In this document: piece after piece, positions 1 to 64,000 of the stretch
How the letters are laid out: the number at the start of each line of letters is the position of its first letter
Position numbering within the stretch: the first letter of the stretch is position 1
Sequence record: OU343168.1
Direction: 5' to 3' (one strand)
DNA length: 64,000 nucleotides
Position numbers and translations under genes: made by a program
The notes under the pieces: generated by a model
What the model was told of the DNA's origin: nothing
The model's input: only the letters and a program-made list of their open reading frames with translations
The model's database searches: none

Positions 1-87
1 ATTTTAACTTGCATGTTCTTTGAGGTCTATATCACCAGGGTGAATAAGGCATTGGTTTCCTTAGTCAATTAAAGGAGGATATGCTCT

Positions 88-624
88 ATGCTGGCGATAC
101 TAGACGAAAGTCTTGAGTTGGCTAAACGTTTCGAAAACGTGATAGCCCGCATAGATAACTCAATGGCTTTTGATCCTGAATGGAGGAGCTTAGGGAATAT
201 GTACGAGGGTGCTGTAGGACTTCAACTCCCAGTGGGTAAAGTCTTTAAAGCACTGGATACTAAAACAGGTCGTCGTCTTATTTTGATCGGTACGGACTGC
301 GGTACTGTGGTGATCTTTGAACATAACGGTCGTGACAAGGCAGGATCTAAGTTTGCCTTGGCGTATAACGCTGACCCTGCCTTAGACTTTATGTTGGGAG
401 GAAGTCGGCTCTCAATCGCCCAATTTAGTCTGGCGATTACGGATTATGATATCGAAGAGAACATCGGTATCAGTCTCCGTCGCTTGATTCAACAGGTGAA
501 CCGGAGCACGCAGGATAAGAACAAGGAAGAGAAGATCATAAAAACCCCAAAGGGAATACCCCCGTCTAAAGTACTGTCAGGGTTCTTTGGTTGGGGGGAG
601 TCTGCTCAACACCTAAACGAATGA
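88..624 (+). CDS. hypothetical protein (178 aa)
   Basis: ORF with AAGGAGG RBS upstream; no family recognised. Confidence 0.75.
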   Translation: MLAILDESLELAKRFENVIARIDNSMAFDPEWRSLGNMYEGAVGLQLPVGKVFKALDTKTGRRLILIGTDCGTVVIFEHNGRDKAGSKFALAYNADPALDFMLGGSRLSIAQFSLAITDYDIEENIGISLRRLIQQVNRSTQDKNKEEKIIKTPKGIPPSKVLSGFFGWGESAQHLNE

Positions 625-671
625 AACCCAACATCCACAAGGATGTACTTTCGCACACATGAGGATACTCC

Positions 672-1127
672 ATGAAAACGTTTTTCCTGTCTATTTCAAC
701 CGTCTTCACTTTCCTGTTCTTGCAACTGGCCAATGCGGCGGGTAATGAAGAAATCATGTTCAACTGCACCTTGAAGGACGGCGCTGAGGTCAAGCTGACC
801 CAGATTCCTCAAGGTGACCTGTGGACCCTGACCATCGGGTACCCGGATAAAGTCCAGGTCAGTTTTACTAAGCCTGGGAATGACATGGGTAGACAGTTCT
901 CCTACCACCGCGAAAGCAATCTCGCTACCCGTGAAGTCTTCATGACCAACCCGACGGGTAACTGGTTCTATACCCTCGGAGTGGATGATAACGGTAAGGC
1001 TAAAAGCGGTTATATCCAAGTTATGAACAGCGGAACAGAAACAGCCTACGAACATTGTGTGACGGGAAGCCTTCGTGAGCAGTTCGAAAAAGAAGGCGCC
1101 TTTGTTAACATGACGGTCGTAGATTGA
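672..1127 (+). CDS. secreted/periplasmic protein, possibly ACP/PliI-like lysozyme-inhibitor fold
   Basis: GAGGA RBS; signal peptide MKTFFLSISTVFTFLFLQLANAA; two Cys, one near each end of the mature chain; family call is pattern inference only. Confidence 0.6.
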   Translation: MKTFFLSISTVFTFLFLQLANAAGNEEIMFNCTLKDGAEVKLTQIPQGDLWTLTIGYPDKVQVSFTKPGNDMGRQFSYHRESNLATREVFMTNPTGNWFYTLGVDDNGKAKSGYIQVMNSGTETAYEHCVTGSLREQFEKEGAFVNMTVVD

Positions 1128-1134
1128 ACCTGTT

Positions 1135-1158
1135 GGGGGAGTGAGCGTTCGCTCCCCC
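1135..1158 (+). terminator. rho-independent terminator
   Basis: GGGGGA...TCCCCC stem followed by T-rich tract. Confidence 0.6.
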
Positions 1159-1199
1159 TGTTCTAATCTTTATTTTTTTTTCTAGAAGGGATACCACCA

Positions 1200-1880
1200 A
1201 TGGAAGCCGATGCGAAAACCCTTGGAGAAATCAAATTACTGTCTGACATCAAACTTATCCTAGACGGTAGAATTCCCACGGATTTAGTATACAAGGTCTT
1301 TAACCACTTGAAACATAATCATCAGGATGGGTATGACCACTACTACTTGCTGGATTCCCTCAAAGTCGCTAAGCGTCTAATAGACCATCAGGATAATCTA
1401 ACAGAACATGATGTTTTGCTTATCTACACGATTATCCTGTTACTTGAGACGGGTCGTCCTATTACGAAACGTCATCCCTATGAAGTCTCTCCAGGAGTAG
1501 GGTGGATGTTTCTTCGGTATTATGCGGACGGGATCTTTACACCTGAGGACGAACGTTTCATTTCACAATCCTGTCGGCCGATCAAGGCAGATACTATTCG
1601 AATGTCTTCCTACACCTTCGTTGAGCTGGTCATTCACACCACTAAGCGCTTAACGGATGTCGTCAATCAGAAGTATCAAAAGCTGTACGACGAGTTTGCT
1701 GTACTCACCGGATTATCCCCTTGCTCTAAGAAATTGAATAAGGCCTTTTTGGAGGAATATGGTCCTAAAGGTAATCTATGGGATGGGTTCACCGCTTCAA
1801 CTAAGGATATTTTTGCTTTAGAAATATCCAACTTCAAGAAGAAAGTCGGTCCATTCGTGGACGAACTTAACGTTCAATGA
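1200..1880 (+). CDS. HD-domain-like protein, apparently degenerate
   Basis: helical protein with LLLETGR at the position of the LLHDIGK motif. Confidence 0.5.
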   Translation: MEADAKTLGEIKLLSDIKLILDGRIPTDLVYKVFNHLKHNHQDGYDHYYLLDSLKVAKRLIDHQDNLTEHDVLLIYTIILLLETGRPITKRHPYEVSPGVGWMFLRYYADGIFTPEDERFISQSCRPIKADTIRMSSYTFVELVIHTTKRLTDVVNQKYQKLYDEFAVLTGLSPCSKKLNKAFLEEYGPKGNLWDGFTASTKDIFALEISNFKKKVGPFVDELNVQ

Positions 1881-1892
1881 GAGGGTTAACCA

Positions 1893-2297
1893 ATGTACAA
1901 CGTTATCGCAAATGCGGTGCTTCTGACCACATATGCTGTAATCGTGCTGCTAGTTGTTCAGCGCTATCTAGAAGCTAAGGGTATGCGTTACTCCATTAAG
2001 CGAATAGAGAACGGTCGTATTTTTAGCTTCTCGTTAGGAGTATACGGAGGGAAGATACGGATCTTGCATTCTCCGGACTGTACAGACCCAATCTTCAAAC
2101 GTCGTTATGATGGATGGGAAGTGACCTTTCCTGAACACTTTACGGAAGAGCAGATGGACCATTACATCATGCACCACGAACCCTTTGGGGAACACAATGC
2201 GTCTCATTCGAAGGATTTTGTTGTCTTCAGAGAAGTCATGATTCGCAAGAACAATGAGGTTTCGTGCGTAGATGGGAATATCTTCTGCCAAGCGTAA
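1893..2297 (+). CDS. hypothetical protein with N-terminal membrane anchor
   Basis: GAGAGG RBS; hydrophobic residues 4-23. Confidence 0.7.
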   Translation: MYNVIANAVLLTTYAVIVLLVVQRYLEAKGMRYSIKRIENGRIFSFSLGVYGGKIRILHSPDCTDPIFKRRYDGWEVTFPEHFTEEQMDHYIMHHEPFGEHNASHSKDFVVFREVMIRKNNEVSCVDGNIFCQA

Positions 2298-2310
2298 TGA
2301 ACCCATACAG

Positions 2311-2344
2311 TACCCTCCCTACCCCGCAAAGGGTAGGGAGGGTA
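2311..2344. terminator. bidirectional terminator
   Basis: TACCCTCCCTACC / GGTAGGGAGGGTA inverted repeat between convergent genes. Confidence 0.75.
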
Positions 2345-2363
2345 TGCAGTACACCTTTTTTGT

Positions 2364-3272
2364 TTAACCCATGTACAACTGACCGGCAGTGCCGTCCACT
2401 TGGGCTTTCTGATCGATCATCCGTTCGATGGTACCGGATGGCGACGAGGTGACAGCCGCAGAACGCTGTTTGAAGCCCGGAGGGGCAGCAATGGCATCCG
2501 GGTTGTACAGCGGAAGGAGTTTCAACATCTGACGAGCAATCTGTTTCACAGCCAGGGTGTCGAATTCCACCAAACCGGTGAACTCCATGGTGATCTGACG
2601 GATTGCGCCTTCTTCGCTCTTGTTACGTTTGATTTCAATCGGAACAGAGGTACGGGGCATCATACCAACCACCAAGGCAGCGTGAGCAATGTCCTTCATG
2701 GTGTGGGTGGGTTCGAAGTAGATGCACGAGACCGATACTTCATCGATCAGCATGTCACCCGGATTATCCAGGATGACAATCTTGGCGTTCAGGACTTCCG
2801 AATCCATGACCAGCCATTGTTGCCAGACCTTGAACATCTTGGTGAACACTTCACCGATGCAATCGTAACCAGTATGCGTGACTTGACCCATCGAACGGGT
2901 AGCGCCCGACGGAATGGAGAGTACGTGACCCGTCCATTCCATTTGGGCGAACTGAACTTCAGTCATGTCACGGAGACCTTCGAACGACTGAGAACGGTTT
3001 TCAAACCACGCCTTACACAGCGAATGCAACGCAGTGCCACCCGGCAGTCGGGAGAAGGCAGCAGGAGTCGAGAGGACAATACACCACCCCAGTTGACTGA
3101 CGTGAGGTTGTGCGCTGACATACTCGAAGACGTTACCAGCCCAACCGTACATACCCCCGAATTGGGCGTTAATAACCGGACGGTTTTGCAGGTCCAGAGC
3201 CCGTACGAAGGGATCGGACTTCGGGAGTAGGGTCGTACTGGACCGATGAGGGAAGTTCGTTTCATTAGCCAT
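2364..3272 (-). CDS. tail tube protein (phiKZ gp30-like)
   Basis: 302 aa, directly downstream of the sheath gene; size and order match phiKZ-like tails. Confidence 0.75.
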   Translation of the reverse strand: MANETNFPHRSSTTLLPKSDPFVRALDLQNRPVINAQFGGMYGWAGNVFEYVSAQPHVSQLGWCIVLSTPAAFSRLPGGTALHSLCKAWFENRSQSFEGLRDMTEVQFAQMEWTGHVLSIPSGATRSMGQVTHTGYDCIGEVFTKMFKVWQQWLVMDSEVLNAKIVILDNPGDMLIDEVSVSCIYFEPTHTMKDIAHAALVVGMMPRTSVPIEIKRNKSEEGAIRQITMEFTGLVEFDTLAVKQIARQMLKLLPLYNPDAIAAPPGFKQRSAAVTSSPSGTIERMIDQKAQVDGTAGQLYMG

Positions 3273-3282
3273 CTTTCATTCC

Positions 3283-5451
3283 TCAGGCCGCAGTAGTGGC
3301 CAGATCCTGTTGGTTGTAAGCGTAGAGATCGAATTCCATCATGTACTTGGCTTTGTTAAACCAAGCGTGGAGAATCACACGCAGTTTCGCACGGGATCCG
3401 AGCGTTCCAGTTTCGTAGAACGTTTCTGCGACGATGTTGGAGACTTCACCCCCTACTGCGTTACGGCACGCGCTCTCGATCTCGTCTTTCATGATGGAGG
3501 CGTAGTTATCTGCGGTGATGGTACGGTCACCACAAACGATGCGCCATTGATCCGCGGAGATCTTCTCCATCGCCACGCACAGGAACGGGTTAGCCAGGTC
3601 CTTGAGGACCGAGTCGGGGTTCGGGTGAATGGTGGGGAGGCCCGGACGGTACGTTTGAACGTTCCAGTCCCAAGGCTTCAGGGAGATATGGCCGTTGCTG
3701 AAGTTCTCAGCCGCCACTTCATCTTCTTCGAAGACGATGTTGGGGGAGTGCATCAGACGGAGTTTACGGTTATCCGCATGATCCGGTGCGTTCGGAGTGA
3801 CGATCAAACCGTCGATGTTACCTGCCCATAGCGCAAAGGCATAGGCCAGGTCGATGTTACCCGAGAAGTACCAGCCGGTCGGTTCATCGGTGACTTTCGC
3901 TTCGATGAGGTTCACAGCTGCACGGCAGGCTGGGGTACCCCACTTCTCAGACTCGACCGTCATGCGCAGTCGATTGGTGATCATTGCAGCCCGAGAATAG
4001 ATCTCTTCGAGACTGTTCTTCTCACCCGGTCTCCAGACACAGGCGTCTGCCACAACCAGAATGTCCTTACGGGCACCCAGGAACTGTTCGGCGATATCTT
4101 TTACTTCTTGGGAATAACCAATATCCCAGAAGATCGATTGACGGTTACGGGTGGTGTCTTTCATTTCCACACCATTCACGTAACTGGTCAGATCCGCCAC
4201 CATCAGTTTGTTGGTGATTTCCCACGCCTGAAGGTGAGTGAGAGGACGCTCGGTGTTAGTCAGCAGACCAAAGGGATCGTTGACTGTCGGCTTGGTAACG
4301 TAATCAGGTACCTTACCGTCCTTATCCAGGAACGGCGAAATACCGCCCGAGGATTTAATAGCGCCGCTCAGGTCCCACTTGATAACACCCGAGGTGGTGA
4401 TGGCGTAGTAAGGCGCGCCGTTGTGGTTGGTGCAGGTGAACGGGTTCATCTGCTTGTAGTACTCACCGGGAACACCGACTTCTACCAGGGTATCATTTTC
4501 CGGCTGTTCCACCACATACATCATCTGACACAGGGTGTCGATGTTGTCCTGGTAAACGACCAGGTCGTTGAACGGAGCCGGAACCGGGTTACCCGGGGCG
4601 TTCTTGTTACGACCAGTAAAGGAGCCGAAACCCGTTTGCAGGCTGTACTGAACGCCGTTGAGGGACACCGGGAACAGGGTGAACTTGGCACTTTCCTGTT
4701 GGAGGGTGGTTTTCGAATACACACGAGTCCCATCGACTCCATCGGTGAACTGACGGAGGTCGTAAGGGAAAGTCCCCGTGGACCGAACGAATTCGGAAAT
4801 GGAACGCCAATTCAGCGCGTCCGCACGGACACCCAGGTTAAGGCCCGACTTGTTGTATTCGTCACCGACACCAGCCACCCCTTCGAACAGGGGGAGTACC
4901 AGGGTTTCAGGGGTATCACCACTGGCGGCGATGGTGCGGACTTCGAGCGCGCCGGGTTCTTTACCCGCTGCGGCATCATCGATTTTGATTTCGATGTTCA
5001 GACCGTTCGGGTAGGTTTTACCCGGGATCGGAATACGCTCGCCGTTTTCGTTATACTTCCAACGGCCGTTGGCATCTCGTTCGTAGGCCTGAACTTCCAC
5101 TTTCTGAACAAACGCAGAGAGCGAGGCTTTCGAGACCACTTCGTTGACCGAGAGGCGGCGAATGCCGATGGTATTCTGGCGACCCAGGGCGAGCGCCTGG
5201 ATCAGGACCGACGTTGGGCCGTAGTAGGGCGACTTCTCGTCGAAAATGTCACCAAAGATCTTTTTGACGTCTTGGGGGGCTACCCATTGGGTGCCTGCTT
5301 TAGACGCCAGTTTTCCTTTGGGGAAGATACCGTGGATAACAGGAAGGTGGAGCGGGGTGGTTGGCGGGGACGTGTCATATTCTGGAATAGAGTTGTCCCG
5401 AATCCCACTAATGTCCACCTTTCCAGGGACGATTCTGTTGAAAACAGTCAT
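3283..5451 (-). CDS. contractile tail sheath protein (phiKZ gp29-like)
   Basis: start reassigned to ATG 5451 (MTVFNRIVPGK, GAGG RBS); 722 aa; sheath-like C-terminal domain; synteny with tube and terminase. Confidence 0.8.
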   Translation of the reverse strand: MTVFNRIVPGKVDISGIRDNSIPEYDTSPPTTPLHLPVIHGIFPKGKLASKAGTQWVAPQDVKKIFGDIFDEKSPYYGPTSVLIQALALGRQNTIGIRRLSVNEVVSKASLSAFVQKVEVQAYERDANGRWKYNENGERIPIPGKTYPNGLNIEIKIDDAAAGKEPGALEVRTIAASGDTPETLVLPLFEGVAGVGDEYNKSGLNLGVRADALNWRSISEFVRSTGTFPYDLRQFTDGVDGTRVYSKTTLQQESAKFTLFPVSLNGVQYSLQTGFGSFTGRNKNAPGNPVPAPFNDLVVYQDNIDTLCQMMYVVEQPENDTLVEVGVPGEYYKQMNPFTCTNHNGAPYYAITTSGVIKWDLSGAIKSSGGISPFLDKDGKVPDYVTKPTVNDPFGLLTNTERPLTHLQAWEITNKLMVADLTSYVNGVEMKDTTRNRQSIFWDIGYSQEVKDIAEQFLGARKDILVVADACVWRPGEKNSLEEIYSRAAMITNRLRMTVESEKWGTPACRAAVNLIEAKVTDEPTGWYFSGNIDLAYAFALWAGNIDGLIVTPNAPDHADNRKLRLMHSPNIVFEEDEVAAENFSNGHISLKPWDWNVQTYRPGLPTIHPNPDSVLKDLANPFLCVAMEKISADQWRIVCGDRTITADNYASIMKDEIESACRNAVGGEVSNIVAETFYETGTLGSRAKLRVILHAWFNKAKYMMEFDLYAYNQQDLATTAA

Positions 5452-5560
5452 GGCAACCTCGTGGGGGAAAAGTTTGAAGCAATCGTATGAACCCATTTTC
5501 AGGGCCGTACAGTGTAATAAGGCACTGTCACATAACATGTTATTTTAAGGAATATCTACC

Positions 5561-6439
5561 ATGCTGATCAATGCCTATGACACCACGGTCGGTAAAGTGA
5601 TCCGGGCGTCTCACCACGTGGACGAAGTCATTAAAACCCTTCATCTGACCAATAATCTGTCTCCCACTAAGAAAGACAAGGTGTACGTTATTACGCACGC
5701 CACCAGCGTTCCATTTTCAACCATTGCTTTTCCGATTACCTTGCAGACCCATACCCGCCAAACCATTACGGTGTATGACGAACGTCCGTACCGGGATAAA
5801 CAGAACCGAGTCACGAACCAGAATGACCTGACCATTATGCGACTGGCGGCGTTTCTACAGCAGGATGTTGCCGAGTTGAACTTCAGCCCGGTTAAGCTGA
5901 GTCGCAATATGGTAACCAAAGCCTTTAGTGACGCGTTAACCCAACGGTTAACGATGCGGGGTGGTTTGGATATCGTAGAGTCTTCGACCCTGAAGGTGTT
6001 GATTGGGTATTATGTGGTTAGTCTTCAAGAGAACCCGAACAACGACCTGGTCTTTGTGGTTGAGAATGTCCTTCGTAATGTGTACGGGATGGAGAAAGAC
6101 TTTGTATTGGGGGTCATTGCTGATCTCCCTCATCTGAGTAAGCTGGAAGACCTCCTCAGTGAGATTCGTAAGAATCCTGTGTTGTATAAACTCAAAGGGA
6201 TGGGTCTTAAGGACTTCATTGCTGTGGTGGGTGGATTGGCCTTTACGGGGCTGGGGAAACAGGTCTTTGAAGCTGCGTCTGAAGCACCTTGCTTGTTGAC
6301 GGCCTTTGTCTATGGTGCAGCACGTTTCAGGGCGCTGAATAAAACACCGCTGGGTATGGCATTGGATCCTAAATACAACAAAGGGATCCTGGATACCTTC
6401 CTTAAGAACATCGATTACACGTATGATCTCAACGGGTAA
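5561..6439 (+). CDS. virion structural protein (phiKZ gp28-like by position)
   Basis: AAGGA RBS; position in the sheath-terminase block. Confidence 0.6.
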   Translation: MLINAYDTTVGKVIRASHHVDEVIKTLHLTNNLSPTKKDKVYVITHATSVPFSTIAFPITLQTHTRQTITVYDERPYRDKQNRVTNQNDLTIMRLAAFLQQDVAELNFSPVKLSRNMVTKAFSDALTQRLTMRGGLDIVESSTLKVLIGYYVVSLQENPNNDLVFVVENVLRNVYGMEKDFVLGVIADLPHLSKLEDLLSEIRKNPVLYKLKGMGLKDFIAVVGGLAFTGLGKQVFEAASEAPCLLTAFVYGAARFRALNKTPLGMALDPKYNKGILDTFLKNIDYTYDLNG

Positions 6440-6444
6440 CAGTT

Positions 6445-9057
6445 ATGACCATGAAAGGGTTTGATACGGATAACCCATTGCTGGCCTACGCGACAGACCA
6501 CCTGTGGGGTAACCCGGAAGAGAATAACCAGTACCAGGTGCGTACAGTACGGCTCAGTGATTACTACGGAGATGTGGACAACTTCTCCTTTATGGGCAAA
6601 TGGCGGAGTTTGCCTAAGCGGGATACGTTCTATTACGTCTTTTCTGTAGGGGGGTTGGATGCAGGCTATTGGAACTTCCATACCAACTTACTGAAACGGA
6701 ATCCCTTAGACCGGTGGATGAACCTGGCCGAGCTGTGTAAACGCCGGGGTGTTCAGCTGGATATCTACAACACCAAAGGGTACCAGTACAGCCGGAATAA
6801 AGCCTGGGTCATGATGACGTACGATAAGCTCACGTTTATTGCCCTGGAGAAGTACAATACTTACCCCATGCCAACGGGTCAGGAAATGTTCTTTCGATGC
6901 TACACCGCTTCCAGTGACGTGGCGAAGAATGAACAAACCGCGAATGCTGCCAGTAACCCGTACGTCTATGAAACCATGGTGTACGAGAGTCAGGCTGAAC
7001 TGGCGGTCTTTAATAACCGGTATTTAGCCTGTAAAGCCAAGCCCGGGTTTACCGGTGTAACAGTGAATGGGGTCTATTGGCACGGTAATCCAGGGTCGAT
7101 TCCTAACTTGGTCTTAGGGGATGTAGTGGAGTTCTTCCACGACCCCACCGTGATCCGTACGGAGCTGTACGCGTACAACACCCTACAAGACTTCTATTCC
7201 ACCTTGGATAAGAAACGGAAACTGATCCTGCATCCTCCTAAACGCCCAGGGGACTTTACCCTTCGGTATTTTGATGACAACGATTACTACCTGTTGGGTA
7301 AAGGGTCGACAGGTCTGTATTTCCATCGGAATGCGGTGAGTACGATTCGTCAGTTGACCCATGTGGATGTTGCCATCGCGGATGACCAGATCCAAGCCGC
7401 CAGTAATTACCACAAGGACCTCAGTGAGGTGAAGGATATTCGTATCCTGGTATTGGTTCGTAAAACGGATTGGGAATACCCTTGGCCGCATGATAATCAA
7501 CGGATCCGTTACCTCTACCGGATGACTGATGAAAACATCCTTAAAGCCATGACAGGTGATCGAGCAACGGTGCCGGAGTGGACCGCTCCTAATCTGGAAG
7601 CTGGGGTGGTGATGAGTTTTACCCGGAGTCAAATGAAAGCGTTGACCGTAGAGGGTGCTCGTAAAGCGGTGGGGTACAATGCGGCAACTCGGGTCCTCAG
7701 TGAAACCCCCCTTAAAGCGGTTTACGAGGCGGGTGGTCGAGGGGTTGAGATCCCCATCAGTTACCGGGTCAGTTGTACCGCTTGGGAACATGATGAGAAC
7801 GGGTGCCTGTTGGAATACCACAATGTCAACAATATTCGGTACTACGCACCTCGGAATCCGAAGTGTCAACTCGTTGAGTTCACCTGTGGTCAATACGGGC
7901 GAACATTGGACTATGTGGTAACCAATACCGATCTACCCTTAGACCCCTTTAATGGGTTCAGGGTGTACACTGCTCACTTCAACGTGGATCGAGGTGAAAT
8001 CACCGGTGCGTTAACGGATGTCACTGGGGATAAGAAGATCTACGAGGTGGTTAATGAGGTCTTAGTCTGGAAAGGATTGGATCCCGTTAACCAACGTGGG
8101 GTAGTGGTCTTCAATACCCGGACCTTGGCCTATGGGTTTGAACTGGACCACATTGATCACAGCTTGAGCTTTGCCATTACCCACATCTATGAACCGGGTG
8201 GATTGGCGGTGCCTCTGATTCCTGCTCAAATCGATATTTGGATGAACGGTCATCCATTGATTGATAATGTCGATTGGATCTTTGACAACGGGTACTGCTA
8301 CATCATCAACAAACAGTTCATCCGACCGGGTGCTCAACAGTTTGTGGTACGGTGCCATGACCTGTGGGAGGATAAGGAACGTCCTAAGGTAGAAACCGAA
8401 CTCGGGTTCGTGGACGGTGGGGTGATTGGACGGTTTAAACGGTATAACCTGAGGGAAGACCGGGTAACACGTACCGTCATTGGAGGTCGTTTGGTGGTAA
8501 CGGACGACGTGCCTACGGCCGAGCTGTCTTCTCCAGATAACCTCTGGAATCACCTCAATGGGTTACCGTACATGGTCAAACATGTCTTCCAACCCATTAA
8601 GTATGTCGTCCCCTATGACAACTTCCCAGGGTATAAAGAGAGTCGGGAGATTGATCAACGGGTGAGTGATTACTTAACGGAATACTGTCCTAAGCCGTTG
8701 GTGGATCCAGTGATACCGACCCTTCAGGATAAGTACCGGTTGTTCAGCCCCTTCCTGAATGTGGTGGTGAATGCGATTAAGAACCGGTTGTTGGTGGTTC
8801 CGAATCGGGTAGACGGTGAAGAGACGTACAGCCCTCAGTTCATTGAGGAACAGGTCAGTTCGTACAAGTGGTGGTTAAAGTACGACCCGGTGATCCGGGA
8901 ATACGACCTCCGCTATTTTGCCGTTATGCCCTACGCGAATGATGAACTGCTCTCGGTAACACCTAACCAGTTTGTCTTCATTAAGCAAGTGAACGACCTT
9001 TACTTGAAGTCTGTCTGTGTCATTGAAGGCCACTTTGAAGTAAGTAACAGTGACTAA
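6445..9057 (+). CDS. virion structural/baseplate protein (phiKZ gp27-like by position)
   Basis: 870 aa, co-transcribed; synteny. Confidence 0.6.
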   Translation: MTMKGFDTDNPLLAYATDHLWGNPEENNQYQVRTVRLSDYYGDVDNFSFMGKWRSLPKRDTFYYVFSVGGLDAGYWNFHTNLLKRNPLDRWMNLAELCKRRGVQLDIYNTKGYQYSRNKAWVMMTYDKLTFIALEKYNTYPMPTGQEMFFRCYTASSDVAKNEQTANAASNPYVYETMVYESQAELAVFNNRYLACKAKPGFTGVTVNGVYWHGNPGSIPNLVLGDVVEFFHDPTVIRTELYAYNTLQDFYSTLDKKRKLILHPPKRPGDFTLRYFDDNDYYLLGKGSTGLYFHRNAVSTIRQLTHVDVAIADDQIQAASNYHKDLSEVKDIRILVLVRKTDWEYPWPHDNQRIRYLYRMTDENILKAMTGDRATVPEWTAPNLEAGVVMSFTRSQMKALTVEGARKAVGYNAATRVLSETPLKAVYEAGGRGVEIPISYRVSCTAWEHDENGCLLEYHNVNNIRYYAPRNPKCQLVEFTCGQYGRTLDYVVTNTDLPLDPFNGFRVYTAHFNVDRGEITGALTDVTGDKKIYEVVNEVLVWKGLDPVNQRGVVVFNTRTLAYGFELDHIDHSLSFAITHIYEPGGLAVPLIPAQIDIWMNGHPLIDNVDWIFDNGYCYIINKQFIRPGAQQFVVRCHDLWEDKERPKVETELGFVDGGVIGRFKRYNLREDRVTRTVIGGRLVVTDDVPTAELSSPDNLWNHLNGLPYMVKHVFQPIKYVVPYDNFPGYKESREIDQRVSDYLTEYCPKPLVDPVIPTLQDKYRLFSPFLNVVVNAIKNRLLVVPNRVDGEETYSPQFIEEQVSSYKWWLKYDPVIREYDLRYFAVMPYANDELLSVTPNQFVFIKQVNDLYLKSVCVIEGHFEVSNSD

Positions 9058-9068
9058 AGGGGATATTC

Positions 9069-10793
9069 ATGTTTGACAACAAACCCAGCACGAGTGCTGA
9101 GCGAGCGGTAGCGGGTACTGATTTGGCTCCTGAGAATGACGGCCAACGGTACAGGATCCATTACCTGCCTGACATTTACGATCCGGACAAGCATCCGCCG
9201 GAGGACATTGTTAAGTACGTAGTCCCCCGGGAACGGGAATTGGTGATCGATGTACCCAATAAACAGTTCCTGGAGGTGATTCATGTGGATTACCAGGGGA
9301 AGACCTTGAAGTCTACCTTGGTTCCGTGGGAACCTCGGACAAGTGAGGATGGTACCACGACTGAACAAGACTGGATCTTCGGTCTACGAGGAGGTCCTCT
9401 GTTGGGTGAAGCCTTGCTGAGTGTGGACTACAGCCAACGACCTAACGTAGCGCGTGTTGACAGCACCATTATGCGACCCGGGGCAGCGTACGCTAAACTC
9501 TACCTCGGTAACGACGCCAGTGACAACGGTCGGATCATCAGCGCCCAGTACGACAAGTCGGCGAATATGATCAGCAACAAGGTACCTACCAAGTTGGCTG
9601 AGATCGTAGACCGTACGAACCTGGAGATTATGACCACGGGTCCTTTCAGTGTCACGGAGAACGAGGAGGCCCTGAAAGACGGTACGCGCTGTACGTTGGT
9701 GTTCTATGACGAGGGGGGTAACTTCATTCCCCCGGTTCAACCTGTAATGGTCCAACATTGCGCATACATGCGGGATCACCAGATTGGTACCAAGTATGTC
9801 ACGGAGATTGAACTGCTCACACCGTGGTTTACCAATACAGTCAATGCGGAGAAGATTATCATTCCGGTGAACGTATTGGTAACGGCTATTGAGTTCAGGG
9901 CGGTGATTCATTACTCGGATGGCAGTACCAGTGCGCCCATGCCGGTGAATGGTGAACGGTTCAACCTGTATGGGTTGAATGAATGGCGCCCCACCTGGCC
10001 GGGTCAAGAGGGTGAGATCATCCTGACCCTTAAACTGGCGGCGAATGAACAGCATTACATTGCCAAACCCGGGAGTCCCGATCACATCAGTCGAACCTAT
10101 TCGGTAGAAGCCGGTCCTGTTAAAGGCGCGTACTCGCCGAAGATCTACACCTTCCCGCAATGGGATCCGAGTATTTCGGGGTATCGACTCCAACATTGGC
10201 TGTTGGATCTGGATCGGAAAACGGCCATTGATGTGACCGCTCAAGTGAAGTTCAATGAGAAGAGTGAAGTCTGGCGGCCTTCTGCCTACGGGGTTGCTCA
10301 ATCGTTGATCTTTAACTTGAACCTGAGGGATGTATCGAGTCAGTACGAGAGTGTGATCTTCCGGCAGTACACCACCATTGTGTTGTATAAAGACATCAAT
10401 GGGCCGGGTAAACGCTTTGATGTGTCCTTCTCGCAGAATAAACCGTCGTACGAAGCGAAGTTCATTGTCGCTAAGAACGCCGGAGCTGCTACCACGGTCA
10501 ATGTGGCCAACGGGTACGGTAATCAAACGGATTGGCTGAAAGCGTTGTATTGGGGGGTCGAACCTAGCTTCAATCGGTTCGATGAAGAGAAAGCACCCTC
10601 CCCCACTCATTTCTACCTGGTTCATGAAGACGGGCGTTCCTGGCGGTATCCGATCTCGGATTGGAATAAGAACAATGCCATCAATATTGAACTTCAGAAG
10701 GGCAAGACCTGGTTCCTTCGTTGGGTGGAACGCCAAACGTCTGGTGATGAGAAGCAACTGGCCGTTACCGGTGTAACGGTTGAATTTCCTTAA
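9069..10793 (+). CDS. virion structural protein (phiKZ gp26-like by position)
   Basis: 574 aa beta-rich ORF; synteny. Confidence 0.6.
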   Translation: MFDNKPSTSAERAVAGTDLAPENDGQRYRIHYLPDIYDPDKHPPEDIVKYVVPRERELVIDVPNKQFLEVIHVDYQGKTLKSTLVPWEPRTSEDGTTTEQDWIFGLRGGPLLGEALLSVDYSQRPNVARVDSTIMRPGAAYAKLYLGNDASDNGRIISAQYDKSANMISNKVPTKLAEIVDRTNLEIMTTGPFSVTENEEALKDGTRCTLVFYDEGGNFIPPVQPVMVQHCAYMRDHQIGTKYVTEIELLTPWFTNTVNAEKIIIPVNVLVTAIEFRAVIHYSDGSTSAPMPVNGERFNLYGLNEWRPTWPGQEGEIILTLKLAANEQHYIAKPGSPDHISRTYSVEAGPVKGAYSPKIYTFPQWDPSISGYRLQHWLLDLDRKTAIDVTAQVKFNEKSEVWRPSAYGVAQSLIFNLNLRDVSSQYESVIFRQYTTIVLYKDINGPGKRFDVSFSQNKPSYEAKFIVAKNAGAATTVNVANGYGNQTDWLKALYWGVEPSFNRFDEEKAPSPTHFYLVHEDGRSWRYPISDWNKNNAINIELQKGKTWFLRWVERQTSGDEKQLAVTGVTVEFP

Positions 10794-10805
10794 GGAGGAA
10801 ACAAA

Positions 10806-10991
10806 ATGACCAGTACGGTTAACGTAACCGCTCATTGTACCGAAGATAAGGAAGTAGTGGTTCGGGTCCAGACTCCTGAAGATATCTCGCAAGAGGTTAT
10901 TCTTCAGAACGGTGAGAAGACGGAAGTGGTGGTGTTCGGTGCTAAGCACGTCATCATTCACGAACGGACTCGGTTGGAACCCGAGGGTTAA
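10806..10991 (+). CDS. small hypothetical protein (61 aa)
   Basis: AAGGAGG RBS. Confidence 0.75.
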   Translation: MTSTVNVTAHCTEDKEVVVRVQTPEDISQEVILQNGEKTEVVVFGAKHVIIHERTRLEPEG

Positions 10992-11014
10992 CAGCGGTTG
11001 ATCCTATAGTTAAA

Positions 11015-11045
11015 GAGTAACCCTGGGCGCTGCCCAGGGTTACTT
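11015..11045 (+). terminator. rho-independent terminator-like hairpin
   Basis: GAGTAACCCTGGGC / GCCCAGGGTTACTT. Confidence 0.65.
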
Positions 11046-11076
11046 GATTGTTATAGGGTTTTCGTGGAGTTGATGT

Positions 11077-14000
11077 ATGACAGACGAGCAGAACACATCC
11101 CTTTCCTATGCTAAATGGTTGGTTAAGTACCTGAGATGTAACAACCTACCCAAAGAACTGATTGATGATAAACGCCTTCGTATTGATTGGGAGGCTCGAA
11201 CAGACGATGAAACCCTTTTAGCTCACTTCAATGAAGACAGCTTAAGTGGTATTAAGACTGTTCGTTTTCTCAAGGACTTTTTCAACTACCAAGCGGGTTA
11301 TGATCGGGAGACCCGGAATACCAGTTTCCTCAGAACCACCGAAGTGTTCAGGCAACAGGGGATCAATAACTTTTACTTTATCCTCCAGTTGAACAATCCC
11401 CTGTTGAAAGGGGTGGATCCCTTTGATCCTAACCTCACTCCTGAGCAACAGGTGTGGGTCCTGGAGGAGTGTCGGAGTAACTTTTGGTACTTCCTACGGG
11501 AAGTCTGCCGGTTAAAGCCGAATCAGCCCTTCTTAGCGAACCGGGGGAATATCAGCTTTATTTGGTCGTATTTGAATCACATTACCACCTACATGATCAT
11601 GCCGCGGCAACAGGGCAAGCAGCAGCGGAACAGTGCTAAGGTTCGTATTGTACCTAAAGATACCCTGAAGACCATTACCCCTCAGGATACCTGGAAACGG
11701 ATTGAACACCTACGGGTGGGGGATCGAGTCCTGGATCGTTCCGGGAAGCCGTGTCAAGTGATTGGTATCCACCCCCAGGGTAAACGCCGGTTGTATCGTG
11801 TTATTACCAGTGACGGACGAGCCACGGATGTAGGGACTGAACATCTGTGGACCCTGAAGGATTATTCTAACTGCCTCAATGGACGTGCACTCTGGAATGA
11901 CTATTCGACCGTTGATGTCATTAACCTGTTGAAGAAGAAGGTGAAGCTTCAATTGCCGTTACCGGCTCCAGTACCCGGGAGTGAACAGGATCTGCCTATT
12001 GACCCGTACGTTCTCGGGTTGATCTATTGCGGACAAGATCAAGACGGTAAGGTTATTCTTCCTACGCGTACGGATGCGGTTAAACAGTACGTGGTTGATC
12101 ATCTCCCTCAGGGGGTAACGGTCATTCAGGGAGTGGCTAACAGTTGCTTAGAGCGGACTGATAACCAACCTTATTTATTCAACAGGGAGCACGGTTTACC
12201 GGATCAATACCTAGAAGCCCCTTTAAACGCCCGGAGAGACCTCTTACAGGCGTTTTTAGACGTTAGGGGTAAGGTTGGTAGGGGTAAGGTCTTTATAGCC
12301 TTAAATCGCGTCCTAGGAGGTCAACTGGCGTATTTAGCCCGTAGCCTAGGTGGAACCGGTAAAGTCATTAAGAGCGGGGTGGAGATTACTCTACCGGAAG
12401 AGGTACCTCCGTTCAAGTTCAGGGAAGAGAGTGTCGTCTTTGATAATCGGTTGCTGATCGACCGAGTGACCTTCGTAGGGGATGACGACTGTACCTGTAT
12501 TGAAGTCGATAACAGCGAACAGTTGTATTTGACCGATGACTTCATCGTCACCCACAACACGGTATCGGTTCAGGTGATTGACTTCTGGTTAACGTACATC
12601 ATGGGGCGGGGGTATACCAGCCACTTGATTACCTTGAAGTCGGATAACCGTGCTCAGTTCATTGCGGCTATTAAGCAGATTCGGAGTTCCATTCCCTCGT
12701 ATCTGATTAACTCGACCTACAAGGACAAAGATGCCGGTACCAGTCTGACCTATAAGGCCTTTGGGGAAGATAACGTTAATACGCTGTACATTAACGTTCC
12801 TCAGATCGGTCAGGATGCGGCAGGGGATCTCGGTCGGGGGTTACGGGTAGGGACTACCAACTACGATGAGTCCGGGTATATTCGGTTCATCGACACCATC
12901 ATCGATGGGTGTTCCCCGTCCTCGCTAACGGAAATGGCGTTGTGCAGAGAGCAGGGGTTGCCGTACGGGATTACGCACATTACGACCCCCAATACCACGC
13001 TCCATCCCAGCGGGGAGTTTATGTTCAATAAACTCATGAGCGCAACGGAGTGGCGGGAGAAGTTCTTTGATTGCTTCAGTGAGAGTCACTTGAGGCAGAT
13101 GTTACTCAGGGCTTCCCCTACGAAGACAACCTCTCCGTCAGTCTCCATGGTGTACAATTACCTTCAACTGGGTAAGGACAAAGCCTGGGTGCGGGAAACC
13201 ATTGACCTGTTAGGATTGAGTTTGGCGAAAGCCAAGATCGACTTATTGCTCATGTGGGTGGAAGATGGGGAGAATCGGTTGTTTGACGATGTGACCCGGG
13301 AAGCCATTAACAACATGAAGCGGGACGTGGTGTGGAGTAAGGAGTATCGGGACTGTAACCTGTACGTGGACTTCTTTGTGACCCAACAGGAATTGTTGGA
13401 GATGGCAAAGAAGGAGTACAATGACCATTTCCTGATTGGTGTGGATACGTCCTCGGCCATTAACAAGGATGCCTGCACCATTGTGATTCGCAGTATGAAG
13501 ACGGGTAAGGTCATTGGGGTGGGACGGTATCCCTTAACCTTCTTGGATGATGTCACAGCCATTGTTGTGGATTTGCTGGACGTGATTCAGAACAGCACCT
13601 TGATCATTGAGCGCAACTACGCGCATCACATGATCGACAGTCTGTTGATTATGCTGCCGGCTAAGGGCATGGACCCCTTTAAACGGGTCTTTAACCAAAT
13701 CTACCAAGACACCGTCAATAACGCTAAGGAGTTTGAGGAAGTCCAGAACACTAAGTTTGCCTACCGGAATAAAGCGTTCTACCTGAAGTATAAACAATAC
13801 TTCGGGTTCGTAACGACCAAGACCAGTCGGGAAGTCCTGTACGGCCTCATCCAAGAGGCGGTTGGGAATACCGGGTACGGTCTCTGTTATGCGAAGCTCG
13901 CGGATGAATTGATCAACCTGAAACTCAAGGGGGATCGAATCGACCACGATTCGAAGCAGCACGATGACTTGGTCATCGCGTGGCTACTGAGCTACTGGTT

Positions 14001-14343
14001 CATTAAGCTCGGGGAGAACAAGTCCTTGTACGGGATCCCTACGGGGATTGCCCTAACGGACACACGCAACTTACTGAACTCTGCTCAGAACCAAGGACGG
14101 ACCGAGTATGAGCCGTACGTGGTTCAACTCATCGATAAAGTCCGGAGTAAGGTTCATAGCCTAACTGAAGAACTGATGGCCACCCAGGACAATGTCTTAG
14201 CACTTCGTCTAGAGGTGGAGATTCGGAAGTTAGCCAAGATGTTGCCTCCGGAACAGAATCGCATGATGACCATTGACGTGCTGTTGGAGAACGCTAAAGT
14301 GGAACGCAACAAACGCCTACTGCAACAACGCAGAACAGCATAA
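11077..14343 (+). CDS. terL: terminase large subunit, intein-containing
   Basis: Walker A PRQQGK|T restored after intein removal; Walker B YDESG; nuclease motifs IGVDTS and HDDLVIAW. Confidence 0.9.
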   Translation: MTDEQNTSLSYAKWLVKYLRCNNLPKELIDDKRLRIDWEARTDDETLLAHFNEDSLSGIKTVRFLKDFFNYQAGYDRETRNTSFLRTTEVFRQQGINNFYFILQLNNPLLKGVDPFDPNLTPEQQVWVLEECRSNFWYFLREVCRLKPNQPFLANRGNISFIWSYLNHITTYMIMPRQQGKQQRNSAKVRIVPKDTLKTITPQDTWKRIEHLRVGDRVLDRSGKPCQVIGIHPQGKRRLYRVITSDGRATDVGTEHLWTLKDYSNCLNGRALWNDYSTVDVINLLKKKVKLQLPLPAPVPGSEQDLPIDPYVLGLIYCGQDQDGKVILPTRTDAVKQYVVDHLPQGVTVIQGVANSCLERTDNQPYLFNREHGLPDQYLEAPLNARRDLLQAFLDVRGKVGRGKVFIALNRVLGGQLAYLARSLGGTGKVIKSGVEITLPEEVPPFKFREESVVFDNRLLIDRVTFVGDDDCTCIEVDNSEQLYLTDDFIVTHNTVSVQVIDFWLTYIMGRGYTSHLITLKSDNRAQFIAAIKQIRSSIPSYLINSTYKDKDAGTSLTYKAFGEDNVNTLYINVPQIGQDAAGDLGRGLRVGTTNYDESGYIRFIDTIIDGCSPSSLTEMALCREQGLPYGITHITTPNTTLHPSGEFMFNKLMSATEWREKFFDCFSESHLRQMLLRASPTKTTSPSVSMVYNYLQLGKDKAWVRETIDLLGLSLAKAKIDLLLMWVEDGENRLFDDVTREAINNMKRDVVWSKEYRDCNLYVDFFVTQQELLEMAKKEYNDHFLIGVDTSSAINKDACTIVIRSMKTGKVIGVGRYPLTFLDDVTAIVVDLLDVIQNSTLIIERNYAHHMIDSLLIMLPAKGMDPFKRVFNQIYQDTVNNAKEFEEVQNTKFAYRNKAFYLKYKQYFGFVTTKTSREVLYGLIQEAVGNTGYGLCYAKLADELINLKLKGDRIDHDSKQHDDLVIAWLLSYWFIKLGENKSLYGIPTGIALTDTRNLLNSAQNQGRTEYEPYVVQLIDKVRSKVHSLTEELMATQDNVLALRLEVEIRKLAKMLPPEQNRMMTIDVLLENAKVERNKRLLQQRRTA
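11620..12558 (+). mobile_element. class 3 intein (313 aa) with degenerate LAGLIDADG endonuclease
   Basis: starts Gln (QQRNSAKV), block B HLW, block F Cys, ends IVTHN then Thr+1; endonuclease motifs eroded (LGLIYCGQ; AFLDVRG). Confidence 0.9.
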
Positions 14344-14351
14344 GACCTGAC

Positions 14352-14382
14352 CCTCCTGGAGCCCCACAAAGGCTCCAGGAGG
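14352..14382. terminator. bidirectional terminator
   Basis: CCTCCTGGAGCC / GGCTCCAGGAGG between convergent genes. Confidence 0.75.
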
Positions 14383-14389
14383 TATCGGG

Positions 14390-14542
14390 TTATTTCTGCT
14401 TCAGAATCAACTGGTCATCTTCACCATTGTCCCAGCGGTCACACCACGCGCGCAGGTCGGCGAGGGTTCTCGGTACAACGCTAACGCCGTAGTCGGGAGC
14501 CGCCCCCAACTTCCGCAGTACATTCAGGGCTGTATAAACCAC
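14390..14542 (-). CDS. possible small protein (50 aa), not in ORF track
   Basis: GTG start, open frame VVYTALNVLRKLGAAPDY...LILKQK ending next to the terminator; no clear RBS. Confidence 0.35.
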   Translation of the reverse strand: MVYTALNVLRKLGAAPDYGVSVVPRTLADLRAWCDRWDNGEDDQLILKQK

Positions 14543-14555
14543 TTAGTTACAAGGG

Positions 14556-14852
14556 TTACGCTACAGCAAGCAGTGCATGTTCCAGTTCTTGCAGGGTGTG
14601 ACCTTTAGCCGGCTTGCCGTTGGCCAATAGGGTGAAGGCTTCAGAGGCGGTGGTATGATCCAGATACCAACGGTAGTTCGGCGAGTTTTCGTCGAACATC
14701 GGCGAGCGGGAGGGTTCACCTGGTGGTGTAGGGATCCAAGGGAAGATCATGAACACCCGGATTGACGCTGAACCACTTTCCACCATCACACTAACCATGG
14801 TGTGCGTATGGCACGAACAGAGAAGCTTTTGGGTCAAGGGGAGTGCGTGCAT
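14556..14852 (-). CDS. hypothetical protein (98 aa)
   Basis: start reassigned to ATG 14852, preceded by AGGAG. Confidence 0.55.
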   Translation of the reverse strand: MHALPLTQKLLCSCHTHTMVSVMVESGSASIRVFMIFPWIPTPPGEPSRSPMFDENSPNYRWYLDHTTASEAFTLLANGKPAKGHTLQELEHALLAVA

Positions 14853-14899
14853 AGTGTCTGCTCCTACGCAGTCTGCATGAATAAATTCCTTGTAACTGG

Positions 14900-16261
14900 T
14901 TATTCGAAATAATCCTTGGACAGTACGCGCAGTACAATGAACAAGCACAACGCCGTGCGGGTGGTTAATACCCACTGAGGGGTTTTACGTCCGGTAATGG
15001 CAATCACAATCTGATCGCCTAATTCCCGAATCGTCTTAACCATGTCATTCCGACTCCGACTCGCCCCGTAAGCACCGCGCATCTTGATCAACACGTTGTA
15101 GACTTTACTGCGTTTGATGTTGTTGGCGTGCAGGTAATCAAACAGGTGCAATACAACTGTTTCAGCAAACTGTTTGTACTCAGGGGTTTTGGGGTTGTTG
15201 TACCGCTTAGGGAACTCTTGCAGGGTATACGCCAGCATGTTCATTCGAACATCCTCCAGTACACTGGCTGCATAGTTCATTAACTCTTCCTTGTAGAACG
15301 AGGTTTCCTCTGTCAGGATACGGTCCAGGTACTGAACGTGTTGATTCACGTCTTTCGCTACCGACTTAATGGTCAGTTCATCCCCGAGGTTAACCTTAGA
15401 GTTCTCCAGTTTAACGATGTTGGTCTTGTTCTTGACATCGTGGAAGACTTTGTTAATGTCGTTAATCGCCCTTCTCAGCCTGTTCTGAATATCTCCTACC
15501 ATGTAAACGATTTTCTTATCATCGTTCATCTGGGTAAAGGCTTCGTAGTGGATACCGGTCTTAGGGTTCAGGATAAACTCCGCCCGAGCCTCAATCAACG
15601 CCCTCCAACTTCCATACCGTTTAATGTCATACTTCAAGCTCAACCGGTTATAGGTCTCCAGGACAACCTCTTTACGGGCGGTAAAGGGATAGTCGTTGTG
15701 AATGATCGAAGTGAGGCATTTGTAGTGGTACATGCACACCACGTCTTTCATGGCTTGATGTTTGACTTTCTCCGGTAATTTCGAATGATGGATCCGGTAC
15801 AGCAAGTAAGGAATGGTCATATTGAACGCATCCCCTACGACCGCCCACTCTTTCTTAATGGCCGCTGCGTTGTGGAGGTTCTCTTTGAGTTCCTCTTCAT
15901 CCAGGTCAATGATGTCATTGAACCATTGGTTACGGTCTGCGGTGGTAAAGGTGATCTTCTGCAACCCTAGGTACGGGCTCCCAAAGAACTCCATATGGTC
16001 CACCACGCCCATACGCCGGGTAATGAACGCATACACATACTTCTGAAGATCACTCGCCCACCGAGGGGTAATCTCCAAGTACGTTGCCAGTCGAGTAAAG
16101 ATCTCCAGGATGGCATGGTTACTCTGGAATTCCACCCCTGACAGTAAGGCTTCATTCCCTTCTACGCCTAAGAGGTCACTATCGGGAGTCTTTGCCTCTT
16201 CAAAGAGACTAAAGATATCCTGGTCCCCTACGAGGTCTTCCGTTCCGTCTAATACTAACAT
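14900..16261 (-). CDS. conserved jumbo-phage protein, probably virion-associated
   Basis: start at ATG 16261 with GAGGGG RBS; acidic N-terminus with G-N-E motif like a prohead-protease site. Confidence 0.6.
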   Translation of the reverse strand: MLVLDGTEDLVGDQDIFSLFEEAKTPDSDLLGVEGNEALLSGVEFQSNHAILEIFTRLATYLEITPRWASDLQKYVYAFITRRMGVVDHMEFFGSPYLGLQKITFTTADRNQWFNDIIDLDEEELKENLHNAAAIKKEWAVVGDAFNMTIPYLLYRIHHSKLPEKVKHQAMKDVVCMYHYKCLTSIIHNDYPFTARKEVVLETYNRLSLKYDIKRYGSWRALIEARAEFILNPKTGIHYEAFTQMNDDKKIVYMVGDIQNRLRRAINDINKVFHDVKNKTNIVKLENSKVNLGDELTIKSVAKDVNQHVQYLDRILTEETSFYKEELMNYAASVLEDVRMNMLAYTLQEFPKRYNNPKTPEYKQFAETVVLHLFDYLHANNIKRSKVYNVLIKMRGAYGASRSRNDMVKTIRELGDQIVIAITGRKTPQWVLTTRTALCLFIVLRVLSKDYFE

Positions 16262-16277
16262 TGAAAACCCCTCTTGG

Positions 16278-17126
16278 TTAATTCCGACGTGGTGTTGCCA
16301 TCCGTATTGCTTCAATACGGGCTTGTTTATCCGACCATGTCATGCAGTTGATCCATGTGTTCTTGAAATACTCTTTGTATTGGGTCCACGCGTCACTGTA
16401 GGCCTGTATATCGTCCCGTATGGCGTCTAGGGGAACGCCTGAGCGATAAACCGCCTCTTGGGTAGGTCGCCTACAGGTTTTGTAAATATACGCCTTAACG
16501 GCCAATTCAACGAGCTCTGCGAACTGCCGGTAATGACGAGGGTGAATACTGCTCATCCCTTCATCGTATTCCATGATTACTTTAGCACTCATGGAATACG
16601 TTCCCGCATTCAACCCAAAGATCACAAAGCAGTTATTACCGGTCATATGGACATTGGTGAACGTGACTGGCATACTGCGGTTAGAACTCAATCCCCCCAG
16701 TAAGCCATCCATCATGTCATTCAGTACTCCGGACCCACACATCGTGTTCTCATTCACCCCGGCTCCTAACTGACCAACTGCGGAACTCATACTCCCCAAA
16801 TAGACTTCTGTCACACTGATGATCTTAGCACCCCGAGTCGTCGCTTCCGGTACGTTCACCTCTACACACCCATTCCCCCGATCACGGATCATGGATCCTC
16901 CCAGATCCAACAACTCCGTCTTCCCACCCGCTACGTTACATTCCGGTAGAACAATACGGTGAATCACCTTCTCCCGTATACCCTGTTCCACAGTTGTCTG
17001 GTTAACCAGGTTATACCAATTCCCCGCATAGTTCGCATTGGGGGTTTCAAATGCTAGCTTTAACAAGTACTCGTCAATATCACTACCGCTTACTACACGA
17101 TTGATCGCATGGTCTACTGGATTCAT
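16278..17126 (-). CDS. conserved jumbo-phage protein, probably virion-associated
   Basis: 282 aa, GAGG RBS, co-transcribed with the previous gene. Confidence 0.6.
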   Translation of the reverse strand: MNPVDHAINRVVSGSDIDEYLLKLAFETPNANYAGNWYNLVNQTTVEQGIREKVIHRIVLPECNVAGGKTELLDLGGSMIRDRGNGCVEVNVPEATTRGAKIISVTEVYLGSMSSAVGQLGAGVNENTMCGSGVLNDMMDGLLGGLSSNRSMPVTFTNVHMTGNNCFVIFGLNAGTYSMSAKVIMEYDEGMSSIHPRHYRQFAELVELAVKAYIYKTCRRPTQEAVYRSGVPLDAIRDDIQAYSDAWTQYKEYFKNTWINCMTWSDKQARIEAIRMATPRRN

Positions 17127-17685
17127 TTAAGGTAACCTCGTCTAACAAACCTTAACGGGATGTATAAACCCGTTAACTTAGGATTAGGGAATCATAACAT
17201 CTTCCAGTGATTCCTCATTCGGTTTCCATTATATGTTCCACTTACCCAATTCTCATTTTGGAGGAGGGGGTAAGATTCTTTAGGACTGAGCGACATGAGC
17301 CTACGGCGAGTGGAGTGAAGGAGTAAAGAATCTTGGGGGAGGAGGCCCTACCGAAGGTAGAGTCCAGAGAAGAGAAAAGAGAAAATCCGAAGGAAAAACC
17401 TATTACTCCGTAATAGCTTTTGCTCTTTATATAAGCCCCGGAGGGGCTTATAAGGCAATAAAATTTAACTTTAGTATTTATTATTATTATAAGAAATTCC
17501 TTTTTTAAATAAAAAAGGAAAAATGAAGAGGAAATGAAAATGGGAAAATACCTTTTAAATATTCCCTAAATTTCATTTGCTATTAAAGAAGTACCCCTTT
17601 CAAAGTTAATTACCCCGACCGGCATTCCCGAACAGGGAAGCCGGCGTATAGGGTTTATAATGCAATACTGCAATAGGGTTAATGG

Positions 17686-17703
17686 ATTTCAGTTCTACAT
17701 TAT
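17686..17703 (+). promoter_or_regulatory. early-type promoter motif ATTT-N6-TACATTAT
   Basis: recurs at 18749, 26120, 36150 and 41116; resembles the phiKZ early promoter TATATTAC. Confidence 0.6.
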
Positions 17704-17775
17704 CATTGGGTAATGAAAGAATACGGTTATTCGTATTGATATGTTTTGTTAAACCCAGAAAAGGAAGAGTGTGTA

Positions 17776-18324
17776 ATGACAACGATTGCTTATCGTGACG
17801 GTATAATGGCAGCGGATACCCGGGTGGTCAACGGGGCCGATATGATCAACCTCGGAGAGCAACGTAAGATCCACGAACCGGGGGAAGGAGAGTACTGGAG
17901 TGTCAATGGTGACCGTATTATCTGTTTTGGTTTGTCGGGGAGTCTGACGGATCTGTTGGCCTTTAAAGAACTGTTGAGTGAAGGGATTACCTTTAAGACC
18001 AAAGCACCTGACCACCTCGTTGGGGACTCGAATATGCTCTGTGTGGGTGAACAGGGTAATGTTTGGCTGGTTTCAGCATTTAAACAACGAGACGGGAGTA
18101 TGGTGTTTACAGTGTCATGCGTACAACCCCCGTTTGCAATTGGATCGGGGGGTATTTACGCCAGTTCGGTGATGGCGGTGGGTAAAAGTGCGGTGGATGC
18201 AGTTAAAGTGACGTGTAAGTTGGATATCTATTCTGGCGGTCGTATTGATACCTGGGAACTCCCCCCTATTCCAGAAACCCCCAGTAAGCGCCCTGAACCG
18301 GCCGCCGATAAGACAGCAAAATAA
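17776..18324 (+). CDS. Ntn-hydrolase / proteasome-beta (HslV)-like peptidase
   Basis: start MTTIAY (Thr1 after Met removal); AADTR, RKI, IGSGG and DIYSGG match the proteasome beta catalytic set. Confidence 0.7.
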   Translation: MTTIAYRDGIMAADTRVVNGADMINLGEQRKIHEPGEGEYWSVNGDRIICFGLSGSLTDLLAFKELLSEGITFKTKAPDHLVGDSNMLCVGEQGNVWLVSAFKQRDGSMVFTVSCVQPPFAIGSGGIYASSVMAVGKSAVDAVKVTCKLDIYSGGRIDTWELPPIPETPSKRPEPAADKTAK

Positions 18325-18344
18325 TCCCTAGGGGGTAAGACACT

Positions 18345-18570
18345 CGGAATGTAGGCGATGGAAACCACAGTGTGCGGGTATTTTATGCCGATGACCTGCA
18401 TTCACTCCATCGCCGGTCCTGGTGGGAAGGTTAGGAGTGTTAGACACCCACCACCCCTCAAGTGCCCAAGCCTATTCTGTCAGGCTTGAGAGGGTTGCCT
18501 ACAAAACGCTCCGCCCCTCCAGCTCTATGTCACTATGATGTAGGGCTGGAGGTTTTACTTCTTTTGTTTT
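18345..18570 (+). ncRNA. candidate structured ncRNA with its own terminator
   Basis: multi-stem junction closed by TGTAGGC/GCCTACA, then a 12-bp terminator and T tract; no ORF. Confidence 0.45.
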
Positions 18571-18577
18571 TTATTTA

Positions 18578-18735
18578 CCCAGGAGGGGATATCTTATACC
18601 GTTAAAGTGACCTGTTTCCACGCCATGGTTCTCTGGGTCACTGTAACGGTACAACGTTATTGATCCTCTTGGATGCGCTAACGGGTGGTGTTATGGTTAT
18701 ATCGGCGGTTACCCACCCGTTAGTCTTTTTTTTTG
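18578..18735 (+). ncRNA. candidate structured ncRNA 2 with its own terminator
   Basis: nested stems CCAGGAGG/CCTCTTGG, TACCGTTA/TAACGGTA, AGTGACC/GGTCACT; 11-bp terminator and T tract. Confidence 0.4.
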
Positions 18736-18748
18736 ATTACGCTAGATA

Positions 18749-18766
18749 ATTTGAAACCTAAATTAT
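18749..18766 (+). promoter_or_regulatory. early-type promoter motif upstream of phuZ
   Basis: ATTT-GAAACC-TAAATTAT. Confidence 0.55.
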
Positions 18767-18831
18767 TAGCAGGCTATTGGAGAATAGTCCTTTTTAATGA
18801 CTTCCCTGTAAACCAAAGAGAGCGATTCGAT

Positions 18832-19794
18832 ATGTCTCAGATTCAATACTACCTCATGGGCGGCGCAGGTATCAACATTGGCGCGGGTTTGAAAGAACAT
18901 TCCCGCACGCGCGTGAACAGTGATGCGGGGATGGTAGGTTTCGATACCAGTGATAAGAACTTCACTGCGGCGTTCCCCATTGAGCAACTCGAAGGGGTGA
19001 ACGGGAGTGGTAAGGATTCCACCAAGCACTACGACAAACTCCTCCCCTTCGTAGCGGCTAACCTGAAGAAACACCGTCCCGGTGTTCACAACATCATCGT
19101 AGCCAGTACCGCTGGTGGTACTGGGCGTGTTATGGCGATGATTGCGTTGCGCCTGCTGGTCGAGTCGGGTAAGAACGTCATTCTCTGCCTGATCTCGGAA
19201 CACACTTCCCTGGTGGATAAAGAAAACGCAGTCAATGCCCTCCGTTCCTTTGCCAACCAGTGCCAACCCAATCAGCTGAACCGTCCGGTGTGCTACATGG
19301 AGTTCCTCAATACGCCGAACCTGACCCGTAAGGAAGTCAACCTTCAGGCGATTGATTCACTGAATCTCCTGAGTCTCCTCTTTGATCCCGGTAATACGGA
19401 AATCGATGAGGAAGACATTAAACGCTTCTTCAATTACTCGGCGGGGGGTAAAACCAGGCCGGCGTTGAGTCGTATTCATTTCTACGACCAGGATGGTGCA
19501 GCGGACTATACCGGTAAGGTACCGGTCTCGGTCGCCAGCCTGTACCCGAACAACGATGACGTGGTTCCTCGGTTTATGGGATCGGTTTACCGGACGACGG
19601 GTATCTTCTCCCCCAACAGTGATCGTCCGGAGGACATCAAAGAGCTGCACGTGACCCTCGATCACGGTGAAGCCCTGGAAGAACTGGAGAAAGAGATCGA
19701 AGGGCTGGAAACGGTTCAAGCTCAAGCCGCCGTTGACTTCTCTCAGCAGAAAGACATTTCGGAAGGATCGAACGATCTGGGCTTCATGCTGTAA
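18832..19794 (+). CDS. phuZ: PhuZ phage tubulin
   Basis: start reassigned to ATG 18832; GGAGINIG, GSGKD, STAGGTG signature; acidic C-terminal tail ending DLGFML. Confidence 0.9.
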   Translation: MSQIQYYLMGGAGINIGAGLKEHSRTRVNSDAGMVGFDTSDKNFTAAFPIEQLEGVNGSGKDSTKHYDKLLPFVAANLKKHRPGVHNIIVASTAGGTGRVMAMIALRLLVESGKNVILCLISEHTSLVDKENAVNALRSFANQCQPNQLNRPVCYMEFLNTPNLTRKEVNLQAIDSLNLLSLLFDPGNTEIDEEDIKRFFNYSAGGKTRPALSRIHFYDQDGAADYTGKVPVSVASLYPNNDDVVPRFMGSVYRTTGIFSPNSDRPEDIKELHVTLDHGEALEELEKEIEGLETVQAQAAVDFSQQKDISEGSNDLGFML

Positions 19795-19810
19795 GACAGA
19801 CAGTGAATCG

Positions 19811-19842
19811 CTAAGGTAGGGAGCGTGAGCTCCCTACCTTAG
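19811..19842 (+). terminator. rho-independent terminator
   Basis: 14-bp perfect stem CTAAGGTAGGGAGC / GCTCCCTACCTTAG. Confidence 0.8.
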
Positions 19843-19932
19843 CCTTTATTACGCTTTGGGGTATTTTTTATAATGGGTTTTTACTGAAATGGACATTATT
19901 ATACAGGCTTAATTAAATATAGGGGCTAGAAG

Positions 19933-20226
19933 GTGGCTATAAGCTTCTCTGTTGATTTATCAAGGGGTTACCTATACCGACCTACCGGTCAGGGTAAAAA
20001 CGTCGTGTTAAGGAAAATAGACCGGTTTGACGTGGTGCACTGTTTACAGGCGTTAGGGTACCACAACCTGAACGAACGCAGTCTTAACCGTCGAGCTGCG
20101 GTCTTTATTCCGTCTCTGGAAGAGGACATTACGAAATTCACGATCGGTGTACCGAGTGATGCACAGGTTCGTATTCGTGGGATTGGGAAGTGCTCCCAAC
20201 GGTTATTGATTACATTTGTTTATTAA
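19933..20226 (+). CDS. hypothetical protein
   Basis: GTG start, 97 aa, first gene of a compact cluster. Confidence 0.6.
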   Translation: MAISFSVDLSRGYLYRPTGQGKNVVLRKIDRFDVVHCLQALGYHNLNERSLNRRAAVFIPSLEEDITKFTIGVPSDAQVRIRGIGKCSQRLLITFVY

Positions 20227-20240
20227 GGAGACCTTGTCCC

Positions 20241-20807
20241 ATGTTACTGTTCAATGTGAAGGAGATGGCGAATGGTATCCTCATGCCATCTGAATTGTCT
20301 CGGGTAGAACGGGAGACCATTATTAAGGACTTGATTGAAACGGCCTTGAGTATCTTCAATAACCCTTCTTTGTGCGACGGGATCCTGGATGACCTGTTGG
20401 AGCATTACGAGTTTAACGTAGGGATACTGAATACCGACCGTATCGTTCTGGATATCGTAAAGGTCATTAAACACACCACCCGTAAGCTGGGGTGGGACAG
20501 ACGTTTGAAGGCGAAGGTGGAGTTCAAGCAGGTCGGGAGTGGGTATCATAAAGCCCGTATTGTAATGGATTTGGATGAAACCCTCCAAGCATTGTCTTCG
20601 AATGTAACAGAACCGGTTCGCCTCAACGACGTTATTAGTGACCATCCAGAAGTCGAGATGCTCAATGAAATCATTTCACTACGATCTAGCAAAACCCCAA
20701 GGAGAGTTCCGGTACTACCAGATCGACGTCCAGTGGTTGTTAAAGGAAATCAGGAGTCAGGTTGGATACCTAGTTACAGGGAAGATTACCGGAAAATCGG
20801 TTACTGA
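20241..20807 (+). CDS. hypothetical protein
   Basis: AAGGAG RBS before ATG 20241; 3' end overlaps the next ORF. Confidence 0.65.
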   Translation: MLLFNVKEMANGILMPSELSRVERETIIKDLIETALSIFNNPSLCDGILDDLLEHYEFNVGILNTDRIVLDIVKVIKHTTRKLGWDRRLKAKVEFKQVGSGYHKARIVMDLDETLQALSSNVTEPVRLNDVISDHPEVEMLNEIISLRSSKTPRRVPVLPDRRPVVVKGNQESGWIPSYREDYRKIGY

Positions 20808-21096
20808 ACATTACGATGAAGTGGCCTTAGGGGTCCTACAGAAAGCCATTGATGAGTGTTTAGTCTTTAATCGCGGCTTTGAGTTAGAAGAGTCTCCTAA
20901 CGTCTTTCCCCGTAGGCAAGCGGATAAGTACCTATTACCAGACGATCGAAATGAGTTGGTGACTGATGCAGTAGCTCATTTAAGCCGTTTAATAACCCTC
21001 CACAGCCCCTATACTGCGCTTAGTCACCCGGTGGTGTACCGGGTGCTGCCGAATGGCAATCTCTTAATTGGGATTGATAAGAGGGATTTATTATGA
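20665..21096 (+). CDS. hypothetical protein
   Basis: probable start MKSFHYDL; stop overlaps next ATG; start uncertain (20638 also possible). Confidence 0.55.
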   Translation: MKSFHYDLAKPQGEFRYYQIDVQWLLKEIRSQVGYLVTGKITGKSVTEHYDEVALGVLQKAIDECLVFNRGFELEESPNVFPRRQADKYLLPDDRNELVTDAVAHLSRLITLHSPYTALSHPVVYRVLPNGNLLIGIDKRDLL

Positions 21097-21452
21097 TTAC
21101 GAAAACCATTCCCCTCGCGTTGGTGAACCGTTGTTTTACGAACGCTGGCTTAAAGCCTGAGCAGACCTATTCGGTGATAGCGACCCTGGTACATATCTGG
21201 CGAGTGAATGATCATAACGAGGGAATGACCCGGGAGTTGATTTTCAATGAATTGGAATTGGATGAACTGACCGCTCAAACCCTGTGGAACACTCTTCAAC
21301 AGCCATTACTGGCGATTAGTCAGCAAATTCGTGAGTTAGCACTGGCTGGGCGATTGGTTAGCTGGAAAGTTCTCCCCCTCACCATTATCTTGGAGATAGA
21401 AGATGAAAACCTTGTCCCACTCAGTACCTATACCCCCGTTGACCGATCATAA
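21093..21452 (+). CDS. hypothetical protein
   Basis: GAGGGA RBS, coupled to the previous stop. Confidence 0.7.
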   Translation: MITKTIPLALVNRCFTNAGLKPEQTYSVIATLVHIWRVNDHNEGMTRELIFNELELDELTAQTLWNTLQQPLLAISQQIRELALAGRLVSWKVLPLTIILEIEDENLVPLSTYTPVDRS

Positions 21453-21726
21453 GGAATTCCTGGGGGCGTATAAAGCGTTGTTGAACGCCTTACAGATCCA
21501 AGAGAACATTCCCTTCCCGTTGTCAGCAGGCTTTACGCATCCGATTGAAAAAGAGAACCAGGCACTCACCACCCGTTTCTTTCACGATAAGAGTCTTTTC
21601 CAACAACTCAAGTTGAACCATCCTTTGCTTCGGTTACTGGAAGTGAGGGTCCACAACCACATGGCCACCTTTATTTTCGGTTACCCAGAGATCGGTCAAG
21701 ATGAAAAAGCGTTTCCTCCGAGTTGA
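21403..21726 (+). CDS. hypothetical protein
   Basis: overlapping, co-oriented ORF with GGAG upstream. Confidence 0.6.
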   Translation: MKTLSHSVPIPPLTDHKEFLGAYKALLNALQIQENIPFPLSAGFTHPIEKENQALTTRFFHDKSLFQQLKLNHPLLRLLEVRVHNHMATFIFGYPEIGQDEKAFPPS

Positions 21727-22081
21727 TTATGAGCGGATAGCTGAATACGTGTTAGACCGTTCGTTGAAAACTGACGGCCTGCTGGTGGATACACCATCGA
21801 ATGTCATTGACCTGTACCTCACTCACGCCTTACTCGCTTGTCATTTAAAGCGCTTGGAAACCGCCCTCCAACCATTCAATAGGAACGGTGAATGGGGGTC
21901 TTCCCTGGAGATTGAGAGTGAAGACGAGGACCCCCAATTGACCGAAGTGTTGTTTTCCGATCAAGGGGAAGACATTGTCAACACTTTCCAGGTGAGCTCA
22001 CGGCCATGCGCAGTGGTTCACCTTCAGGGTAGAGTCGTTGTGTTACCCCTGATCAAAATAGAAGTGCTTATACGAGGTTAA
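21701..22081 (+). CDS. hypothetical protein
   Basis: co-oriented, overlapping ORF. Confidence 0.6.
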   Translation: MKKRFLRVDYERIAEYVLDRSLKTDGLLVDTPSNVIDLYLTHALLACHLKRLETALQPFNRNGEWGSSLEIESEDEDPQLTEVLFSDQGEDIVNTFQVSSRPCAVVHLQGRVVVLPLIKIEVLIRG

Positions 22082-22082
22082 T

Positions 22083-22505
22083 ATGGCAGTTACTCCCAGA
22101 CTCAATGACATTGTGGATTTCCAATTGGTACGTAATGGCATCCTTGGGGATGAACGGGTGGGGGTGTTGGTCATCTCGGCCTCTATGACGTACCAAGCGG
22201 CTAAGGCCATGGATCCTCAGATCAATGTAAAACACAGTAACCTGTTTCAATACTTCCAGAATAAAGTGGGTGGGGTAGACGATCCTTCCAAGTACCCGTA
22301 CTTTGCGGTACAGCTCACCAATGGGCAATTTGAGGTCATTGGTGTCCCCTGGGTGAACGATGCGACCTTTAAGACTATCGAAGGACGTATTCGTACCTAC
22401 ACGATCACCAATTACCAGGAATCCATGGCGGGGCCTATTGCCAACATGCTGCGTAACCTGGGTGCGAGTTATACTGTGCACGATACCACCACGACCAAGA
22501 ATTAA
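22083..22505 (+). CDS. conserved hypothetical protein preceding PolB
   Basis: GAGG RBS; 140 aa; position as in phiKZ-like phages. Confidence 0.7.
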   Translation: MAVTPRLNDIVDFQLVRNGILGDERVGVLVISASMTYQAAKAMDPQINVKHSNLFQYFQNKVGGVDDPSKYPYFAVQLTNGQFEVIGVPWVNDATFKTIEGRIRTYTITNYQESMAGPIANMLRNLGASYTVHDTTTTKN

Positions 22506-22605
22506 TTCACTACCACATCCTCTATTTAAACGGGGATGTGGTAGAACCTTTATTTTTTCGTCCCGTGTCTTTTTTAATAGACGTTTTGAACAGAGAGAAA
22601 GTCGT

Positions 22606-24708
22606 ATGAATGTTCCAGCGACTCAAGAGACTGAACCTTATCAGTCACCCTTTATAGAGAAAGCGTATGAAAGTAATCGTAACTTCCTGAAAGCGTACCA
22701 TTACTTAGCGGCTCGTTACCTCTCCATTGTGTATGGCTGGGACTATGAGAACCTGCTAGAGATTTGCGAGAAGGTCTTCGTACCGAATGAGAATGGGTTC
22801 AAAGAAGCCAAGTTCGGGGTCTTTAAGAAAGACAAGTACGGGGATCGTGTTCCGACGGTAATGGGAACCCGGGAGTTCTTTAATGCGGTCCGAGAGAACA
22901 ACTGGCACCTCTCCCCCTCCTTGGTCGCGTATACCAATACAGAGGAAGAACAATCTGTTAACGCGGCGGGTACCGAAGAGTTTATTGAGTTTCGTCGCTT
23001 GTACAAAGGCAAGAAACAAGCCGCTAAAGACGTTGGGGACGAGGAAGCGGAGAAGGCGTTCCATGAAATCCAGAATGCTTTAAAGATCTTTAACAATTCA
23101 CAATCCGGAGGGATGTCGTCATCCGGTACGCCTTTGTTCAATAAGTCCGGTCATACGACACTCACCAGCACCTGCCGAGCCCTCACCAGTACGGCTAACC
23201 TGATCAATGAACGGCTAATCACCGGTAACCGCTTGTTGTTAACCTACAACAAGACGATGGAACTGTTCGTCAGTCAGCTCCAATTCGCCGACCGTGATTT
23301 AATCCAATCGGTGATTGATGAGTACGGGATGGCGTACGCCACGGTCGATCAGGTCATGGACATGGTGAGACGGTGTACAGCGTACTACTGGGATAACCCT
23401 GTTAAACTCAGGGCTATTGAACAGTTCTTGAGGGATCTCACCCCCTTGGAACTGACCATTATCCTCTGTACCCAGGATTTGAGAGGGTTGTATACCACCA
23501 ACCCAGACCTGACGAAACGGTTCTTTAAGGAATGGTGTGATATCCCGGAGCTTCCGGAAGGGGTTAAGGAAGAGGATTATCCCAAACCCTTGAATGGGGA
23601 TTATTACATCCTGTGTTTAACCAAGCTTGGGGAAAAGTCCAGTAAAGCCCAAATCAACTTCTTGAATGGTTATCACATGGAGGTTGAGAAACGCTGGGGG
23701 AACTTCATTAGTGCGTTCCTCAAGTCTTCTATCCCTCCTACCGACATTTACAGCGTCAAAGAGTTGGTTCGTGAAAACGTAATGACCTCTGATACAGACG
23801 CCTGTATTTACAGTGTGGATCAACTGATTCAAGAGTTCTCGACTGACCCTACGGTTTCGTTGAGGTTCAATGGCGTTCTAACCTTCTTCATTCGCAACAT
23901 TGCGATCGACCAGCACGCTAAACTCAGTCGCAACATGAATGTGGCTAAGAAGTACGAGCGTCGGTTGAATATGAAGAATGAGTACTTGTATGCGTCGTAT
24001 GTCACGACCTCCATGTCGAAACACTACTTCGCGTTGCAACTCATGGTGGAAGGGGTCTTGAATAAGAAACCGAAGTTGGATTTGAAGGGGGTTCACTTAC
24101 GAGGGGTTAAGATTGCGGAATTGGTGAGGAAATTTACCGGGAAACTCATGCGGAAAATCTTGAATGCACTGTACAGCCGTGAGAAGCTGGATGCACCTAA
24201 GATTTTGAAGGAAGTGGCTGACATCGAGCGTCAGCTGTTTGCCAACCTGGAAGAAGGGGGTTGGGCGTGGTTAACGATTGAAGGGGTTAAGGACCCGTCG
24301 GCTTATACAGATCCAGAGAGTAACGAACGGTACATCAACCATTTGTTCTGGGACGAGGTATTGGCTCCTAAGTATGGGGATACCCCCCCATTCCCATATA
24401 AGGCCTACAAGATCAACCTGACCTTAACCGGTAAGAAGAAACTGGAGGGTTTCTTTAACAGCATCGAGGACCCGAATTATAAAGCCCTGTTGATGGATCA
24501 CCTTAAAGGACGAGATAAGCTGAGTTCCATCTATATCCCTACCGATCAGATTGATCAAATGGGTGGAATTCCTAAAGAGTTTATTCCGTTTATTGACAAA
24601 CGCCAAATCGTTAGTCATAACCTAAAATCCATTTACGCGATTCTAGAAGCGTTAGGACTCTTTATCTTAAACGCTAAGGTAACGAGGTTGGTCTCCGATG
24701 AACATTGA
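22606..24708 (+). CDS. family B DNA polymerase, palm/thumb subunit (phiKZ gp50-like)
   Basis: motif B QNALKIFNNSQSG, motif C SDTD, KHY and KGV; no exonuclease domain or motif A; start reassigned to 22606. Confidence 0.85.
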   Translation: MNVPATQETEPYQSPFIEKAYESNRNFLKAYHYLAARYLSIVYGWDYENLLEICEKVFVPNENGFKEAKFGVFKKDKYGDRVPTVMGTREFFNAVRENNWHLSPSLVAYTNTEEEQSVNAAGTEEFIEFRRLYKGKKQAAKDVGDEEAEKAFHEIQNALKIFNNSQSGGMSSSGTPLFNKSGHTTLTSTCRALTSTANLINERLITGNRLLLTYNKTMELFVSQLQFADRDLIQSVIDEYGMAYATVDQVMDMVRRCTAYYWDNPVKLRAIEQFLRDLTPLELTIILCTQDLRGLYTTNPDLTKRFFKEWCDIPELPEGVKEEDYPKPLNGDYYILCLTKLGEKSSKAQINFLNGYHMEVEKRWGNFISAFLKSSIPPTDIYSVKELVRENVMTSDTDACIYSVDQLIQEFSTDPTVSLRFNGVLTFFIRNIAIDQHAKLSRNMNVAKKYERRLNMKNEYLYASYVTTSMSKHYFALQLMVEGVLNKKPKLDLKGVHLRGVKIAELVRKFTGKLMRKILNALYSREKLDAPKILKEVADIERQLFANLEEGGWAWLTIEGVKDPSAYTDPESNERYINHLFWDEVLAPKYGDTPPFPYKAYKINLTLTGKKKLEGFFNSIEDPNYKALLMDHLKGRDKLSSIYIPTDQIDQMGGIPKEFIPFIDKRQIVSHNLKSIYAILEALGLFILNAKVTRLVSDEH

Positions 24709-24754
24709 GCGTGGGTTTACGCTCAGAAACGAGGCGAATCAATAACACTGACAT

Positions 24755-24790
24755 ACCGAGAGAGGAGGCCCTAAGCCTGCCTCTCTCGGT
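24755..24790. terminator. bidirectional terminator
   Basis: ACCGAGAGAGG / CCTCTCTCGGT between convergent genes. Confidence 0.7.
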
Positions 24791-24863
24791 AGTTTTTATT
24801 TAACTTTTTCAATAAGCTTATTGGGTAAGTCAATTTCTTGACCTCCCACAAGATGGCAGTGTA

Positions 24864-25964
24864 CTATTTCTTGAGGTTAATACGGTTTAGCGTATTCAAC
24901 TCGTCTGCCAGTTCCAAGAACCATCCTTTGAAGTACGATTCAGGGATACGTTGGTAGTTATTCACCCGTTTCAAATGACTTCGTTCCACCACACTGTTAA
25001 TGTCAGCCGCGGGGTAATTCCCGTGGTTGCAGATACTCAAGTAGGTGGAATACAGCTTCATTAAAGCCGGTTCCCAAACCCAACTGGTTTGCGTAAACAA
25101 CGCGTTCTTACCCGCCGGAACGTAGTTGAAGTAGGGTTGTTTATAAATCGACTCAAGGGTAACGAGGAGGTGTTCCAGGTTAAAGAGTCTACGTCCTGTT
25201 AAGGCCTCTCCCAGGAAAGTCAGGTAGAGGTCCATTAGCCGTTGTTCACTGACCGTATTAAACACCACTTTGTCCGAGTTCATCACACTCTTCAGTGGCT
25301 GTTGGTGAACGAAGTGGTCGTAGAGGGTGTTAATGACCGTAAGTTGGTTATGAATCAACTGGGCGTTCGCTAAGGGGATCTGGGCGACAAAGGCTCGTAT
25401 CCCGGCATCCCGCTCGTAGTCCATTTGCTGGTACGCCCACCACGCAACAGCCAACTCCACCAGGTCCACGCCTATAATGGCCAAGTCATTGATCTGTCCG
25501 TTAACAGTCTTATCCCGGTTGAGGGGGTGGGAATAACTCCGTTCTGTAACCGTAGAACATAGCGGTACTACAGGACACATGGATACAAAGTCAATAGGAG
25601 CACTGTATTGCTTGGTATTCTCGATCAGACACCAGTGTTCCCGCACACTGTTCCGGTAGAACCCATTGGTGATTGCTTTACCCACATGACCCAACGAGGT
25701 AATATTAAACAACGTACATAATGAATACGCCCGGAACCTCGTATAACTGACCACGTAGGAGAGATCCCAATCCTTATTGATGCTTAACTGTTGAAGTAAT
25801 CCTACTAGGACGTGTTCGTTCTCGGTATGGAACGGCTGTGCCCTGACGTAGTGGAAAAAGGCTTTACGGTTAAACGCTGTTTGCCGTTGCAGGTTACCCA
25901 AGTCACCGAACCGTAACCGGGGATAAACCGTGTTAGACGGTTTAGGGAATGACAAGGTTAGCAT
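24864..25964 (-). CDS. conserved jumbo-phage protein (phiKZ gp52-like by position)
   Basis: start reassigned to MLTLSFPK; reverse-strand gene between PolB and chimallin. Confidence 0.6.
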   Translation of the reverse strand: MLTLSFPKPSNTVYPRLRFGDLGNLQRQTAFNRKAFFHYVRAQPFHTENEHVLVGLLQQLSINKDWDLSYVVSYTRFRAYSLCTLFNITSLGHVGKAITNGFYRNSVREHWCLIENTKQYSAPIDFVSMCPVVPLCSTVTERSYSHPLNRDKTVNGQINDLAIIGVDLVELAVAWWAYQQMDYERDAGIRAFVAQIPLANAQLIHNQLTVINTLYDHFVHQQPLKSVMNSDKVVFNTVSEQRLMDLYLTFLGEALTGRRLFNLEHLLVTLESIYKQPYFNYVPAGKNALFTQTSWVWEPALMKLYSTYLSICNHGNYPAADINSVVERSHLKRVNNYQRIPESYFKGWFLELADELNTLNRINLKK

Positions 25965-26119
25965 GTGAGTATTTTTCCAGTGATGAACTATTATATAGCA
26001 CACCACGGTCTCCCGGTTCGTCCGGGAGTCGTTGGAGTGCAATTTCGAAAATGGTATGAGTTTGAACAAGTACCTATAGCATTTCAGCCTAAAAAGCCGG
26101 AATGTGACCAAGTGCTAGA

Positions 26120-26139
26120 ATTTTTCAAACCCATATTAC
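26120..26139 (+). promoter_or_regulatory. early-type promoter motif upstream of chimallin
   Basis: ATTTTT-CAAACC-CATATTAC. Confidence 0.6.
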
Positions 26140-26242
26140 CAGTGTGAATCGCCACAAGGATATTTGTGTGTGTAGGCAAACACTACGCGATTCCGCTATA
26201 GCGAAGCAAACCCTTTCTTAAGAAAACGATGGAGTTTACCCC

Positions 26243-28255
26243 ATGGCTGTGAATAAAGGTCGTTCGTCCGAATCCACCACTCCGAACTCTTCCTGGACCG
26301 ATGAAGAAGCCGGCGATAACGGTTTGAGCGCCAGCGTACGTCAAGACACCACCGGTCTGTCGGGCCTCTTCAGCCTGACCTCGATGACTTCGGACAACCG
26401 CAATATGGTGGAAGTCTCCGAAGTCGCCAAGATCCTCAAGGAACGTTTCACCCGTATCGCGGAGGCTACCACTCCGGAAGCTCAACGCAACATCGTTCCG
26501 AACGTGGATGAAATGACCGCCGGCATCTCCAGCATCCTCCCGGGCCTGGTGCTGCACAAAGTCATCAACAACAAACTCTGGGTAATGGGTGTCCTGTTCT
26601 CCAACAAGGACCTGACCATTTCCTCGGAGCCGATCCGTATCAACACCCTCAACGGTATCCAACAGCAAATCTCGGTGCCGCTGACCCCGACCAACTACGC
26701 CAACGAAGCGGTCATGAAGAACCTGGTGTCTTATTACACCCGTGTGGCGGAACAGCAAGGTGCGAAAGGGGTTGAAGTCATCAACATGGTCGTGGTTGAC
26801 CTGGAGATGCTGAACCACCCGGAAGCCGGCGATCCCAAGGACCGTTCGGCCAAGCTGGCGGGTTACCTCACCAACCAGTGGGAAACCGGTGTTCTGGTCC
26901 GCGCAACCATCGAGATCGCCAGCGCTGGCGTTCCGCTGCCGTCCCCGTTCGCGGATCCGAAGCATCCCTTCGGTAAAGACGGTTGTGCGGAAGCGCGGGT
27001 TACCGCTATCCAAGAACGTGTCACCAAGGCGTTCACCCTGAGCGCTGCGAACATGGAAGTGGTGGCGGCTACCATCAGCGACCTCAACCGCAGTGGCGGT
27101 GTCTCTTCCCAGAACAACAGCAAGGAGATCGCACGCGCTACGGCTATCGTCAGCCTGGCAGGTATCACCATGCAGGCTCACCAAGCCAACCTGGCCGCCA
27201 GCCGCGGTGCCGCTCAGCACAATGACCTGATCAATCAGTTCCTGAACCTGACCGGTGGTGTCTACCCGCACGGCTACCGTCCGCTGCACCCGGTGATCAC
27301 CATGGAAACCGCGTACGCCGGTGAAATGATGAACTTCAACCAGGGCCTGTTCCCGTTCTTCTTCGGGCTGTACCTGCTGATGACCACCAACACCGACTAC
27401 GTCTTCTCTGAAGCACTGCGTAAGGTGAGTGTGGGTCAACGGGGTAACCTGAGCGCACTGGAACCGCGTATCGACAGTCTGCTGGGTGGTGTGAACCCGC
27501 CGAACCGTCTGAAACTGAATGACAAAAACATCACGGATATCGATGTTGTTAACCAATGGATTCGTCAGAACGTTTCGCAACACGCGATCTTCCGTTCGAA
27601 CATCGTCCTGAATGGTCCGGATTCCGCGATCAACAACTTCCTCAGCCGGCTGAGCCAGCAAAACCGTTCTAAGGAAGTGGGGATTGTGGTATCGGTGATC
27701 GATGCGATGACCAAGAACAAGTTCTCTCAGATTATCGAGCAGAACCGTTCGGCGCGCACCGGTTGGACTCCGGAAAAACCGGTTCTGCACCGCACCCCGA
27801 TCCTGGTGGTCAACGGCTTGGCTGAAGCGCCCAATGGTAAGAAACTGAATACCTTGGAAGTGGATGAAATGCTGCTGGGCCACTACAAAGGTGCGAACGG
27901 TGCTCAGGCGATGATGAACTACCTGGCGGTCATGTACGGTGTTACCAACGAAGACCCCAAAGCCCGTTGCCAGAAACTCAACCTGGAGCTGAACCAATCG
28001 CTGTTCAACGGTGCGGTTCACATCAACAGCTACTCGCAAGCAGCGGTCTGGGATCCGAACTTCATGGCAGCCCTGGCGCAAGCTATGGAAAGCCTGGGTA
28101 GCATGAACGCAGCGAACTCCGCGGCCAGCTTCCGTCCGAATCAGGCTGTTTATGTGCCGGGTGCAGGTCTGGCTACTACTGCCTTTGCAGGTGGTAGTTC
28201 CCTGTCCAACCCGAACCTCATGAACGCCTTCCTGGGTGGTTTTGCGTTCGGCTGA
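26243..28255 (+). CDS. chmA: chimallin, phage nuclear shell protein
   Basis: 670 aa, strongly biased high-expression codons, directly upstream of nvRNAP beta'-N; PhuZ in the same genome; extended N- and C-terminal segments ending FG. Confidence 0.8.
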   Translation: MAVNKGRSSESTTPNSSWTDEEAGDNGLSASVRQDTTGLSGLFSLTSMTSDNRNMVEVSEVAKILKERFTRIAEATTPEAQRNIVPNVDEMTAGISSILPGLVLHKVINNKLWVMGVLFSNKDLTISSEPIRINTLNGIQQQISVPLTPTNYANEAVMKNLVSYYTRVAEQQGAKGVEVINMVVVDLEMLNHPEAGDPKDRSAKLAGYLTNQWETGVLVRATIEIASAGVPLPSPFADPKHPFGKDGCAEARVTAIQERVTKAFTLSAANMEVVAATISDLNRSGGVSSQNNSKEIARATAIVSLAGITMQAHQANLAASRGAAQHNDLINQFLNLTGGVYPHGYRPLHPVITMETAYAGEMMNFNQGLFPFFFGLYLLMTTNTDYVFSEALRKVSVGQRGNLSALEPRIDSLLGGVNPPNRLKLNDKNITDIDVVNQWIRQNVSQHAIFRSNIVLNGPDSAINNFLSRLSQQNRSKEVGIVVSVIDAMTKNKFSQIIEQNRSARTGWTPEKPVLHRTPILVVNGLAEAPNGKKLNTLEVDEMLLGHYKGANGAQAMMNYLAVMYGVTNEDPKARCQKLNLELNQSLFNGAVHINSYSQAAVWDPNFMAALAQAMESLGSMNAANSAASFRPNQAVYVPGAGLATTAFAGGSSLSNPNLMNAFLGGFAFG

Positions 28256-28277
28256 TACGAGAGTGTGCTGAAACAGT

Positions 28278-28311
28278 AAAGGTTAGGGGGCTTTCGGGCT
28301 CCCTAACCTTT
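28278..28311 (+). terminator. rho-independent terminator
   Basis: AAAGGTTAGGGG / CTCCCTAACCTTT hairpin. Confidence 0.75.
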
Positions 28312-28342
28312 ATTCCGCTTTTGTCTTTTTGGAGTTTATTCG

Positions 28343-29782
28343 ATGGAATTACCTGAACTGACTCCGAGCCTTTCGTTGGCCATTAAACGGTTAACGGAAT
28401 ACAGTGAAGAAGTGCTGGATCCCCTTAAGGACTTTGTTGGCTACGCCAGTAAGCTTGACTTTTCCTTGGAGGACGATCCTCGGTTCTCGATGCCGGCCTA
28501 TCCCGACTTTGAAGACTACGACTACCTGCACGATACCAGCCGTCTTAAGCAAGTCTACCTGAATGACTTCGATTTCAATCTGGAAGAAGACCGAGAAGCC
28601 CTCAGTCGTTTAACCCGGATGGAGTTTGAGGGTAATTCGTTTGATACCGTTGCGCGGTGTTTGTGTAAGGACGGCAAGGGACTCCGGGGTAACTACCTCC
28701 TGGGTACCGAACGGGTGTGTCCACGGTGTGGGAGTAAAGCAGAACTCTTCTTGGATCAAGGGGAAGACACCCGGATCTGGCTCAAATGCCCCGAAGGGGT
28801 GAAGAAGTTCGTTAATATCGGGTTCTTTACGACCTTCTTTAACAATATCAGCATAGGGAACCCGTCCCCCAAGATCAATGTACCGCGTTACTTCATTGAT
28901 CCTCTGTATCGGACCAAGGTTAAGAAGCAACGGAATGGAACCCTCATTGCCATTAACCAGATGCTCAGTGACTTGGAGATCCACCATGTTGACCTGAACA
29001 CGTTCTATGATCACTGTGATCGGATCATGGAATACATTCTGGTAGGTCCAGGTGAGCGCTGGTCGAAGTACCGGGGAGGGGAAGGTGCTGAGATCCTGGA
29101 ACTGTATCATCGGTACAAACACATCGCGTTCTGTAATTACATGAAGGTACCCAGTCGGTACTGCATGGTGCTGGAACGGGTGGGTAAAGAAGTCCGGAGT
29201 TATGAGCATCAGCCTGAAACAGCGAAGCTCTATAACGCCATTGCGGATACCATGAAGTCCAGCAATTGTTATCAGCTCACTGAAAAGGACTTGCAACGCA
29301 ATGTGGACATTGTGGGTAAGAACCTGGTGGCGTTAGCTGATCAATTCAGGAGTGTCAATAACCCCAAAGCCGTGTTTAATAAACACGGGATCAACCGTAA
29401 GCATGTGTGCGCAGGTCCGGTGCCATTAACGGGTCGGTCGGTGATTACCTCTCAAACGGGTATTATCAATCACTCTGAAGTGATTATGCCGTGGAAGATG
29501 GTCGTTACCATCCTGGAACAACCCATTACGAACCACCTCTATCGGTTAGGGCACACCCCCCGGAGTGCCCGTAAGCTGATCTATAACGCGGCCTATCGGA
29601 TCGTTCCAGAAATCGATGCGTTCTTACGGCGAGCAGAGGAGAGTCGTAAAGTCCTGGTTCAAATGGGGCGTAACCCCTCGATTGAGTACCTCAGTCGACG
29701 CACCAATTACCTGCGGGTGAACCGGGATCTGGAAGATGAGAGTATTAAGATCCCCATTACTTCAGTCGGTCCTTACAATGCT
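28343..29782 (+). CDS. non-virion RNAP beta' N-part (phiKZ gp55-like), exon 1
   Basis: zinc finger C-x-C...CPRC, GRSVI, RNPS; ends ...PYNA at the catalytic motif. Confidence 0.9.
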
Positions 29783-31202
29783 TAACAATGATTACCCTAT
29801 TCCTCTACCAGGAGGAATTCGTGCAGATAGAAAGGATATACACAACTCCTATTGAACATCCAGAGGAAGTTGGGTTTTATAAACATCCAACATTGCCGAT
29901 TTGGTTGTCTAAAGACGACGATCGGATCCTCACAGAAACAGGTTTCGTGGAACCAAGCATAGGCGGCGAATACAAGTACTACATTCGTCAGCACCTCCAT
30001 GTGTTGAAACTAGAGACATTTCTTGAGAAGCCCAGCTCAACTATCAAGTTGTGGGGGAATCACAGGGATGGCGACAAGCGCAATAATCACCTGGAAAACT
30101 TGGAGTGGTGTACTCCGTCAATGAATTTGATCCATGCGTTTAAGACCGGTCTTAGGTCGGATAACCTTCCCGGGTTACTCACCGATCTAGAAACAGGTGA
30201 GGTCAAATCATTTACGAGTTTAAGGGAATGCGCTACCTACTTAGGTATCAATCCTGGTACACTCACTGTTTACATGAAATCTGATAGAAAGTATCCGCTC
30301 AAGTTTAAGTACTCTGTGCGTCTAATATCGGAAGAGCCTAGCAAACTGACTGCTGACGACATTGGTAAAGTAAGGAAGGGTGGACCCAAACCTTGCAAGA
30401 TCGTCAATAAACTCACTGGCGAAATAAAGCATCTGGCCTTTGAGAAAAGCATTCAGGAACTGTTCGGTTTATCTGAGAGACGTTATCAGCGTGCTTTGAA
30501 AGAACGTGGATACGAAGACTGGATTTTCGAAGAAGTGAAGACGTATGAAGAATACGTCGAGTGTTTAAAGGATGATAAGGCGAAGACTGTAAAGTCTAAC
30601 CGACATCTTTCTTTAGTCAAGGAAAAACAGTTGGCTACAGCTAAGAAGATTGTGGTTACTAACAATCTGACAGGCGAAATAACTGAATTCGACAATCTTA
30701 GTGACTTCTCAATGGAGAATGGTTTCATGATAAGCGAGATCAACCGCGCTTTGAAAACCAAAGATTCATGGAGAGAATTCACATTTAAATATCTGGAATA
30801 GGGTAATTGTTAAAGGCTCACCAGGCACGAAAGTCCTGGATGAGAATCTCTTTAATTGCTGGAACACCCACAAAAGTGAACCACCTTACGTAACCGTAAG
30901 GGGACGAAAGTCAGAAACAACGGTTCACCTGTCCTACGCTAACCAATAACGCTAAGGGATACTGACAAGGGGCAACCAGCAGCGAAGCCTGTTGTTATTC
31001 AACAGGAACGTTCAACGGCCATTCGATGACCCGTAATCTGATTACGGCGAGAAGTAGGGTAGCAAGCTAATGGCACCCGAAACAGGAGACATCCCCCCTC
31101 TGGTTAACAGAGCGGGTGAAGATATGGTCTGACCACCGTTTAAGAGACGGTGCAGGTGCTACAACGTACCGGGTAATGAGTTGCGACATTACTGGACAAG
31201 TG
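29783..31202 (+). mobile_element. group I intron (1420 nt) inside the RNAP catalytic motif
   Basis: 5' exon ends in U, intron starts UAA and ends in G; splicing gives NA|DFDGD; core P AATTGCTGGAA (30854), Q AACCAGCAGC (30974), R GTTCAACGGCCA, S AAGATATGGTCT (31119). Confidence 0.92.
29821..30801 (+). CDS. intron-encoded HNH homing endonuclease
   Basis: NHRDGDKRNNHLENLEWCTPSMN HNH motif; three NUMOD1/IENR1-like repeats; GTG 29821 follows AGGAGG (ATG 29788 is the alternative start). Confidence 0.9.
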   Translation: MQIERIYTTPIEHPEEVGFYKHPTLPIWLSKDDDRILTETGFVEPSIGGEYKYYIRQHLHVLKLETFLEKPSSTIKLWGNHRDGDKRNNHLENLEWCTPSMNLIHAFKTGLRSDNLPGLLTDLETGEVKSFTSLRECATYLGINPGTLTVYMKSDRKYPLKFKYSVRLISEEPSKLTADDIGKVRKGGPKPCKIVNKLTGEIKHLAFEKSIQELFGLSERRYQRALKERGYEDWIFEEVKTYEEYVECLKDDKAKTVKSNRHLSLVKEKQLATAKKIVVTNNLTGEITEFDNLSDFSMENGFMISEINRALKTKDSWREFTFKYLE

Positions 31203-31394
31203 GATTTTGATGGTGATTCCATGTATGCCATCTTCTTGATTGACTTGGAGTCTAAAGCGAAAGCCTACGGGGGATTAGGTCATCATCAGGTATTGGATAA
31301 CAACGTTCCCTTCAAGATCAGCAAGTATGCGGGACAAACCGCTACCAACCTGATGAACTTCAATACCCTCATGCTACAGAAACCGATTGAGTAA
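31203..31394 (+). CDS. non-virion RNAP beta' N-part, exon 2
   Basis: starts DFDGD in frame with exon 1; spliced protein 543 aa. Confidence 0.9.
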   Translation, partial: DFDGDSMYAIFLIDLESKAKAYGGLGHHQVLDNNVPFKISKYAGQTATNLMNFNTLMLQKPIE

Positions 31395-31403
31395 GGAGGT
31401 GAA

Positions 31404-32051
31404 GTGTCGATGCGAAGTGCTAATGCCTTCAGTCACGCGATCTCAGGCAGTTTTACCGAAGAGTCCATAGCCAAGTACGCCGACTACGTAAACAACTCTA
31501 CAGCGCTCCTACAGAACGCTGGAGGCTGGTTGGGGGAACAAGCCAAGAAGACCCTGGATTGTTTTACCAGCTTCGTAAACTCCCGCGCGTGGGAAATGGG
31601 TAAACGGTTGTTGAATAAGAACGACGGGGAGTACGTCGGTCGGTATTCCATTGGCTACCTGGGGAGTATTGAAGCCCTCCAAGGTGCTGAGGGATATATG
31701 CGGGACTACATCATGGCAAATCCCGTCATGATGCAGCTGTACCTGGACGGTGAAATCGAAGGGTATGGTGGGGAGTTCAGCAAGTTCTGTTCAGGTGTTG
31801 GGGAGGAGAACCTCTTCTATCGCCGCAGTATGAATGGGTTGCTGAATTTGACTACCGTGGATGATAAACCGCATCTACGACATACCCATTACCACGACAG
31901 CCTAGGCGGTAAGATCTCCTTCAGGGAACGGTGTGATGTCCAGAAGACCTGGGCAGCCATCGATCACCATCGGGCTAAATCCCTGTTCGACCTCACCAGT
32001 CCTGCTGGGAATAAGCTGAAGAGTGCTGAAGAAGAAACCACCGAGGAGTAA
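31404..32051 (+). CDS. conserved hypothetical protein
   Basis: AAGGAGG RBS; GTG 31404 or ATG 31410. Confidence 0.75.
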   Translation: MSMRSANAFSHAISGSFTEESIAKYADYVNNSTALLQNAGGWLGEQAKKTLDCFTSFVNSRAWEMGKRLLNKNDGEYVGRYSIGYLGSIEALQGAEGYMRDYIMANPVMMQLYLDGEIEGYGGEFSKFCSGVGEENLFYRRSMNGLLNLTTVDDKPHLRHTHYHDSLGGKISFRERCDVQKTWAAIDHHRAKSLFDLTSPAGNKLKSAEEETTEE

Positions 32052-32059
32052 GGTGTCTA

Positions 32060-32089
32060 AACCAAGCAGGGAATCACCCCTGCTTGGTT
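32060..32089 (+). terminator. rho-independent terminator
   Basis: AACCAAGCAGGG / CCCTGCTTGGTT. Confidence 0.7.
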
Positions 32090-32150
32090 TATTATGACCT
32101 TTTATTTTGTCTTTCTATAGAGAGCCTTCTTTCTTTAGGGAGTTAACGGT

Positions 32151-32558
32151 ATGGCGCGGTTTTGCGTAGGGACAATGGACAGTAAGTTAGGGTGGGAGAC
32201 TCAGTCTCCTGATACCGCTATTTCACGTCATGTGACCTATTGGTTTACCAGCCGAGAGAACCAAGGTAAACTGATTGGAGGGGTTCCTAGTTTCTACATG
32301 ATCTTTAAAGACTTCGCTCAATACCCCGATCAAATGGTGGAACAAGTCCAGGACAAATTCAAGGCGTACCTGGAGGAATTGTTCGACGAAGTCATGGTGG
32401 GTGTAAGTCGACAAAATGTTACTGGGAGTGTCAATAATTACAGGCTCATACTGACCGCTCGTGTCGTAGTGGACAATATGAAGTATGACTTGGCGCAAAC
32501 CATTCTGATCACCGGTGAACTGTACAAAGTTCTGGACTTAGAGAGACTTAAACGATGA
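32151..32558 (+). CDS. conserved hypothetical protein
   Basis: GGGGAG RBS. Confidence 0.75.
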   Translation: MARFCVGTMDSKLGWETQSPDTAISRHVTYWFTSRENQGKLIGGVPSFYMIFKDFAQYPDQMVEQVQDKFKAYLEELFDEVMVGVSRQNVTGSVNNYRLILTARVVVDNMKYDLAQTILITGELYKVLDLERLKR

Positions 32559-33388
32559 CTGACAAACACAACGAAGACTTCCGGGGTAAAGTTCCTGATC
32601 ATATCCAAGAGATGCACCTGGAGAATGACCTTGGTTGGTTGAAGGACTTGAAAGTCCACGAACTGGATGGTAAACTCCTGCTGGGTGAGCCGGGAGAAGA
32701 ACTCCCCTTTAACGTGAGTCATGTGATTGAAGAGAAGGAATTCGTTCAGAAATGGTTGATTCCCTTTGCGCTGGGGAATTCCACCGGAGTGAACTACTTC
32801 CCCTTCCAGGAATGGTGTTCCTTTACCTTTAACGGAACCCGGTCTGTATTGGTGGTCGCCCGGGATGCTGAAACCGGTAAATACGAACCGACCCTCTTGG
32901 TTCCGCCGATTATTTCCAACTCCCTGACTGCGGATGACCGGTACAAGCTCCGGATGGCCTCGCTGGCTATTTACAATATCAGTGAAGACAACCGCCAGAA
33001 AGAGAACCTGAACGCCAGCTTGAAGGTTGCGAATGCCTTGGCGGATAGCAAAATAGGTCTGGAAGCTAAACCCACGACCCTGACGGATTTGATTACCCCG
33101 ACTTTCTTCGAGAAGTTCTCGATCGTTCCGGAAGTGGAGCGCAAGGTTTACTGGATTCGGGATGTTATCCGGAAAGGAACTGAAACCAATCCCGATGACC
33201 TGACTCGTGCTCGCGCGCTGTTCTTTAAAGAACACAAAGGTGAGACTCTGACTCAGGATGAGTTGAAATTCCTAAACCAACTGAGTTTAGGGGATTATGA
33301 GATTGAAGACCGTCTGGCTGACGCACCGAGTGAACAGGCGGATAACGAATCGCCGGACGATCCCGACTTCGATCCGTTGGCGTGTTAA
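32555..33388 (+). CDS. conserved hypothetical protein
   Basis: ATGA-coupled; acidic C-terminal tail. Confidence 0.75.
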   Translation: MTDKHNEDFRGKVPDHIQEMHLENDLGWLKDLKVHELDGKLLLGEPGEELPFNVSHVIEEKEFVQKWLIPFALGNSTGVNYFPFQEWCSFTFNGTRSVLVVARDAETGKYEPTLLVPPIISNSLTADDRYKLRMASLAIYNISEDNRQKENLNASLKVANALADSKIGLEAKPTTLTDLITPTFFEKFSIVPEVERKVYWIRDVIRKGTETNPDDLTRARALFFKEHKGETLTQDELKFLNQLSLGDYEIEDRLADAPSEQADNESPDDPDFDPLAC

Positions 33389-33410
33389 GGTAGTAAGGGG
33401 TAGACTATTC

Positions 33411-34526
33411 ATGCGGATTCTTTGGACTTCCGACCACCATACGCTACACCAGACAACCCCCACTACTCATGTACTGGGGAATATGTCGACGTTTTACTTT
33501 AAAGATCACGATCTGAACAATATCGATCTGTCGATCTTTGGTGGGGACCTCACAGAACGCATGGTAGAGGCCCCTAACCCTGATTTCATTAAACTTAAGG
33601 AATGGGCCAAGGTTTACCTGAACGCGTGCGACAAGGCCCATACAGCCGTTCTAGTACTGGAAGGAACCCACTCCCACGACAGGGGTCAGCCTAAACACTT
33701 GGAGACGCTGGCTCCCGAGGGAATGGATTTCCGGTATGTGGATGCTTTGTCCATTCAGTATTACCCCCAATTCAACAATCTCAGTATTCTCTGTGTTCCT
33801 GACAACATGGGAACCCTGACACCTGATGAGATTTGGGACAAGACTGTCGCATTGCTCAATGAACACAAACTGAAGCAAGTGGACTTGATTGTGTTTCATG
33901 GTGCGTGGGAGCATCAATTGCCGGTCCAAGTACGACACAAGGCTCACCAGTTAGCCCGGTGGGAAACTATTGTTAAGTACTTCATTCTGTCGGGTCATAT
34001 CCACGTCCCCTCTGAAGTGGGTAAGATGCGGTGTTCGGGTTCCTTTGACCGTACAGCCCACGGGGAAGAACACCCGAAAGGGGGGTATTTGGTTGAACTT
34101 GACCTGGAGAAGGAAACCGCCACTTCAACCTTCCAGGAAAATAAGAACGCCCTCCCGTATTTAACCCTGAAAGTCAAAGAAGACATTACGACCGAACAAT
34201 TGGTCTTGGACCTTCAGCAGTTCATCCGCCGGAAGAAACTCCCGTACCACAGTCAAATCCGGGTCATGGGCGGTGCAGCGGATATCGTTAAACCGGTTAT
34301 TCGTATCTTTGAGAAAGAATTCCCCTACTTTGGCTTTAAAGCGGAGAATGCGAAAGCCAAAGAACAGCATGTTCAAGACGACCTGTTCAATAACCAAACG
34401 TACGATTACCCTCAGTTAACGAAAAAGAACTTGGCATCAGCCCTGTTACCTGAATGTCAAGGTGTCTTCGAGAAGGAAGGGATCTCTGATGAAGAAGCCT
34501 TGAAAGTCCTGGAGGAATTCCTATGA
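33411..34526 (+). CDS. sbcD: SbcD/Mre11-family metallophosphoesterase nuclease
   Basis: SDHH, GGD, GTHSHD, FHG and GHIH motifs; start reassigned to 33411. Confidence 0.85.
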   Translation: MRILWTSDHHTLHQTTPTTHVLGNMSTFYFKDHDLNNIDLSIFGGDLTERMVEAPNPDFIKLKEWAKVYLNACDKAHTAVLVLEGTHSHDRGQPKHLETLAPEGMDFRYVDALSIQYYPQFNNLSILCVPDNMGTLTPDEIWDKTVALLNEHKLKQVDLIVFHGAWEHQLPVQVRHKAHQLARWETIVKYFILSGHIHVPSEVGKMRCSGSFDRTAHGEEHPKGGYLVELDLEKETATSTFQENKNALPYLTLKVKEDITTEQLVLDLQQFIRRKKLPYHSQIRVMGGAADIVKPVIRIFEKEFPYFGFKAENAKAKEQHVQDDLFNNQTYDYPQLTKKNLASALLPECQGVFEKEGISDEEALKVLEEFL

Positions 34527-35320
34527 GAAGTACAGGTGCTTTAGGAATGTCCGTAGGGACATCGTTGGCGTTTGAGAGTGATGCGGCTTCCCTAATACGT
34601 AATTCGGATACCATCCTGCTGAACCTTATGACGCTAATACGGAATGCGTATGACGCGTATGAGACCAAAGAGGAAAAGGATCAACTGACATCAGATCAAC
34701 TGGTAGAGGCGGTTACCGGTGATCTGAAGATCCTGGCGAAATGGATGGAAGAGGCGCGTAAAAGTAAACCGGTTGAACTGGTGGTGTATTATCCCACCTA
34801 TGCGGGTCTTAAGACTCGTTTCCGTCATGCGGATCTCAAACTCCCTACGACGAAGAATCAAATCCGATACGATACCCTCTCGAAAGAGACGGCAAAGAAG
34901 CTGTATACGAAATACGAGAAACTGTTGTCTAAGACAGACGTCGGCATGCCTGAATTCAAAGGGCGGGGTATTGTATTGACGCACCACGTGGTGGACCTCG
35001 CGGTATCGAACAGTGTTGGACGTTTAATACTGTTGGAGTCGTATACGGGTAAAACCAAACCCTTTACCCAGTGGTACACCAAACTGACGGGAGGAGAGGA
35101 CCTGTTTTACATGCCATTTAACCGGTTCACCATCCAGATCTTTGGTGACCGTTCAACCAATTTCATGTCGTCCTCAACAGGGATTAAGGAGCTGGTGAAG
35201 AAACTGGCGCTGGATAATAAGTGGACATCCGCCACAACACTGGGACGAATCAGAAGTCATATCAACAACCTGCCACAAGGGGTAGACCGAGCCGGTCTAC
35301 AGCTGATGCTGAACGGTTAG
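34523..35320 (+). CDS. conserved hypothetical protein
   Basis: ATGA-coupled to sbcD, GGAGG RBS. Confidence 0.7.
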   Translation: MRSTGALGMSVGTSLAFESDAASLIRNSDTILLNLMTLIRNAYDAYETKEEKDQLTSDQLVEAVTGDLKILAKWMEEARKSKPVELVVYYPTYAGLKTRFRHADLKLPTTKNQIRYDTLSKETAKKLYTKYEKLLSKTDVGMPEFKGRGIVLTHHVVDLAVSNSVGRLILLESYTGKTKPFTQWYTKLTGGEDLFYMPFNRFTIQIFGDRSTNFMSSSTGIKELVKKLALDNKWTSATTLGRIRSHINNLPQGVDRAGLQLMLNG

Positions 35321-35389
35321 TATCCCATCTATTCTCACTGAAGATTCTATCTTTATTGGTTAGGAATTTCGAATTTAAGGTAACCTCTC

Positions 35390-36088
35390 ATGAGTGACAA
35401 TCAACATCGCAAGTTTACCCCCCGTAAGAAAACCCTCCTGAATGACTGGAAACAGCCTCATCCAACGACCTTGGAACCTTTGCCGGGAGCAAAGTACCCG
35501 GCGCAGGGGATGTTCGAGTGCAAGAACAGTGGGGCGTTTCCCATTGTCTTCAAGATCAACGACGGCATCTTTGAGAAAGGTTCCAACAGTAACCACAAAG
35601 AAGTCGAACTGAACTATTCGGATCGGGGCGCGCTCTTCGAAGCGATTATTGAGGCCTCGAATGATGCGAACTTTGGGTTCCGTCAGATCCCGATTTCGAA
35701 GAAGCAGATGATCTTCTCGGGTGGGAGCGCGCGTCAATCGGAGAACCCGATTGTTCAAGCGACCTTTACCATCATCCGGGATAAGAACGGTGTGATCCAC
35801 CTGGGGTATACCAAAGGGGATTACAAAGTCCCGTTGGTATTCCGGGGTTCCAACTTCACGACGGTATACGTCAAGAATGAAGCCGGGGAGCGCGTTGAAG
35901 ACCAGGGCTTGATGTCCCGTTGGGTAGCTCGGGCCTGGGTGCGTTTCCACCAGGATCTCCTGAATGAGATCGAACAGGCAGCCTGGGAGCCTCCGAAACC
36001 GCGTGACGGTGGGGCAAACAACAACCGACAGTCTTCCAATGACTCCGGTTCGACCACCCACGATGACTTCGATGACGTGGAATTCTAA
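35390..36088 (+). CDS. probable ChmC / single-stranded nucleic-acid-binding protein
   Basis: position immediately before the gp68 homologue; disordered tail ending HDDFDDVEF. Confidence 0.55.
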   Translation: MSDNQHRKFTPRKKTLLNDWKQPHPTTLEPLPGAKYPAQGMFECKNSGAFPIVFKINDGIFEKGSNSNHKEVELNYSDRGALFEAIIEASNDANFGFRQIPISKKQMIFSGGSARQSENPIVQATFTIIRDKNGVIHLGYTKGDYKVPLVFRGSNFTTVYVKNEAGERVEDQGLMSRWVARAWVRFHQDLLNEIEQAAWEPPKPRDGGANNNRQSSNDSGSTTHDDFDDVEF

Positions 36089-36100
36089 TTAGACCAAGAA

Positions 36101-36127
36101 GGGTAGGAGGGGTTGCCCCTCCTACCC
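36101..36127 (+). terminator. rho-independent terminator-like hairpin
   Basis: GGGTAGGAGGGG / CCCCTCCTACCC. Confidence 0.7.
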
Positions 36128-36149
36128 GGTCTATTCGTTTGGTTAGAAT

Positions 36150-36167
36150 ATTTTAAACCTACATTAT
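36150..36167 (+). promoter_or_regulatory. early-type promoter motif
   Basis: ATTT-TAAACC-TACATTAT. Confidence 0.6.
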
Positions 36168-36205
36168 CTTCCCGTAATCCTGGACTATTCTGTTTGGAGT
36201 GAACC

Positions 36206-37759
36206 ATGTTTAACATCGAAGTTAAGCGGAAATCCAAGAAAACGATTAAAGCCATCATTGTTTCGTTGAATGAGAAGAGCCTCCGCTTTAACGGTGATGC
36301 AACAATCAAACTTGAACGGGTGATTAAAGAAAAGGATGCGAGTGATCCTAATCTCTTCAGTTGTTTCAACGAGTATGTAGAAAATATCTTCGATACGGAT
36401 AAGAAGATTGAACTCTTTAAGTTGTATGAAAAGGCGTATCAGATTGCTGAAAGTCCCACGTATAAGGACTACCGGGTTGAAATCGCTGAAATTAAACCGA
36501 TTATCAACGCTATTCTAAACCTCATTGATATTCCCAAGTACTGTAGTTTCATCCAGTATTCCGAACACATGGTCGTTCCTCCTGACCTGAGCGTTGCTTC
36601 TAGTAAAGGGGATTACCCGGAGCAAACGACCATTACGGATTACGACTATAAAGAGTTGGTTAAGCTGACCTTTGTGATCCGTTCGGTTTATCCGATCATC
36701 TTCTCGTTAATTGCTCGCTTCGATGCGGCAATGGGAACAGGGTACAGTGAGCAGGTGTGTGGGAGTCTGATTAAAGATAACGCCCACATCGTTAACCTGT
36801 ATGGGTGGAAGAAACTTCAGACCTATGTGAACTTTGCCTTTGGTAAACGGGGCATACCCCAGCAAGCAGACAGTATTGGGAGTGTGGAGTATTTCGTGGA
36901 GCGGGTGCTGTATGACACCCTCTTCTCCCGGCTGTGCTGTGCAGTGATCCCCGAGACCGAAGAAGGGAAACACTTGGCCACCGCCATTAACGCTTCAGTA
37001 CGTCATCATGGATCGATTGGGGGAGGGTTTAAAGCCAAGGACGCCCGGGAAGGTGAAGATGATAAGCGGTCCCTGTTGGAACGGTATCATATCAACGAAG
37101 AGATCAAGGCGGCAAATGAAACCGTAGACGCTGAGTATTTCAGTTTAGGGTTGTTCGACGAGAATGACAATGAACGGTACGTGGATCGGTTCAAGATCCC
37201 GTGTCTGGGGTTGGGTATACAGAATCCCCAGCTGGTGGAACAGGTTTACGACAACATGCCCCCGAACTGGGACATCACGTTGGATAATCACGTCATTACG
37301 TTGCTTCAGCTGACGTTCGTTGATGCGATCTCTCCTATGATCTTCTGGAGTTGTGACGGGCATCAACTACGGGCAGCCATTGCCTTGGCTCAGGTCCGTC
37401 TGAGCGAACAAGGGTATCATTACCTTCCGTCGGTACTGGGAGCGAGTAATAATCCCGGAGGCATGCGGTCCCTTTCGGATGGTTTGCGGTTGAATACTGA
37501 AGATAAAGAATTCCTGGTCAGTATTTGTGACATCCAAAGTCGTAATGACGAAGGACGGTCCTTTAATGAAGCGGTGGAGGTCGCGACGGAGTTCTTGGAA
37601 ACCTTTGGGAATGGGCAATGGAAATCGAACCTGGAATATGGGGTGTTGGATGATCCTGAAGTCTATCAACGGGTAGAACGTGCGGCCTTGTTCGACCTAG
37701 AGATTGATTTGGAAATCAAGAATGAGTTCATGCGGTTAGTTAGACAATTCAATACCTGA
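36206..37759 (+). CDS. nvRNAP sigma-like subunit (phiKZ gp68-like)
   Basis: 517 aa helical protein; synteny in the chimallivirus core block. Confidence 0.6.
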   Translation: MFNIEVKRKSKKTIKAIIVSLNEKSLRFNGDATIKLERVIKEKDASDPNLFSCFNEYVENIFDTDKKIELFKLYEKAYQIAESPTYKDYRVEIAEIKPIINAILNLIDIPKYCSFIQYSEHMVVPPDLSVASSKGDYPEQTTITDYDYKELVKLTFVIRSVYPIIFSLIARFDAAMGTGYSEQVCGSLIKDNAHIVNLYGWKKLQTYVNFAFGKRGIPQQADSIGSVEYFVERVLYDTLFSRLCCAVIPETEEGKHLATAINASVRHHGSIGGGFKAKDAREGEDDKRSLLERYHINEEIKAANETVDAEYFSLGLFDENDNERYVDRFKIPCLGLGIQNPQLVEQVYDNMPPNWDITLDNHVITLLQLTFVDAISPMIFWSCDGHQLRAAIALAQVRLSEQGYHYLPSVLGASNNPGGMRSLSDGLRLNTEDKEFLVSICDIQSRNDEGRSFNEAVEVATEFLETFGNGQWKSNLEYGVLDDPEVYQRVERAALFDLEIDLEIKNEFMRLVRQFNT

Positions 37760-37793
37760 AAGTATCATCCGTAACTAGACAGAGGAAACAAAC

Positions 37794-39230
37794 ATGTCCG
37801 AAATGTTGGTGACATTGACCCGAGCCATTTTTGGCATGGGAAATAGCAACCACGATCACGTTCATCGTCATAACCAACTCAACCTGGACAGTACTGAGGT
37901 GGATGACCTCATCATGGAACAGGTCAATGGAGGTGTCACCGCGGGTACTCTGAACCGCATTGCTGCCTCCAGCGGTAACTTGTCCCAGCGCCCTCAGGGT
38001 TACGTCTCCGTCGAAGAAGGCTTCGGTGTACGGCGGGGAATTGGACAACTCACGTTCGTTATTGAAAGCAATTCGAACTTCCATTCGGAAATGTGTGTGG
38101 TGGGGTATCTCTTTGGAGGCACTGCGACGGAACAAGGTATCTCGGATGACACCATGTTCGTTCCGGTACGGACTTGGTCAACCTTGACGACCAACACCCA
38201 TGACAGTCAAGGCTTCCCGATGACCAAGCGGATGATCGACAGTTCCCACCAGTTCCTCATGGGATCGGTGGATCAGAACAAAGACCTGAAAGCCGTACGT
38301 CCGTTGGATGTCGGGAATGAAGCCTTGGGGTTCGCCGCCAGTGAAGAAGACGGTTCTGAGATGATGTATGCCGGGACGGTGGGGAGTGACCTCAAGAACA
38401 ACACCTTGATGTCGAAGACCCTCAACCTCAATCCCACGCATTATTCCCGGGAGTTGCTTAAACTGGCGACCAATGCAGGGTTCCACTCCTCCAATGGCAG
38501 TTCGTTGGAAGTGGAACTGTCCAATGGATTGATCGGGGAATCGATTGGAGAGCTTTCTCCGCTCGAAAACCCTTTCATGCGGGCGATGATGCAATCCACC
38601 GGTCAGTACATGCTGGGTGGTTTCCAGGGGTTCAGTATTGGGGAAATCTATCAGGTTTTCGATAACCTGTTGGATGTCATGAACCTCAACCTGTTGAATC
38701 CCAGTTCCTTTGCAGAAGACAACACCTTGCTCACCAGCAGTGAATATGGCTCTGCGGGTAACCATGAGGTGATCGCTACGGAACTGGCGATGATGTCGGT
38801 TCACCTGATGTTGCAGTGCGGTCTCTCCAGCCTACGGTTCTCCGCCACCAATAACCTCATGGAATACAGCACGATCATGGATGATGGTGTGGGTGTCGCT
38901 TTCGTCATCGGTGAAGCCATGTCCATGTTGGACAATGACATGTTCGTGGAAAACCGGGTGGAAGACTTCAAGCGTCTGATTGCTCAGCACTTCTTCTCGA
39001 AATACTCGGGTCCTCATGTTCATTTGAGAACCTTGATGAATATTGAGGTGGAGTGTTACATGTTTGGTGAGATCGTTATTACGATTTCGTTCAATGGGGA
39101 AGCCAACGAGAAAACCTTCACCAACGCCACCTACTACATTAATCATACCAGCAGCAGCATTGCTGGTAATGAAAACGGCCTGTTGGAAGCCAAGAACTTC
39201 CTGACTGGTATTCGCGAATATTTCAGCTAA
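37794..39230 (+). CDS. probable PicA/Imp1 nuclear import factor (phiKZ gp69-like)
   Basis: 478 aa directly after the gp68 homologue; assignment by synteny only. Confidence 0.55.
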   Translation: MSEMLVTLTRAIFGMGNSNHDHVHRHNQLNLDSTEVDDLIMEQVNGGVTAGTLNRIAASSGNLSQRPQGYVSVEEGFGVRRGIGQLTFVIESNSNFHSEMCVVGYLFGGTATEQGISDDTMFVPVRTWSTLTTNTHDSQGFPMTKRMIDSSHQFLMGSVDQNKDLKAVRPLDVGNEALGFAASEEDGSEMMYAGTVGSDLKNNTLMSKTLNLNPTHYSRELLKLATNAGFHSSNGSSLEVELSNGLIGESIGELSPLENPFMRAMMQSTGQYMLGGFQGFSIGEIYQVFDNLLDVMNLNLLNPSSFAEDNTLLTSSEYGSAGNHEVIATELAMMSVHLMLQCGLSSLRFSATNNLMEYSTIMDDGVGVAFVIGEAMSMLDNDMFVENRVEDFKRLIAQHFFSKYSGPHVHLRTLMNIEVECYMFGEIVITISFNGEANEKTFTNATYYINHTSSSIAGNENGLLEAKNFLTGIREYFS

Positions 39231-39244
39231 GAGGATAACCACTC

Positions 39245-40681
39245 ATGCACGAAACCAATGAACTGAACAAACTGTACGAAGCGATGTGTTTGTCGTGGGG
39301 GGCGCAGGTTAAGGAACAGGGGCGACTCGTCTTCATGATCGATGGGGAAGAATTCCCACTCCGTATTGATGGGATGACCCTCCACCTGCCGCTGAGCGAA
39401 GTCCTGGATGGGAACTGCGTGGATAAGGTCTTCTTCCACCCGGCCTGTGAAAACATCGTGTCGAAAGAAACGGAAGTGTTCAAGATCATCCGGCGGATGA
39501 CCTGTATGAAACTGCTGGATACCTTCCGTCGTATTCCGATGGTGTTGTTCACCGTCGCCGGCCATAAGCCCAAGAGTACCTGGAACCAACGTATCCACGA
39601 CATGCTGGAACCCCTTAAAGGTGCCAAGCGTGCGGTACGGGATGAACTCAATGCGTTGTTCAGCCGTATGCATGTGGAAGTGGAAGAGAATGGGTTGGAT
39701 AACCGTTTCATTCACTTCAAGGTATCTAAGGGCGGTGGTACCAGTAAGACCACGGGTCAACGGATCTATTACAAGACCCGTCCGGAGTTTCCGTTCTATA
39801 CGGAAATCGTTCGTCGTCTGGCACGTTCGGATGGTCAATCGGATAACCAGACCATTGAAATCAATAACCACACGGTCTCCCGAGCAGCACTTCGTCTGGC
39901 CGCCCATATCTTCCAGAACGTCCTCCCGGCGGTGAACAGTCCCAGTGACTATGAGTTTGAATCGACTTCCCCGGTGGCGTCTCGTCTAGTGTCCTACATG
40001 GGGTGCTATGCGGAAATCGCAGATCAATTGAATAAGATCCAGAATACCTTCCGATCTGATTTCGATAAAGTCGGGTTGTACCCGATTGATCTGAGCTGGA
40101 CGGAACGCCTGGAAGAACTGCCAGATATCTATCGTCAAGTCCCGGTACTGGATTACAACAGCCACAACACCCATGATGAAGTCCAGCATCAAGCAGTGAG
40201 TCGGAATGACATGGGTGGTCTGCTGTCGGTTACCAGTACCAACCAACAGGGTGTTTCTCAACATCAATCTCAACAGCAGCACGTTGCCGGAATGAACGGG
40301 GACTATGACGTATCACCTCCGCAGATGCAAGCGGGTGACCGGTATGTCCGTACGGAGATCGATTACGTCGGTCAACGCGTTCTCCACCATGCGGTTAACC
40401 AAACCACCAATAACCCGGTCGTCTACATCTGTAGTCGTAAAGGGAACTTCCTGCAACGCTCTGAAACCAACATGATGCTTCAGCAAATGGGTATGTTGGG
40501 TGGGATGGGTGGTATGATGGGTGGAACGATGCTGGCCAACGGGATGGTTCAACTGCCGAACGGCATGATCGTGAATCCGCAGATGATGGGGGGTGTTTCG
40601 ATGCCTACACCTACCGCCGCGCCGAGTGTATATCCGGATGCTGGTATGGGGTTTGACCTGGGAGCCCCAGGTATCTTCTAA
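39245..40681 (+). CDS. conserved core protein (phiKZ gp70-like by position) with Gln/Met/Gly-rich tail
   Basis: GAGGA RBS; low-complexity C-terminus. Confidence 0.6.
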   Translation: MHETNELNKLYEAMCLSWGAQVKEQGRLVFMIDGEEFPLRIDGMTLHLPLSEVLDGNCVDKVFFHPACENIVSKETEVFKIIRRMTCMKLLDTFRRIPMVLFTVAGHKPKSTWNQRIHDMLEPLKGAKRAVRDELNALFSRMHVEVEENGLDNRFIHFKVSKGGGTSKTTGQRIYYKTRPEFPFYTEIVRRLARSDGQSDNQTIEINNHTVSRAALRLAAHIFQNVLPAVNSPSDYEFESTSPVASRLVSYMGCYAEIADQLNKIQNTFRSDFDKVGLYPIDLSWTERLEELPDIYRQVPVLDYNSHNTHDEVQHQAVSRNDMGGLLSVTSTNQQGVSQHQSQQQHVAGMNGDYDVSPPQMQAGDRYVRTEIDYVGQRVLHHAVNQTTNNPVVYICSRKGNFLQRSETNMMLQQMGMLGGMGGMMGGTMLANGMVQLPNGMIVNPQMMGGVSMPTPTAAPSVYPDAGMGFDLGAPGIF

Positions 40682-40697
40682 GCAACCATAACCTTAC

Positions 40698-40729
40698 CAG
40701 TACCTAGCGGGATATCCCGCTAGGTACTG
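40698..40729. terminator. bidirectional terminator
   Basis: 15-bp perfect inverted repeat CAGTACCTAGCGGGA / TCCCGCTAGGTACTG. Confidence 0.8.
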
Positions 40730-40756
40730 TATTTTCTCTATTTTATTCCAGTATTT

Positions 40757-41086
40757 TTACGCTTGGGTCGTATTACTACGTGCAACGGCCTGGGTCAAAT
40801 GGGCCTCGTCAATTATCTTGTAACTTTGCATGCCCGCACAATCCATAAAGGGATCTTCAATCCCATTCAGATAGGCGGTGACCCACAGCATATGGTTTTC
40901 AACCCCTTGAACCCTCAGGAATCGATAGAAGTCATACCGATAAGCGTACAGTTGTGCGTGAGAGACGATTGGAATCTCCTGGGTTTGACGGAGGAGTATT
41001 TCCCGTTCGGACCGCACCAAGACTTTGAACCGTTCAGTAAAGAAGAAATCACGTCCTTCACTGAAGTTAACAATAGACAGTGGCAT
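40757..41086 (-). CDS. LysM-like baseplate protein (T4 gp53 / P2 gpX-like)
   Basis: YRYDFY...LWVTAYLNGIEDPF resembles the gp53/gpX pattern. Confidence 0.5.
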   Translation of the reverse strand: MPLSIVNFSEGRDFFFTERFKVLVRSEREILLRQTQEIPIVSHAQLYAYRYDFYRFLRVQGVENHMLWVTAYLNGIEDPFMDCAGMQSYKIIDEAHLTQAVARSNTTQA

Positions 41087-41115
41087 GGAGAAGATCCTTA
41101 TCGATGCAGCTAACC

Positions 41116-41134
41116 ATTTTTGAACCTATATTAT
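41116..41134 (+). promoter_or_regulatory. early-type promoter motif upstream of tnpB
   Basis: ATTTT-TGAACC-TATATTAT. Confidence 0.6.
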
Positions 41135-41164
41135 TTCTGTGACCCAACATAAGGAATTATCCCA

Positions 41165-42307
41165 ATGGAATACTTAACGACCCAACGAAGTCGATTGTAT
41201 CCCAACCTGGATACTCGTCTGGTATTAAACAAAACCATAGGGTGTTCACGTTTCATATGGAACGCTCTACTGGGTAATCATAAGGAAGAATACGGTCTTT
41301 GGGTAGAGGATCCAGAAACTCATCCTAAACCGAGTTGTTCTTTAAGTTCCTTTAATCAAAAGCTGAACGAACTTAAAGTTGAATACCCCTGGTTAAATGA
41401 GGTCAGTTCTGTTGCTTTACAACAAACAGTTCTTCATTTAACCAAGGCTTTTAGTGAGTTCTTCCAGGGTATTCATGGTTATCCAAAATTTAAATCTAAA
41501 CGAGATCCCGGTGGATTTAACCTCAGTAGTGCAGCGGGAACTTTAGCCAAGGACGGCAAGATTCGAATCCCCAAGATAAAGGGATACACCACCTGTCGAC
41601 CTAAGCTCCCGTTGGATCAGGAAATTAGGAACTACAGCATTGTCAAAGACCGGGTTGGGAATTACTTTGTCAATTGCTTAGTAACTAAACCTTGTCTACC
41701 GAATACGGCTAAAGGTCAAGGACTGGTGGGGGTTGATCTGGGGATTAAATCCTTAGCGGTGGCGAAGCGGTCTACAGGTGAAATCTTTACCTTGGAGAAT
41801 CCTCGAACCTACATGAAGTACCACCGTAGACGTGTACGACTTCAACGGCGATTAGCCAAGAAACAGAAAGGGAGTCAAAACCGTAATAAAGCTAGAATTA
41901 AACTGGCCAAACTAGAACGTAAGGTCGGCAATATTCGCAAGAACACCCTGGATACCTTCACCTCTAAACTGATTAGCGAAAACCAAGTAATCAGTATTGA
42001 GGATTTGAATGTTAAAGGGATGCTGAAAAACAGCCGGTTGGCTAAGCATATCCAAGACTGTGGATTTAGCACCCTCCGGAGGATGTTGGAACACAAGGCT
42101 AAACGGTATGAATCACCGGTTATTATTAGCCTGGTCCATCGATTTTACCCCAGCACCCAGTGTTGTTCAGCGTGTGGTATTAAACGTGAGATCAAACTGA
42201 CCCTTAATGACCGGGAATGGACCTGCGCTGAATGCGGGACCTCTCACGACAGAGACATCAATGCTGCAACGAATATCCTGTATGAAGGACTTCGGTTAGT
42301 GGTCTGA
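41165..42307 (+). CDS. tnpB: TnpB RNA-guided endonuclease, no TnpA
   Basis: N-terminal HTH (RLYPN...IGCSRFIWN); RuvC GVDLG, IEDL, DRDINAA all intact; CSACG/CAECG zinc ribbon. Confidence 0.95.
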   Translation: MEYLTTQRSRLYPNLDTRLVLNKTIGCSRFIWNALLGNHKEEYGLWVEDPETHPKPSCSLSSFNQKLNELKVEYPWLNEVSSVALQQTVLHLTKAFSEFFQGIHGYPKFKSKRDPGGFNLSSAAGTLAKDGKIRIPKIKGYTTCRPKLPLDQEIRNYSIVKDRVGNYFVNCLVTKPCLPNTAKGQGLVGVDLGIKSLAVAKRSTGEIFTLENPRTYMKYHRRRVRLQRRLAKKQKGSQNRNKARIKLAKLERKVGNIRKNTLDTFTSKLISENQVISIEDLNVKGMLKNSRLAKHIQDCGFSTLRRMLEHKAKRYESPVIISLVHRFYPSTQCCSACGIKREIKLTLNDREWTCAECGTSHDRDINAATNILYEGLRLVV

Positions 42308-42486
42308 TAGAAAATTTACTCTTTGGAGTAACTACCGAAGCCTACTCGGGATGTTAAGCCTGTGGAGCATCAGTGCGGTTAAGCTGAGCAATGAAGCAGG
42401 AAGTTTGAGGTTAAAACATTGGGATAAAGACAGTCTTAACTCATTATTGAAAAGACTGCTGTTGACTGTAATGGAGCCGTTATGAG
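42290..42486 (+). ncRNA. TnpB omega/reRNA scaffold plus predicted guide
   Basis: AAGCCTGTGGAG...TGAAGCAGGAA scaffold motif, CAGTCTT/AAGACTG hairpin, candidate right end GTTGAC at 42466; boundaries uncertain. Confidence 0.6.
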
Positions 42487-44788
42487 TAAAGAAAAATTGA
42501 ATCAGGACCTGAAAGGTGTAAGTAGTGAGATCCGTGCCGCATTGGGTGCAGAGGATCCGGTTCTTACCCCTGACAGTGCAGCGGGTCAATTCCTCCAGGA
42601 AGTTCGTTACAAGTATCCCTGCGGGGAGAATCAAATCCATCCTGCGTTAGTGGGCGTCAGTAGTAACCTGATTCTCTTCCCGCACGAAGCCTCCGCGGGT
42701 CGTCTCTATATGGCGGGTAACATGATCCCTAAATCCGTGCCGACCGAAGGGGCGGGGGAACGGATGATGGTAACCGGGTACGAATTTGAGGAGCATTACG
42801 GTGGAACGGCTCGTAAGGTCGAAGCCCCTGCGAATATGCTGGTGGAAGAGATCTTCTTCGTTCAGAGTCTGGTTCCGGGTAAGGATACGGATGACTGGAA
42901 TTCGATTTACGTGGTCTTTAAGAACGACGAACAGAACGCCTACGACCTTCTGGAGCTGCCTCGGTATAACACCCATAACCACTACGTTGGGTTCGAATAT
43001 AAATACGATAAAGAGAAACTCCGTAAGCTCCGTAAAGGCGCCACTTTCGCTAAAGGGACCGTCTTCGCTAAGAGTCCCCGTATCAGTGAGAATGGGGAAT
43101 GGTGTTTTGCAATGCCGACCTTGGTAGCCGCCTATTCGGACCAAAGGACTGAGGAGGATGGCGTGCTTATCACCCGTTCCTATGCGGAACGTTCGGCTTG
43201 TATGTTCAAGCACGAGTTCAGCTATGAATGGAATGAGGATGAATGGATTCCTCTGATGCTGTACGGAACGGACGAGAACCCCCAACCGCTCCCTGAGTCG
43301 GGTGATAACATCCGTGAGGATGGGATCGTCATGGGCTTCCGTCGCCGCATCAAAGAGAACGCGCTGGTTTCCCTGACCAAGAAGTCCCTACGAGAACCGG
43401 ATCTTGTGTACGACAAGTTGTTCTACGCACCTGTGGATGCGGTTGTGATGTCAGTCACTGTTCGGTCGGATCGGATGAAGAACCGGTCCAATAACCGGGG
43501 TACGGATTACATCGAACAACACCACAACGCCATGCTGGACCGCTATGAGAAACGCCAGAATGAAATGTGGAACAATGTGATCCGGTGGTACGAAGGGAAG
43601 ATCGCCGCCAACCGCGGGGAAGACATTCCCATTACCTTTAACCTCGATACCTTCATTCGGAACGCGTATGGCAACTATACCCGCAATGGCTTGGGTCGTA
43701 TTAACCCATTGGCCCGAGTGGAACGGTGGGATAAACTGAAAGATTGGAACGTGACCATCGAACTGAAGGAACGGGTCAAAGGTCGTGTTAAATTCAAGTA
43801 TGCGGGTTTGAACGGTGACAAAGGGGTGTGTGTGCGGGTCATTGAAGACGACGAAGCTCCCACCTATCCGGACGGGACTCGGGCGGAGTTCATTAAAGAT
43901 AACGTACCAGCGTTCCGTCGCCAGATCTTTTCGTTGCTCATGGAACTGAGTATCAACTATGTGAACATGAACGTTCAACGGGAAGTCAGACACCTACGGC
44001 TACAAGGGGATTATGAAGGCGCTTTCCAGGCGTTGATGACGTTCTATGAAACTGGTTTCCCTGAATTCAGTGAATTGGTTGCTCATGCGTTGGTTACGGA
44101 GGAGGAGAAACGTGAGCACGTCGACGATGTTTGTCGTCGGAAGATTTCCGTGCATGTGGTCAGTAACACGAAGTTGTATGGCGTGAACCTGATCAACGCC
44201 CTGCGTCGTCAATACCCGTATAAGCCGCAGAAAGCCATTATCGTGAACGCACTGGGGGAACGGGTGGAAACCGAGAACCCTATCCTTATCAGCTGTCAGG
44301 ACATTATGCTCCTGGATAAGTTTGGTACGGACATGAGCGCGCAGAGTATGCCGAAGGCTAACCTCTTTGGTATGCCAGCGAAGATGAACGAAGGCAGTAA
44401 ATACGCCACCCCCATGAAAGACAGTAATAACAAGAATACCGGTGAAACCGAAGGCCGGTTGCAAGTCAGTCACGCGGGCGGGCAGGAAATGATCAAGCAA
44501 CTGGCTCTGGCGTATTCCCCCGAGAACCAGAAGAAAGCCTCCCAACGGGTTATTCGTGCGGATGATCCGTTTGAGATTCCTCGGTTGATTAAACCGGAGG
44601 AGTATTTGGGGAATCGGGCGTTGAAAATGGCGGTGGGAATGTTGTCGGATTCGGGTTATCGACTACGAGCTGAACTACCCAGTGATCGTCGGGAATATCC
44701 AACCTTTAACATGGATGAAATCCCAGGGTTGGATGACGAGACCTTGAAGCAGCTTCAGTCATCCGAGAAACCCACTCAAGAACCTTAA
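42482..44788 (+). CDS. non-virion RNAP beta C-part (phiKZ gp71-73-like), uninterrupted
   Basis: EDGVLITRSYAER, KYAGLNGDKGV and ETEGRL motifs. Confidence 0.85.
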   Translation: MSKEKLNQDLKGVSSEIRAALGAEDPVLTPDSAAGQFLQEVRYKYPCGENQIHPALVGVSSNLILFPHEASAGRLYMAGNMIPKSVPTEGAGERMMVTGYEFEEHYGGTARKVEAPANMLVEEIFFVQSLVPGKDTDDWNSIYVVFKNDEQNAYDLLELPRYNTHNHYVGFEYKYDKEKLRKLRKGATFAKGTVFAKSPRISENGEWCFAMPTLVAAYSDQRTEEDGVLITRSYAERSACMFKHEFSYEWNEDEWIPLMLYGTDENPQPLPESGDNIREDGIVMGFRRRIKENALVSLTKKSLREPDLVYDKLFYAPVDAVVMSVTVRSDRMKNRSNNRGTDYIEQHHNAMLDRYEKRQNEMWNNVIRWYEGKIAANRGEDIPITFNLDTFIRNAYGNYTRNGLGRINPLARVERWDKLKDWNVTIELKERVKGRVKFKYAGLNGDKGVCVRVIEDDEAPTYPDGTRAEFIKDNVPAFRRQIFSLLMELSINYVNMNVQREVRHLRLQGDYEGAFQALMTFYETGFPEFSELVAHALVTEEEKREHVDDVCRRKISVHVVSNTKLYGVNLINALRRQYPYKPQKAIIVNALGERVETENPILISCQDIMLLDKFGTDMSAQSMPKANLFGMPAKMNEGSKYATPMKDSNNKNTGETEGRLQVSHAGGQEMIKQLALAYSPENQKKASQRVIRADDPFEIPRLIKPEEYLGNRALKMAVGMLSDSGYRLRAELPSDRREYPTFNMDEIPGLDDETLKQLQSSEKPTQEP

Positions 44789-44827
44789 CCCCATGATAGA
44801 CTCACGGTATGGAGAGGAATGTAACTC

Positions 44828-47800
44828 ATGGTAATGAAGATCAAACTCCGTGAATGGGCTAATTTACCAGAAGAAACTGTTCTCCGTTGGTTAAATACCC
44901 GCCGGTGGGTGGAGGTCACGGATGACCTGGACCAGGTCGCTTTAACGGATACCTACGCCCTGATCATTACCTGGCACGGAATGATCATCCACCGGCATTA
45001 TAACGATGTTCCCTATTCCATTAAGGAGATGGTGCCCAGTAACAAGGTGGAAGGGAGTGAAGACACCGTCTATAACGATGGAACCAACGCGACGCCTATT
45101 AACCAGTTCTTAAAGGTCATTCTTCCTACGATTATTGACCCGGTGGAGGTGGACGGGATTAAACGGCTTATTCATATCTGGCAGAATAAGCTAAATAACC
45201 TGCTGGTGGTGATGAGTGAACGTTACGTCATTTCAGCCACCGCTGAATCCGTAGCGGAGTTCATGGAAGATGAAGGGATCTCTGGAATACGGGACCGTGT
45301 CCTGAGCAAGGAGATTTCAATTGATGAGGGCGAGCGGGAGTTTGCGGATTATGTCCGAACCTCTCATTCCATTGCCAACAACACCCTCACCCTGCTGTCG
45401 CGTACGGGCGGGGTGGCCATTAACCAGGCATATCAGAAGACGATCATTCGGGGTAAGGTCTTTGACCTGAACAACTCGATCATGCCGAATGCGATTACGG
45501 TTCCGTATGCGCATGGGATTACCAACCTGGCTGATATGCTGGGTGAACGGAATGCAGCAGGTAAGAGCCAGACCCTATCTTCAAAGATAAAAATCCCTGG
45601 TGGATGGAAGACCATGGGTAACATCCGGGTGGGTGATGAAGTCGTTACACCCGATGGAGGTACCGCTAAGGTGCTGGCAGTTCACCCACAAGGTGTAACC
45701 AAGGTTGTACGGGTGCACTTCAAAGACGGTCGATATACTGACGTTAGTCCAGATCACCTGTGGAAGGTTAGACGTCATCATTGGTGCAACGATAAAGCCA
45801 TGGCTAAACTCACTCGGGAGGAAGTGGAAGAACGTGTATGGCGAGTCATCACCACCAATGAGTTGAAAGACTATATTGGTCTGTCAACTAAGGTATACGT
45901 CCAACTGATTGAACCTGAAAGAAATGCCGATAAACCCTTCAAAATTCACCCGTATGTGCTCGGTGTCTTGTTGGGGGATGGCGCTCTCTCTAACAGTGAC
46001 ACAAACATCACCAAACCTTATCAACAGCTATTCGATAAGGTCCAATCGCTATTGCCAGAACATTTGGAATGTGTTTGGCGACCCAACCGTAAAGGTGATG
46101 GAGAACCTAAAACGTTTGGGATCCGTTTTAAAGATCGTCGGTCCGAACAGCACATCAACTGGCATATCCGTGATGGCCTGAAGGAACTGGGCTTGTATGG
46201 AATGCGGTCGTGGGGAAAAGTCATTCCCGAAGAATATCTTCACGGATCGGCTAAACAACGTTTGGAGCTCCTCCAAGGACTGTTGGACACAGACGGAACT
46301 GTGGACAAACACAAATCGGTTAGCTTTAGCTCTTCGTCTAAGTTACTCTCCCTCGGAGTGCAATACTTGGTCAGAAGCCTAGGGGGGATGGCACGTCTCC
46401 AAGAACGTACTCCCCACTACACCCACAATGGAGAAAAAAGGGAAGGTCGTACGGACTATCGGGTTTATATCCGATACCCTCGACCAGAAGAACTCTTCAC
46501 CCTAGACCACAAACGGGAACGTGCGGTCTCGCACCAGCATACGGAAACTCTGAGACTGCAAGTAACTCATATTGAAGAACGTCCTGATGAGGAGACACAA
46601 TGCATTACGATCGATCATCCTGATCATCTGTACATTACAGACGACTTCATTGTCACCCACAACAGCCTAACCAATAACGGCAAGGCCCTGAAATCATCGG
46701 AATGGTTCCACCGGAAGGTACACATCCTGTCCGTTGTGGTAGCGGATATCGATCATTTCACGGACTGTGGAACGACCACTACAGTGCCGATCCGAATTCC
46801 CAATATGCAAGCGGCAATGGCACTGTTGGGTAAATTCAGGGTAACCGATACAGGAGAATTAGAACTCATTGATCAAACCACGGTGTGGTCAATTAAGCCA
46901 GGGGAGTGGGTTAATATTCGTAGTGTGGCCTTCTGTAATCACTACAATAGTGCTTCACCCTGCCGGGTATGCTACGGGATGATGGCGAGCTCTATCCCGT
47001 ATAACGTGATGATGAAGAAAGGGGCTGATGTCGGGATGTGGTGTACCACCTCGATCTGTAACCCCATCGGCCAGGGAATGCTCTCCACCAAGCATTTCAT
47101 TCGGAATGCAACGACCCGTAAGTTCGTTCCTGCGACTAAGGATAAGAACGTTATCTATTCCAATGGTGACGATATTTTCCTGACTAAGGAACTCTGTGCA
47201 CCGGGCACTGAATTGGTGCTCAAAGCCGATATTGTGAACATCCTCTCGGATATCCGTTCCTTGGATGTTCTGGACAACTTGAGCCTGGATAAACTCCCGT
47301 ACTTCTCTGAAGTCACATTCCGCTATGAAGTCGAAGACATCATGATGGGGGGTAAAACCCTCCAGCAGCATGCGGCCTGTACCTCGGTGTCGTCTCGGAA
47401 TGCCCGGTTCTCGTTGGAGTTCCTGAACTATCTCCTGAGTAAAGGTTGGGCGAACGAAGGTAAGAAACATATTACCGTTGATTTGAGTGAATGGAATACG
47501 CTCAGTCCTATCTTCACACTGCCGTATGTTCGTGAAGACTTGGACATGCACCGGGCTCGGGTAGAGAACTTCATCACGTTCAATAAACGCAATAACGCCT
47601 GGAGACAGCAGATCGTTACACCCCGTCTCTTTGGTGAGGTCTTAGCGGAATACTGGGGATTGATCAACCAGGAAACGAAAGGGATTAACATCATCCATCC
47701 TGAGGTCTTGCTCTATTCCACGTTGTGTCGGGATCCCATGCGCGGGGATTATTCCCTGGCGAATGGTAAAGGACCTAAGTATTTCGTGAACTTCCAGGAG

Positions 47801-47938
47801 TGTATCAAAGGCAGAGGGGCGGGTATGCTAATGATCTACGAGAACCAGCAAAATGTGCTGAGCGATCCTAAGACATTCCGTGTGGTAAACCGTCAGGGGA
47901 GTCCGCTGGAGTGCTTCTTTAGCTTAGCGGTGAGTTGA
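44828..47938 (+). CDS. non-virion RNAP beta' C-part (phiKZ gp74-like), intein-containing
   Basis: EWFHRK bridge-helix-like region, DCGT...C...C..CYG zinc site, LSTKH trigger-loop-like motif. Confidence 0.8.
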   Translation: MVMKIKLREWANLPEETVLRWLNTRRWVEVTDDLDQVALTDTYALIITWHGMIIHRHYNDVPYSIKEMVPSNKVEGSEDTVYNDGTNATPINQFLKVILPTIIDPVEVDGIKRLIHIWQNKLNNLLVVMSERYVISATAESVAEFMEDEGISGIRDRVLSKEISIDEGEREFADYVRTSHSIANNTLTLLSRTGGVAINQAYQKTIIRGKVFDLNNSIMPNAITVPYAHGITNLADMLGERNAAGKSQTLSSKIKIPGGWKTMGNIRVGDEVVTPDGGTAKVLAVHPQGVTKVVRVHFKDGRYTDVSPDHLWKVRRHHWCNDKAMAKLTREEVEERVWRVITTNELKDYIGLSTKVYVQLIEPERNADKPFKIHPYVLGVLLGDGALSNSDTNITKPYQQLFDKVQSLLPEHLECVWRPNRKGDGEPKTFGIRFKDRRSEQHINWHIRDGLKELGLYGMRSWGKVIPEEYLHGSAKQRLELLQGLLDTDGTVDKHKSVSFSSSSKLLSLGVQYLVRSLGGMARLQERTPHYTHNGEKREGRTDYRVYIRYPRPEELFTLDHKRERAVSHQHTETLRLQVTHIEERPDEETQCITIDHPDHLYITDDFIVTHNSLTNNGKALKSSEWFHRKVHILSVVVADIDHFTDCGTTTTVPIRIPNMQAAMALLGKFRVTDTGELELIDQTTVWSIKPGEWVNIRSVAFCNHYNSASPCRVCYGMMASSIPYNVMMKKGADVGMWCTTSICNPIGQGMLSTKHFIRNATTRKFVPATKDKNVIYSNGDDIFLTKELCAPGTELVLKADIVNILSDIRSLDVLDNLSLDKLPYFSEVTFRYEVEDIMMGGKTLQQHAACTSVSSRNARFSLEFLNYLLSKGWANEGKKHITVDLSEWNTLSPIFTLPYVREDLDMHRARVENFITFNKRNNAWRQQIVTPRLFGEVLAEYWGLINQETKGINIIHPEVLLYSTLCRDPMRGDYSLANGKGPKYFVNFQECIKGRGAGMLMIYENQQNVLSDPKTFRVVNRQGSPLECFFSLAVS
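45566..46663 (+). mobile_element. class 3-type intein (366 aa) with intact LAGLIDADG endonuclease
   Basis: starts Ser; HLW, QCI, IVTHN then Ser+1; LGVLLGDG and LQGLLDTDG intact. Confidence 0.92.
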
Positions 47939-47966
47939 GTGGGTGACCCCGTTCGTTAGTGTGGAC

Positions 47967-48000
47967 CTCTTAAGGGGGTCCTCGGAATCCCCCTTAAGAG
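47967..48000 (+). terminator. hairpin immediately before the helicase start
   Basis: CTCTTAAGGGGG / CCCCCTTAAGAG; no T tract; overlaps the presumed RBS. Confidence 0.45.
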
Positions 48001-48001
48001 G

Positions 48002-50290
48002 TTGATTATGCGAGCAACAGCAACTATCAGCAAAGCGAATCATTACTTCAGAATCAACGGGTTCTATGAGGAATTCGCGGTTCGGGTAATTCTACCGTTT
48101 TGTAAACTGAATCTCTGCAAGATGGCTAAGAAGCCAATACCGGGTACCCGAAAGCAGGCGTGGTTTGTTCAACACGTCTTTGCTCGGTCGAATTATGACA
48201 AGAGTGAATACCGGCTACCCATTGAAACCCTTAAAGAGTTTGTGGAATTTGCGGGCTACCGGGGGTATAAAGAATCCCGCTTGAAGATTCAGGATGAACC
48301 GGAGATCGAAGGCAAGGATGTTGTATTCGAATTCAATCCAGGGTTTGATCAGTTCAGGGAAGGTCAAGGTGAATGGATTGAGTACATGCTGAGCGATGGG
48401 CACCTGAAGGTCAATAACGCCTCCACAGGCTTTGGGAAGATGCAACCGCTGTACGCGAAGATCAAAGTCCCGGGTGGTTGGAAGACAATGAGGGAGATGA
48501 CCGTCGGTACCGAGGTCATTGCAGCGGATGGTACGGTCACTCAGGTGACTGGTGTTTACCCACACGGTAAACAACCCATTTACCGTTTGCACTTCGAAGA
48601 CGGGCGTTATACCGATGCAGGACTGGATCACCTGTGGAAAGTGTTCACAGAGGAGACTCAGGCATGGACAGTCGTTAATACCCGTTCCGTACAGACCCTG
48701 TTGGCGAAAGAGCCAGAAGGGGTATTTATCCCTCTGTGTGAGCCTGAAGACGGTCCAGAGAAGCCCTTTGTAACGGACCAATTGGAAGGTTCCCGCCAAC
48801 AACGGTTGGAACACCTACGACGACTCATGGATGAGAAAGGGTATGTGCGTGATGACGGTAGTCTGTCCTTTTCCAGTGAGGATGAGGTGGAAAGCACTAC
48901 GGTTCAATACCTGGTTAGGAGTCTAGGGGGTATTGCCCGAAAGGTACCGTCTACAGGACTGTACCGCCGCAGGCAATACCGGGTGTACATCAAGCACCCT
49001 CGTCCTGAGGAACTCTTTACCCTGACGAATAAGGGTGGCTACCTGACATCAAAGTCGGGTAACCAGTCCCTTAAGCTCCGGGTGAACCGCATTGAATTCA
49101 TTGGGGAACATGAAGCCCAGTGCATCTCTGTAGCACACCCGGATCGTCTGTACATCACGGATGACTTCATCGTCACCCACAACACCTATATGGCCATCCA
49201 CAGCATGGTGAAGATTGGTAAACGGACCTTAATCACCATGCAACCCCGTTACCAGATCAATTGGGTACGGGAACTCAACAAGATCGTTAAACTCATTCCA
49301 GGGGATCTCTTAATCTGGGAGAATACCCTGGAATCGTTGTATGAGTGTTTAGAAGACGGGAAGTTTGATCCTAAGATTATTATTATTCCGATGTCTCGTA
49401 TTGAGGTCTTCCTCCGTAAGGGGAAAGAGACCCGAGACGGGTTACACATGGATGATTTGATCAAACGGATCAATCCGGGATTAAGGATCATTGATGAAGG
49501 GCATGAAGCGATTCATCAGATCTTCTTGTCCTTAATGTTTGGGAATATCAAGAAACTCTTCCTGCTCTCAGCCACCTTGAAAGCAGACGATCCCTTTACG
49601 AACAAGATGTACCAGTACTTGTTCCCTAAACGGTTACGGTTAAAGGAGGCAGAACCCGAGCATTACATCGATGTAGTGGCGTACCTGTATCGCCTCAACA
49701 CCCGTCGTTATCATCTCAAGACGGAGCAGTTTGGAGCGTATAACGATAAGACGTTTGAAAAGAGCATCTTAAAGTCGGGTGTACTCCTGGCATTCTACTT
49801 TAAATTGGTCAATAAGGCCTTTAAGGAGTATTACCTCAATGTGAGGCGTGAAGGAACGAAGTGTTTGTTCTTCTTCTCCAGGGTCAGTATGTGCGATGCC
49901 ATGTTGGAACTGTTCAGGAAAGAATATCCCGGCTGGGATTTCGAAACCTTTACTGGGGACGATTCCAAGCTGAAAGATAAGAAGGACAAGTACTTAAAGC
50001 ACGAGATCATCATTACAACTCCGAACAGTTGTGGAACAGGTAAGGATATCGGGGGGTTGGTAACGGTGATCTGCGCCCACACGGTTGCGTCGACTCAGGC
50101 TAATAAGCAGATCATTGGACGACTCAGGGCGTTGTCGGGTAAGTTCAATAATGAGATCGACCCTGCCTTTGTGTTCCTGGTGTGTTTGGACTTAGCGAAG
50201 CACGTGGAATATTTAGCCAAACGGGAACAGGTGTTCTTTGAGAAACAGAAGACCTTCAAGCGTATCAATTCGGAATGCTCCCTGGACTGA
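48002..50290 (+). CDS. SF2 (DEAD/H-like) helicase (phiKZ gp75-like), intein-containing
   Basis: STGFGK|T Walker A, IIDEGH, LSAT, GTGKDI, QIIGRLR. Confidence 0.9.
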   Translation: MIMRATATISKANHYFRINGFYEEFAVRVILPFCKLNLCKMAKKPIPGTRKQAWFVQHVFARSNYDKSEYRLPIETLKEFVEFAGYRGYKESRLKIQDEPEIEGKDVVFEFNPGFDQFREGQGEWIEYMLSDGHLKVNNASTGFGKMQPLYAKIKVPGGWKTMREMTVGTEVIAADGTVTQVTGVYPHGKQPIYRLHFEDGRYTDAGLDHLWKVFTEETQAWTVVNTRSVQTLLAKEPEGVFIPLCEPEDGPEKPFVTDQLEGSRQQRLEHLRRLMDEKGYVRDDGSLSFSSEDEVESTTVQYLVRSLGGIARKVPSTGLYRRRQYRVYIKHPRPEELFTLTNKGGYLTSKSGNQSLKLRVNRIEFIGEHEAQCISVAHPDRLYITDDFIVTHNTYMAIHSMVKIGKRTLITMQPRYQINWVRELNKIVKLIPGDLLIWENTLESLYECLEDGKFDPKIIIIPMSRIEVFLRKGKETRDGLHMDDLIKRINPGLRIIDEGHEAIHQIFLSLMFGNIKKLFLLSATLKADDPFTNKMYQYLFPKRLRLKEAEPEHYIDVVAYLYRLNTRRYHLKTEQFGAYNDKTFEKSILKSGVLLAFYFKLVNKAFKEYYLNVRREGTKCLFFFSRVSMCDAMLELFRKEYPGWDFETFTGDDSKLKDKKDKYLKHEIIITTPNSCGTGKDIGGLVTVICAHTVASTQANKQIIGRLRALSGKFNNEIDPAFVFLVCLDLAKHVEYLAKREQVFFEKQKTFKRINSECSLD
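48440..49183 (+). mobile_element. class 3 intein (248 aa) with partly deleted endonuclease
   Basis: starts Met; HLW, QCI, IVTHN then Thr+1; first LAGLIDADG block absent, second eroded (LMDEKG). Confidence 0.9.
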
Positions 50291-50330
50291 GGTCCCAGGG
50301 GGTTTCCCTTTATGTCGGGGTACCGCTACT

Positions 50331-50756
50331 ATGCCGCTATTCAAACGTCAGCCCATGCTGATCATTTCATGCCCTAACATCGGACAGATCAGCTGGGTAG
50401 CCACCCAGTTGGTCGAGGACTCCCTTTACCACATCTTTGCGGATGGTTCACTCGTTGAAGATGATATTCTGGAAAAATGGTTAGAAACCGAAACCGAAAA
50501 CATCCTTTTTGATGAAGAGGGACAGGTTAAAATGTCCCCCCTACTGCACGAGCAGGAATATTGGAACCTGGTTAAGGATCCTCACGCCATGACCGAGTTT
50601 TACATGGACGAAGCCCTCGGTATTCTCGATCACCTTTTCCAGTTAAATAAGGACAAGCTCGCAGAGGTGTCAAATACGCTCTCTGTTGAACGTTACTGGG
50701 TAATCCGACATCTCCCTAACCATTGGCTCATAAAACTCTATGGTGACCCTAAATGA
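50331..50756 (+). CDS. hypothetical protein
   Basis: probable start MPLFKRQ; coupled to the next gene. Confidence 0.6.
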   Translation: MPLFKRQPMLIISCPNIGQISWVATQLVEDSLYHIFADGSLVEDDILEKWLETETENILFDEEGQVKMSPLLHEQEYWNLVKDPHAMTEFYMDEALGILDHLFQLNKDKLAEVSNTLSVERYWVIRHLPNHWLIKLYGDPK

Positions 50757-51133
50757 CCTATTCCTGCAACCCTCACAGCCGTACTGTTAAGTCCCAGAAC
50801 GTCAGAACCCCCGGAATGGAGTCTCTGCGTCAGAAATTCATCCTGAAGATTCTGGTAACCGAACGGGTTCGATGCTTCATGGATGAAGTGAACTTTGATA
50901 TGTCGGGTGAATTTATCCGTAAGTTCATTACAGTGCCTCCGGAGTATACGGAACCTGAAACCATCGAACAGTACATCCAAACCGAAGTCCTGGACATCAT
51001 GGAAGCGTTTAAGCAGTATGAGGAGAACGCAGTGTACCAGGAGGATTTAAAAGCCCTGTTGCCGTATAAAGGCCATCGGTGGCATCTGGTGTCTTCAACA
51101 GACTCCGGAGTCCTGATTACAGTCGAGGCGTAG
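50753..51133 (+). CDS. hypothetical protein
   Basis: start overlaps the previous stop. Confidence 0.65.
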   Translation: MTYSCNPHSRTVKSQNVRTPGMESLRQKFILKILVTERVRCFMDEVNFDMSGEFIRKFITVPPEYTEPETIEQYIQTEVLDIMEAFKQYEENAVYQEDLKALLPYKGHRWHLVSSTDSGVLITVEA

Positions 51134-51138
51134 GGTGT

Positions 51139-51618
51139 ATGAAGTCTGTTATCATTAACCTCGATCCTGATACCCGAGCGGAGCTGTATGCGGATGTTTC
51201 CAATACACTCATGGATTTCATCCTGATAGAAGCCTTAACGATCGCTTTAAAGGACTATTCGTCATCCGTAGAAACGCTCCAAGACGCTATAGCCGATCCT
51301 GAATACTACAAAAATGATCCGGATACGAACATTGAACAGTCAATTGAATTACTGCTCGATGTACTGAAAGAGCTAGACCGACAGGATGGAGAAGATGTCG
51401 AGTCTCCCTTCTACGACGTGTCCAGTTATTCGGATTGGCTCAGGGATAAACTGTGTTTAGCCATTAGCTCCATAACAGATGCTAATAGCCCCTTGGATTT
51501 CATGATGTTGAATGATGTCCTCACTCTTCCTGAACTCAGTAAACAGTTCAACTTCCAAGGGAAACACCTGAATAACCGTGTTGTCATGTTGCTAACCGGA
51601 GTCGATGACCATCTCTAG
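51139..51618 (+). CDS. acidic hypothetical protein
   Basis: start reassigned to MKSVII. Confidence 0.65.
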   Translation: MKSVIINLDPDTRAELYADVSNTLMDFILIEALTIALKDYSSSVETLQDAIADPEYYKNDPDTNIEQSIELLLDVLKELDRQDGEDVESPFYDVSSYSDWLRDKLCLAISSITDANSPLDFMMLNDVLTLPELSKQFNFQGKHLNNRVVMLLTGVDDHL

Positions 51619-51630
51619 ACAGTACACATA

Positions 51631-51664
51631 TACTACCTCCCTTCCGCAAGGAAGGGAGGTAGTA
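51631..51664. terminator. bidirectional terminator
   Basis: TACTACCTCCCTTCC / GGAAGGGAGGTAGTA. Confidence 0.8.
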
Positions 51665-51681
51665 GTCGTTTATTTATTTAT

Positions 51682-52983
51682 TTATTTCAATGCCATCTCC
51701 AAGTCTAAGAGGTTCGTACGGCTGCCCGCTGTGTGGTGTGCCTTCATGCGCTGCAATAAAAATGCAGTAGGAATCAAGACCACTTCAGAGCTGAGACGAT
51801 GCCCTAAAGCCCCTAGACCTTCCCCACAACAGGTCTTACAGTAGTAACCGTCCTTTAGGGTACAGAACTGAGGGACTCTGGCTTGTACGGGTTTATTAAC
51901 GTAGCGATCCAGGTTTTCAGCGGTGAGCTGTACCAGGACTTTCCCATCCTGGATCCACGTTCCTACCCAGTATCCTTTATTGGTTGGTAGGATCGTAACG
52001 GTTTCGGTCACCGGGGTACCGCAATCCACGACATCCTCGCTAACGGCCGTACGGCCTATTAGACGCAACGTTTCCTTAACCCTAGCCCCACCTTCACCGG
52101 TGGACATAGAACGGCTGTAAGAGCCCTCTACGGCCGTATTAATGTAGTCCGCCAAGAAGTTCGGATCCCAGCCCTCTGCCAGGGAGTTAGGGAGTAGTAC
52201 CCAGCCGTCTCCTGAGGCACTGGGTTCAATACCGAAGGAAATGAACATCCGTTTACGCGAGTTGTCAATAAACTTCTTTGCAATAAAGAACTTGCGGCTA
52301 GGACCAGACATCACGATCTTCATGTCCAGCGCCACACACTGATCAATAATCGAGGTGGCAACAACCGGATCATTGAGTTCGTCTTTATGCTCTTTAAAGA
52401 GACGATCCCGGAGTTTAATGACTTCAGGACTCACCGTTAGGGCATCTACGCCACCCGGTTTAATGAAGTGAGACCCCAACCCTTCCAGGAACTGGCAGTT
52501 ATGGGAGAACTTCAAACACTGGTCTACACTGGCTTTCCCTTCAGGTACCGCTTCCCCTGGTGGTGGATTATCCACCATGAGAGTACTCAAGATCTTCAAG
52601 ATAACCGGTTTGGTGAACTCCTGGTTAAGGTAGGGTTGGGTCTTCCCGAAGCATTCCCAGAAGAGAATAACGTTGAAGAGTAAGAGTCCAAAGGTAGTCG
52701 TGACCGCTTTACCTTGCAACACGGGATGGAAGTCTCCCGGGAGTTCCAGGATTTCATCCATGTAGAACAGGGGTTCATTCACCTCCCCATTTACGGTATG
52801 GGTAGAACCCTCTACCACGACATTGAACCGGTTATCCTCCACAAAGACAGCATAGGGGTATTTCTTGAACTGTCCAGAGGAATCTTCGTCTTCAAACTGG
52901 ATCGTAATAATCGATTGAATAGCCGCCTTTTCGTTATAGGCTCGGTTATTCAGAAAGAGTTTAAGGTAGTCGAGTTTAGTCAT
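51682..52983 (-). CDS. virion RNAP beta' subunit (phiKZ gp80-like)
   Basis: DCGT...C...CKTCCG zinc site; EGSYSRSMSTGEGG bridge-helix-like; MKAHH. Confidence 0.75.
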   Translation of the reverse strand: MTKLDYLKLFLNNRAYNEKAAIQSIITIQFEDEDSSGQFKKYPYAVFVEDNRFNVVVEGSTHTVNGEVNEPLFYMDEILELPGDFHPVLQGKAVTTTFGLLLFNVILFWECFGKTQPYLNQEFTKPVILKILSTLMVDNPPPGEAVPEGKASVDQCLKFSHNCQFLEGLGSHFIKPGGVDALTVSPEVIKLRDRLFKEHKDELNDPVVATSIIDQCVALDMKIVMSGPSRKFFIAKKFIDNSRKRMFISFGIEPSASGDGWVLLPNSLAEGWDPNFLADYINTAVEGSYSRSMSTGEGGARVKETLRLIGRTAVSEDVVDCGTPVTETVTILPTNKGYWVGTWIQDGKVLVQLTAENLDRYVNKPVQARVPQFCTLKDGYYCKTCCGEGLGALGHRLSSEVVLIPTAFLLQRMKAHHTAGSRTNLLDLEMALK

Positions 52984-53879
52984 GGGAGTTCCACTCGCTG
53001 AATAAGGTCTTCAATACGGGTCAACGTCAGAGGGTCTTCAATGACCGAATAGAGGTATTGGGTCATCTTATCCTTAAGCCATTCGTTATTGATTTCAGAC
53101 ACCAGGAAGAACCCAATAACCTCCTTGGCATACTGAAGGGTACTGTCTTCCGTTTGTTGAGCCAGGAGAACTTCCAAGTTACGACTGTAGAAACTCAGGA
53201 AGCTCTTTACACTCCCTCCCAGTTGTCCGTTCTTCTTAACGTGTTCAAAGGCCAGAGTTCCTTCAATAAGGGTTGCATTCGCCCGAATACGCTGTTCAAT
53301 AGGGGTGGGAACGTTCTCAATCTCCTCGGGGTTAAAGAGAGCGTCCTTAATGGCTTTAAGGGTGACTTCTGAAACATCCTCAATAAAGGTTTCGTACTCT
53401 GACAGATCGAGGTCTTCACCCAGGTAGAGTTGCATCACCAGGAACAGTCGGTTCACAGGGGGGATGTCATACGCCTCCAAGACGTGTTTAAGACCAATCA
53501 GGTCTTCGTACTCCTGCAACTCCATAAAGAACGACAACAACCGAGTTAAAGCAGGGAGGTTGTCTTCACCCAGGAAATCGTGATTGAAAACGAACCCTAG
53601 CTGTTCCAGCACATCGATTATATTGGTCGTTAGGATCAAATACACCTGATGCTTCTTAGCCGGGATATCCAAGGCTTCATTAATTAACAGATCAGTCAGT
53701 TGACTGGGCATCAAGGACTCAGGTTGACTGAGCATAATTAAATTAAACGATTCGTCCAATTCTTTAGCCTGATTGGCGGGTATGGCGTTCCGGAGTTCTG
53801 ACCAGAGACCCCCTACCAGGGTGTCAGCCAGGTACGCTCCCTCTTCCAGGGTAACAGATTCTTCATGCTCAATAATCAT
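52980..53879 (-). CDS. conserved hypothetical protein, probably virion-associated
   Basis: start reassigned to MIIEHEE; stop overlaps the RNAP subunit start. Confidence 0.65.
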   Translation of the reverse strand: MIIEHEESVTLEEGAYLADTLVGGLWSELRNAIPANQAKELDESFNLIMLSQPESLMPSQLTDLLINEALDIPAKKHQVYLILTTNIIDVLEQLGFVFNHDFLGEDNLPALTRLLSFFMELQEYEDLIGLKHVLEAYDIPPVNRLFLVMQLYLGEDLDLSEYETFIEDVSEVTLKAIKDALFNPEEIENVPTPIEQRIRANATLIEGTLAFEHVKKNGQLGGSVKSFLSFYSRNLEVLLAQQTEDSTLQYAKEVIGFFLVSEINNEWLKDKMTQYLYSVIEDPLTLTRIEDLIQRVELP

Positions 53880-53924
53880 TGGGTTAACTCTCGTAAAGTG
53901 CGTTTCCAAAGGGAATCATAGCAT

Positions 53925-54794
53925 ATGTCGACTAAACAGCAACAGCGTCGGGTTAAGAAACTCAATAAGCGCAAGCAAGTGAGTAAGCAAAAACAACGGG
54001 CTAAGAACATCCAGGAAGCTCACCTCCGACAGGACTTTGGTAAAGGCTACCAGGGGGAGGCCCTGAGTAAGGATGCCTTGTACGATAAGGTCAGGGGTGA
54101 AAACAAAGCCTTCTCGGTACGCGACCTTATTAATAACCGTCAACGTCTGGCTGAGCTGGCTGAACAGATGAAGCTGACGGGTGATGAGGACATCCCTCAG
54201 CTCTTCAGTGGGGAAGAACTCCTCAACGCCATCAATGACATGATTACCGTCACCATTAAGCTCCACAGTGGGGTGATCGTGTACAACCGTCTGGTCGAAG
54301 AACGCCGTTTCGACATCAGTGAGGACGACCGTACCCTACTGGAGAACTACGAACGCAAAGTGGTGGAGTTTGCGGAAGATGTCTCAGTTGTTACGACCCT
54401 GCATGAAGCGGGCCAACAACCTGAGGATTACTTTGAAGTCGTCCTTAACCTGGCCGATGTCATGGCAGCGCTCAGCGAGGAGTTTGGGGAACCGGTTCTG
54501 GCTCTCATTACCCAACAGGGTGATCTGGTCGACGCCTATGCCGTTGAGCACAAACCTGAGGGACTGTCTATCTACGGTTACATGAACCAACTTCACAGTG
54601 AACGTATTACGGTTATCCAACAGCTGTACGGTGAGAGCCGGCTGAATGACGTCTTTAACGAATTGCACACCCTGGAGCAGGAACTCCCAGATTCCCCTGA
54701 AGAGATCCCGGGTGATAACCTCCCCTTCCCTGAGAAGGAAGAAGTTGGCGAATTCATCGCTATTTCCAACGATCCTGTCATTAACCCCCAGTAA
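53925..54794 (+). CDS. hypothetical protein with Lys/Gln/Arg-rich N-terminus
   Basis: clean ORF, 289 aa. Confidence 0.75.
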   Translation: MSTKQQQRRVKKLNKRKQVSKQKQRAKNIQEAHLRQDFGKGYQGEALSKDALYDKVRGENKAFSVRDLINNRQRLAELAEQMKLTGDEDIPQLFSGEELLNAINDMITVTIKLHSGVIVYNRLVEERRFDISEDDRTLLENYERKVVEFAEDVSVVTTLHEAGQQPEDYFEVVLNLADVMAALSEEFGEPVLALITQQGDLVDAYAVEHKPEGLSIYGYMNQLHSERITVIQQLYGESRLNDVFNELHTLEQELPDSPEEIPGDNLPFPEKEEVGEFIAISNDPVINPQ

Positions 54795-54806
54795 GGGACT
54801 GTTTGT

Positions 54807-56531
54807 ATGTCTGAGAATGTAACCCCGAACGAAAACCCTGAACTGACTCCCCCTTCGGAGTTGAGCAAAGCTGTTGAACAAACGATTCCCAAAACGGAGC
54901 CTTCCAGCCACTTTGGCTTCATGGATACCCACACGCCTCAGAATACACCCATGAAGGAGGTGGTGGAACCGCTCAACCCCATTACCAAAGAACTGGTTGA
55001 AGACGATCGAGCTAAGGGGTTCACCAGTATCTTCCTGGGGGTTGGTAAAGAAGAGAATGAGAAAGCGGCTGAACTGATTACCAACTGGAGTGCGTGGAAC
55101 ACGTTCAAAGAATTGAATAAGGTAGGGGAGGTTTCCCCAACGGTCTTTGCATCAGCTAAGCAAGACTGGGATGCCTTTGTTCAAGAGAACTACCCGGATG
55201 TGAATCCCAATGAGTTGGAGAAGACCGCTAGTGATCTGTTCAAGTTCATGAACAGTCTTCAGGAGAACCTCCAACTTCGTACCCGCATGGTGCGGGAAGA
55301 GAATATTACCAACGCCTCGCGCCGGTGTGATAAACTCACCACGACCGATATCGTGGGTAAAACCCCGTCGGTGAATAAGAAAGGGTTGAGTATTGCAGAT
55401 CGCATGATTCGCTCGACCATTCGTTCGTCGGGGGGTGTATACCAGTATAACCAACTGCTGCGTAATTCGTTCCTGAGTATTACGTGGGAACGTCCTCAGA
55501 AGCTGGAAGTCGCCGATCTCATCAACAACATTAACCGCCGTATTCGGGGGTATGTACGACGGGTCGGTGGGAACGCCATGGCGTTGTCTTACATTGCGGG
55601 GTATATTGAGATCTGGGATTGGTTGAAGCCCCGCTTGGTCAGCAGCAGTGTCAAAGGCCTGGCGGATTTCGATGACCTCAGCAAGGTGATCCGTATTACG
55701 GACATGCCGGTGATCTGTGCAGGTCTCTTGGCGTCGATCACGGATGACGGCGTCCAAATGGACCTCCGCTGCATGAACCCCAGCTGTGACTGGTATCAGT
55801 TCGATCTCATCGATCCGACTAAGTTGGTGCAGCGCCGTCCGTCGATTGAGACCGATGAAGAAGCCGCTTTCTTTGGTAATATCTTCAGTGGGCGTGAACA
55901 ACACACCGTCGATGAAATCCTCAAGATGATCGAACAGTCCACCTACGGGATGGACAATCAGTACGTGTACAACGAGGATCAATCCATTCGTCTGAAAGTA
56001 GGACCTCCCAGTCTGTCAGATGCCTTCGCTACCTTCGACTATTTCGTAGGGCGGGTGGATAAGCAGTTGGCGGATATTAACAACAAGGTCAACACGGAAC
56101 AAGACCTGGAAGAGCAACGTCTCCTTCTGCTTAACAGCTTGAGTGGTGCGGAGTACATGCACTGGGTGGAAGAGTTCGCTATTATGCCACCTCCGGGTGA
56201 AGACAGTGAACCCCAGATCATTAAGCGGGCCAAGGAAGACCCTAACGAGTTCAATAAAGGTCTTATGGACTCCCTGCTGACCGATGAGGTGATGAATAAG
56301 AACTTGGTGTTGTTCGTCTACAATAAGGCGCCTTATCTAACCCGGACTTTTATTGGCGTCCGTAACTTCGTGTGTCCGAAGTGCGGTACGGAGTCGGATG
56401 CTCACCAAGAGGATCGTAAACTCGGGTATACGCCGATCGATGCCTTTATGAGTTTTTTTATCCATTCCCAGCTGATGTTGATGAATCTGGCGATGGAGCG
56501 TCAAAAGGTAAACAACGAAGCCCTCTCCTGA
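54807..56531 (+). CDS. putative tail/baseplate assembly chaperone (T4 gp26-like C-terminal region)
   Basis: CMNPSC and CPKC Cys motifs; ends with the slippery site ATG AGT TTT TTT ATC. Confidence 0.5.
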   Translation: MSENVTPNENPELTPPSELSKAVEQTIPKTEPSSHFGFMDTHTPQNTPMKEVVEPLNPITKELVEDDRAKGFTSIFLGVGKEENEKAAELITNWSAWNTFKELNKVGEVSPTVFASAKQDWDAFVQENYPDVNPNELEKTASDLFKFMNSLQENLQLRTRMVREENITNASRRCDKLTTTDIVGKTPSVNKKGLSIADRMIRSTIRSSGGVYQYNQLLRNSFLSITWERPQKLEVADLINNINRRIRGYVRRVGGNAMALSYIAGYIEIWDWLKPRLVSSSVKGLADFDDLSKVIRITDMPVICAGLLASITDDGVQMDLRCMNPSCDWYQFDLIDPTKLVQRRPSIETDEEAAFFGNIFSGREQHTVDEILKMIEQSTYGMDNQYVYNEDQSIRLKVGPPSLSDAFATFDYFVGRVDKQLADINNKVNTEQDLEEQRLLLLNSLSGAEYMHWVEEFAIMPPPGEDSEPQIIKRAKEDPNEFNKGLMDSLLTDEVMNKNLVLFVYNKAPYLTRTFIGVRNFVCPKCGTESDAHQEDRKLGYTPIDAFMSFFIHSQLMLMNLAMERQKVNNEALS

Positions 56532-57001
56532 TTGGCGGTAAAGCGATTCACAATCCGGAGTTCTCGGCGGTTTACTTAAACCTCCAGAAGCAAGATCTCA
56601 GTGGTCTCAAGGAAGAGACTATCCTGTTGAACAACCAAGCGTTGCATGACATCAACATGGGATATGTCTCACCCCGTAATCTCCCCCCTCACCAATCGAT
56701 TAAGTTCTTTCCGTCTGAAACCCGGTATTACCACCCCTTCTCGTATGAGAGTATAGGAGAGTATTACGGGACTTTTCGGCTGGATGAATACCTGCCCTTA
56801 AAGGATTACCTGGAATTGCCCGCTAACTGTGCAGACACGTTGGTTAAGGCCGTTCAAAAGGGACGGGAAAAACGGTTGGCAATGGAGAAAGAACATCTGA
56901 AGGAAGAGGAAGAGAAACAGGCGAAGAGTGGGGGTAAACGAACCGCCTCGGAGTCGGTTTCTATGGATGCATTACTGGATCAATTGTCTAAACTTCGTTA
57001 A
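56453..57001 (+). CDS. -1 frame extension (gpGT/E'-like); the 56627 ORF of the track is its 3' part
   Basis: -1 frame is open from 56420 to 57001 with no ATG before the slippery site or in the following ~190 nt. Confidence 0.55.
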   Translation, partial: FFYPFPADVDESGDGASKGKQRSPLLIGGKAIHNPEFSAVYLNLQKQDLSGLKEETILLNNQALHDINMGYVSPRNLPPHQSIKFFPSETRYYHPFSYESIGEYYGTFRLDEYLPLKDYLELPANCADTLVKAVQKGREKRLAMEKEHLKEEEEKQAKSGGKRTASESVSMDALLDQLSKLR

Positions 57002-57010
57002 GAGAATAGG

Positions 57011-57039
57011 TAACCTGGGGGCTCTAAGCCCCCAGGTTA
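57011..57039 (+). terminator. rho-independent terminator-like hairpin
   Basis: TAACCTGGGGG / CCCCCAGGTTA. Confidence 0.7.
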
Positions 57040-57103
57040 TCTTATGACATACATGGTGACACCTCGTCTCTATACCACTGTCCAACTGAAAAGGGCCCTC
57101 CTA

Positions 57104-57712
57104 ATGTCCAACGATTACAAAGCACCTGAGGTCGATGACCTCGGTAAGAAAGAAGAAAGTCCGAAGACCCAACCTACGCCTTCCATCCCCAATACGGTGG
57201 CTAAGGCTCAGGGAGCTAAATTCGAACCCGTACCTCTCCGTATTGGCATTGGGCAAATGGTCAATGGTAAAGGTAATGCGGTCACGGATATCATGAAAGA
57301 ACGGATTGACCGTCACCTGACCTACCTGGCCGGTAAGAAAGGCTTCACCACTGATACCGAACGGGAGGATGAACAAACCTCCTTTATCGAGATCATTGGT
57401 TCTACGCTGACCCTTCCGTTTCCCCAATACGTCATCGTTACTGACTACCTGTTGGCGGTTATCCGGGAGAACCGGGAAATCTTCGCCAACGGTACGGCAT
57501 TCCGCTTTACCTACAAACTCCGTAAGGAGTACCCGATGGAGAACGTTAAACTCTATCACACCTACATGACCTTCCTGACGTTCATTGCGGGTAACTGGGA
57601 AGCTCGTCATCGTCTTAACCGCATTATTGATCTGGGAACAGCTATCCGCGATCTTCCTCGTAAGGGCAAAGAGAACGTCACCCAGTACTTCAATAAGCTG
57701 CAAAACGTTTAA
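57104..57712 (+). CDS. conserved hypothetical protein
   Basis: start reassigned to MSNDYKAP. Confidence 0.65.
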   Translation: MSNDYKAPEVDDLGKKEESPKTQPTPSIPNTVAKAQGAKFEPVPLRIGIGQMVNGKGNAVTDIMKERIDRHLTYLAGKKGFTTDTEREDEQTSFIEIIGSTLTLPFPQYVIVTDYLLAVIRENREIFANGTAFRFTYKLRKEYPMENVKLYHTYMTFLTFIAGNWEARHRLNRIIDLGTAIRDLPRKGKENVTQYFNKLQNV

Positions 57713-57738
57713 TTTCCCTTAGACTCTTTATCCAAGGA

Positions 57739-58824
57739 ATGCTTCCAATGGACAGTGTTGTACTTACCGAAGAAGACGGTAACGGTTATGAAATCCCGGA
57801 TCTCCCTCACATCGGGATTGTGTATGATGCGCTTAACGATACCCTGGATCAAGTGGATCGGGGTGTTGCAGGTACGGAAAGTCTGACCGCCTCCCAACAG
57901 TACCTGGTAGGCGCACTCGTCGCGAACCGACCCGGTTACTCGGTGGCCGGTAACGAAGGCTTTATGGCCAATATCGGCGCAGGCCTTAAAGCCGCGTATG
58001 AGTACGTGGTGAAGATGTTCAAGAGCCTCTGGGACTTCTTCTTTAAGCGTGATGTCTCTCAGAAGACCTCGGATGCTAAGAAGGAGATTGATGACCTCCA
58101 GACAAAACTGGAGGTGGTTCAGACCGGGGGTAAGACGGAGGCGGAAACCCAGGAAGCCCTGCACTCCATGAAGGCCCAGGTTAAGGAACAGGCCCAATCT
58201 AGCTTTAAGATCGACGGGGTAGACGCAGAAGAATGGCTGGAGAAAGAGACGAAGGCCTCTGCTACCCATGAAGAGAAGAAAGCCGCGGTTAAGACCCTGG
58301 CCCGAGAGCTTCCTAAGGTCAACACCCGAGGCAAGAAACGCCTTCAAGGTGTCATTGAGCGGATGATCAAAACTCAGCAATATTTGGTCAGTGTGATTGA
58401 TGTCGCCGATAAAGAAGCCCGGGAAACCCTGAATGAAAACCTGATGCGGGTAACGGACTCCATGAAACTCCTCCGCACCAATGTTCATCAGTCTACCGAG
58501 CAGCTGAGTCGAGTGAAAGACGTTAAAGACCTGACGGCTGTTCACAACGTCATGAACGGTGTTATTAAAGAGATCGATACCTTTAAGAATGCTGCTCAGG
58601 CTGTACAGAGTGTTCGCAGCAAAATGGCTGACATGATTAAGACCGTCGAACAGCAATTGGCTGAGGTGGCTAAAGGTGGAGGTGACACCAAAGCGACTCA
58701 AGCAGCGCTGGATGAACTCCGCAAGATCATGAACTTCCTGGTTAAATGCGGTAAATGTATTACTAACATCATTGAAGACAGTGTGAAGCTCCAGAAAGCC
58801 TTTAATGGTGTCTTCGGGCTGTAA
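57739..58824 (+). CDS. virion head protein-like, coiled-coil
   Basis: acidic pro-region with AGTE and AGNE motifs followed by an amphipathic helix. Confidence 0.55.
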   Translation: MLPMDSVVLTEEDGNGYEIPDLPHIGIVYDALNDTLDQVDRGVAGTESLTASQQYLVGALVANRPGYSVAGNEGFMANIGAGLKAAYEYVVKMFKSLWDFFFKRDVSQKTSDAKKEIDDLQTKLEVVQTGGKTEAETQEALHSMKAQVKEQAQSSFKIDGVDAEEWLEKETKASATHEEKKAAVKTLARELPKVNTRGKKRLQGVIERMIKTQQYLVSVIDVADKEARETLNENLMRVTDSMKLLRTNVHQSTEQLSRVKDVKDLTAVHNVMNGVIKEIDTFKNAAQAVQSVRSKMADMIKTVEQQLAEVAKGGGDTKATQAALDELRKIMNFLVKCGKCITNIIEDSVKLQKAFNGVFGL

Positions 58825-58834
58825 CCCTGGTAAC

Positions 58835-58876
58835 CCTTACTACCCCTCTCCCCGTGAAGGGAGAGGGGTAGTAAGG
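58835..58876. terminator. bidirectional terminator
   Basis: 18-bp inverted repeat between convergent genes. Confidence 0.8.
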
Positions 58877-58902
58877 TCTATTATGCTGCGTCTTGCCAGA
58901 GT

Positions 58903-60687
58903 TCATTCGTTATCGATGTTAATACGGGATTTACGGTTACGAGCGTTCTCCTGCATCTCCTTAAGCAGTTCCTCTCGACCTGTTTCCACCATTAACCGTT
59001 CAAACTCATCCTTCAATTGATCTAATTGAGGGAATCTAAACAAATCATGGCATAATCCAATAGCGTTCGCTTCTGCACTGCTCGCAAAGTTCACCCCAAT
59101 CTGTCTGAACTTATTGCCGTCAGCGCCTTGAATCCGAAACACTTCCATTTGTGTGGTACGATTCCCGACGTTCAATGCCAAGGTCGCGTGAGGGTACGCG
59201 CCTTCAACATCGATATCGGATGAATCTGTACGCCCGGTACTATACACATCAGCGAGTCCGTGGAAGAGCGGAGCACCGACATCCGCATTCTTCTCGGTAT
59301 CGAGTAATGCAATCCAGTTTGACAACGGAGGTAGTTTATCAATAATGGATTGATCGCGTTTACGAGGGGTACTCCCCCACACAAACCCATACCGGCGTGC
59401 AAAGAAACTCAAGGTATCACTGACCAACTTGGGTTGAGAGACGTAGTTAAAATACTCCGAATACTTCAACAACATAGGAAGTGACAATGACAAGTCATTG
59501 GTCTTCTCATTGATCTCTTCAATAACGAAGTCATCCCCAATGTTGTACATGCAATACAGATACGGCCATTTCCGTTGCATGTAACGGTGCCACTGAGGCG
59601 TACCCGGTCGGATATGAGCACCTTCTTCGGTATACAGTTTACCCGGTACGTTCACATGCTTCGCTGCTCCTTCTAACGAAACATCAGGAAGTTTACCTTC
59701 AGACGGTTGACGCTTAATGCAGAAGAACGACATCGCGTCTAACCATTGCCAGGTGGCCATGGTTCGAACAGTGGGCCATTTCTCTTGAGGTTCCAAGGGC
59801 ATTTTAGAACCGTCTTCCTTGACTTTGTGGGTTCTCCCTAAGTTCAGCTCGTAATACCGAAATTCCTTAGGAATACTGGGATCGCAATACACATCCTCCA
59901 ATCGATACCCTTCATTCCTAAGGGCTTCCTCATTCTTGGTCATGTCGTATTCAGCATTCCAACTGGCAACCCAGTCCGGTTGCCATTCGTGCATCTTGTT
60001 AATGCACGCCACCACCACTTGGCCTGGGGTATCAAAGAGTTCGTATTGAACCACACACTGGCGCCGTTTAAGGTGTTCACTCAACCACTTGCCTTCAGCG
60101 TCTTTAAGGCGTTTAAGAATCGTGGCGTCATCCGGTTCTTTAAACCAACTCCGTACGGCTGCAAAATACGCCTTACGCTTCATGGTAACCGAGGCCATCA
60201 TAATGGGGTTACCGGGAGCATCCATGTCGGTTTCAACGTCGTACGCTGCTACGGTAAAGGGTTCCTTCTCCTGATGTTCTCCATATTTCTTAAAGAACTG
60301 GTGTTTAATGTGCACCGGAGGGGTTTGGTCTAAGCCGAAGACGTAAGGACTTTCTTTAGCTTCCGCTAGACTGGCTTTATAATCTGCTCGTCCATAGAGC
60401 TGTTTAATCACATTAAAGGCAATCTGTGCCCGGGGAGCCTTGTACTCCCGACACCAGGATTCTTCAATGTAATCTTTATGCTGTTTGTACTTCCGTTTGT
60501 TCTCTTTAACAATGTAGTACGGTTGCTTATAATCCTTAATCGAAATAAACGATTGACTTCGACCACCATCTTCATGAATATTGGTGATCTTTACACACGT
60601 TAAATCACTGCCCCTGTTGAACCTGCTGACCGAGTAATTACTGTGTTTGCAGACTTTAGCGACAATGGGTGAAGTATTCTCGACCAT
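58903..60687 (-). CDS. family B DNA polymerase 3'-5' exonuclease plus motif A subunit (phiKZ gp82-like)
   Basis: ExoI YDVETD, ExoII WNAEYD, ExoIII YNIGD, and motif A-like DIDVEGAYPH. Confidence 0.85.
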   Translation of the reverse strand: MVENTSPIVAKVCKHSNYSVSRFNRGSDLTCVKITNIHEDGGRSQSFISIKDYKQPYYIVKENKRKYKQHKDYIEESWCREYKAPRAQIAFNVIKQLYGRADYKASLAEAKESPYVFGLDQTPPVHIKHQFFKKYGEHQEKEPFTVAAYDVETDMDAPGNPIMMASVTMKRKAYFAAVRSWFKEPDDATILKRLKDAEGKWLSEHLKRRQCVVQYELFDTPGQVVVACINKMHEWQPDWVASWNAEYDMTKNEEALRNEGYRLEDVYCDPSIPKEFRYYELNLGRTHKVKEDGSKMPLEPQEKWPTVRTMATWQWLDAMSFFCIKRQPSEGKLPDVSLEGAAKHVNVPGKLYTEEGAHIRPGTPQWHRYMQRKWPYLYCMYNIGDDFVIEEINEKTNDLSLSLPMLLKYSEYFNYVSQPKLVSDTLSFFARRYGFVWGSTPRKRDQSIIDKLPPLSNWIALLDTEKNADVGAPLFHGLADVYSTGRTDSSDIDVEGAYPHATLALNVGNRTTQMEVFRIQGADGNKFRQIGVNFASSAEANAIGLCHDLFRFPQLDQLKDEFERLMVETGREELLKEMQENARNRKSRINIDNE

Positions 60688-60771
60688 TCCTTAACCCTGC
60701 ATTTTATGATTGCTTTGGAGACTATACCAATAGGGGTATAGGTCGGTATTTACAGTAGGAGTAACCCGTTA

Positions 60772-62133
60772 ATGTTGGACATGAGTTTTATTACCCGAAA
60801 GGTAGCGGGTACGGAGTTCATTGAGTTCCAGAATGCCACCTTTAAAGACGAATTAACCGCTTGTTTGGATCAGTACATTACGATTACTGATAAGCGTGTG
60901 GTATTATCCCCTGATTGCCAAGTGGACGTACTGGGACTCATTAAGAAACACACCGGCTTTAGCAACATAAAGCTGGAGTTGAACGACAGTGGTAACCTGT
61001 ACATCGACGCGGGGTATTTCTCCCCGAACCATGTTCTGAACAACACGGGTACTGATGTGTTGATTCCAGCCTCTAAGACTACCCTGTATCGGTGGTTTGT
61101 GGAGAACAAGAACAAGATCTTTAAAGGAGGTGTTGATTACCGCTCCGGTAAAGTGACTGGTTCGTTCCAAGACGTCCCCTTGACTATTGGGATCAATGTC
61201 AACCTGCATCAGTTCTTCCCGTTGGATAAGATCACCAAATGGAAAGTCTCCATGGGGGGCGCGCTAGCGGGTGGTATTGCTCACGAACTGGGACATGCCT
61301 TTGGGGGGTGTGCGCTCCTGCTGACTCACCTGGAAGACAACCTGGTAGCCCGAGCTGGCTTGGATCAGTACCGTAAAGCCACCAAAGCAGAAGAACGGGT
61401 GATTATCCTGAAAGACACCGCTGCTATTCTGGATGTCCCAGAAGCCAAGTTGGAGGAACTGAAAAGCTTTGCCACTCAGGAAGATGGAGAGAACTACCTC
61501 CTGTACTACACCAAACTGCTCTCTCAACGGAACAGTCGTCGGTCACTGTCTGTTGGGGTTCCAGAGATGACCAGTGAAGTGATTGCGGATATGTACGCCA
61601 TTCGCATGGGCTTCAGTAAGGAAGTGATCGCTGGGATCAGCGCTTTGGTAGACCGCGGTGTCTTTACCATTGCGACAGAGACCTTCCTGTTCGGTGCCGT
61701 TGCAACCCTCTTCTTGTTTTGGCCTACAGCCGCTGTCACCATCATTGTTACCGGGGGAACCTCGGCGCTGGGGGGTATGTTGTGGGGTGTCTTTGCCCTC
61801 AGTTCGGCCTTCGCGTATTTCCAAGCCGGGTATTCCGGGGTCTACAATTCCGACCACCGCCGTATGGAAGATGCTCTGCGTCAATTGATTGCTAAACTGA
61901 AAGCCAGTAAAACTGTTTCCAGTGAGGAACGGGTACGGTTGATTGACGACATCACCAAAGCCCTGGAAGCGGTTAAGAAACTTAAACCCTGGTACGACAA
62001 CACTGTCCTCTACCGCTTTATTGGTTGGGTTTTCTCAGGCAGCGATTTCCGTAAGCAAGAAATCGAACACTTTACTCAATCCCTTAATAACCATGAACTG
62101 GCAGTCTTGTCCAGTCAACTGAAAACGCTCTAA
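60772..62133 (+). CDS. zincin metallopeptidase-motif protein with hydrophobic segments, probably virion-associated
   Basis: HELGH plus EVIAD third-ligand motif; long hydrophobic stretch at about aa 300-350. Confidence 0.6.
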   Translation: MLDMSFITRKVAGTEFIEFQNATFKDELTACLDQYITITDKRVVLSPDCQVDVLGLIKKHTGFSNIKLELNDSGNLYIDAGYFSPNHVLNNTGTDVLIPASKTTLYRWFVENKNKIFKGGVDYRSGKVTGSFQDVPLTIGINVNLHQFFPLDKITKWKVSMGGALAGGIAHELGHAFGGCALLLTHLEDNLVARAGLDQYRKATKAEERVIILKDTAAILDVPEAKLEELKSFATQEDGENYLLYYTKLLSQRNSRRSLSVGVPEMTSEVIADMYAIRMGFSKEVIAGISALVDRGVFTIATETFLFGAVATLFLFWPTAAVTIIVTGGTSALGGMLWGVFALSSAFAYFQAGYSGVYNSDHRRMEDALRQLIAKLKASKTVSSEERVRLIDDITKALEAVKKLKPWYDNTVLYRFIGWVFSGSDFRKQEIEHFTQSLNNHELAVLSSQLKTL

Positions 62134-62143
62134 GGAGTTTATA

Positions 62144-62590
62144 ATGTCTCACCTCGCCCATGTAAACGATTACCGGGGTTACCTGACCAGTCAAGGGGTT
62201 ACGTGCCCGTATGCGTTGACCACGGCCTGCCAGGAAGCCTACATCCGCGCCATTCTCAAACGTCATGCTCGTTCTCAGGACAGTTTCACCCTGGCAGAAG
62301 ACGAAGAGAATAGCATCTGGGTGCAGCTCGATAAGTGGAATTCGGTGTATCCGATCAATGCTTCCTTCATCGTGGAATCGGTTAAACTCCGTCTGACCCG
62401 TATTCGCGGCTGTCTGATGAAAGAAGGTAAAACACCCGGTAATGCGGAATTCGATGTGTATCTGGATGTGAAGCGAACCTGTCCCGAGTCGGGTGACACC
62501 ACGGTGGATAAACTCGATGCCACGGACAATGATCTGTTCTGCGAGCTGGTTCATTTCCTCTACAATGAATTGGTGAAAGGCAATGAGTAA
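62144..62590 (+). CDS. conserved hypothetical protein, probably virion-associated
   Basis: AAGGAG RBS. Confidence 0.75.
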   Translation: MSHLAHVNDYRGYLTSQGVTCPYALTTACQEAYIRAILKRHARSQDSFTLAEDEENSIWVQLDKWNSVYPINASFIVESVKLRLTRIRGCLMKEGKTPGNAEFDVYLDVKRTCPESGDTTVDKLDATDNDLFCELVHFLYNELVKGNE

Positions 62591-64000
62591 TCCGGTGAGT
62601 TCGTATTTCCAATTGAGTGATCCGGTTGACGGTGTTCTCCCAGGTGATGATAAACAACTCATTGACCTGGACGAGTACTACGAAGAAACCGGTCAACCCG
62701 TGGTGGATGCCATGATCCAAGGGAGTGAGAGCCTCGCGCTCAATCGCTTCTCTCGGGACATTGCTATCCAACTCAAACTGAAGAATGCGTATGAAATGGA
62801 TCCTTTCCCAACGGAACGTAATGCCGTGATGGGAGCGGAAGGGTTTATCTCTACCATTACGGAAGGGTTCAAGAAGTTCATTGAAGGGATCATCAAGTAC
62901 ATCAAGATGGCCTTTAAATGGGTCATGGAACACATTAAAGGTCTCCTGGGCTTCCGTAAGAGCGCGCGTATTAACCAGGCGATTAATGACTCCTTTGAGA
63001 ACCTCCGGGAGGAGTTCCGTCAGACCTTGAACGGTCTGGGCTTCCCAGGCGCGAATTACAACCTGGAGAAGTTCATTGGGGAGTTCCCTAATGCCACCGA
63101 CCGCATTGGTCAACTGACGATCCTCCGTACAAAGTTCGAAACCGATGAAGAGAGTATCGAGGCTCTTCGTAAAGTCTTCCCACTCTTCGAACAAATCATT
63201 GGTAAACTAACGGAGGCTTCCGACAAGGCAATACGTGCGTCTGAAAACCTTAAAAGGACCATCCGTAACGAATACAACGCTACCCGGGGTCGAGCTCACC
63301 TCCGAGAGTACGTAGACGGTGCGAACTCCCCTGAGGTTAACCGAGTCCAGAAAGCGGTGTTGGAAACCCTGACCTTCGTTAAACCGGATGGTTTAGTAGA
63401 ACAAATCGGTCAGCTCCTGGAAACCCTTTACAAGGTGAAGTTCAATAACGAAGCGTTGAATGAAGGGTTCCATACCGTCCGAGAGACCCTTAAAGAGAAC
63501 ATTCAGGCTCAACGGGTGAAGTTGACTCGGGTGAACACTCCGGTGATCATGGATCTCGTTCAGCAGCTCAACGCAGAGTATATGACGATCTCGGATAAGG
63601 CGATCGACATGTCTCGGATTCGTCTGAGTGAGTTGGGTAATCTGGTGGATGTAACCGATGCCGAGAAGGTCAAGAGCATTGCGGGATACTACCAAGTCCC
63701 TGGACTCCTCAGTGATTACCAGGGGGTGGCGGTTGCCATGCGTAACTTCAGTCAATATTGCCAATCTGTAACCAGTCAGCTGTTGGCGGTTGAAAACCAA
63801 GTAGCAGCGTTGGTGGGTTGGTATCACCGTTCTCACATGTGGTATTACCATGGTCTGCTGGATGACATTGAAAAGCTTCGTGAAATCAACATCCAAGCTC
63901 GCGAGGCGGGGCACTCTCCTGTGGCGAATGCGGAGGGTTATCCGACATTGGCGTTGGATTTTATTCCGGAAGCGGATGCAAAGACCTTCCTGGAGAAGAT
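62583..64000 (+). CDS. large virion protein, partial (runs off the window; absent from the ORF track)
   Basis: ATG overlaps the previous stop; frame open to the window end; QGSE and MGAE motifs in an acidic N-terminus. Confidence 0.7.
   Translation, partial: MSNPVSSYFQLSDPVDGVLPGDDKQLIDLDEYYEETGQPVVDAMIQGSESLALNRFSRDIAIQLKLKNAYEMDPFPTERNAVMGAEGFISTITEGFKKFIEGIIKYIKMAFKWVMEHIKGLLGFRKSARINQAINDSFENLREEFRQTLNGLGFPGANYNLEKFIGEFPNATDRIGQLTILRTKFETDEESIEALRKVFPLFEQIIGKLTEASDKAIRASENLKRTIRNEYNATRGRAHLREYVDGANSPEVNRVQKAVLETLTFVKPDGLVEQIGQLLETLYKVKFNNEALNEGFHTVRETLKENIQAQRVKLTRVNTPVIMDLVQQLNAEYMTISDKAIDMSRIRLSELGNLVDVTDAEKVKSIAGYYQVPGLLSDYQGVAVAMRNFSQYCQSVTSQLLAVENQVAALVGWYHRSHMWYYHGLLDDIEKLREINIQAREAGHSPVANAEGYPTLALDFIPEADAKTFLEK

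What the first reader, a model, noticed from the sequence alone, without database searches (positions are those of the whole stretch)
56420..57001. Unannotated programmed -1 frameshift producing a gpG/gpGT-like pair
Seen: near the end of the 574-aa ORF the frame reads ATG AGT TTT TTT ATC, a T TTT TTT heptamer at 56453-59. The -1 frame is open from 56420 to 57001 and reads FYPFPADVDESGDG...LPLKDYLELPANC..., with no ATG or RBS that explains its first ~60 codons. A TCCAT-CCAG/CTGG-ATGGA hairpin follows. Slippage would give about 731 aa. Established: lambda G/GT and P2 E/E' (T-run) tail chaperones use this mechanism. I do not know of a report for phiKZ-like jumbo phages, and no tape-measure gene is adjacent.
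Basis: partly seen in the sequence, partly recalled or inferred. Interest (0 to 1): 0.75.

Follow-up and report, generated by a model that had tools for sequence, protein, structure and literature searches.

The report
Conserved frameshift in jumbo-phage core gene
Near the end of a core gene of unknown function in phiKZ/EL-type giant phages, a run of T's that is kept in every relative examined very probably makes some ribosomes slip back one base, so that the gene yields a short and a long protein, which current genome annotations miss.

Summary
The window is Pseudomonas phage phiRU, an EL-like jumbo phage. T TTT TTT sits in phase at 56453-59 of the 574-codon ORF (EL gp47). The -1 frame is open from 56420 to 57001, and its first ATG/GTG/TTG is at 56627.

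Comparative evidence for recoding is strong. In 42 relatives (phiKZ gp77, Goslar gp081, RAY gp267, SPN3US, PCH45, OBP, vibriophages, metagenome contigs; down to about 15% protein identity), the same position carries a slippery motif:
- T TTT TT(T/C/A) in 37 loci.
- In-phase G GGT TT(T/C) in two loci.
- A T5-T6 run in three loci.

Each is followed by a start-less -1 ORF of 149-190 codons in all but one truncated contig. No fused homologue appears among 1.84 billion proteins. The stretch before any start codon shows coding-type substitution in the -1 frame (pN/pS 0.48, against 1.1-1.4 in the other frames).

Membership in the gpG/GT tail-chaperone family is not supported: the context, size and family matches are all wrong. 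There is only a weak structural likeness to T4 gp51-type baseplate-hub assembly proteins. I found no published report.

Verdict: a real, unannotated, family-wide programmed -1 frameshift whose function is unresolved.

The parts
54807..56531 (+). Frame-0 ORF, 574 codons plus stop. It corresponds to EL gp47, phiKZ gp77, Goslar gp081, RAY gp267 and Chimalliviridae core gene cg18 (phrog_4585). It has four invariant Cys. The last 23 residues after the slip site belong to a predicted C-terminal helix.
   Evidence: phrog_4585, E 4.5e-158; AF2 pLDDT 78.7; helix 546-573; phiKZ gp77; cg18.
56453..56459 (+). Slippery heptamer T TTT TTT in X XXY YYZ phase (codons AGT TTT TTT). This is a recoding signal in an intact gene, not a break.
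   Evidence: The same alignment position carries T TTT TT(T/C/A) in 37 of 37 loci and G GGT TT(T/C) or a T5-T6 run in the 5 members without Phe-Phe.
56459..57001 (+). The part of the -1 frame read after the slip: 180 codons plus stop. The first ~43 residues are a poorly conserved, predicted-disordered linker. A conserved domain of about 100 residues and a charged helical tail follow. The annotated EL gp48 (56627..57001) is only its C-terminal two thirds.
   Evidence: tblastn matches start at residue 1 in distant phages; P2, P4, L23 invariant in 25/25; coding signature before any start; hhalign 92%, E 6e-7, between clades.
56532..56626 (+). The 'gap' between the frame-0 stop and the first ATG/GTG/TTG of the -1 frame. 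It is annotated as intergenic, but in relatives it evolves as coding sequence in the -1 frame.
   Evidence: pN/pS 0.48 in the -1 frame against 1.10 and 1.40 at the other offsets.
56461..56497 (+). It is present in the MFE fold but is not significant and not conserved. It is probably not a stimulator.
   Evidence: z -0.5; 0 consensus pairs among 8 relatives.
57011..57039 (.). A 13-bp G+C-rich hairpin directly after the stop of the -1 ORF. It probably marks the end of the transcription unit. No such element lies between the frame-0 stop and the -1 ORF body.
   Evidence: sequence.
51682..54794 (.). Conserved upstream neighbours: a virion RNA polymerase subunit (51682..52983, minus; EL gp44 / phiKZ gp80), EL gp45 / phiKZ gp79 (52980..53909, minus) and EL gp46 / the phiKZ gp78 position (53925..54794, plus).
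   Evidence: the same order in phiKZ, Goslar, RAY, JM-2012 and MJ359.

Best explanation
This is a programmed -1 ribosomal frameshift in a core gene of phiKZ/EL-type jumbo phages.

Mechanism. Ribosomes translating the 574-codon ORF reach U UUU UUU with tRNA-Phe in both the P and A sites. Most stay in frame and terminate 23 codons further on. This gives a protein of about 64 kDa that ends in an alpha-helix. A fraction slips back one base, where both tRNAs can re-pair with UUU. These ribosomes read 180 further codons in the -1 frame and give a protein of about 731 residues (about 81 kDa). In the long form the terminal helix is replaced by a flexible linker, a conserved domain of about 100 residues and a charged helical tail. 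The annotated small gene downstream (EL gp48; the last 80 codons in phiKZ, '76.4') is the C-terminal part of this long isoform, not a separate gene.

Shown here:
- the signal and its phase;
- their conservation;
- the start-less -1 ORF;
- the coding signature in the -1 frame;
- the absence of fused homologues.

Inferred:
- that slippage is ribosomal rather than transcriptional;
- that both isoforms are needed (frame-0 pN/pS in the overlap is 0.54);
- the efficiency, which is unknown.

Function, with low confidence (about 0.3): a non-virion assembly factor for the baseplate hub or tail. This rests on a weak fold likeness to T4 gp51-type proteins and on the protein's absence from the modelled Goslar virion.
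For: (1): the in-phase heptamer, and a -1 frame open across it with no start codon for 56 codons.

(2): in Erwinia, Shewanella, Klebsiella, Aeromonas and Vibrio phages, OBP and others (24-57% protein identity), similarity in the -1 frame begins at the first codon after the heptamer. The frame-0 stop follows 23-26 codons later.

(3): the superfamily extends to phiKZ gp77, Goslar, RAY, SPN3US, PCH45, JM-2012 and distant metagenome contigs. All have the heptamer and a -1 ORF of 149-173 codons.

(4), on 37 loci:
- The heptamers are T7 in 22, T6C in 14 and T6A in 1.
- The first site codon is TTT in 37/37, although Phe is TTC in 75% of cases elsewhere in the same genes (583 against 191).
- The preceding codon takes 9 different forms (9 different amino acids) but always ends in T, against a background of 36%.

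(5): the five members lacking Phe-Phe still carry a motif there. Two have in-phase G GGT TTT or G GGT TTC, with no homopolymer run, so transcriptional slippage is unlikely for them. Three have a T5-T6 run that gives a U_UUU tetramer. All five have the -1 ORF.

(6): in the stretch between the frame-0 stop and the first possible start, pN/pS is 0.48 in the -1 frame and 1.10 and 1.40 at the other offsets.

(7): Pro2, Pro4 and Leu23 of the -1 product are invariant in 25/25 sequences. These residues lie where no independent initiation is possible.

(8): none of 153 homologues from 1.84 billion representatives is extended by about 170 residues. The two-frame arrangement is therefore never resolved into a single ORF.

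(9) (PMC4066793): H_HH.U_UU.Y heptamers are among the most efficient -1 motifs in E. coli, and U_UU.C and U_UU.U are the best tetramers after A_AA.G.

(10): the -1-encoded domain is homologous between clades (hhalign 92%, E 6e-7).
Against: - There is no direct evidence for the product: no peptide, footprint or immunoblot data were available.
- No stimulatory element was found. There is no upstream SD-like sequence, and the downstream folds are no better than shuffles and are not conserved. Efficiency could therefore be low.
- An SD-like sequence and a TTG at 56627 could allow some independent initiation of the annotated gp48.
- RAY-type phages have a start codon upstream of the site in the -1 frame.
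- T7-T8 runs could also support RNA-polymerase slippage, which would give the same protein.
- The dN/dS alignments were built on the -1 translation, which slightly favours that frame.
Confidence: 0.8

Rival explanations
1. Transcriptional slippage. The phage or host RNA polymerase adds one extra U while copying the T run. A fraction of mRNAs then carries the long ORF in a single frame, and the protein products are the same as under ribosomal slippage.
For: Runs of 7-8 T occur in 25 of 37 loci. UUUUUUU is under-represented in genes, partly because of slippage (PMC4066793). These phages transcribe with their own unusual multisubunit polymerases.
Against: Twelve of 37 loci have only six T's. Two family members have G GGT TTT or G GGT TTC, with runs of only 3-4 T's, yet keep the X XXY YYZ phase and the -1 ORF. 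The phase of the motif relative to frame 0 is kept throughout. The T at the wobble position of the variable preceding codon fits tandem tRNA re-pairing.
Confidence: 0.12
2. Two separate genes, as annotated. Under this reading the 574-aa protein and a 124-aa protein are initiated independently, the second at the TTG at 56627, and the open -1 frame upstream of that start is incidental.
For: There is an SD-like AAGGAAGAG 9-12 nt before the TTG. GenBank records annotate it this way. Relatives do have some start codon 83-260 nt after the site.
Against: The positions of those starts are not conserved. The -1 frame upstream of them evolves as coding sequence. Homology in the -1 frame starts at the heptamer, with invariant Pro2, Pro4 and Leu23. 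In 13 of the 37 loci the -1 frame opens only 7 or 13 nt before the heptamer, which leaves no room for an initiation codon.
Confidence: 0.05
3. A sequencing or assembly error in a homopolymer, or a recently inactivated gene. Under this reading the true gene is a single ORF of about 731 codons.
For: Homopolymer runs are error-prone. One EL-like record (HHBS8_1) does carry a frameshift-type break elsewhere in this gene.
Against: The same T7 and frame relation occur in 10 independently sequenced EL-like genomes and in more than 40 divergent lineages. No single-ORF homologue exists among 153 family representatives. The frame-0 tail after the site is itself under constraint (pN/pS 0.54).
Confidence: 0.01

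Closest known systems
Lambda gpG/gpGT and P2 gpE/gpE+E' tail assembly chaperones (conserved -1 frameshift in tail genes; Xu, Hendrix & Duda 2004, as cited in PMC5009743)
   Same: [quoted passage not shown] Two isoforms share the N-terminal body and differ in a C-terminal domain encoded in the -1 frame. The arrangement is conserved although the sequences have diverged. Like G and GT, the protein was not among those modelled in a relative's virion (Goslar).
   Different: The upstream ORF has 470-670 codons, not about 100-150. The gene is not between tail-tube and tape-measure genes; it lies next to virion-RNA-polymerase and DNA-polymerase genes. No tail-assembly-chaperone family matches; in BFVD, a 'tail assembly chaperone' entry scores only E 1.9.
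T4 gp51-type baseplate hub assembly catalyst/chaperone (Pfam PF12322, T4_baseplate)
   Same: The only named structural neighbours of the AF2 model are of this type:
- 'Baseplate hub assembly protein, T4-like': E 1.1e-3, TM 0.48 on the target.
- 'Baseplate hub assembly chaperone', phage ACP17: E 0.04.
- 'T4 gp51-like', phage CP21: E 2.5 (all).
Two GenBank records label homologues 'baseplate hub' or 'putative baseplate protein'.
   Different: Sequence support is below threshold: PF12322 matches 2 of 41 members with a best E of 0.37. The T4-type proteins have about 250-285 residues, against 574 here. I know of no frameshift in T4 gene 51 (own knowledge, not tested). The gene neighbourhood here is not a hub cluster.
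Bacterial IS3-family transposase orfA/orfAB and other X_XX.Z_ZZ.N -1 frameshift genes (Sharma et al. 2014, PMC4066793)
   Same: The motif class is the same. U_UU.U_UU.C is used by some IS elements, and H_HH.U_UU.Y heptamers are efficient in E. coli. The long fusion product is made by tandem slippage.
   Different: Those cases usually have a downstream pseudoknot or hairpin, or an upstream SD-like stimulator. None is detectable or conserved here.
phrog_4585 / phrog_8054, Chimalliviridae core gene cg18 (phiKZ gp77, Goslar gp081, RAY gp267)
   Same: The window's ORF is a full-length member (E 4.5e-158) with conserved synteny. Prichard et al. 2023 list it as a core 'hypothetical protein' that is not specific to nucleus-forming phages.
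   Different: Nothing differs. This is the family to which the gene belongs. The frameshift and the long isoform are not part of its current description.

Membership tests
Programmed -1 ribosomal frameshift site (tandem slippage) | X XXY YYZ heptamer in phase with the upstream frame | tested here: met
   T TTT TTT at 56453-59. In phase in 37/37 loci. G GGT TTY in phase in two members without Phe-Phe.
Programmed -1 ribosomal frameshift site (tandem slippage) | The -1 ORF is open across the site and lacks its own initiation codon near its 5' end | tested here: met
   The first ATG/GTG/TTG is 173 nt after the Phe codon in the window and 83-260 nt after it in relatives. The RAY type is the only exception.
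Programmed -1 ribosomal frameshift site (tandem slippage) | The motif and frame relation are conserved in diverged relatives, beyond what the amino acids require | tested here: met
   The site codon is TTT in 37/37 against a background of 25%. The preceding wobble base is T in 37/37 across nine different codons, against a background of 36%. One locus has T6A where frame 0 reads Phe-Leu.
Programmed -1 ribosomal frameshift site (tandem slippage) | Protein-coding constraint in the -1 frame upstream of any start | tested here: met
   pN/pS is 0.48 in the -1 frame against 1.10 and 1.40 at the other offsets. P2, P4 and L23 are invariant.
Programmed -1 ribosomal frameshift site (tandem slippage) | A stimulatory element (downstream structure or upstream SD-like sequence). 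This is common but not obligatory. | tested here: not met
   The window hairpin has z -0.5. Eight relatives have z between -0.8 and +0.9. RNAalifold finds 0 consensus pairs.
Programmed -1 ribosomal frameshift site (tandem slippage) | The trans-frame protein is actually made | not testable with these tools
   No proteomic or ribosome-profiling data were at hand.
gpG/gpGT-type tail assembly chaperone pair | Location between the major tail/tube gene and the tape-measure gene | tested here: not met
   The neighbours are a virion RNAP subunit, gp45, gp46, gp49, gp50 and DNA polymerase. The same synteny holds in phiKZ, Goslar and RAY.
gpG/gpGT-type tail assembly chaperone pair | A small upstream ORF (about 100-150 codons), and a sequence or fold match to tail-assembly-chaperone families | tested here: not met
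   The ORF has 574 codons. There is no chaperone family in Pfam or PHROGs. A BFVD 'tail assembly chaperone' entry scores E 1.9.
gpG/gpGT-type tail assembly chaperone pair | A frameshift near the 3' end that gives an extended isoform | tested here: met
gpG/gpGT-type tail assembly chaperone pair | Binding to the tape measure and tube proteins, and absence from virions | not testable with these tools
   There is only indirect evidence. The Goslar virion model of 28 proteins does not mention gp81 in its main text.
T4 gp51-like baseplate hub assembly protein (PF12322) | A match to the family model above its threshold | tested here: not met
   PF12322 matches 2 of 41 members, with a best E of 0.37. 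It does not match the window protein at E<=1.
T4 gp51-like baseplate hub assembly protein (PF12322) | Fold similarity | tested here: inconclusive
   Foldseek against BFVD gives E 1.1e-3 to 2.5, with TM 0.48 on the target and 0.25-0.28 on the query. There is nothing in the PDB.
phrog_4585 / Chimalliviridae cg18 (phiKZ gp77 family) | A full-length profile match and conserved synteny | tested here: met
   E 4.5e-158, covering profile positions 14-550 of 551. Also.

The most novel reading that the evidence does not exclude
The gp77/cg18 pair may be the long-missing counterpart, in jumbo phages and perhaps T4-type phages, of the frameshift-coupled G/GT tail-assembly chaperone. On this reading a gp51-like hub-assembly body (the short form) and the same body carrying an extra -1-encoded adaptor domain (the long form) are made in a fixed ratio. 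A slippage-set stoichiometry would then be a near-universal principle of long-tail assembly, and one of the function-less core genes of nucleus-forming phages would get a role.
Probability: 0.2. Interest if true: 0.85.

Novelty: new member of a known kind. Interest (0 to 1): 0.7.

Why it matters
phiKZ-type and EL-type jumbo phages are intensively studied, for the phage nucleus and for therapy against Pseudomonas. About half of their core genes have no known function. This result matters in four ways:
- It adds an unrecognised protein of about 81 kDa to the proteome of every member examined.
- It shows that a 'small hypothetical gene' and an 'intergenic gap' in dozens of GenBank records are really the tail of a trans-frame isoform.
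- It gives a concrete, checkable handle on core gene cg18 (phiKZ gp77).
- For the recoding field, it is a deeply conserved -1 site on U UUU UUY with no detectable stimulator, and natural G GGU UUY substitutions mark it as ribosomal.

Tried and rejected
- A conserved downstream hairpin or pseudoknot was rejected.
- Sequencing error or pseudogene was rejected on distribution.
- The 'ZipA-like cell division protein' label on homologues has no Pfam or NCBIfam support.
- My guess that the gene might be the PicA/Imp1 importer (phiKZ gp69) was wrong. tblastn and synteny place it at phiKZ gp77, and PicA is cg12.
- Searches of the PDB by fold and by profile gave nothing beyond zinc-finger-like noise around the CPxC motif.
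- PHROGs and NCBIfam gave no named family.
- The structure of the -1 piece was too poor (pLDDT 50.7) to justify a fold search, so none was run.
- A search for relatives of the -1 piece in the 5.8-billion-protein set found only 6 short annotated ORFs.
- The 'gp77' in the Goslar virion paper is Goslar's own gp77, a capsid decorator, and not the phiKZ gp77 homologue.
I resent the alignment without those rows.
Full report
**Identity of the window**

The region 54807-57001 is 100% identical to Pseudomonas phage vB_PaeM_phiRU. It is 98.3-98.8% identical to phage EL and seven other EL-like genomes. In EL the 574-codon ORF is gp47, and the small ORF annotated downstream (TTG start) is gp48. Both are labelled 'hypothetical protein'.

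**The observation**

One search shows ATG AGT TTT TTT ATC in the frame of ORF 54807..56531. Seven T's lie at 56453-59, in X XXY YYZ phase. The -1 frame runs open from 56420 (after a TAA at 56417-19) to the TAA at 56999-57001. Its first ATG, GTG or TTG is the TTG at 56627.

- It begins one base after the heptamer.
- Its energy is ordinary (z -0.5).
- Relatives do not share it, and RNAalifold finds no consensus pair.

T>=7 runs are scarce in the window (7 overlapping matches at 3 places, against 14.9 expected). The two others are intergenic.

**Relatives within the EL / OBP / vibriophage clade**

tblastn with each frame's piece, queried separately, shows three things in Erwinia RisingSun and Joad, Shewanella FishSpeaker, Klebsiella Miami, Aeromonas D3 and others. 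The -1 piece matches from its very first residue. It overlaps the end of the upstream gene. It always lies in the -1 frame.

I located the codon aligned to Phe550 in 20 and then 12 further loci. Every one has T TTT TTN there, a frame-0 stop 23-26 codons later, and a -1 frame open for 160-190 codons. No start codon occurs for 83-203 nt. One locus (Kosakonia Kc263) has T TTT TTA, where frame 0 reads Phe-Leu. The T run is therefore kept even where the amino acid changes.

**Extension to the whole superfamily**

A profile search of 1.84 billion representative proteins found 153 homologues. They are 455-668 residues long, apart from a few fragments. In each, the match to the end of the profile lies within about 50 residues of the C-terminus. 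No homologue has the two parts in one frame.

Nearly all end with a CPxC motif, then a conserved Pro-x-Asp stretch, then Phe-Phe, then 10-46 more residues. They fall in phrog_4585 and phrog_8054.

tblastn with two distant members identified the named relatives:
- phiKZ gp77
- PhiPA3 gp074
- Goslar gp081
- RAY gp267
- SPN3US (36054..38024)
- PCH45
- Halocynthia phage JM-2012
- Klebsiella MJ359 (annotated 'baseplate hub')

The gene order is the same as in EL: virion RNAP subunit, gp79, gp78, gp77, then the small ORF. All seven fetched genomes and four distant metagenome contigs have T TTT TT(T/C), followed by a -1 ORF of 149-173 codons.

Prichard et al. 2023 list this gene as core gene cg18, 'hypothetical protein', not specific to nucleus-forming phages.

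**Statistics on the signal** (37 loci)

- The heptamers are T7 in 22, T6C in 14 and T6A in 1.
- The T runs have 6 bases in 12 loci, 7 in 22 and 8 in 3.
- Elsewhere in the same genes Phe is TTC 583 times and TTT 191 times. The first site codon is nevertheless TTT in 37 of 37.
- The codon before it takes nine different forms, coding for nine amino acids. All nine end in T, against a background of 36% T.

**A falsification attempt**

I fetched five family members whose proteins lack Phe-Phe at this place. None has lost the arrangement.
- Two carry in-phase G GGT TTT or G GGT TTC. This is a different heptamer of the same class with no homopolymer run. It argues for tandem tRNA slippage and against polymerase slippage.
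- Three carry a T5 or T6 run in another phase, which gives a U_UUU tetramer.
- Four have the long, start-less -1 ORF. In the fifth the contig ends 66 codons into it.

Sharma et al. 2014 rank H_HH.U_UU.Y heptamers among the most efficient -1 motifs in E. coli. They rank U_UU.C and U_UU.U as the best tetramers after A_AA.G.

**Coding signature**

| Region | -1 frame pN/pS | Other reading offsets |
|---|---|---|
| Frame-0 stop to first possible start ('gap') | 0.48 | 1.10, 1.40 |
| After the first start | 0.40 | 1.11, 1.43 |
| Overlap with frame 0 | 0.97 | 0.54 (frame 0), 1.01 |

These are Nei-Gojobori counts over pairs within six clades. The gap behaves like the region after the first start, so it is coding in the -1 frame. 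In the overlap, frame 0 is the constrained one. This fits a selected C-terminal helix in the short form and a loose linker in the long form.

Even so, Pro2, Pro4 and Leu23 of the -1 product are invariant in 25 of 25 sequences. One caveat applies: the alignments were made on the -1 translation.

**Structure and function**

The AF2 model of the 574-residue form is good (pLDDT 78.7, pTM 0.75). Residues 546-573 form a terminal helix, so the slip at 550/551 swaps this helix for the extension.

The model has no neighbour in the PDB. In BFVD it first finds jumbo-phage homologues. It then finds, weakly, proteins named baseplate hub assembly protein or chaperone of the T4 gp51 type (E 1.1e-3, 0.04 and 2.5). 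PF12322 appears in 2 of 41 members, but only at E 0.37 or worse. I take this as a lead and not as membership.

The -1 piece gave a poor model (pLDDT 50.7), with its first ~43 residues disordered and a long helix near the end. Its domain is homologous between the EL clade and the phiKZ / Goslar / RAY / SPN3US clade (hhalign 92%, E 6e-7).

The main text of the Goslar virion paper, which models 28 proteins, does not mention gp81. This would fit a non-virion assembly factor, but it does not prove one.

**Mechanism and rivals**

The best reading is a ribosomal -1 slip with tRNA-Phe in both sites, giving about 64-kDa and about 81-kDa isoforms. The rivals fare as follows:
- Transcriptional slippage gives the same proteins and cannot be excluded for the T7-T8 phages. 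It fits the T6 and G GGT TTY lineages poorly.
- Independent initiation at 56627 may add some free gp48. It cannot explain the conserved coding upstream of that start.
- Sequencing error is excluded by the distribution across lineages.

**Comparison with known systems**

In logic the site resembles lambda G/GT and P2 E/E+E'. It fails the membership features that could be tested: position, size and family match.

In mechanism it belongs with X_XX.Z_ZZ.N sites, but no stimulator is detectable. One observation is unexplained. Among 8 phages with 30-57% protein identity, 15 of the 16 nucleotide columns after the heptamer are at least 70% conserved. This may reflect dual coding, or it may be an RNA-level signal.

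**Novelty**

Six full-text searches combining frameshift terms with phiKZ, SPN3US, jumbo phage, Chimalliviridae or tail assembly chaperone returned nothing on this gene. The large 2016 recoding review mentions neither phiKZ nor jumbo phages. Subscription-only papers were not searchable. GenBank records annotate two genes, a truncated second gene, or none.

No sequence joining the two frames was built, printed or searched. Each frame was always handled separately, and the junction peptide quoted in the finding was not used or repeated. I treat the heptamer as a recoding signal in an intact gene, so its coordinates are given.

Breaks in other records are only counted. There is one frameshift-type break in this gene in the HHBS8_1 record. 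The gene in the vB_PQ1 record is matched in several pieces.

One slip must be declared. The motifs cited here come from the paper read.

Noticed in passing
window 56532-57001; L001-L003, L037, L039: GenBank annotation of the downstream ORF is inconsistent between near-identical and related phages. EL starts it at a TTG. HHBS8_1 starts it later. The IR-QUMS-PaBa1 record has no CDS there. RAY gp266 is called as an ORF that overlaps the upstream gene by 136 nt. phiKZ '76.4' covers only the last 80 codons.
   Followed up: yes
L002 (PQ287644, HHBS8_1); PQ516283 (vB_PQ1): In HHBS8_1 the gp47 homologue is annotated in two pieces. It has one frameshift-type break relative to the nine other EL-like genomes. 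This may be a homopolymer sequencing error. In the 184-kb vB_PQ1 record the gene is matched in several pieces and places.
   Followed up: partly
window 56460-56475 and the equivalent positions in L004-L006, L008-L010 and L014: Fifteen of the 16 nucleotide columns directly 3' of the heptamer are at least 70% conserved, and 10 are invariant, among phages with 30-57% protein identity. No conserved RNA pairing is found. The cause could be dual coding or an unrecognised RNA-level stimulator.
   Followed up: partly
window 1173-1181 and 18726-18734: These are the only other T>=7 runs in the 64-kb window, each of nine T's. Both are intergenic, so they may be terminator or promoter-region tracts. T7 and A7 runs are rarer than in shuffled sequence.
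   Followed up: partly
window 57011-57039: A 13-bp G+C-rich inverted repeat lies directly after the stop of the -1 ORF and before the next gene (57044). It looks like a terminator. The scan reported it on the minus strand.
   Followed up: no
window 54807-56531 (residues C322, C327, C523, C526): Four Cys are invariant, or nearly so, across the whole superfamily, which suggests a zinc site. The second pair (CPxC) lies 24 residues before the shift site. It produces only spurious zinc-finger hits in Pfam and the PDB.
   Followed up: partly
L004, L026, L032 (RisingSun, ZPAH34, LAh10) and the KPN8 and MJ359 records: Homologues carry conflicting labels: 'putative ZipA-like cell division protein', 'putative baseplate protein' and 'baseplate hub'. 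The ZipA label has no support in Pfam or NCBIfam scans. The baseplate labels agree with the weak gp51-type fold hits.
   Followed up: partly
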